Position numbers and translations under genes: made by a program
The notes under the pieces: generated by a model
Database searches by the model: none
What the model was told of the DNA's origin: nothing
The model's input: the letters and a program-made list of their open reading frames with translations, nothing else
In this document: one piece after another, positions 1-64,000 of the stretch
How positions within the stretch are numbered: position 1 is the stretch's first letter
Layout: each line of letters opens with the position of its first letter
Assembly (NCBI GenBank): GCA_963714975.1
Contig: CAVQQD010000002.1
Location: 960,001 to 1,024,000 of the forward strand
DNA from: an uncultured Gammaproteobacteria bacterium
Lineage (GTDB): Bacteria > Pseudomonadota > Gammaproteobacteria > JAURND01
Direction of reading: 5' to 3'
Length of the DNA: 64,000 bases

Positions 1-3
1 ACA

Positions 4-763
4 ATGAACTCAAATAGTGAACTCAAAAAGAATGTACTTTTTTAGGTACGCGAGTAATGCTGTACATACCCTTAGTCCAAGCAATAGCAGGTTCTGCTGC
101 TCTAGGTAGCGCGTTAACTAAGGCATTTGGGTATGAATATAATAATGATGCTGCTTATTTAGCGAGTGGAGCGGGATGCACACTTGTGCTTGCAGCTATG
201 ATGACTCTGATTGTCATAATGTATTATCGAAATCGTCAGCCGGCCTCTGAGCAGACGCAACGTCATCACCAAGAAGCAGATTTCCCCGAAAAATTTAAGG
301 ACTTTCCGCGGGAATTGAAATCGCTGAGAGATACTCCTCGACAAACCCTTGAAGAGTATTATAGTTATTCAGCATTCCCCGCCATTGGCAACAAAAAGAG
401 ATGGCCTTGGGCCTGCTATTGTTACCTATGGCATCCGCTTTAATCGGGGCAGCAATCACGAATCAAGTGGGCCTCACTGCGTTGTCATTAAAAGATGCAG
501 CGATAGCCGGCGCCGCTGGGATTCCAATCTTGTTTTTACTTGTCGGATTCTTTACCTTATTGCATCATCTAGATAAATGGTATAAATGCCCAGATCCCTC
601 TAAAACAGCAACAGACGGAGAAACTGCTTACTTCGCTTCAGAAAATGCCGCACGCTCGGCCACAAACACTCATTTGGAAAATATAGTACCACACGCGGGC
701 GCAAATCCCTCACCGGATTCTTATACATGCTCTTCTTTGTTTTCTTGCTTTGGTCAGCATTAA
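4..763 (+). pseudogene. Multi-TM hypothetical protein split by two single-base frameshifts (probably assembly errors)
   Basis: ATG at 4. Adding one T to the T-run at 38-43 joins it to ORF 57..443, and adding one A to the A-run at 393-397 joins ORF 401..763. The two halves carry similar Gly/Ala-rich hydrophobic modules. Confidence 0.5.
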
Positions 764-888
764 AAGCACACCGTCTCTGAAGAGTGCCAAAATAAATGTC
801 ATCCAAAGGACTGTTGATTGCGCTTACTAAATTAATCCGCCCTTAAGAAATATTTGCATTTCGGCCAAAGTCAATGAATAATGACGAA

Positions 889-1330
889 ACCTCGGGGGCT
901 TGCGCCGCCGAGGCCGCGCCGAAAGAATGACCCAATCATTCTTGAGGCACTTTCACAACAACTACCTACATGAGAGGTTAGCCGCAGTGACAGCTTTAGC
1001 TTATCGCAATGTGCGTTCGCACAAAACTCTTTTCTTGAGGTTCACTTCATTTTTCACCTGGCGTTGGACTAGGCAATCGTGGTATGCCTGGATCAATCAG
1101 CTTTTACCCCATGAGAACTCCTCGATTGTCCGCGGCGTGTTGTGGACTTGGGGTACGAGTGTCCAGGTTTTTGGGGGGTGTTCATCCAGTCAACGAGGGG
1201 TAAGCGAGTAGCAGAGGAGTATAGGTATGGCGAAGTAACGCTGTATTTTCCTCGCTTCGCCATCACCTACCCAAATCCTCTGTTGCCGCTTACCTGATTC
1301 GATGCGTTCTTCGCATCCACCCAGGAACAC
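889..1330 (+). ncRNA. Candidate large structured RNA / 5' leader
   Basis: Run of hairpins (890-913, 924-943, 1010-1023, 1071-1089, 1128-1147, long stem 1199-1294, 1301-1317). G-U pairs form only on the + strand. No convincing ORF. Confidence 0.4.
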
Positions 1331-1334
1331 GCCG

Positions 1335-1544
1335 ATGACCCCGAATAAAATTAAACCCGTTTTCAAATACGACACAACTCACGCGCCCATTTCGTTTGAT
1401 CAGGCGCATTGTTTACTGACAATAAGTATTGGTCAAGAAGTGCACGAAGACGAATCCTTTGCGGCGACCACAGCTTTGGCACGCCAACAGTTTGCACGCT
1501 GCACTTTGTTCATTCCCTTTCAACAACAGGACACTTATCCATGA
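1335..1544 (+). CDS. 69-aa ORF resembling the N-terminus of an XYP-type tRNA-dependent cyclodipeptide synthase (truncated)
   Basis: AGGA SD at 1323-1326. Motif CLLTISIGQEVHE..F.AT..L..QQF..CTL recalls Legionellales CDPS-like proteins. Confidence 0.45.
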   Translation: MTPNKIKPVFKYDTTHAPISFDQAHCLLTISIGQEVHEDESFAATTALARQQFARCTLFIPFQQQDTYP

Positions 1545-1936
1545 AAAATGTATTACTCATTGAACCTGATCCAAAAATTGCCTACACCACTCGCCGATTT
1601 TTTGAAAGCTTGCATTGCTGCGTCAACGTGGTCAGTAGCGGACTTGCCGCTTTAGAAAAGCTACCCCAGACCTATCGGTTAATTGTGATGAATCTAGAGC
1701 TACTGGATTTAAATGGTCTTGAAATCACCCGCTATCTGCGCCAAGGCAAAGGACCCAATAGTAAGACGCCCATAGTTATTGTCACTACACACGAAGATAT
1801 GCAGCAAAAAATTCAAGCCTATGAACTAGGGGTCAAAGCATTTTTACTCAAACCCCTGACCAAAGAATTATGTCGGCAACTGATTGATGATTTAGTATTG
1901 TCAGCCGCAGCCCCTCATTATTTTCTTGAGAATTAA
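1541..1936 (+). CDS. Stand-alone response regulator receiver-like protein (atypical)
   Basis: CheY-like pattern VLLIE..., NGLEIT..LR, TPIVIVT, FLLKP. ATGA overlap with the upstream ORF and AGGA SD at 1528-1531. Confidence 0.8.
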   Translation: MKNVLLIEPDPKIAYTTRRFFESLHCCVNVVSSGLAALEKLPQTYRLIVMNLELLDLNGLEITRYLRQGKGPNSKTPIVIVTTHEDMQQKIQAYELGVKAFLLKPLTKELCRQLIDDLVLSAAAPHYFLEN

Positions 1937-1993
1937 AAATTAGACGACGGTTAATCAGTTGCTTTAAATAAGATGTGTGCATCGGATAGCTAC

Positions 1994-2032
1994 CTAAATC
2001 CCCCCTCTACCCCCCTTTTTCAAAGGGGGGGG
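1994..2032. repeat. REP-like palindrome family B (CCCCCTTT.AAAGGGGG), encodes the RibF C-terminus
   Basis: Same core at ~24007, 34170, 47672, 57540-57605, 57793, 57890, 58832, 62897. Confidence 0.8.
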
Positions 2033-2959
2033 TTGGGTCTGTAAATAAGCTTTGGCTTCTTCAGCATCTTTTAAAATTTGCTGACGCAATAAGTCAAAAT
2101 TCGGGTAGCGAATTTCATCTCGCAATTTATGAATAAATTCCACGTAAATATGTTGCCCATAAATATCACGATTGAAATTAAATAAATGGACTTCCAGCAA
2201 ACTGCGGGTACCATCGATGGTGGGCCGATTACCAACATTGGCAACGCCTTCAATAGGAATTTCACCTAAGCCATGGACTAGGACCACATAAACCCCCTGG
2301 ACTGGCACTGCCTTGCGATGCAAAAATAAATTAGCCGTAGGAAAGCCAATAATCCGACCGCGCTTATCACCATGCGCTACTTTACCTGAAATACCATAAC
2401 GCCTACCCATGAATTGCTGCGCTTTGGTTAAATCCCCAGCCTCAAGCGCCATCCGGACTTGTGAACTGCTCACCCGCCGCCCTTCCATGATAAAAGTAGG
2501 CATACTTTGAGCTTGGAAATGATATTCTGGGCCGCGTTGTTTTAATAGCTCAATATTTCCTTCTCGCTTAGCACCAAAACGAAAATCATCTCCAACTAAA
2601 ACAAAGGAAGCCTGCAGGTGCTCGACTAAAATAGTTTTAATAAAATCCTCTGCAGAAAGCTGTGCTAAAGCAGCATTAAAGCGTAAGCCTAAGACATAAT
2701 TCACCCCTAAATCTTGCAAAGCAATTAATTTTTCTCGCAATCGCATCAATCGCGCTGGCGTTTTGCCTGGAGCAAAAAATTCATTTGGTTGGGGCTCAAA
2801 AGTAATGACTAAGGAAGGCTGTTTTAATTCCAGCGACTTTTCAATTAACCTCTGGACTAATTGCTGATGACCTAAGTGTACGCCGTCAAAATTACCAATG
2901 GTCACTACACAACCTGAAAATCCAGGTGGCAAATTAAAAATTTCACGAATGAGTTTCAT
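1994..2959 (-). CDS. ribF: Bifunctional riboflavin kinase/FAD synthetase
   Basis: TIGNFDGVHLGHQ, GDDFRFG, GRIIGFPTAN, LEVHLF motifs. Confidence 0.97.
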   Translation of the reverse strand: MKLIREIFNLPPGFSGCVVTIGNFDGVHLGHQQLVQRLIEKSLELKQPSLVITFEPQPNEFFAPGKTPARLMRLREKLIALQDLGVNYVLGLRFNAALAQLSAEDFIKTILVEHLQASFVLVGDDFRFGAKREGNIELLKQRGPEYHFQAQSMPTFIMEGRRVSSSQVRMALEAGDLTKAQQFMGRRYGISGKVAHGDKRGRIIGFPTANLFLHRKAVPVQGVYVVLVHGLGEIPIEGVANVGNRPTIDGTRSLLEVHLFNFNRDIYGQHIYVEFIHKLRDEIRYPNFDLLRQQILKDAEEAKAYLQTQPPPLKKGGRGGI

Positions 2960-2997
2960 TATTTCCCTCTCTCCTCTAATAACTCCTCGACCTTATT

Positions 2998-3022
2998 CCT
3001 TCTCCCACAAGGGGAGAAGGGA
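2998..3022. repeat. REP-like palindrome family A (CCTTCTCCCACAAGGGGAGAAGG)
   Basis: Copies or variants at ~10180, 13478, 14476, 14554, 18283, 18492, 22208, 23584, 29813, 41343, 42002, 42049, 48907, 49173, 50432, 60140. Confidence 0.85.
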
Positions 3023-3030
3023 TTTTTCAT

Positions 3031-4563
3031 TTATCTCCTAAAATCCCTTAAGCGCAGACCGGTTAACCACAGGCATCCCACATAACTTAATATAGCTATT
3101 CCAATCAAGCCAAAAAGATGCGAAACGCGTTGCTGCCAACCCCAATCTAACCAAGTAGTTACAGAGGGATTGATCCACCATAACAATGCAGCCATCACCG
3201 CACTGGCAAAAAATAATCTACCTAAATAAGCAATCCAACCTTTTTGAATGATGAAACCTTTTCGTGCCCATAATCCATAAAACAACAGGCCAGCATTGAG
3301 GCTGGAGGAAAGCGCAGTTGCTAAAGCTAAGCCTGCATGTCGTAACGACCAAATCAAAGCAAAATTAAGTGCCATATTGGCAAGTAATGAAATAACAGCA
3401 ATGCGCACTGGAGTTTTTATATCTTGTTGCGAATAAAAGCCAGAAGCAAGCACTTTGACTAACATAAAGCCAGGCAAACCAAAAGCATAAGCTTGCAAAC
3501 TCCAAGCTGACATCCACGCATCGTGCGGTTGAAAATTCCCATACTGAAATAACGCAATAAATAATGCTTGAGCCAAGAGATATAAACCAATCCCTGCTGG
3601 GATCGCAATCACTAAAACACAGCGTAATGCCCAATCTAGGCCGATAGAAAATTCCTCAATCGAGCCTTTTGCATATTGCTGTGATAAGTAAGGCAATACT
3701 ACGGTAGCTAGTGCCACCCCAAAAATTCCTAAAGGAAAATACGTGAGTCGATCTGAATAATACAACCAAGTAATGCTCCCTGGGGGCAAAAAAGAAGCAA
3801 ATAAAGTATCAATCAATAAACTTATCTGGGCTACAGACACCCCAAATAATGCTGGCACAAGCAATTTAAGTACGCGCCGTACTCCTGCATCTTTCCAAAC
3901 TAGCCGCGGCCAAACCAATAATTTATGCAAATAGAGTATAGGAAATTGAAACAAAAATTGCACCATGCCGGCAATGAGCACTCCCCAAGCTAGGGCTAAT
4001 ACCGGAGGGGTAAAATAAGCAGCCCCCCAAACGGCAGCAATAATCATCACTAAATTCAACCATGCCGGAGTAAAAGAAGGAACTCCAAAGAAGCCATAGC
4101 TATTTAAGACCGAGCCATAAAAAGCAGTCAGAGAAATTAACATCAAGTATGGGAAAGTTATCCGCAACATTTGGGTCGTTAACTCAAACCGTACTGGATC
4201 TTTGGCATAGCCAGGAGCAAATAAAGTTGTGAGCCAGGGCGTGCCAATGACCGCAAGGATGGTTACGGCCAGCAGAGCGATACCTAAAACCGCCTGCATT
4301 CGACTAATAAATTGCCGTACTTCAGCAAAGGAACGTTGTTGCCGATATTCGGAAAGCACGGGCACAAAAGCTTGGGCAAAAGCGCCTTCAGCAAACAAGC
4401 CGCGCATAAAATTCGGAATGCGAAAAGCCACATAGAAGGCATCAATGGCCGGCATGGCGCCAAATAAATGCGCGATTAATACATCTCGAATAAAACCCAG
4501 GATTCGAGAAATAGACGTCATGCCAGAAACTAAGGTAGTCGATCGAAATAAGGATTTGCTCAC
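3031..4563 (-). CDS. murJ: Lipid II flippase MurJ
   Basis: SRILGFIRD, AFRIPNFMRGLFAEGAF motifs, multi-TM. GTG start at 4563 overlaps the upstream TGA. Confidence 0.96.
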   Translation of the reverse strand: MSKSLFRSTTLVSGMTSISRILGFIRDVLIAHLFGAMPAIDAFYVAFRIPNFMRGLFAEGAFAQAFVPVLSEYRQQRSFAEVRQFISRMQAVLGIALLAVTILAVIGTPWLTTLFAPGYAKDPVRFELTTQMLRITFPYLMLISLTAFYGSVLNSYGFFGVPSFTPAWLNLVMIIAAVWGAAYFTPPVLALAWGVLIAGMVQFLFQFPILYLHKLLVWPRLVWKDAGVRRVLKLLVPALFGVSVAQISLLIDTLFASFLPPGSITWLYYSDRLTYFPLGIFGVALATVVLPYLSQQYAKGSIEEFSIGLDWALRCVLVIAIPAGIGLYLLAQALFIALFQYGNFQPHDAWMSAWSLQAYAFGLPGFMLVKVLASGFYSQQDIKTPVRIAVISLLANMALNFALIWSLRHAGLALATALSSSLNAGLLFYGLWARKGFIIQKGWIAYLGRLFFASAVMAALLWWINPSVTTWLDWGWQQRVSHLFGLIGIAILSYVGCLWLTGLRLRDFRR

Positions 4564-7500
4564 ACCCGCTCCACACCATAATGGGAGAATAAATAGTCCA
4601 ACCACAAGTCAGTTAAAATTTCTTGCATCCGGTTTTGTACGAGACGCTCATCTAAACTTTCTAAGTCTACCAATTCAAAAGGTTGGTCATGCCAAGAACA
4701 AGAAAATACCGCTTTGGTTCTTTTACCAGTATCAGGATCGACCTGCCATACAAGGCATTGGGCGCAAACCCCCTTGAGCATACATTGCATAGGCCCATAT
4801 ACCGAAGCAACAAATTTAGGGTTATTGAGAAAATAGGGTTTAAGCACACTATTTTTGGCGGTATAAAATGCCTTTAAAAAAGCATATTTACCAATTAGCA
4901 ACACTCGAGTGACTGCTTGCAAGGGAATTTCTGGGCTGCCTTCTAAGCCCCCCATGGCATAGCGCGCGAGCGTCGCAATTAAATCACCGGTGACAGCAAT
5001 ATCTTGGGGACGATTGCTAACAATAGGCTCGCCATGTTTGGTGACCCATATAATTTTATCGGCCGATTTTTCTAATTGCTCCATGCAAAATACTTCATCC
5101 GCCGTTTTAAATCCTGCCACATATAAGACACGATTGCCTGCAGCACGCATGGCAGCTCCTACCGACAAGAGATGAACAGCACTTAATCTCCCTCCAATCA
5201 CTAATACCGTTTCATTATCATGCGGGATTTTGGTTCGAACTCCGGTGGGGCCCATGACGGCGATAGGGTCGCCTGGGTGCAAAGTAGCAAATAGACGCGT
5301 ACTAGCCCCCTGCTCTAAAATCATAAAGGAAAGCGTGCCGGCTTGCTGATCTGCGTGACTGGCTAAAGCCGCAGTCCCCTCGGTTTGTAATGAAGTCTCG
5401 CCTACCACTGCGGCCTGGGTTTCAAAATTTTGCAGACGGTAAAATTGTCCGGGGGCAAAATTTCGTGCGGCCATGGGGGCATGAATTTTGAGTTCAATCA
5501 TACTCGGGGTATGGCGAATAATTTGCATGATCCGTGCATTAAACAATTGATTAATTTCGTTGGCAAAATTTTGATACTCCCGTAGATCCCCTATTCCTTG
5601 CGCTTTTTCACCCAGCGCTTGCAATATTTTTGGATAAGTACGTTTGCCTGAAGCAATGGCTTTTACTACACTGCCATGAAAAATGGGATGCGTGTCTCCC
5701 AAAAACGTGACTCGATAGCCCTGTTGTTGATAACTGGTAAAAGCGCCAAAATCTTCGATTTTACAATGTCCGTGCGGATGAACGACATGCAGCTCTCCAT
5801 TTAAATCATAGGCTTGGTATTCTGAGCCCTCCCGATGAAAAGTACCGCGATGTTCAAATTCATAGGCAATATTAGGTTTGGCTCCAGTCGCTACAAAAAT
5901 AGACTTGGCTGGTAACACATGTTCTTCATCACTTGCGACCCATTGTCGATTTTCATCGTAAAATTGCGATTCACTAATTAAAGCAGCCACATGCCCGTAC
6001 TCATCCAAACGGACTGCTTTTGGATTTAAACCTTCTGCATAATAAATGCCTTCTTCCAAAGCTTTAATGACTTCTTCATGATTTCTTAAGTAGGCTGGGG
6101 ATTCTCTTAACAAACGACGGTAGGCCACGGTGACGCCTCCCCAAGCTCGCAGCAGTGGAATAAAATTCACTGAGCGCTGTTGCTGCGCGGCCAGCTGGCG
6201 TTCTTCACGCACCAGGCGTCCATGGGTTAAAAACTCATTTAAGATCGCAAAACTGTGTTCATCAAATTGCTCACGCAGCCGTGCTTCTCCTAGCACCTCA
6301 GTCAGTCGTTCATAGCGATGCAAGACTTTTTCTACCTGCGCAATATAATAAGCCTGCACTTCAGTTGCCGTATCAATACCCGTCAGCCCACCGCCAATAA
6401 TTACTGCAGGTAAGCGAACTTGCAGCGTCGCTAAACTGCTTTCCTTGGCTGTGCCGGTCAGCTGTAATGCCATTAAAAAATCGTTCGCTTGCCGCATTCC
6501 GGGAGCCATGCTTCCAGGGATGGGTAAAGCTTTGGGTAACCCAGCACCCACGGCGACTGCCATATGATCAAAGCCTAAATCCCAAGCATCTTCGACTCGG
6601 ATCGTGCCACCAAAGCGGACATTGCCAAACACTTGAAAATGCGGACGACGGCAGAGGCTAATGTAAATGAGCTTCAGAAAATTTTTATCCCAGCGCACGG
6701 TAATGCCATACTCAGCCACACCACCAAATCCAGCCATAATTCTTTTATCTAAGGCCTCTTTAATGTCCTCATAACGATAAATAGGTTCTTGTAGATACAC
6801 AGCGGGCAAGGGCTCTATTTTTAGGCCATCGGCACCCACCACAGCACATCCCTCCATAAGCAAGTGATGCGCTAAAGAAAAGCCCGCTGGACCCATCCCC
6901 ATGACCAAAACTTTCAAGCCATTATAGGGTTTAGCCACCCACTGCGTTTGCCGAAGCGGATTCCAGCGAGTCAATAAATCATAGATTTCAACCCCCCAAG
7001 GTAAAGCGAGGACATCCGTCAAAATTCCGGTTTCGGTTTGCGGGATATTCACCGGATCTTGCTTTTGATAAATGCAGGCCTTCATGCAGTCGTTACAAAT
7101 TCGATGCCCTGTGGCTGGACACATGGGGTTATCGACCATAATCATGGCTAAAGCAGCAATCGGATAACCTTCTTTCTTTAGCACATGCATCTCGGAAATT
7201 TTTTCTTCCAAGGGGCAGCCTGTTTGTACTTCACCCAAGGGATTGGTTCTTAAGCCCTTCTCGGGTTCGCCTTTTTTTACCGGAAATCCTTTGGAACAAA
7301 AATCGCCATCTTTTTCATGACAGTACACACAGTAATGAATTTCATTGAGCACTTGGCGTTGAGTCATCCGTGGATCAGTCAGCATAAACCCATCACGGTG
7401 ACTAAAATTTTGCGGAGGTCCTTGCAGGCGACCCACTTCATCATTAGGCACCGGCTGCAAAGGAACCAATTGATAATAATCTAATTTATGTGGCAGCTGA

Positions 7501-8072
7501 AAACTAACCCAACCCGCAACATAAGCCTGGCCTTCCGGGTCCGTCATTGCCCGCACACACCAGCGGGTGAGCTGCTCTATCTGTGCAGCAAAGATTTGCT
7601 CATCCCGCAGATAATGCTGGCTCAAGCGCGCAATAGCTAATTCCTTATCCTCTACCTGAAAATCAAAATTTAGTAGCTCTTGGCATAACCAAGTATGCAG
7701 CTCAGAAAAAGACTCCACCACATCTTGTTTCAGCAAGCGTCGACGAGCTTGGCGTAACACATACCATTGCTTGAACGCAAAAATGGGTTGCTCGGATAAA
7801 GTAGCTTGTGCTGAAGCTTGCACAGCTTTTATTATGTCAAATAAAGCGGCAATCTGCTCCTCAACCAAAGGAGCGCAGGCTAATAATAAAGCGCTTCTTT
7901 CCTCGGCTGAGAAAATCCGCCGATGATGACGATAGGCAATTAAATCCTGGTAAAGTACCGGATTCTCACGCTCTAGTTGCGAGATAAACTGCTCATCAAA
8001 GCGCTCCAACCACAAAGGGTCAAATAAATCTTGAAAACAAGCATTTTTTAATTTAAGTTCTGGGTTGACCAT
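4560..8072 (-). CDS. Large FAD/Fe-S oxidoreductase: GltD/NfnB-like N-part fused to a PyrK/NfnA-like FAD-[2Fe-2S] C-part
   Basis: CxxCH, GCP, CPATGHRICNDCMKAC, GMGPAG and GGGLTG dinucleotide motifs; PGQF, MGPTG, MQCMLKGVCAQC..SC. Confidence 0.85.
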   Translation of the reverse strand: MVNPELKLKNACFQDLFDPLWLERFDEQFISQLERENPVLYQDLIAYRHHRRIFSAEERSALLLACAPLVEEQIAALFDIIKAVQASAQATLSEQPIFAFKQWYVLRQARRRLLKQDVVESFSELHTWLCQELLNFDFQVEDKELAIARLSQHYLRDEQIFAAQIEQLTRWCVRAMTDPEGQAYVAGWVSFQLPHKLDYYQLVPLQPVPNDEVGRLQGPPQNFSHRDGFMLTDPRMTQRQVLNEIHYCVYCHEKDGDFCSKGFPVKKGEPEKGLRTNPLGEVQTGCPLEEKISEMHVLKKEGYPIAALAMIMVDNPMCPATGHRICNDCMKACIYQKQDPVNIPQTETGILTDVLALPWGVEIYDLLTRWNPLRQTQWVAKPYNGLKVLVMGMGPAGFSLAHHLLMEGCAVVGADGLKIEPLPAVYLQEPIYRYEDIKEALDKRIMAGFGGVAEYGITVRWDKNFLKLIYISLCRRPHFQVFGNVRFGGTIRVEDAWDLGFDHMAVAVGAGLPKALPIPGSMAPGMRQANDFLMALQLTGTAKESSLATLQVRLPAVIIGGGLTGIDTATEVQAYYIAQVEKVLHRYERLTEVLGEARLREQFDEHSFAILNEFLTHGRLVREERQLAAQQQRSVNFIPLLRAWGGVTVAYRRLLRESPAYLRNHEEVIKALEEGIYYAEGLNPKAVRLDEYGHVAALISESQFYDENRQWVASDEEHVLPAKSIFVATGAKPNIAYEFEHRGTFHREGSEYQAYDLNGELHVVHPHGHCKIEDFGAFTSYQQQGYRVTFLGDTHPIFHGSVVKAIASGKRTYPKILQALGEKAQGIGDLREYQNFANEINQLFNARIMQIIRHTPSMIELKIHAPMAARNFAPGQFYRLQNFETQAAVVGETSLQTEGTAALASHADQQAGTLSFMILEQGASTRLFATLHPGDPIAVMGPTGVRTKIPHDNETVLVIGGRLSAVHLLSVGAAMRAAGNRVLYVAGFKTADEVFCMEQLEKSADKIIWVTKHGEPIVSNRPQDIAVTGDLIATLARYAMGGLEGSPEIPLQAVTRVLLIGKYAFLKAFYTAKNSVLKPYFLNNPKFVASVYGPMQCMLKGVCAQCLVWQVDPDTGKRTKAVFSCSWHDQPFELVDLESLDERLVQNRMQEILTDLWLDYLFSHYGVERV

Positions 8073-8094
8073 CGATGGTTCCGAAAGGTATACT
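8065..8094 (+). promoter_or_regulatory. Putative sigma70 promoter of the rpsP operon
   Basis: TTGACC-18-TATACT; overlaps the start codon of the divergent oxidoreductase. Confidence 0.5.
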
Positions 8095-8142
8095 AGCGGG
8101 CTTCAGTATACATTGATCTACTTCAGAGGACACTAAAAAATT

Positions 8143-8514
8143 ATGGTAGTAATTCGATTATCGCGCACTGGCGCCAAAAAACGTCCCTTTTACCACATCG
8201 TGGCTATTGCTCGTCATCGCGCACGTGACAGTGGAAATTTTATTGAACGTCTTGGCTATTTTAACCCGATTGCGAAAGGGGGAGAAAAGAAACTGCACCT
8301 TGAAAGTGAACGTATTGCTTATTGGAAAAGCCAAGGCGCCAAACCTTCGGAACGTGTGGAATCACTTATTAAATTATCCCAAATGACGCCTGAAGAATTG
8401 GAGCGTATTGCCAAGAAAAAAACTGATCGCAAAGCTACGAAAACATCAGCAGCTGAAGTAGCAGTAGCTGTAGAGGTAGCTGAGGGTGAGGGTAGCAAGG
8501 ATAGCGGCAATTAA
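8143..8514 (+). CDS. rpsP: 30S ribosomal protein S16 with C-terminal extension
   Basis: MVVIRLSRTGAKKRPFYHIV...FIERLGYFNP. Confidence 0.97.
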   Translation: MVVIRLSRTGAKKRPFYHIVAIARHRARDSGNFIERLGYFNPIAKGGEKKLHLESERIAYWKSQGAKPSERVESLIKLSQMTPEELERIAKKKTDRKATKTSAAEVAVAVEVAEGEGSKDSGN

Positions 8515-9013
8515 TAAACTGGTGACGCTCGGGCGACTTGGGAAAACTCATGGCGTATTAGGTTGGCTGCGGCTTATTTCTTTTACTGAACCTACCGAGA
8601 ATATTTTAACTTATGTTCCCTGGTTTATTAATATAGGAAAAGACTGGCAGCCCGTAAGCGAATACCAAACTAAACAGCAAGGGTCTCGTTTATATATAAA
8701 ATTTAGTGGTTACGATTCCCCAGAGAAAGCTAAGCAATTAACCAATGCGACCATTGCTGTGCTACGTTCGCAACTACCCCCACTGCCCGCCGGCGAATTT
8801 TATTGGGCTGATTTAGCAGGCTTGCGCGTCATTAATGAGCAGAATATTGAATTAGGTATCATTGACCATTTATTTGCAACCGGTTCAAACGATGTGCTGG
8901 TGGTTAAAAATGCTCAGCAAGAATGCTTAATACCTTATTTAAAGCAAGTAGTTTTAGCGATTGATCTTGATGCAGGGGTTATGCGAGTCGCATGGCAAGA
9001 AGATGAGGCATGA
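8486..9013 (+). CDS. rimM: Ribosome maturation factor RimM (start uncertain)
   Basis: GKTHGVLGW, EFYWADL.G, TGSNDVLVV, LIPY; operon position. Confidence 0.95.
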   Translation: MRVARIAAINKLVTLGRLGKTHGVLGWLRLISFTEPTENILTYVPWFINIGKDWQPVSEYQTKQQGSRLYIKFSGYDSPEKAKQLTNATIAVLRSQLPPLPAGEFYWADLAGLRVINEQNIELGIIDHLFATGSNDVLVVKNAQQECLIPYLKQVVLAIDLDAGVMRVAWQEDEA

Positions 9014-9756
9014 AGATTAGCATCATTAGTTTATTTCCAGAGATGTTTTCGGCCTTAAATTATGGCATTGTGGGCAGAGCACTGCAGCGCAAGCTAGTGG
9101 AGTTAAGCTATTTTAATCCGCGTGATTTTGCTCATGATCGTTATCGAACTGTGGATGATCGTCCTTACGGCGGTGGTCCAGGTATGGTAATGAAAGTACC
9201 GCCACTTGCTGAAGCGATTACAGTAGCACGAAAAGTTTGTTCTGCAGGCCCGGTCATTTATGTTTCACCTCAGGGAAAATTATTTAATCACGCAGCAGCA
9301 ATGCAGTTGGCGCAGCAGCAAGATTTTATTTTACTCAATGGTCGCTATGAAGGAATCGATGAACGACTGATTGCAACAATGGTTGACGAAGAATGGTCAA
9401 TCGGCGATTATGTATTAAGTGGCGGAGAGCTAGCTAGTATGGTGATAATTGACTCCGTGGTGCGTTGTCTACCGGGAGTGGTCGGGCATCAAGCTTCGGT
9501 AGCGCAGGACTCTTTTTCGCAGGATCGATTAGACTATCCACACTATACGCGTCCCGCAGCAGTCGAAGGCTTAAGTGTCCCTGCCCTATTAAATAGTGGC
9601 GATCATGCAGCAATTACGCGCTGGCGCTTGAAGCAGGCAGTGGGCCGAACTTGGCAACGTCGCCCTGACTTATTGAGCAAAAGACCACTGACAGCTTATG
9701 AAGAAATATTATTGCATGAGTTTATTGAAGAAGAACATAAGGACATGAAACTTTAA
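9010..9756 (+). CDS. trmD: tRNA (guanine37-N1)-methyltransferase
   Basis: [34 protein letters not shown]. Confidence 0.98.
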
Positions 9757-9769
9757 CATCCCTGTCAAC

Positions 9770-9803
9770 TGGATCTCTGCATCCTGCAGGGACGACGACG
9801 ACG
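9770..9803. repeat. REP-like family D (CTGGAT..C.GC....GC.GG.ACGACG)
   Basis: Related palindromes at 24430-24520 and 35160-35212. Confidence 0.55.
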
Positions 9804-9830
9804 AGGGTCGTTTACTTGAGGAGAGAAAAC

Positions 9831-10178
9831 ATGGCTAATTTATTAGAACAATGGGAATCAGAGCAATTACGTTCAGAGAAACTACCTGCCTTTAAACCTG
9901 GAGATACTGTCATAGTCCAGGTCGAGGTAAAAGAAGGGGAACGCAAACGTTTACAAGCCTTTGAAGGTGTGGTTATTGCAATTAAAAATGCTGGGCTTAA
10001 TTCTCATTTTAGAGTACGTAAAATATCGCATGGTGAAGGAGTTGAGCGAGTCTTCCAAACCCATAGCCCCATAGTGCACAAAGTTCAAGTCAAACGACGA
10101 GGGGCAGTGCGCCGAGCTAAGCTCTATTATTTGCGAGCTTTGGCAGGTAAGAAAGCAAGAATTAGAGAAGATATTTAA
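9831..10178 (+). CDS. rplS: 50S ribosomal protein L19
   Basis: [35 protein letters not shown]; SD GAGGAG. Confidence 0.98.
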
Positions 10179-10228
10179 ATCCTTTTCCCGTTGGAAGAAG
10201 GTGCCGAAGGCGGATGAAGGCAGTCTCC

Positions 10229-10540
10229 ATGCTTAAAATAAGTTTTTATGTCCCTGAATCAGATGCAGACCGCGTGAAAGCGGCTATGTTTGCTGCTGGC
10301 GCGGGTAAACTAGGAGCTTACGATCAAGTAGCTTGGCAAACCCTCGGAACTGGCCAATTTCGCCCTCTGAGTGGCAGTAATCCTAGCATTGGCATGATGA
10401 ACGAAGTGAGCTATGTCAGTGAATATAAGGTCGAGATGGTTTGCGAAGAACCAATCATCGCCGAAGTTATCCAAGCGCTAAAAGCTGCTCACCCTTATGA
10501 AGAACCCGCCTTTGATGTCATCAAGATAGAGAATCCCTAA
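10229..10540 (+). CDS. NIF3/YqfO-like small protein (PII-like domain only)
   Basis: FYVP....VK.AMFAAGAG..G.YD, GQFRPL.GSNP.IG, AHPYEEPA. Confidence 0.85.
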   Translation: MLKISFYVPESDADRVKAAMFAAGAGKLGAYDQVAWQTLGTGQFRPLSGSNPSIGMMNEVSYVSEYKVEMVCEEPIIAEVIQALKAAHPYEEPAFDVIKIENP

Positions 10541-10571
10541 CCAAGATTATCCTTTCTCCTACAGCGCTTTT

Positions 10572-10952
10572 TTAGGGAGGTATCCCTAGCACCTGCTCTG
10601 CACTAAAAACCTCCCTATTTAATATCGGTCGAGATAAAAAATGCACTAACACAGCCTTGCAATAACGTAGTTTTTCGTGATGCTGAGGGAATGGTATGTT
10701 TTCAGTAGGAACCTCTGCCACAGTAAAATAGGGATAATTATTTTCTTTAGCCAACATAGCTGCTCGCATAAGTAAATAATGATCCACTTGAGCTACAGAA
10801 AAATAGCCAATCCCATCATAGCTGATCACATAAGTTTGTGGCCCATGTGCAGTAATTGCATAACCGCTGGAGGGGATTTTTTTCGAAGAAAAAATACTAC
10901 AGCCTACTAATAAGCAGCATAAAATAGTTAATACGAAAGATAAAAAGCGCAT
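10572..10952 (-). CDS. Putative lipoprotein
   Basis: Lipobox LLVGC after a hydrophobic stretch; Y.L.RAA.LA...Y.YF pattern. Confidence 0.65.
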   Translation of the reverse strand: MRFLSFVLTILCCLLVGCSIFSSKKIPSSGYAITAHGPQTYVISYDGIGYFSVAQVDHYLLMRAAMLAKENNYPYFTVAEVPTENIPFPQHHEKLRYCKAVLVHFLSRPILNREVFSAEQVLGIPP

Positions 10953-11208
10953 AATTTTCCATCCATCTTGCATTCCCCAAGATTTTATCGTAATAAAAGC
11001 CAGCAATATACTCTATTGTCAATTCTGGGCCTGCCCTAAGCACAATCTTTTGACTGCTAAGCAACAAGGCCAAAAAATTATCTAAATTTTATAATTAATC
11101 GTTTACATTTACTGACGATATGTTATCGTTGGCTTCTGGCGGATTAGTTACCATCTTAAAACTTCTCTTCCCGACACAGTTTCCCGGAAAATAATTAGGA
11201 GATGACCT

Positions 11209-11556
11209 ATGGCAAATCAAAATAAAGAAGTCCCCAATTCAGCAAAGGCAGGAGTTGTAACGTTTGCAGCTGGAATAGCAACATTAATAGCTAGTGGTGC
11301 ACGTATGAAGGTGGATTTTCCCGGCGTTGATACAATTCCTAGTCCAATTTTTCACAACTTGGACACTGTAACGGCAAAGTTAGCTAATAGCGGCATGATT
11401 TTAATTATTGCAGGTTCTGCGCTACTAATAGCGGGTTTAATCTATGCTGGATATAAGCAAAATTCGAGCGCATCAGAGAGTATTAAAAAAGAGGAAAAAC
11501 CTATTGAATCAGGCCCTTTATCAATAAATACTTCACCCTCTACATCTTCGCAATAA
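11209..11556 (+). CDS. Hypothetical two-TM protein
   Basis: SD AGGAG, two hydrophobic segments, Ser-rich tail. Confidence 0.7.
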   Translation: MANQNKEVPNSAKAGVVTFAAGIATLIASGARMKVDFPGVDTIPSPIFHNLDTVTAKLANSGMILIIAGSALLIAGLIYAGYKQNSSASESIKKEEKPIESGPLSINTSPSTSSQ

Positions 11557-11710
11557 AAGGATAGCCAAACTCACTAACCCTGCAGCAAGATTATTTTGCG
11601 GTGTACTGTCCGCCTCAGCGGGAATTGCTGCTCAGGCGGAGCACGGGGTGCTTTTAGCCATAAAATATGCTAAAATTGCCTCCCATAAAAGCAAATATGA
11701 GTAGAGTCCC

Positions 11711-13474
11711 GTGAAATTGCCGCATACCTTGCCCAGATTTATTTGGTTTTTTCTTAAGCAACAACCTATTGCCTTCATCATCATTCTCGTCACTTCTTGG
11801 GTTTGGGCAATTAACGAAAGCTTATTTCCTTACTTTATTAAATCTTTCGTTGATACTATCAACCAGCATCATGGCGATCCGTTACACATATGGCAAGTAC
11901 TGCAATTGCCCTTAATTGGATTTACCTGCCTTTGGCTGTTAATGGAATTTTCGATGCGTTTGCAAGGAATACTGATGATGAAAGCTTTCCCACGGATGCG
12001 CAGCCAAATTCGGGAAGCAGTTTTTAATTATGTTCGGCAACATTCTCACGACTATTTTGCCAATCATTTTGCCGGAAATATTGCCAGCAAAATGAACGAT
12101 CTTCCTTTTGGCATCGATTTAATTTTACAAATTTTGCTATTTAATTTTGTCGCCTTTTCCATTGCTTTTACTGTAGCTATTATTTTGATCTCACAAGTCA
12201 GTCTGTATTTTTCCGCGCTATTATTGGGCTGGGCACTGATCCATATCATGCTCACGATTCTATTTCTAAAATCAGGCTATGTTCTGGCAGAAACCTCCTC
12301 AGAAGCCTCTTCCACTGTGACGGGAAAAATTGTTGATAGCCTAACTAATATTTTAAATGTTCGCATCTTTTCGCGTGGGGAATATGAAAACCGTTATTTA
12401 CGCCGATTCACTCAGCGGGAAGAATCCCATCATGTTAAGGCATTATGGCATTTAGAAAAATTAAAATTAATCCAAGGAGCATTGGGCACAGTTTTTATCT
12501 TCACTGTGGTTTTTAGCTTAATTTACGGCTGGTCACATGGTTGGGTTACCTTAGGTGATTTTACCTTGATTGGGATGCTCTCTCTTTCAATGCTGGGTTT
12601 TATTTGGTATGCCTCATTTCAAATGTCAACCTTTGTACGTGAGGCTGGAAAAATGCAGGCTGCGCTCAGTCTCATCACTGTATCCCACACTATCAAAGAC
12701 CGCTTCAATGCCCTTCCCTTAATGGTTGAGAAGGGTAGCATCGAATTTAAGGAGGTGACTTTTTCCTATGCAGGGACAGGTCCTATTTTTAACCAACTTT
12801 CTGTCAAAATTCCTGGCGGGCAAAAAGTAGGTCTAGTTGGATTTTCTGGATCAGGAAAATCAACATTCGTAAATTTAATGCTGCGTTTCTTTGATATTCG
12901 AGAGGGAGCCGTTTTAATTGATAACCAAAATATCTTAGAAGTCACGAGTCATTCGCTACGTCAACAAATTGCAATGATCCCCCAAGATCCCAGTTTGTTT
13001 CATCGCACTCTCCTGGAAAATATTCGTTATGGTCGTGAAGAGGCTAGTGATGAAGAAGTAATCCAGGCCGCAAAATTAGCCCATTGCCATGAATTCATTG
13101 AGCAACTGGATGAAAAATATCAATCTCTAGTGGGGGAACGAGGAATAAAATTATCGGGTGGTCAACGACAACGGATCGCTATTGCCCGCGCCATTTTGAA
13201 AAATGCCCCGATTTTAATTTTAGATGAAGCTACTTCATCATTAGATTCTGTGACCGAAAAATTGATCCAAGCCAGCTTGAATAAATTAATGCAAAATGCC
13301 ACCACTATGGTAATTGCACATCGCTTATCTACTTTATTACATATGGACCGAATTTTAGTTTTTAATCAAGGTAGAATTGTTGAAGATGGCTCTGTTCAAG
13401 AATTATTAGCGCAAAAAGGGCATTTCTTTCAGTTATGGAGTATGCAAGCCGGGGGATTTTTACCGGAGTCATAA
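11711..13474 (+). CDS. ABC exporter, fused permease/ATPase
   Basis: Six TM segments, Walker A GFSGSGKS, LSGGQRQR, ILDEATS. Confidence 0.95.
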   Translation: MKLPHTLPRFIWFFLKQQPIAFIIILVTSWVWAINESLFPYFIKSFVDTINQHHGDPLHIWQVLQLPLIGFTCLWLLMEFSMRLQGILMMKAFPRMRSQIREAVFNYVRQHSHDYFANHFAGNIASKMNDLPFGIDLILQILLFNFVAFSIAFTVAIILISQVSLYFSALLLGWALIHIMLTILFLKSGYVLAETSSEASSTVTGKIVDSLTNILNVRIFSRGEYENRYLRRFTQREESHHVKALWHLEKLKLIQGALGTVFIFTVVFSLIYGWSHGWVTLGDFTLIGMLSLSMLGFIWYASFQMSTFVREAGKMQAALSLITVSHTIKDRFNALPLMVEKGSIEFKEVTFSYAGTGPIFNQLSVKIPGGQKVGLVGFSGSGKSTFVNLMLRFFDIREGAVLIDNQNILEVTSHSLRQQIAMIPQDPSLFHRTLLENIRYGREEASDEEVIQAAKLAHCHEFIEQLDEKYQSLVGERGIKLSGGQRQRIAIARAILKNAPILILDEATSSLDSVTEKLIQASLNKLMQNATTMVIAHRLSTLLHMDRILVFNQGRIVEDGSVQELLAQKGHFFQLWSMQAGGFLPES

Positions 13475-13537
13475 AATTCCCCCTCTCCCTAATCCTCTCC
13501 GGACGGTGGGAGAGGGAGCATGTCAGTTAATTATTTG

Positions 13538-13720
13538 CTAATAAAAGCCGTAATAATATCCGTAGTCATAGCCATAGCCAACTCCTGGATAAGCCACCAC
13601 TGTGGGGACTTCTGCAGGATATACGCCTACTTCTGGATAAGGAGTATAAAGTCCAGCTGCACAACCTGCTAATACTAAACTTACGGCTCCCATTAGAACT
13701 ATTTTCTTTAAATTCGACAT
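13538..13720 (-). CDS. Small Tyr/Gly-rich lipoprotein
   Basis: SD GGAGG, lipobox LAGC, tail YPGVGYGYDYGYYYGFY. Confidence 0.7.
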   Translation of the reverse strand: MSNLKKIVLMGAVSLVLAGCAAGLYTPYPEVGVYPAEVPTVVAYPGVGYGYDYGYYYGFY

Positions 13721-13816
13721 AAAAACCTCCATTTTCACCAATTTAGTTTTGTAATTACAGGTTCTCCACTGTAACTATAGTAGATTCCAATCGGAATTCT
13801 CGCTATACTGCGCCCC

Positions 13817-14515
13817 ATGAGCGCACTAGCCATTTTGCAGTTACCCGAAGGAGCAACAAGGTTGTTATTACACTCTTGCTGTGCTCCTTGCTCGGGTGAG
13901 ATCATGGAACGTCTACTTGCCTCGGGAATCGACTACACCATTTTTTTCTATAACCCAAACATACATCCTTTCAAGGAATACGAAATTCGTAAAGCTGAGA
14001 ACATTCGATTTGCCGATAAATATCAAGTTCCATTCATTGATCTGGATGCAGATTATTTTTCTGATCGTGATCAATGGTTTAAACGAGCTAAAGGTATGGA
14101 AAACGAACCGGAGCGTGGGATTCGGTGTACTATGTGCTTCGATATGCGCTTTGAACGAACAGCGCTGTATGCGCATGAACAGGGCTTTCCAGTTTTTACC
14201 AGTTCGCTGGGAATTTCCCGTTGGAAAAATATGGAACAAATTAATGATAGTGGTACCCGCGCAGCTGCTCGGTATCCTAACTTAATTTATTGGACCTTCA
14301 ACTGGCGCAAACAAGGGGGGTCACAACGAATGATTGAAATCTCTAAGCGTGAAGAATTTTATCAGCAAGAATATTGCGGATGCGCCTATTCGATGCGAGA
14401 TACCAATCAGTGGCGGGTACAAAATAGTCGACCCCGAATTAAAATTGGTAAAAAGTTTTATACCCCTGGCACTATTCCTTCTCCCCTTGTGGGAGAAGGT
14501 GCCGAAGGCGGATGA
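13817..14515 (+). CDS. queH: Epoxyqueuosine reductase QueH (DUF208)
   Basis: [36 protein letters not shown]. Confidence 0.93.
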
Positions 14516-14600
14516 GGGATAAGTTTGAAATGGCTCAAAGCCAGAGGAGGCGACCCCTCATCCGGCCTATGGCCACCTTCTCCCACAAAGGGAGAAGGAA
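14476..14600. repeat. Inverted doublet of family A REPs
   Basis: 14476-14520 and 14554-14600 are inverted copies around a short spacer. Confidence 0.85.
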
Positions 14601-14623
14601 TAATGTTGAGGGTTTATTAGACA

Positions 14624-15559
14624 ATGTGGTTTAAACAAGCATTAATTTATCAACTTTCCGATCCTATTCCCTATCGTCCTGAGCAATTAGCCGAGCAACT
14701 CTCTCCCTTGGTCTTTACTCCTTGTTTACCTAGCTTTCCTATGAGTCAAGGCTGGGTATCCCCTTTAGAGCAAGAAGAAACAGCGCCTCTTTCGCATGGT
14801 GCCCAGGGATACATGATGATTTGCTTACAAATAGAAGAAAGAATTTTACCCGCTGTTGTCATCAGGCAGAAGTTGCAACAAAAAATCAAGGAAATCGAAA
14901 CCCAGCAAGACTATAAAGTAACCCAAAAAGAAAAATATGCGCTTAAAGAAGAAATAATCCGCACTTTATTGCCCAAAGCATTCACCAAACTATCCCATAT
15001 TTATGCTTATTTTGACTGTAAAAATAATTGGCTTATTTTAGATACTAGCAACCTGCCCCGCGCAGAAATGTTGTTGGCACTGTTAAAAAAATCCATACCA
15101 ACTATCCAGTTTCGTGCTTTGGAAACTCCTAAACTTGCCTCTGTTCTAACTCAGTGGCTCATTCAAGGAAATTTTCCTCAGGCGTTTTCGATTGAAAAAT
15201 CTTGTGTTTTAATTGACCCGAATCAGAAAAGCCGAATTGTCCGGTGCCAACAACAAGATTTATTTGCTCATGGCATACAAGCTCTGATTAAAGATGGTTG
15301 CCGTGTCAAACAAATTAGCCTTTCCTGGCAAGAACGGGTTAACTTCGCCTTATTGGATGATTGTTCTTTACGAAGTATTAAATTTCAGGATGCAGTCATT
15401 GCTCAAGTCAAAGAGCTAGAGCCAGAAACAACGCAACAACAATTTGATGCGGATTTTATTATTATGGCAGAAACATTCCGTGCCTTATTGGCTGATTTAC
15501 AGGTTACTACCAACTCTGATTCTCAAAAATATATCCTTCAGGATATGCTGGAGCAGTGA
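14624..15559 (+). CDS. rdgC: Recombination-associated protein RdgC
   Basis: MWFK...Y, SQGWVSPL, EERILPA.VI, LLPKAF, DADF..M. Confidence 0.93.
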   Translation: MWFKQALIYQLSDPIPYRPEQLAEQLSPLVFTPCLPSFPMSQGWVSPLEQEETAPLSHGAQGYMMICLQIEERILPAVVIRQKLQQKIKEIETQQDYKVTQKEKYALKEEIIRTLLPKAFTKLSHIYAYFDCKNNWLILDTSNLPRAEMLLALLKKSIPTIQFRALETPKLASVLTQWLIQGNFPQAFSIEKSCVLIDPNQKSRIVRCQQQDLFAHGIQALIKDGCRVKQISLSWQERVNFALLDDCSLRSIKFQDAVIAQVKELEPETTQQQFDADFIIMAETFRALLADLQVTTNSDSQKYILQDMLEQ

Positions 15560-15809
15560 TAATGACCGGAGGATAATCATGACGATTATAATAGGTCGTG
15601 GCAGGGTAGTAAGGATAATTATTTACATCAATATTTACATCGCGATAATAGCAATGATAAGCAGGGGTATAGGCACAAAAATAAAAAGCCTCATTAGCAG
15701 GGCTGGGTACTTCATAAACAGGTGAACTCGGTACGGCCACAAAAAAGGCGTAGCTTGAATTTGCCCCCATCAGGGTTGCAATAAACAGGAAAGGTATAAT
15801 TCGTTTCAT
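15507..15809 (-). CDS. Small secreted Tyr/Pro-rich protein
   Basis: Signal peptide ending SYA; ATGA coupling to the upstream gene. Confidence 0.6.
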   Translation of the reverse strand: MKRIIPFLFIATLMGANSSYAFFVAVPSSPVYEVPSPANEAFYFCAYTPAYHCYYRDVNIDVNNYPYYPATTYYNRHDYPPVIITAPAYPEGYIFENQSW

Positions 15810-16141
15810 GGTATCTCCCTATCACTGATTTTGCGTGGAGTCTTACAGCGCATCACCAGTATGTGATTTTTGTCATCCAAAACTAGGCAATATTTTCCTG
15901 GGTTTCTAGCATCAACATGCTTTTCAGGCCAATAAAACCTGCCTGGTTGGCACTGACCATGAAAATATTGCCACTCATCACAATAACTATAATCTGGAAA
16001 TAGACAAAATCCAGACCATCCTGCCTCATCAGACAACATGACTTCCTGAAAATGCCGTTGCGTACAATACACGCTGGCGGGATTGGGCAATCCCAAGGCG
16101 ACCGTTGATAGGAGTAGTCCTGCTAATAATAACCTGTGCAC
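15806..16141 (-). CDS. DUF333-like secreted protein
   Basis: Signal peptide, PNPASVYC, G.CLFPD...CDEW..F. Confidence 0.8.
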   Translation of the reverse strand: MHRLLLAGLLLSTVALGLPNPASVYCTQRHFQEVMLSDEAGWSGFCLFPDYSYCDEWQYFHGQCQPGRFYWPEKHVDARNPGKYCLVLDDKNHILVMRCKTPRKISDREIP

Positions 16142-16155
16142 GTGTCGACCTCTGG

Positions 16156-17397
16156 CTATACCACGGCAGGAGCCGCTGGTTCATTAAGCGCTTTTTGCGC
16201 AATCACAGCCGCCTTGTCATAACCAATAATTGGCGTTAACACAGACACCAGCATTAACGAGTCATGAATTTTCTGATTACGCTGGTGCTCAAGTGTGGGC
16301 CGCGCCTCTACATAATGAATGCGAAATTTTTCACAGCCATCCCCCAATATGGTCGAAGAATGCAGCACATTTTTAACCACAATCGGGCGCATCGCACTCA
16401 TTTCAAAATGTCCATGCGAACTTGCCATTGCTACTGCATTATCGTTAGCAATGACCTGAATACAAATCATCACTAAAGATTCAAGCTGCGAAGTTTTATC
16501 ATCATGCGAAATGACTGAGGTAGTCAATCCTTCTGTGGAAAAATGACTATGTCGTGACCAACGTATGCCATTGACTATCTTCATTAAAGCTACTGCTAAA
16601 GACCGCAACGCAGCGCTGCTGGCTACCATCGCGTCGAGTGAAACCCAAGGCAGGCATTTATGATGTGTGCTCACAAAAGCTTGCCCAGTTAATTGAGCAA
16701 TTTCATCAGTTACTTTTGCCGAAATAGCTGGGATAGAATTGGGTAATTTATGCAATCCTTTCAGAGAATGACGTACCAGCTGTACTGCATCTCGAATCTG
16801 CCCCGCATAACTTTGCCAGGTATGATGCGCGATCAAATCGCTATCTTGGGTCTTGCGCTGGATAGCATCCGCGAGTGCAACCGCGCTAGGAATGAGGTGG
16901 TGGCTAAGTTCCAAAGCCGTAGCAATGTGCATAGCAATAGAAAAAGTATTCTCGGAGGACTGAGACATGTTCACGTCATCAGGATGAATGGGATCTTTTG
17001 ACCCCAGCTTCCCTCCGCTTAATTGAATAGCACGATTGGCAATGACCTCATTGATATTAGTATCAGATTGCACTCCTGACCCTGTTTGCCAAACTACCAA
17101 GGGAAACTCTCGATCTAATTTGCCAGCAATGACTTCCTCGGCTGCTTTAATGATTAAAGAGGCTTTATCAGCAGCTAGTTTGCCTTCCATTTGATTGACA
17201 ATTGCTGCAGCCTTTTTGACATAACCATAGGCATGAAAAATTGCTTTGGGCATATGGTCTTCACCAATTGAAAAATGAGTCAGCGATCGTTGTGTTTGTG
17301 CTCCCCATAATCGTTCTGCTGGTATTTTGATTTGACCCAAAGCATCCGTTTCCACACGAACCTTAGCCGCTGCTTGCTGTTTTTTTGTAGGACTCAT
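16156..17397 (-). CDS. Class II fumarase (FumC)-like protein lacking catalytic motifs
   Basis: R.ETDALG, WGAQTQRS, WQTGSG, IIGYDKAA are retained; GRTHLQDA and GSSIMPGKVNP are absent. SD AGGAG. Confidence 0.8.
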   Translation of the reverse strand: MSPTKKQQAAAKVRVETDALGQIKIPAERLWGAQTQRSLTHFSIGEDHMPKAIFHAYGYVKKAAAIVNQMEGKLAADKASLIIKAAEEVIAGKLDREFPLVVWQTGSGVQSDTNINEVIANRAIQLSGGKLGSKDPIHPDDVNMSQSSENTFSIAMHIATALELSHHLIPSAVALADAIQRKTQDSDLIAHHTWQSYAGQIRDAVQLVRHSLKGLHKLPNSIPAISAKVTDEIAQLTGQAFVSTHHKCLPWVSLDAMVASSAALRSLAVALMKIVNGIRWSRHSHFSTEGLTTSVISHDDKTSQLESLVMICIQVIANDNAVAMASSHGHFEMSAMRPIVVKNVLHSSTILGDGCEKFRIHYVEARPTLEHQRNQKIHDSLMLVSVLTPIIGYDKAAVIAQKALNEPAAPAVV

Positions 17398-17514
17398 CCT
17401 CGCTCTCCTATATTTTATAGATAAGCAATTTCCGCTGAAACCTTGGGCAGTGTGCGCAGTAACTTTGCGCCACCCGTCGATCAAATGACGTAGGAAGCGA
17501 AAAAATTGGTAATT

Positions 17515-17598
17515 TTAGATTAATAAATTAGGGAATAATCTAGAAATTTTTGCGAAAATGAAAAAAAATAGTGATTGACAAGCAATAACTGTAGGCAT
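17515..17598 (-). CDS. Putative 27-aa hydrophobic peptide MPTVIACQSLFFFIFAKISRLFPNLLI
   Basis: Perfect AAGGAGG SD upstream; extended -10 TGcTATACT at ~17661-17669. Confidence 0.4.
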   Translation of the reverse strand: MPTVIACQSLFFFIFAKISRLFPNLLI

Positions 17599-17790
17599 TT
17601 TTTATCCTCCTTGATGTGAATGAAGTTCAAAATCCTTTTGAACCAAAATAAGCAGAGGGCAGTATAGCACTTTTAAAACTATAAGCCAAAATATTTTTAT
17701 TTGGCGACAAGTATTGAATGCTAATAGTGATATCGGCATTGAAAAATAATTAATTCTGGATTTTTTACTTGATAAACAAGCCGATGCTCA

Positions 17791-18252
17791 TCATTGATCC
17801 TTGGCTGGGTTGCGTAGCAAATATACCGTCTCTTCATAGGCTGCACCCTCCCAATGGAACTTTATTTCTTGTTCAATATCAGGATGCAAACTATGGTGCA
17901 CGGGGCAGGCTAAAGCCGCTTTTTCTAAAGATTCTCGATGAGGATGATTGGCAGCAAGTGGGACGAAATAATCTACCTCAAGCCGACCAATACGTCGTGG
18001 TGGCGTGCTTGCCATTCCCTTACGCACATTGACGCGAATTCCTTTAAGCTCTAAGCCATATTTTTGGCCGGCAATGGCCATAATGGTCGCCATACAGGTA
18101 CCCAAAGAAGCAGCCAGTAAATCAGTAGGACTAAAAGCCTGGCCACGTCCATGATTATCAGGAGGAGCATCGGTGGCAATTTCCGCTCCTGATGGGAGAT
18201 GAGTAGCACGACAGTGCAAGTCACCTTCATAATGGATTTCAATTTCAGTCAT
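17791..18252 (-). CDS. OsmC family protein
   Basis: TDAP.DNHG.G..FSPTDLLAASLGTC, ACPVHHSL. Confidence 0.9.
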   Translation of the reverse strand: MTEIEIHYEGDLHCRATHLPSGAEIATDAPPDNHGRGQAFSPTDLLAASLGTCMATIMAIAGQKYGLELKGIRVNVRKGMASTPPRRIGRLEVDYFVPLAANHPHRESLEKAALACPVHHSLHPDIEQEIKFHWEGAAYEETVYLLRNPAKDQ

Positions 18253-18326
18253 ATAGATTTCCTGTTTGTAGGTAATTTTGAGCCTCTCTCCCGCTTGCGG
18301 GAGGAATGAATATTAGCACAAAGCGC

Positions 18327-18355
18327 TTTACAATTGTATAAAAAATGGCTATACT
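18327..18355 (+). promoter_or_regulatory. Putative sigma70 promoter of the leu operon
   Basis: TTTACA-17-TATACT. Confidence 0.65.
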
Positions 18356-18387
18356 CTGGTCATTGTTTTTTTATGAAGAGGTGCGCA

Positions 18388-18489
18388 ATGAAAACTTATT
18401 TCTCCAACTCCTTTGCTCGAGTTTTTCCTTCCAAACCTATTGCACGTCTTCTTAATCTCCTTTCACTTCGACTTTTAAGCCTAGCTTAA
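18388..18489 (+). CDS. leu operon leader peptide (33 aa)
   Basis: SD GAGGT; MKTYFSNSFARVFPSKPIARLLNLLSLRLLSLA has 8 Leu in the last 13 codons and none before. Confidence 0.7.
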   Translation: MKTYFSNSFARVFPSKPIARLLNLLSLRLLSLA

Positions 18490-18562
18490 TACCCCCTCTC
18501 CCTACCCTCTCCCACCTTCCCTCGCTAACGCTCGGGCGGGGGAGAGGGAATTTGAGGAATGA

Positions 18563-18602
18563 CCCTCTTCACTGACCTTTACCAACTCAGGCGAGAAGAG
18601 GG
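18563..18602 (+). terminator. Hairpin before leuA, candidate attenuator stem
   Basis: CCCTCTTC...GAAGAGGG with inner CTGA/TCAG; only a weak U tract follows. Confidence 0.4.
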
Positions 18603-18629
18603 AATTTAATAAATAGTCGAGGTCTTTTT

Positions 18630-58984: not shown

Positions 58985-60136
58985 ATGTCAAGACAACTAC
59001 CTGAAGAACAAGGAATCGAGTTGACTACTCTCAATTCTAACGAATCTGTAATCGATATGGACGAAGAGGAAGACCAGTTTGGGGACCGTGCCAGTTCTGC
59101 TAAGGGCCCTAATCCTGCACCATCGATTTCTTCAACAACGCTAGCTGACAGACCCACGTCTAGAACTGAGATTACTAATCCTCCTACCCCTCCCAGGCCA
59201 GAGGTTAGCTCCAGTCAGAATTCAACGACTACCACTTCCACGAATACTACAACACAATCCACTAGGCTGTCTTGGATGAGGGGACAACCACACAGCCCTA
59301 CTCCTAGCTCTTCTAACTCGGCCTCTAACTCAACACCCCCAACTTCGTCTCCACAAAACACTGCCTCTAATTCTAAACCAACTGGATCCTCTAGTTCTGA
59401 GGCGACGCAACCAAAATCAACTGCTCCAGCAAAAGCTTCTACAACTCCCGAGCCAACTGGCTCTGTATCTACAGCAGGGAAAGTGGGTATGGGAGTAGGT
59501 GGTCTCATAGGTGCGTATGGGCTAGGCAGTGGCAATCTAGAATTAATCCTGCTTGGAATTTTAATGGCTGCGTTTAGTTATCAGTTTAAAAACAAGCCCT
59601 CCAAGAAGAGTAGTGAAGCTAAGCAAGATGCAGAAAATACCGCCAAAAATAGCAATCACTCTTCTATTGGCAATACCCTGCAGAAAGGGGCTGGCTATGG
59701 TCTTATGGGACTAGGTACGGCCGCCGGTTTCGCTGGTTTGATTGGAGTGGCTGATCTGGAGATCGTGTTGTTAGGCGCCGTGCTAGCTTTAGCCGGTAAA
59801 ATTCTCTTAGATAAAGCGGAAAATAATACCAAAGAAAAGGCGAAAGAGAAGGCGGCTGGACCTAAGTCAGAAGAATCATTCGGTCAGAAAGCTTCTAATT
59901 TTGCTGGCAAGGCGGGTAGTACCCTAGGCAGTGGAGCTATGGCTTTTTCAGCAGTGGGTATTGGTCTCAGCGCGGGATTTGGAGTCAATCTGGGAATGGA
60001 AACGCCAATTCTTTTAGCCATTGGTGTGTTAGGTCTAATAGTGAAAAAAGGCGGCGATACGTTGCAGAAAAGCAATGCGGCGGAAAAAGCGCAAACCGAA
60101 AGAGATACTAGTCACACTGCGCGGGTCAGTATCTAA
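58985..60136 (+). CDS. Ser/Thr/Pro-rich protein with three Gly-rich hydrophobic hairpins
   Basis: Disordered N-half; three ~40-aa hydrophobic modules separated by Lys/Glu linkers. Confidence 0.8.
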   Translation: MSRQLPEEQGIELTTLNSNESVIDMDEEEDQFGDRASSAKGPNPAPSISSTTLADRPTSRTEITNPPTPPRPEVSSSQNSTTTTSTNTTTQSTRLSWMRGQPHSPTPSSSNSASNSTPPTSSPQNTASNSKPTGSSSSEATQPKSTAPAKASTTPEPTGSVSTAGKVGMGVGGLIGAYGLGSGNLELILLGILMAAFSYQFKNKPSKKSSEAKQDAENTAKNSNHSSIGNTLQKGAGYGLMGLGTAAGFAGLIGVADLEIVLLGAVLALAGKILLDKAENNTKEKAKEKAAGPKSEESFGQKASNFAGKAGSTLGSGAMAFSAVGIGLSAGFGVNLGMETPILLAIGVLGLIVKKGGDTLQKSNAAEKAQTERDTSHTARVSI

Positions 60137-60143
60137 CTCCCCC

Positions 60144-61445
60144 TCATCCGACTTCGGCACCTTCTCCCACAAGGGGAGAAGGATTTTGCCACCACAAAAG
60201 CCTTGACCTTGAACGACTTTTTGTTTCTGCTTGCAATCTTTTAATAAATAATGGTTCAAAATATTTCCGGCGATAGCGTGGGCTTTCCACGCCTGGCTCA
60301 ATGGCTTCCAGCCATAATTGCATCGCATCGGCGATGCTATTCAGCTTGGGAGGAAGCTCTATTGGAGTAGTTAGGCAGCGCAGGAATAAGCTAAAACTCC
60401 ACTGACTAAAATCAGTGGCTAATAAATATCTTAGCCAAGTTCGATATTCTTCAGGATAATAGCGCGGGTGAATATGCCTTGGAGTAAATTGACGCTCTTG
60501 GATCCTTGTGCGGTGAATAATTTCATAGGCTAATAATAAAAAACTAATTAATACATGTTTTCGATGATGCAACATGTCAGTAGTCGTTGGCTGAATGGAG
60601 CCATAATCAATAAATCGCACTTCTTCCTGCGGATTTAACAGCAAATTCCAGGTACGTAAATCCGTATGATACAAGCCCTGCCCTTCTAATAAACTGAGTT
60701 GTTGGAGTAAGTTGAGGAGAATTTTTCGCGGGTCATAGGGAAAGCCTTCGCTGATGATTTTATGCAAAGAAGTCCCGCTGAGCTTTTCACGCAATAGCCA
60801 ACCGTCCTTTTGATTAATTTTAGAATGAATGAGTTTTGGTAGCCAGGGCACTGTAGCCGATTGCCGCTCTAAAAAACGAATTTCGTTGGCTAACTCGGCA
60901 CGATTCACCTGCGCTTTGCGGTCAATAAACTGAAACTGTTTCAAAATGAGCTGCTCAGAAAAATAATAACGCCGCGTGTGAGCATGCGCATCGGGATCCA
61001 ATTCATGAGAAAAATCAGCCCAGGAAGTAAATCGCTGCAATTGCCCATCCGCATACCAATAATCATTACTAGCAAAGAATAGTTCGGGATGGCTAGCAAT
61101 TTTTTCGTGGTAAGCAAATAGGCATCTTAATTCCTGCAGATCATAATCGCAGGACACTAATAAAAAAATTGTATTCTTTTGTGGTAATCGGCTTAATTTT
61201 GTGAGTGGTTGCTCGAAGGCTAGGATTAAGTCGGCGGATTGTGGTTCCAGAGTGCTGTCCTTGTGGGGATGACGTGCCTTTGCTTCTAAAACCAATATCC
61301 GTAACGGACGCGCTAAATAATTTCTAAATTTAGTGGCTATAGTTTGGACTAGCGGCAACCAGTGGTTTTCCGCTTGTTCTATTTGCTCAAAATTGGGAAT
61401 AAGATGTTGAACCTGACTTGCGTCCATTCTCCCATACTCCTTCAT
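60144..61445 (-). CDS. WbdD-like kinase-domain protein with a degenerate methyltransferase domain
   Basis: RRYYF, N.AEL.NE..FL, GWLLREKL.G, G.YH.D.R.WN, FIDYGSI. Confidence 0.7.
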   Translation of the reverse strand: MKEYGRMDASQVQHLIPNFEQIEQAENHWLPLVQTIATKFRNYLARPLRILVLEAKARHPHKDSTLEPQSADLILAFEQPLTKLSRLPQKNTIFLLVSCDYDLQELRCLFAYHEKIASHPELFFASNDYWYADGQLQRFTSWADFSHELDPDAHAHTRRYYFSEQLILKQFQFIDRKAQVNRAELANEIRFLERQSATVPWLPKLIHSKINQKDGWLLREKLSGTSLHKIISEGFPYDPRKILLNLLQQLSLLEGQGLYHTDLRTWNLLLNPQEEVRFIDYGSIQPTTTDMLHHRKHVLISFLLLAYEIIHRTRIQERQFTPRHIHPRYYPEEYRTWLRYLLATDFSQWSFSLFLRCLTTPIELPPKLNSIADAMQLWLEAIEPGVESPRYRRKYFEPLFIKRLQAETKSRSRSRLLWWQNPSPLVGEGAEVG

Positions 61446-61581
61446 AACATTAAGAAGGGCTTAAGTATAAAGCAATCTCTTGGCTTGGCAAGAAAGCAAA
61501 TTTCTCAACATCTACAAAATCTTTACATTAATTAATGTATTTGTTAATTTATGTTCGCCGAACATTAATGAGGAAATGATA

Positions 61582-61845
61582 ATGTCAAGACGAAATGAGC
61601 CGCGATGCGCTGCTCGGATGGGTGTTATGTTTTCGATATTGGCTACGCCATTTTTATTCGCTGATGTGAGTGAGGATCATCCTGATTTGCTAATGCCCGT
61701 TGGAGTAATCCTGGCTGCGATCGCAGCGATTGCTTTTCTGATAGCTTTTTTCCAGTTTTTATGCAGTTCTTGTGTGGAAGATGATAGTAGTGATGCCTCT
61801 ACAAACGATACTACGCACAATCACAGAACTTTCTTCTCCCACTGA
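61582..61845 (+). CDS. Small two-TM protein, tandem paralog 1
   Basis: SD GAGGA; duplicated upstream region. Confidence 0.7.
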   Translation: MSRRNEPRCAARMGVMFSILATPFLFADVSEDHPDLLMPVGVILAAIAAIAFLIAFFQFLCSSCVEDDSSDASTNDTTHNHRTFFSH

Positions 61846-62027
61846 AAGAAATGAGAACGATACGGCTGCGCTGAACGGCAAGAGGGTTCCATCAAGTCCC
61901 CTCTCCCCCCGTATAAACCAATCTTTTGGCTTGGCAAGAAAGTAATTTTCTTAACATCTACGAAAATTTTACATTAATTAATGTATTTACTAACCTATGC
62001 TCACCGAAAATTAACGAGGTAATGATA

Positions 62028-62318
62028 ATGCCCATGAAGATACGAGATGATCTGCAAGCTACTGCTCTTGCACACTTGGTGGTGGGTGGTATATTTTCGA
62101 TACCTGCAACATATGTTTTAGTAGGTAGTGTACGTTCGGATGATTTTGCTGCTAGAGAGTGTGGAGTAGTCCTGGGTGTGATTGCAATGATTTTTTTTCT
62201 GGCAGCGCTGCGTTTTTGGATCACCAGCTTTCGTCACGAACGTAGTCAAACACCCCTATCCGACCCAGAAGAGTCGCAGTCTTCTTCCACTTGCGGGAGC
62301 GGGGGCAGAGATGTCTGA
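62028..62318 (+). CDS. Small two-TM protein, tandem paralog 2
   Basis: RDDLQ..AL ... FL.AL.FWI.SF.HER. Confidence 0.7.
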   Translation: MPMKIRDDLQATALAHLVVGGIFSIPATYVLVGSVRSDDFAARECGVVLGVIAMIFFLAALRFWITSFRHERSQTPLSDPEESQSSSTCGSGGRDV

Positions 62319-62436
62319 ATCACTTCCGCCAACAACATATATACCGCCGGCACCACAAGTAACGTAAACAAAGTGCCAATCGAAATACCTGTAGCAATAA
62401 CCAAGCCAATATTAAAACGGCTTACCGCACCCGCGC
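62317..62436 (-). repeat. Diverged 120-bp duplicate of the RND gene 3' region (62953-63072)
   Basis: About 15 substitutions, no indels, by manual alignment. Confidence 0.9.
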
Positions 62437-62508
62437 ATCTACGAAAGCTTTACATTAATTACTATATTTGTTACCCTATGTTCACCGAAAATTAATGAGG
62501 AAATGATA

Positions 62509-62877
62509 ATGACTACAATGCGCGATGAGCTGCAATGTAATGCTCTTGGAAGTTTTGGAGTGGGTACTGGATTTTCGTCGTTTGCTGCGCCAATTTTAGT
62601 AAAAGGTGTGCAGTGGGATGATCCTACTGTGATATTCTTCGGGGGAGTCTTTGGTGTAGCTGCAGCGCTTGCTTTTCTGACAGCGCTGGTTTTTTGGATC
62701 GCCAGCTTTTGTCACGAACGTAACCCAGAAGATAAAGGCGGCTTGGCAGTTGCGACTGGTGTTTTGTGGGGAGGAGATATTACCGCTGACAAAAGTTTCA
62801 GTTGCCTGGGGGGGGGAAGGGATGAGCGGGCGCCTCTGACGGGTGGTAATACTAATACTCTTGGGCCAAGGGGATAA
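62509..62877 (+). CDS. Small two-TM protein, tandem paralog 3
   Basis: RDELQ..AL ... FL.AL.FWI.SF.HER. Confidence 0.7.
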   Translation: MTTMRDELQCNALGSFGVGTGFSSFAAPILVKGVQWDDPTVIFFGGVFGVAAALAFLTALVFWIASFCHERNPEDKGGLAVATGVLWGGDITADKSFSCLGGGRDERAPLTGGNTNTLGPRG

Positions 62878-62911
62878 GCCTAGCGGGAAAAAGCATTTAA
62901 ATCCCCCTTTT

Positions 62912-64000
62912 TCAAAGGGGGGATTTAAGCTCAGGAGAAGGTTCTGCCGCAGGAATCACTTCCGCTAGCAACATATATACTGCCGGCACCACAAATAAAG
63001 TAAAAATGGTGCCAATCGAAATACCCGAAGCAATGACTAAGCCAATATTATAACGGCTCACTGCACCCGCGCCGGTCGCTGTTAATAACGGCACTACTCC
63101 CAGCACCATGGAGGCCGTGGTCATTAAGATCGGGCGCAAACGAATTGCCGCTGCCATCTCAATCGCCTCGCGTTTGCTTTTTCCTTCCTTTTGCAAATCA
63201 TTGGCAAATTGCACCATTAAAATTCCATGTTTACTAATTAAGCCAATCAAAGTCACTAAACCCACTTCCGTATAGATATTTAAACTCGCACCACCTATTC
63301 CCAGAGAAATAAAAATCATCGCCCCACAAATCGACATCGGCACACTGATTAAAATAATCAAAGGGTCACGAAAACTTTCAAATAACGCCGCCAACGAAAG
63401 AAAAATAATCACTAGCGCGAAAATAAAAGTCACAATCAATGCCGTTCCTTCTTGGATATATTGGCGCGATTGTCCCGCGTAATCGACACTATAACCTGTA
63501 GGCAATAAATTTTTAGCAATTTTATTCAATGCCTCCAAGGCTTGGCCTTGGGTTACCCGCGGCCCTGGCACTGCGGATAGTGTCGCTGAATTTAATTGTT
63601 GGAAATGATTCAATGTTTCTGGCACCACACTATTTTTAAATTGAATAATGGTTGATAAGGGAATTTGACTACCATCAGCGGCATTAATGTAATAATTCCG
63701 CAACTGTTCTGCATTGAGACGCTCAGAATGCACCATCTGCGGAATGACCATATAGGATCGTCCAAAAAAATCAAAATAATTCACGAATTTTTCACTTAAA
63801 CTAGCCGCTAGCACATCACCCACCTGTTGCATGGTCAAACCTAATAACGACGCTTTATCTCGATCGATGATAATTGCTGTTTGTTGCTTATCCAGTTTCA
63901 AATCACTGTCCAAATACAGAAATAAACCAGTAGCTTTAGCTTGTGCCATCACTGCTTGCGCCACTTCATTTAAGGCACTATAAGGTTCAGTGGTTTGAAT
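62912..64000 (-). CDS. RND efflux permease (AcrB family), 5' part outside the window
   Basis: LAALFESFRDP, GLISKHGIL.V.FAN, RLRPILMTT, TLFVVP. Confidence 0.95.
   Translation of the reverse strand: MQTTEPYSALNEVAQAVMAQAKATGLFLYLDSDLKLDKQQTAIIIDRDKASLLGLTMQQVGDVLAASLSEKFVNYFDFFGRSYMVIPQMVHSERLNAEQLRNYYINAADGSQIPLSTIIQFKNSVVPETLNHFQQLNSATLSAVPGPRVTQGQALEALNKIAKNLLPTGYSVDYAGQSRQYIQEGTALIVTFIFALVIIFLSLAALFESFRDPLIILISVPMSICGAMIFISLGIGGASLNIYTEVGLVTLIGLISKHGILMVQFANDLQKEGKSKREAIEMAAAIRLRPILMTTASMVLGVVPLLTATGAGAVSRYNIGLVIASGISIGTIFTLFVVPAVYMLLAEVIPAAEPSPELKSPL

Follow-up and report, generated by a model that had tools for sequence, protein, structure and literature searches.

Results

The window, i.e. 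the whole 64,000-nucleotide stretch of DNA analysed here, contains near its start, on the + strand, a sigma-70-like promoter (854-882; TTGCAT at 854-859, a spacer of 17 nt and AATAAT at 877-882), a predicted structured 5' leader RNA (887-1334; helices P1 to P6 and a linker), a Shine-Dalgarno sequence (AGGAA, 1323-1327) with its ATG start codon (1335-1337, the two features together spanning 1323-1337), a 69-codon remnant open reading frame (1335-1544) and a stand-alone response regulator gene of 131 codons (1541-1936), the ATG of which overlaps the upstream stop codon (ATGA). The leader was delineated by its folding z-score, covariation, strand bias and lack of an Rfam match. The promoter is the sole promoter-like site on the + strand between 600 and 2100; its -10 element ends at 882, in agreement with the start at 889 proposed in an initial annotation of this DNA, and we infer from the sequence a transcript start at approximately 887-889, the transcript itself and its 3' end. 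Just 5' of the -35 element lies, on the same strand, the motif TTAA-N7-TTAAG (832-847), which may be a regulator binding site and in which the two TTAA tetramers (832-835 and 843-846) are spaced by 11 bp. This TTAA pair, and the other motifs quoted in the initial annotation (TTTTACCCC at 1102-1110, GGGGTAAG at 1197-1204, GGGTGTTC at 1176-1183 and CCAGGAACAC at 1321-1330), are all found where that annotation had placed them.

The full operon, which as a whole unit appears to be intact only at the C2:14k locus of the source genome, comprises the leader followed by genes for a putative cyclodipeptide synthase (CDPS, 250 aa), a histidine kinase (465 aa, with PQ-loop, PAS, HisKA and HATPase domains) and a receiver-only response regulator (131 aa). 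Profile similarity places the first of these in the cyclodipeptide synthase family, since a profile built from 24 family members matches PDB entries 5ocd_A and 5mlq_A with E-values of 2.6e-79 and 5.3e-44, respectively; a single sequence compared with TIGR04539 reaches only E 1.5e-4, which is below the cutoff. Assignment of the response regulator is based upon a match of an 85%-identical paralog to Pfam Response_reg (E 1.7e-19). In the window copy an internal deletion of ~1.9 kb has occurred (homology to the full-length copies breaks at 1514/1494), and the remnant reading frame joins the CDPS N-terminus to the final ~11 kinase codons; another deletion, distinct from this one, has affected the C2:616k copy. 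The regulators of one regulator-only subgroup start with a peptide resembling the CDPS N-terminus (MNDNNIKPAFK vs MNPNKIKPVFK), indicating that regulator-only loci descend from full operons by deletion. The ancestral unit would then have contained the leader, the CDPS, the PQ-loop/PAS histidine kinase and the receiver-only regulator, and repeated internal deletions would have generated the leader-plus-regulator loci. The combination of a CDPS, a membrane PAS kinase and a receiver-only regulator looks like an uncharacterised cell-cell signalling module, and the CDPS/kinase gene order recurs in metagenomic relatives.

The source genome (2.56 Mb in 3 contigs) contains many related copies of the leader. 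A search with the window region returned 35 matches, and an iterated nhmmer profile identified 16 full-length copies, one copy split by an intron and about a dozen weaker rows. A covariance model restricted to the central P5 domain (R1) recovered 17 copies from this genome at 133-173 bits, together with one weak fragment, and with filters off a further four divergent copies at 14.6-47.9 bits. The family thus totals ~21 copies in one genome (17 well-preserved and 4 divergent), the repeated unit being the promoter plus a leader of 435-520 nt. Its nature as a dispersed repeat of ~21 copies and fragments had been missed in the initial annotation, although the repeat is not one already known. All 21 of the 21 preserved copies lie in the sense orientation directly upstream of genes of either the CDPS type (7) or the regulator type (14), and in 16/16 aligned copies the end of the leader is separated from the ribosome-binding site by a fixed short distance of about 45-85 nt; leader pieces situated away from genes are short or low-scoring. 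The GGA of the Shine-Dalgarno sequence aligns in 16/16 copies, as does the start codon, which is ATG except at C3:802k (GTG).

Homology among the copies begins sharply ~60 bp upstream of position 889 and so takes in the promoter, which across the family consists of TTGCAT, a spacer of 17-18 nt and (G/A)ATAAT. The pattern TTTGC[AT]TTT...GAATAAT is present in the window and at all 15 other loci scanned; TTGCAT-17-GATAAT was found by regular expression in 2/4 divergent copies, and the other divergent copies are similar by eye. The upstream motif, which in most copies has the form TAAG-N5-CTTAAG, is kept in the 16 aligned copies of groups A and B and was not seen at the corresponding position in any of the 4 divergent copies. 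The genome is in general rich in repeats, and an intron has inserted into it at least once. Frameshifts, IS insertions or deletions have damaged several CDPS-type copies, such that some of their leaders may now be relics, and leaders are intact beside a broken downstream gene at C3:471k, C2:1177k and C2:267k.

The presence of ~21 dispersed copies and fragments is a feature expected of a non-autonomous (MITE-like) mobile element or the end of an insertion sequence. However, none of the 7 pairs of inverted repeats found between 700 and 1600 joins the ends of the unit, which accordingly lacks terminal repeats; in 21/21 copies it keeps the same orientation and spacing relative to a single gene family; and no match to the unit was found among plasmids. 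In the CDPS-type copies, moreover, the similarity extends over longer flanks in which the genes lie, a pattern expected of segmental duplication. We therefore rejected the mobile element explanation, which is very improbable.

Structure is predicted on both strands of the window copy, consistent with the dense folding described initially. The + strand of 889-1330 has a minimum free energy of -175.3 kcal/mol, compared with -137.6 +/- 6.6 kcal/mol for 100 dinucleotide shuffles (z -5.73, 0/100 as good), and the - strand -163.1 kcal/mol, compared with -134.4 +/- 5.8 kcal/mol for its dinucleotide shuffles (z -4.92, 0/100 as good). The fold contains the hairpins P1, P2, P3 and P4, a branched P5 with three inner helices, P6 and a small hairpin at 1301-1317, in keeping with the initial count of at least seven. 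All are described below as read on the + strand.

P1 (890-913, CCTCGG...CCGAGG) varies in sequence between groups while its self-complementarity is kept, e.g. as CCGTGGGC/GCCCACGG in group B2 and CCTCAG/CTGAGG in B3; because MAFFT misaligns B2 in this region, P1 pairing is understated in the covariation counts given below. P2 (918-948, GCC / AAGAATG ... CATTCTT / GGC) is paired in 93.8% of alignment cells, with both sides changed at 3/7 inner pairs, and the small hairpin P3 (964-978, ACCT...AGGT) in 90.6%, with no double changes among the A/B copies; a copy from group C has a different hairpin at the equivalent place. An unpaired motif, AGCTTA (998-1003), is invariant in 16/16 copies and also occurs in L096. 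The feature at 1010-1033 comprises P4 (hairpin 1010-1023, TGTGC-GTTC-GCACA), in which both sides have changed at 4/6 pairs, and the near-invariant sequence AAAACTCTTTT that follows it, invariant at 10/11 positions. P4 was the sole terminator-like site flagged on the + strand in a scan of 600-2100, and is atypical as a terminator because four A's precede the T tract.

The branched domain P5 (1027-1200) consists of an outer helix, a CACCTG/CCAGGT helix, a hairpin (1064-1096) and an arm (1097-1164), and within it two U-runs (1050-1054 and 1168-1172) face each other. The P5 arm presents the anti-Shine-Dalgarno-like loop motif TCCTCG (1119-1124), of which TCCTC is retained in 20/22 rows of the extended alignment A4 (see below), the two misses being a row that is likely false and the intron-disrupted copy (TCTTC). 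P6 (1198-1295), the ~95-nt stem noted initially, has 35 pairs in the window copy, 4 of them G-U, and is built from a conserved base, a GCAGAGGAG/TCCTCTG helix, an A-rich internal loop on the 3' side and a variable tip that is ~65 nt longer in four copies. A homologous long hairpin of the same layout is formed in 20/20 folded copies (z -3.9 to -13.1 against mononucleotide shuffles), and in other copies the duplex is longer than the 35 pairs of the window. A small linker hairpin (1301-1317, GATGCG...CGCATC) occurs only in the six aligned CDPS-type copies.

To compare the copies, 16 leaders, each taken from immediately downstream of the -10 element as far as the start codon, were aligned with MAFFT (562 columns with a mean identity of 65% per column), and a consensus fold of 126 pairs was derived by folding of the + strand, with base-pair probabilities averaged over all 16 aligned copies. 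In this alignment, which was not fitted to any model, 85.7% of pair cells are canonical, compared with 41-48% when 3' partners are slid by 1-3 columns, and both sides have changed at 39/126 pairs (132 cells), compared with 12-24 pairs (22-49 cells) in the slid controls. Column shuffles reached the observed pairing values in 0/500 cases on four of five measures, and in 13/500 on the fifth. RNAalifold alone gave 73 pairs, 26 of which show both-side changes. When the divergent copies were added (A4), P5 was paired in 86.4% of cells and changed on both sides at 44/59 pairs, compared with 20-26 in slid controls; these counts lean towards structure because A4 was fitted to R1 and includes a row that is probably false (L023:739-864, minus strand) as well as a weak one. 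Thus, in a covariation analysis of the kind envisaged initially, run here on paralogs of one genome, compensatory changes exceed both slid and shuffled controls. All of this comparative evidence derives from related paralogs within a single genome, in which gene conversion may have homogenised the copies.

Whole-leader folding z-scores of -8.67 and -10.19 were obtained for a copy of group B2 and a copy of group C, respectively. In groups C and D the P1-P3 region is hard to align, but in the group C copy, where the P1-P3 sequences are quite different, hairpins were seen at the same places and in the same order. With respect to strand, the consensus pairs contain 245 G-U cells compared with 85 A-C cells, a count that, like the percentage of cells paired, is biased towards the + strand because the consensus came from + strand folding. 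Independently of this count, the + strand is the more stable in 15/16 copies (mean -190.2 vs -173.4 kcal/mol), and RNAalifold folding of the alignment gives -47.8 with 73 pairs for the + strand and -31.0 with 41 pairs for the - strand. The + strand is thus the strand that folds, and the orientation of both promoter and gene agrees with this.

Between groups, leaders are 60-65% identical (82% for B1-B2), and the downstream regulators 37-50% identical in amino-acid sequence, with third codon positions at 32-46%, i.e. near saturation. In young copy pairs leader divergence proceeds at a pace intermediate between first/second and third codon positions. The youngest pair departs from this: identity is 92% in the leader and 96% at third positions of the coding region, so that it is the leader that has diverged further, perhaps as a result of gene conversion of the gene.

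These data bear upon the possibility that the region has no function as RNA, and consists simply of regulatory DNA belonging to a gene family that was amplified recently, in which copies are alike through duplication or gene conversion and hairpins are incidental. Such an explanation would accommodate the confinement of all copies to one genome (none was found at the loci searched in the order, the class or metagenomes), the degradation of many copies and the repeat-rich, intron-containing character of the genome. It accounts poorly, however, for both-side changes that keep pairs far in excess of slid and shuffled controls, for the folding of the hard-to-align P1-P3 region at the same places in the one group C copy, for a leader that is not saturated when third codon positions downstream are, and for folding z-scores of -5.7 to -10.2 that lie far beyond chance. 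We consider it improbable.

A 103-codon open reading frame (900-1211) overlaps much of the leader, and a frame of 73-112 codons with the same end is open in 15/17 of the copies listed, raising the question of whether a small protein is encoded. However, column entropy at codon positions 1, 2 and 3 is flat (0.706, 0.727 and 0.691, respectively), with no third-position excess; 1-nt indels between groups put homologous bases (e.g. TCCTCG) into different frames; both strands carry further long open frames, in line with the low A content (0.20-0.23); and the predicted product has 0 matches to Pfam and 0 to NCBIfam families. The frame was rejected as a gene, and a small protein is scarcely credible as an explanation; the same flat entropy shows that the region is not a decayed coding gene. 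What selection has kept is the secondary structure of the leader, and not a reading frame.

We then considered the alternative pairings. According to the initial annotation TTTTACCCC can pair with GGGGTAAG in competition with the base of the long stem, but this pairing is absent among those aligned-column helices that are paired in at least 85% of the 16 copies; 1101-1110 pairs instead with 1147-1160, where both sides have changed at 8/15 pairs. The proposed switch strand GGGTGTTC fares no better, being confined within the 16-copy alignment to the window and C3:802k, and occurring additionally in the intron-split copy. Nor is the suggested masking of the ribosome-binding site conserved, as the predicted partner differs between copy groups: the site is predicted to be paired in the six aligned CDPS-type copies, with the P4 loop region as its partner in four and a U-run in the window, and to be only partly paired in the groups that are not of the CDPS type. 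More generally, no conserved terminator/antiterminator and no conserved helix sequestering the ribosome-binding site was found among the copies; there is neither a convincing internal terminator nor a canonical terminator between leader and start codon. The P6 3' strand, if freed, was examined as an anti-Shine-Dalgarno element and rejected, as 9-70/100 shuffled strands per copy equal it across the 16 copies.

One alternative helix is a better candidate. The P5 loop sequence (C/U)UCCUC (1118-1123) is complementary to GAGGA(G/A) (1214-1219) on the 5' strand of P6, and across the 16 copies the outermost pair is C-G (5 copies), U-A (9) or U-G (1), with one copy incompatible. Because GAGGA also pairs within P6, this helix and P6 would exclude one another. 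A switch between the UCCUC loop and P6 may be postulated from this one covarying position. A conserved mini-ORF after GAGGAG (ATG at 1227) was rejected as it has been lost from the groups that have G in place of T at the covarying pair.

No known RNA family was recognised in the leader. A gathering-threshold scan with Rfam 15 of the whole window detected no family other than a tRNA at 37387-37458, and an E-value scan of 700-1700 (E<=10) returned 6 matches, all far below threshold and biologically implausible, the best being SNORA2 (24.9 bits vs a threshold of 70) and mir-48 (21.4 vs 69). The initial annotation, in which no known RNA class was recognised, is therefore upheld on this point in both gathering and permissive scans. 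The T-box covariance model is absent from these 6 matches. There is likewise no Rfam match to a CsrA/RsmA-sequestering RNA (CsrB, RsmY/Z type), and the only GGA motifs invariant in the 16-copy alignment are that of the GAGGA inside the P6 stem and that of the ribosome-binding site; an RNA of the CsrB/RsmY/Z type, which would be expected to match such a model and to present many GGA motifs in its hairpin loops, was accordingly rejected.

Outside the source genome the leader was not found in a DNA search of 40 relatives, nor with R1 in the 8 further genomes of the same order and 150 of the same class (the latter searched with stricter filters, and some of them incomplete); plasmids gave no leader match. 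R1 scored no higher than 13 bits (E 0.58) at 33 metagenomic loci that encode relatives of the CDPS with 34-54% identity. A scan of species-representative genomes with an IUPAC motif pattern yielded 16 stretches, none matching R1. Three such stretches come from a single Bdellovibrionales MAG, where they form the 5' ends of paralogous open reading frames with an N-terminus that by eye resembles a signal peptide. The CDPS family has a wide distribution (of 339 candidates, 184 proteins reach E<=0.001), some relatives being named cyclodipeptide synthase in Legionella and Endohaliclona records, and the relatives include some at 60-64% identity (P0002-P0005); a scan of genome contigs with a single CDPS protein confirmed no relatives. 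At 4-5 of the 11 metagenomic loci inspected, the gene after the CDPS encodes a kinase that shares the membrane N-terminus, as judged by eye rather than by Pfam. Recurrence of the operon type without leader matches implies either that the operon is older than the leader, or that the leader has diverged beyond the reach of the partial model. In literature searches, the titles and opening parts of abstracts that were listed contained nothing describing the CDPS/kinase/regulator operon type or the leader RNA.

Discussion

From the sequence evidence presented above, the family is probably a new, lineage-restricted, structured 5' leader of ~450 nt that is produced from a sigma-70-type promoter and acts in cis at the post-transcriptional level. 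The initial proposal of a novel cis-regulatory leader or sRNA thus holds in so far as it described a structured + strand RNA in leader position that belongs to no known family, but not in the specific switch pairings that it put forward. On our reading the leader would be co-transcribed with the downstream genes from the promoter at 854-882 and would act in cis once transcription has started, by affecting how the message is translated or processed or how stable it is; a single control common to all members of the gene family would in this way be exerted via the leader. The long duplex of P6 is a candidate site for processing or protein binding, and the invariant UCCUC loop of P5 is a candidate competitor of the P6 3' strand for the purine run GCAGAGGAG.

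An alternative is that the RNA acts in trans, as an sRNA or protein sponge released by termination or by processing (e.g. at P6), with the gene a mere read-through passenger. Its large, stable, multi-domain fold carries invariant single-stranded elements (AGCUUA, AAAACUCUUUU, UCCUC and U-runs) that could bind protein or RNA, ~21 near-identical promoters would give high dosage, P4 and its U-rich tract were flagged as terminator-like, and leaders remain intact at the three loci (C3:471k, C2:1177k and C2:267k) where the downstream gene is broken. Nevertheless, there is no canonical terminator ahead of the start codon and the distance of ~45-85 nt to the ribosome-binding site is fixed, leader pieces that lack a gene are fragmentary, and intact leaders beside broken genes may reflect recent breaks. 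We regard a trans-acting RNA as unlikely. A more elaborate variant of the cis-acting model would have a large sensing RNA, similar to a riboswitch or T-box, read either the cyclodipeptide or the charging of the tRNAs that the CDPS consumes, flip between P6 and the UCCUC-loop/GAGGAG helix, and so set expression of the whole module family; this is a speculative proposal to which we attach a low probability.

If the cis-acting leader reading is correct, the copies represent an undescribed family of large structured leader RNAs that comes with a rich internal comparison, in the form of ~21 diverged copies in one genome. It would offer a tractable case in which to ask how a long leader coordinates a whole family of paralogs, whether host-associated gammaproteobacteria harbour new sensing RNAs among their long leaders, and how operons shrink by repeated internal deletion while the control region is kept.

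Among known systems, the family may be compared first with large structured cis-regulatory leaders. As with T-box leaders, riboswitches and ribosomal-protein leaders, it lies on the sense strand between promoter and ribosome-binding site, has a multi-helix fold kept by compensatory changes and invariant loop and bulge motifs, and is repeated ahead of functionally related genes. Typical riboswitches and T-boxes are, however, shorter than 435-520 nt and, unlike T-box and riboswitch leaders, this leader has no Rfam match; no conserved terminator/antiterminator or sequestering helix was found among its copies, and it is known so far from one genome only. The OLE, GOLLD, ROOL, HEARO and raiA RNAs, i.e. 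large bacterial non-coding RNAs that are all represented in Rfam, resemble it in their length of several hundred nucleotides, intricate conserved structure and narrow lineage. Most of them are free-standing genes or are associated with mobile elements, whereas the leader shows no similarity to their models and, in ~21 copies, is fused to a promoter and a ribosome-binding site that serve a single gene family. REP/BIME sequences and MITEs likewise occur in many copies per genome and have strong hairpin potential on both strands, but the leader is much longer, is strictly oriented and positioned, includes a promoter, lacks terminal inverted repeats, and shows both compensatory evolution and a G-U strand bias.

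Leaders processed by RNase III provide a further point of comparison. RNase III cuts long duplexes of the P6 kind, and the 5' leaders that it processes include those of rnc, pnp and the phage lambda N gene; as in these, the long near-perfect duplex of P6 lies a few tens of nucleotides upstream of the start codon. The rnc, pnp and lambda N leaders, however, lack a large domain upstream of the duplex, whereas the leader described here has one, in the form of P1-P5.

Reduction of the synthase-kinase-regulator operon by internal deletion

An operon on the minus strand of the same genome (C2:10900-14800, stretch L009) encodes a cyclodipeptide synthase (CDPS) together with a histidine kinase carrying PQ-loop and PAS domains and a response regulator that consists of a receiver domain only, and a remnant of this operon occupies window positions 1335-1936. 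The synthase and kinase genes have been lost, with the leader and regulator retained, through two independent internal deletions, one in the window (1494-1544) and one at C2:615.6k, the junction of the former falling at a short common stretch (CTLLI/TLFI). In one subgroup of the regulator-only copies, in which the leader precedes the response regulator, the N-terminal peptide of the synthase still opens the regulator.

Upstream of the leader, window 57-763 holds a pair of overlapping ORFs for small hydrophobic proteins (128 and 120 aa), for neither of which did Pfam return a family above cutoff. On the other side, between the regulator and ribF, is a short C-run/G-run palindrome (CCCCC...TTTTTCAAAGGGGG, window 1993-2034), with approximately 35 occurrences over all three contigs at 84-97% identity; this is a putative REP-like element or shared bidirectional terminator.

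Decayed and interrupted leader copies

Many CDPS-type copies, i.e. those in which the leader precedes the synthase/kinase/regulator operon, are degraded, which suggests that the genome is rich in insertion sequences and pseudogenes. The window itself contains a decayed fragment of the leader family at 35066-35278, which nhmmer aligns to model positions 169-266 (E 4e-18) and R1, the covariance model of the P5 domain, scores at 26.5 bits; no regulator gene follows it. Two further members, at C3:470.5k and C2:1177.5k, are interrupted by large ORFs that, judging only from their N-termini, look like putative transposase or TnpB genes.

Another copy (stretch L012, C2:388000-394200) is split by a group II intron, inserted between hairpin P2 and the unpaired AGCTTA motif and running in the orientation opposite to that of the leader. 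On the plus strand of this stretch, a 624-aa ORF (3668-5542) resembles an intron reverse transcriptase by eye only, and positions 5525-5610 match the Rfam model Intron_gpII with 63.6 bits. The loop motif of the P5 arm in this copy is TCTTC, not TCCTC.

Three leader-motif pattern matches on one Bdellovibrionales MAG contig (L106, L109 and L110) were rejected as chance matches unrelated to the leader; each marks the 5' end of an ORF, and these ORFs are paralogues with one common N-terminus that, by eye, looks like a lipoprotein signal peptide.

Relation to known systems

Inspection by eye found the synthase-kinase gene order again in four to five of 11 metagenomic loci, and no description of the operon was found in the titles and opening lines of abstracts returned by literature searches. 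The combination of synthase, kinase and regulator looks like a cell-cell signalling module based on a cyclodipeptide.
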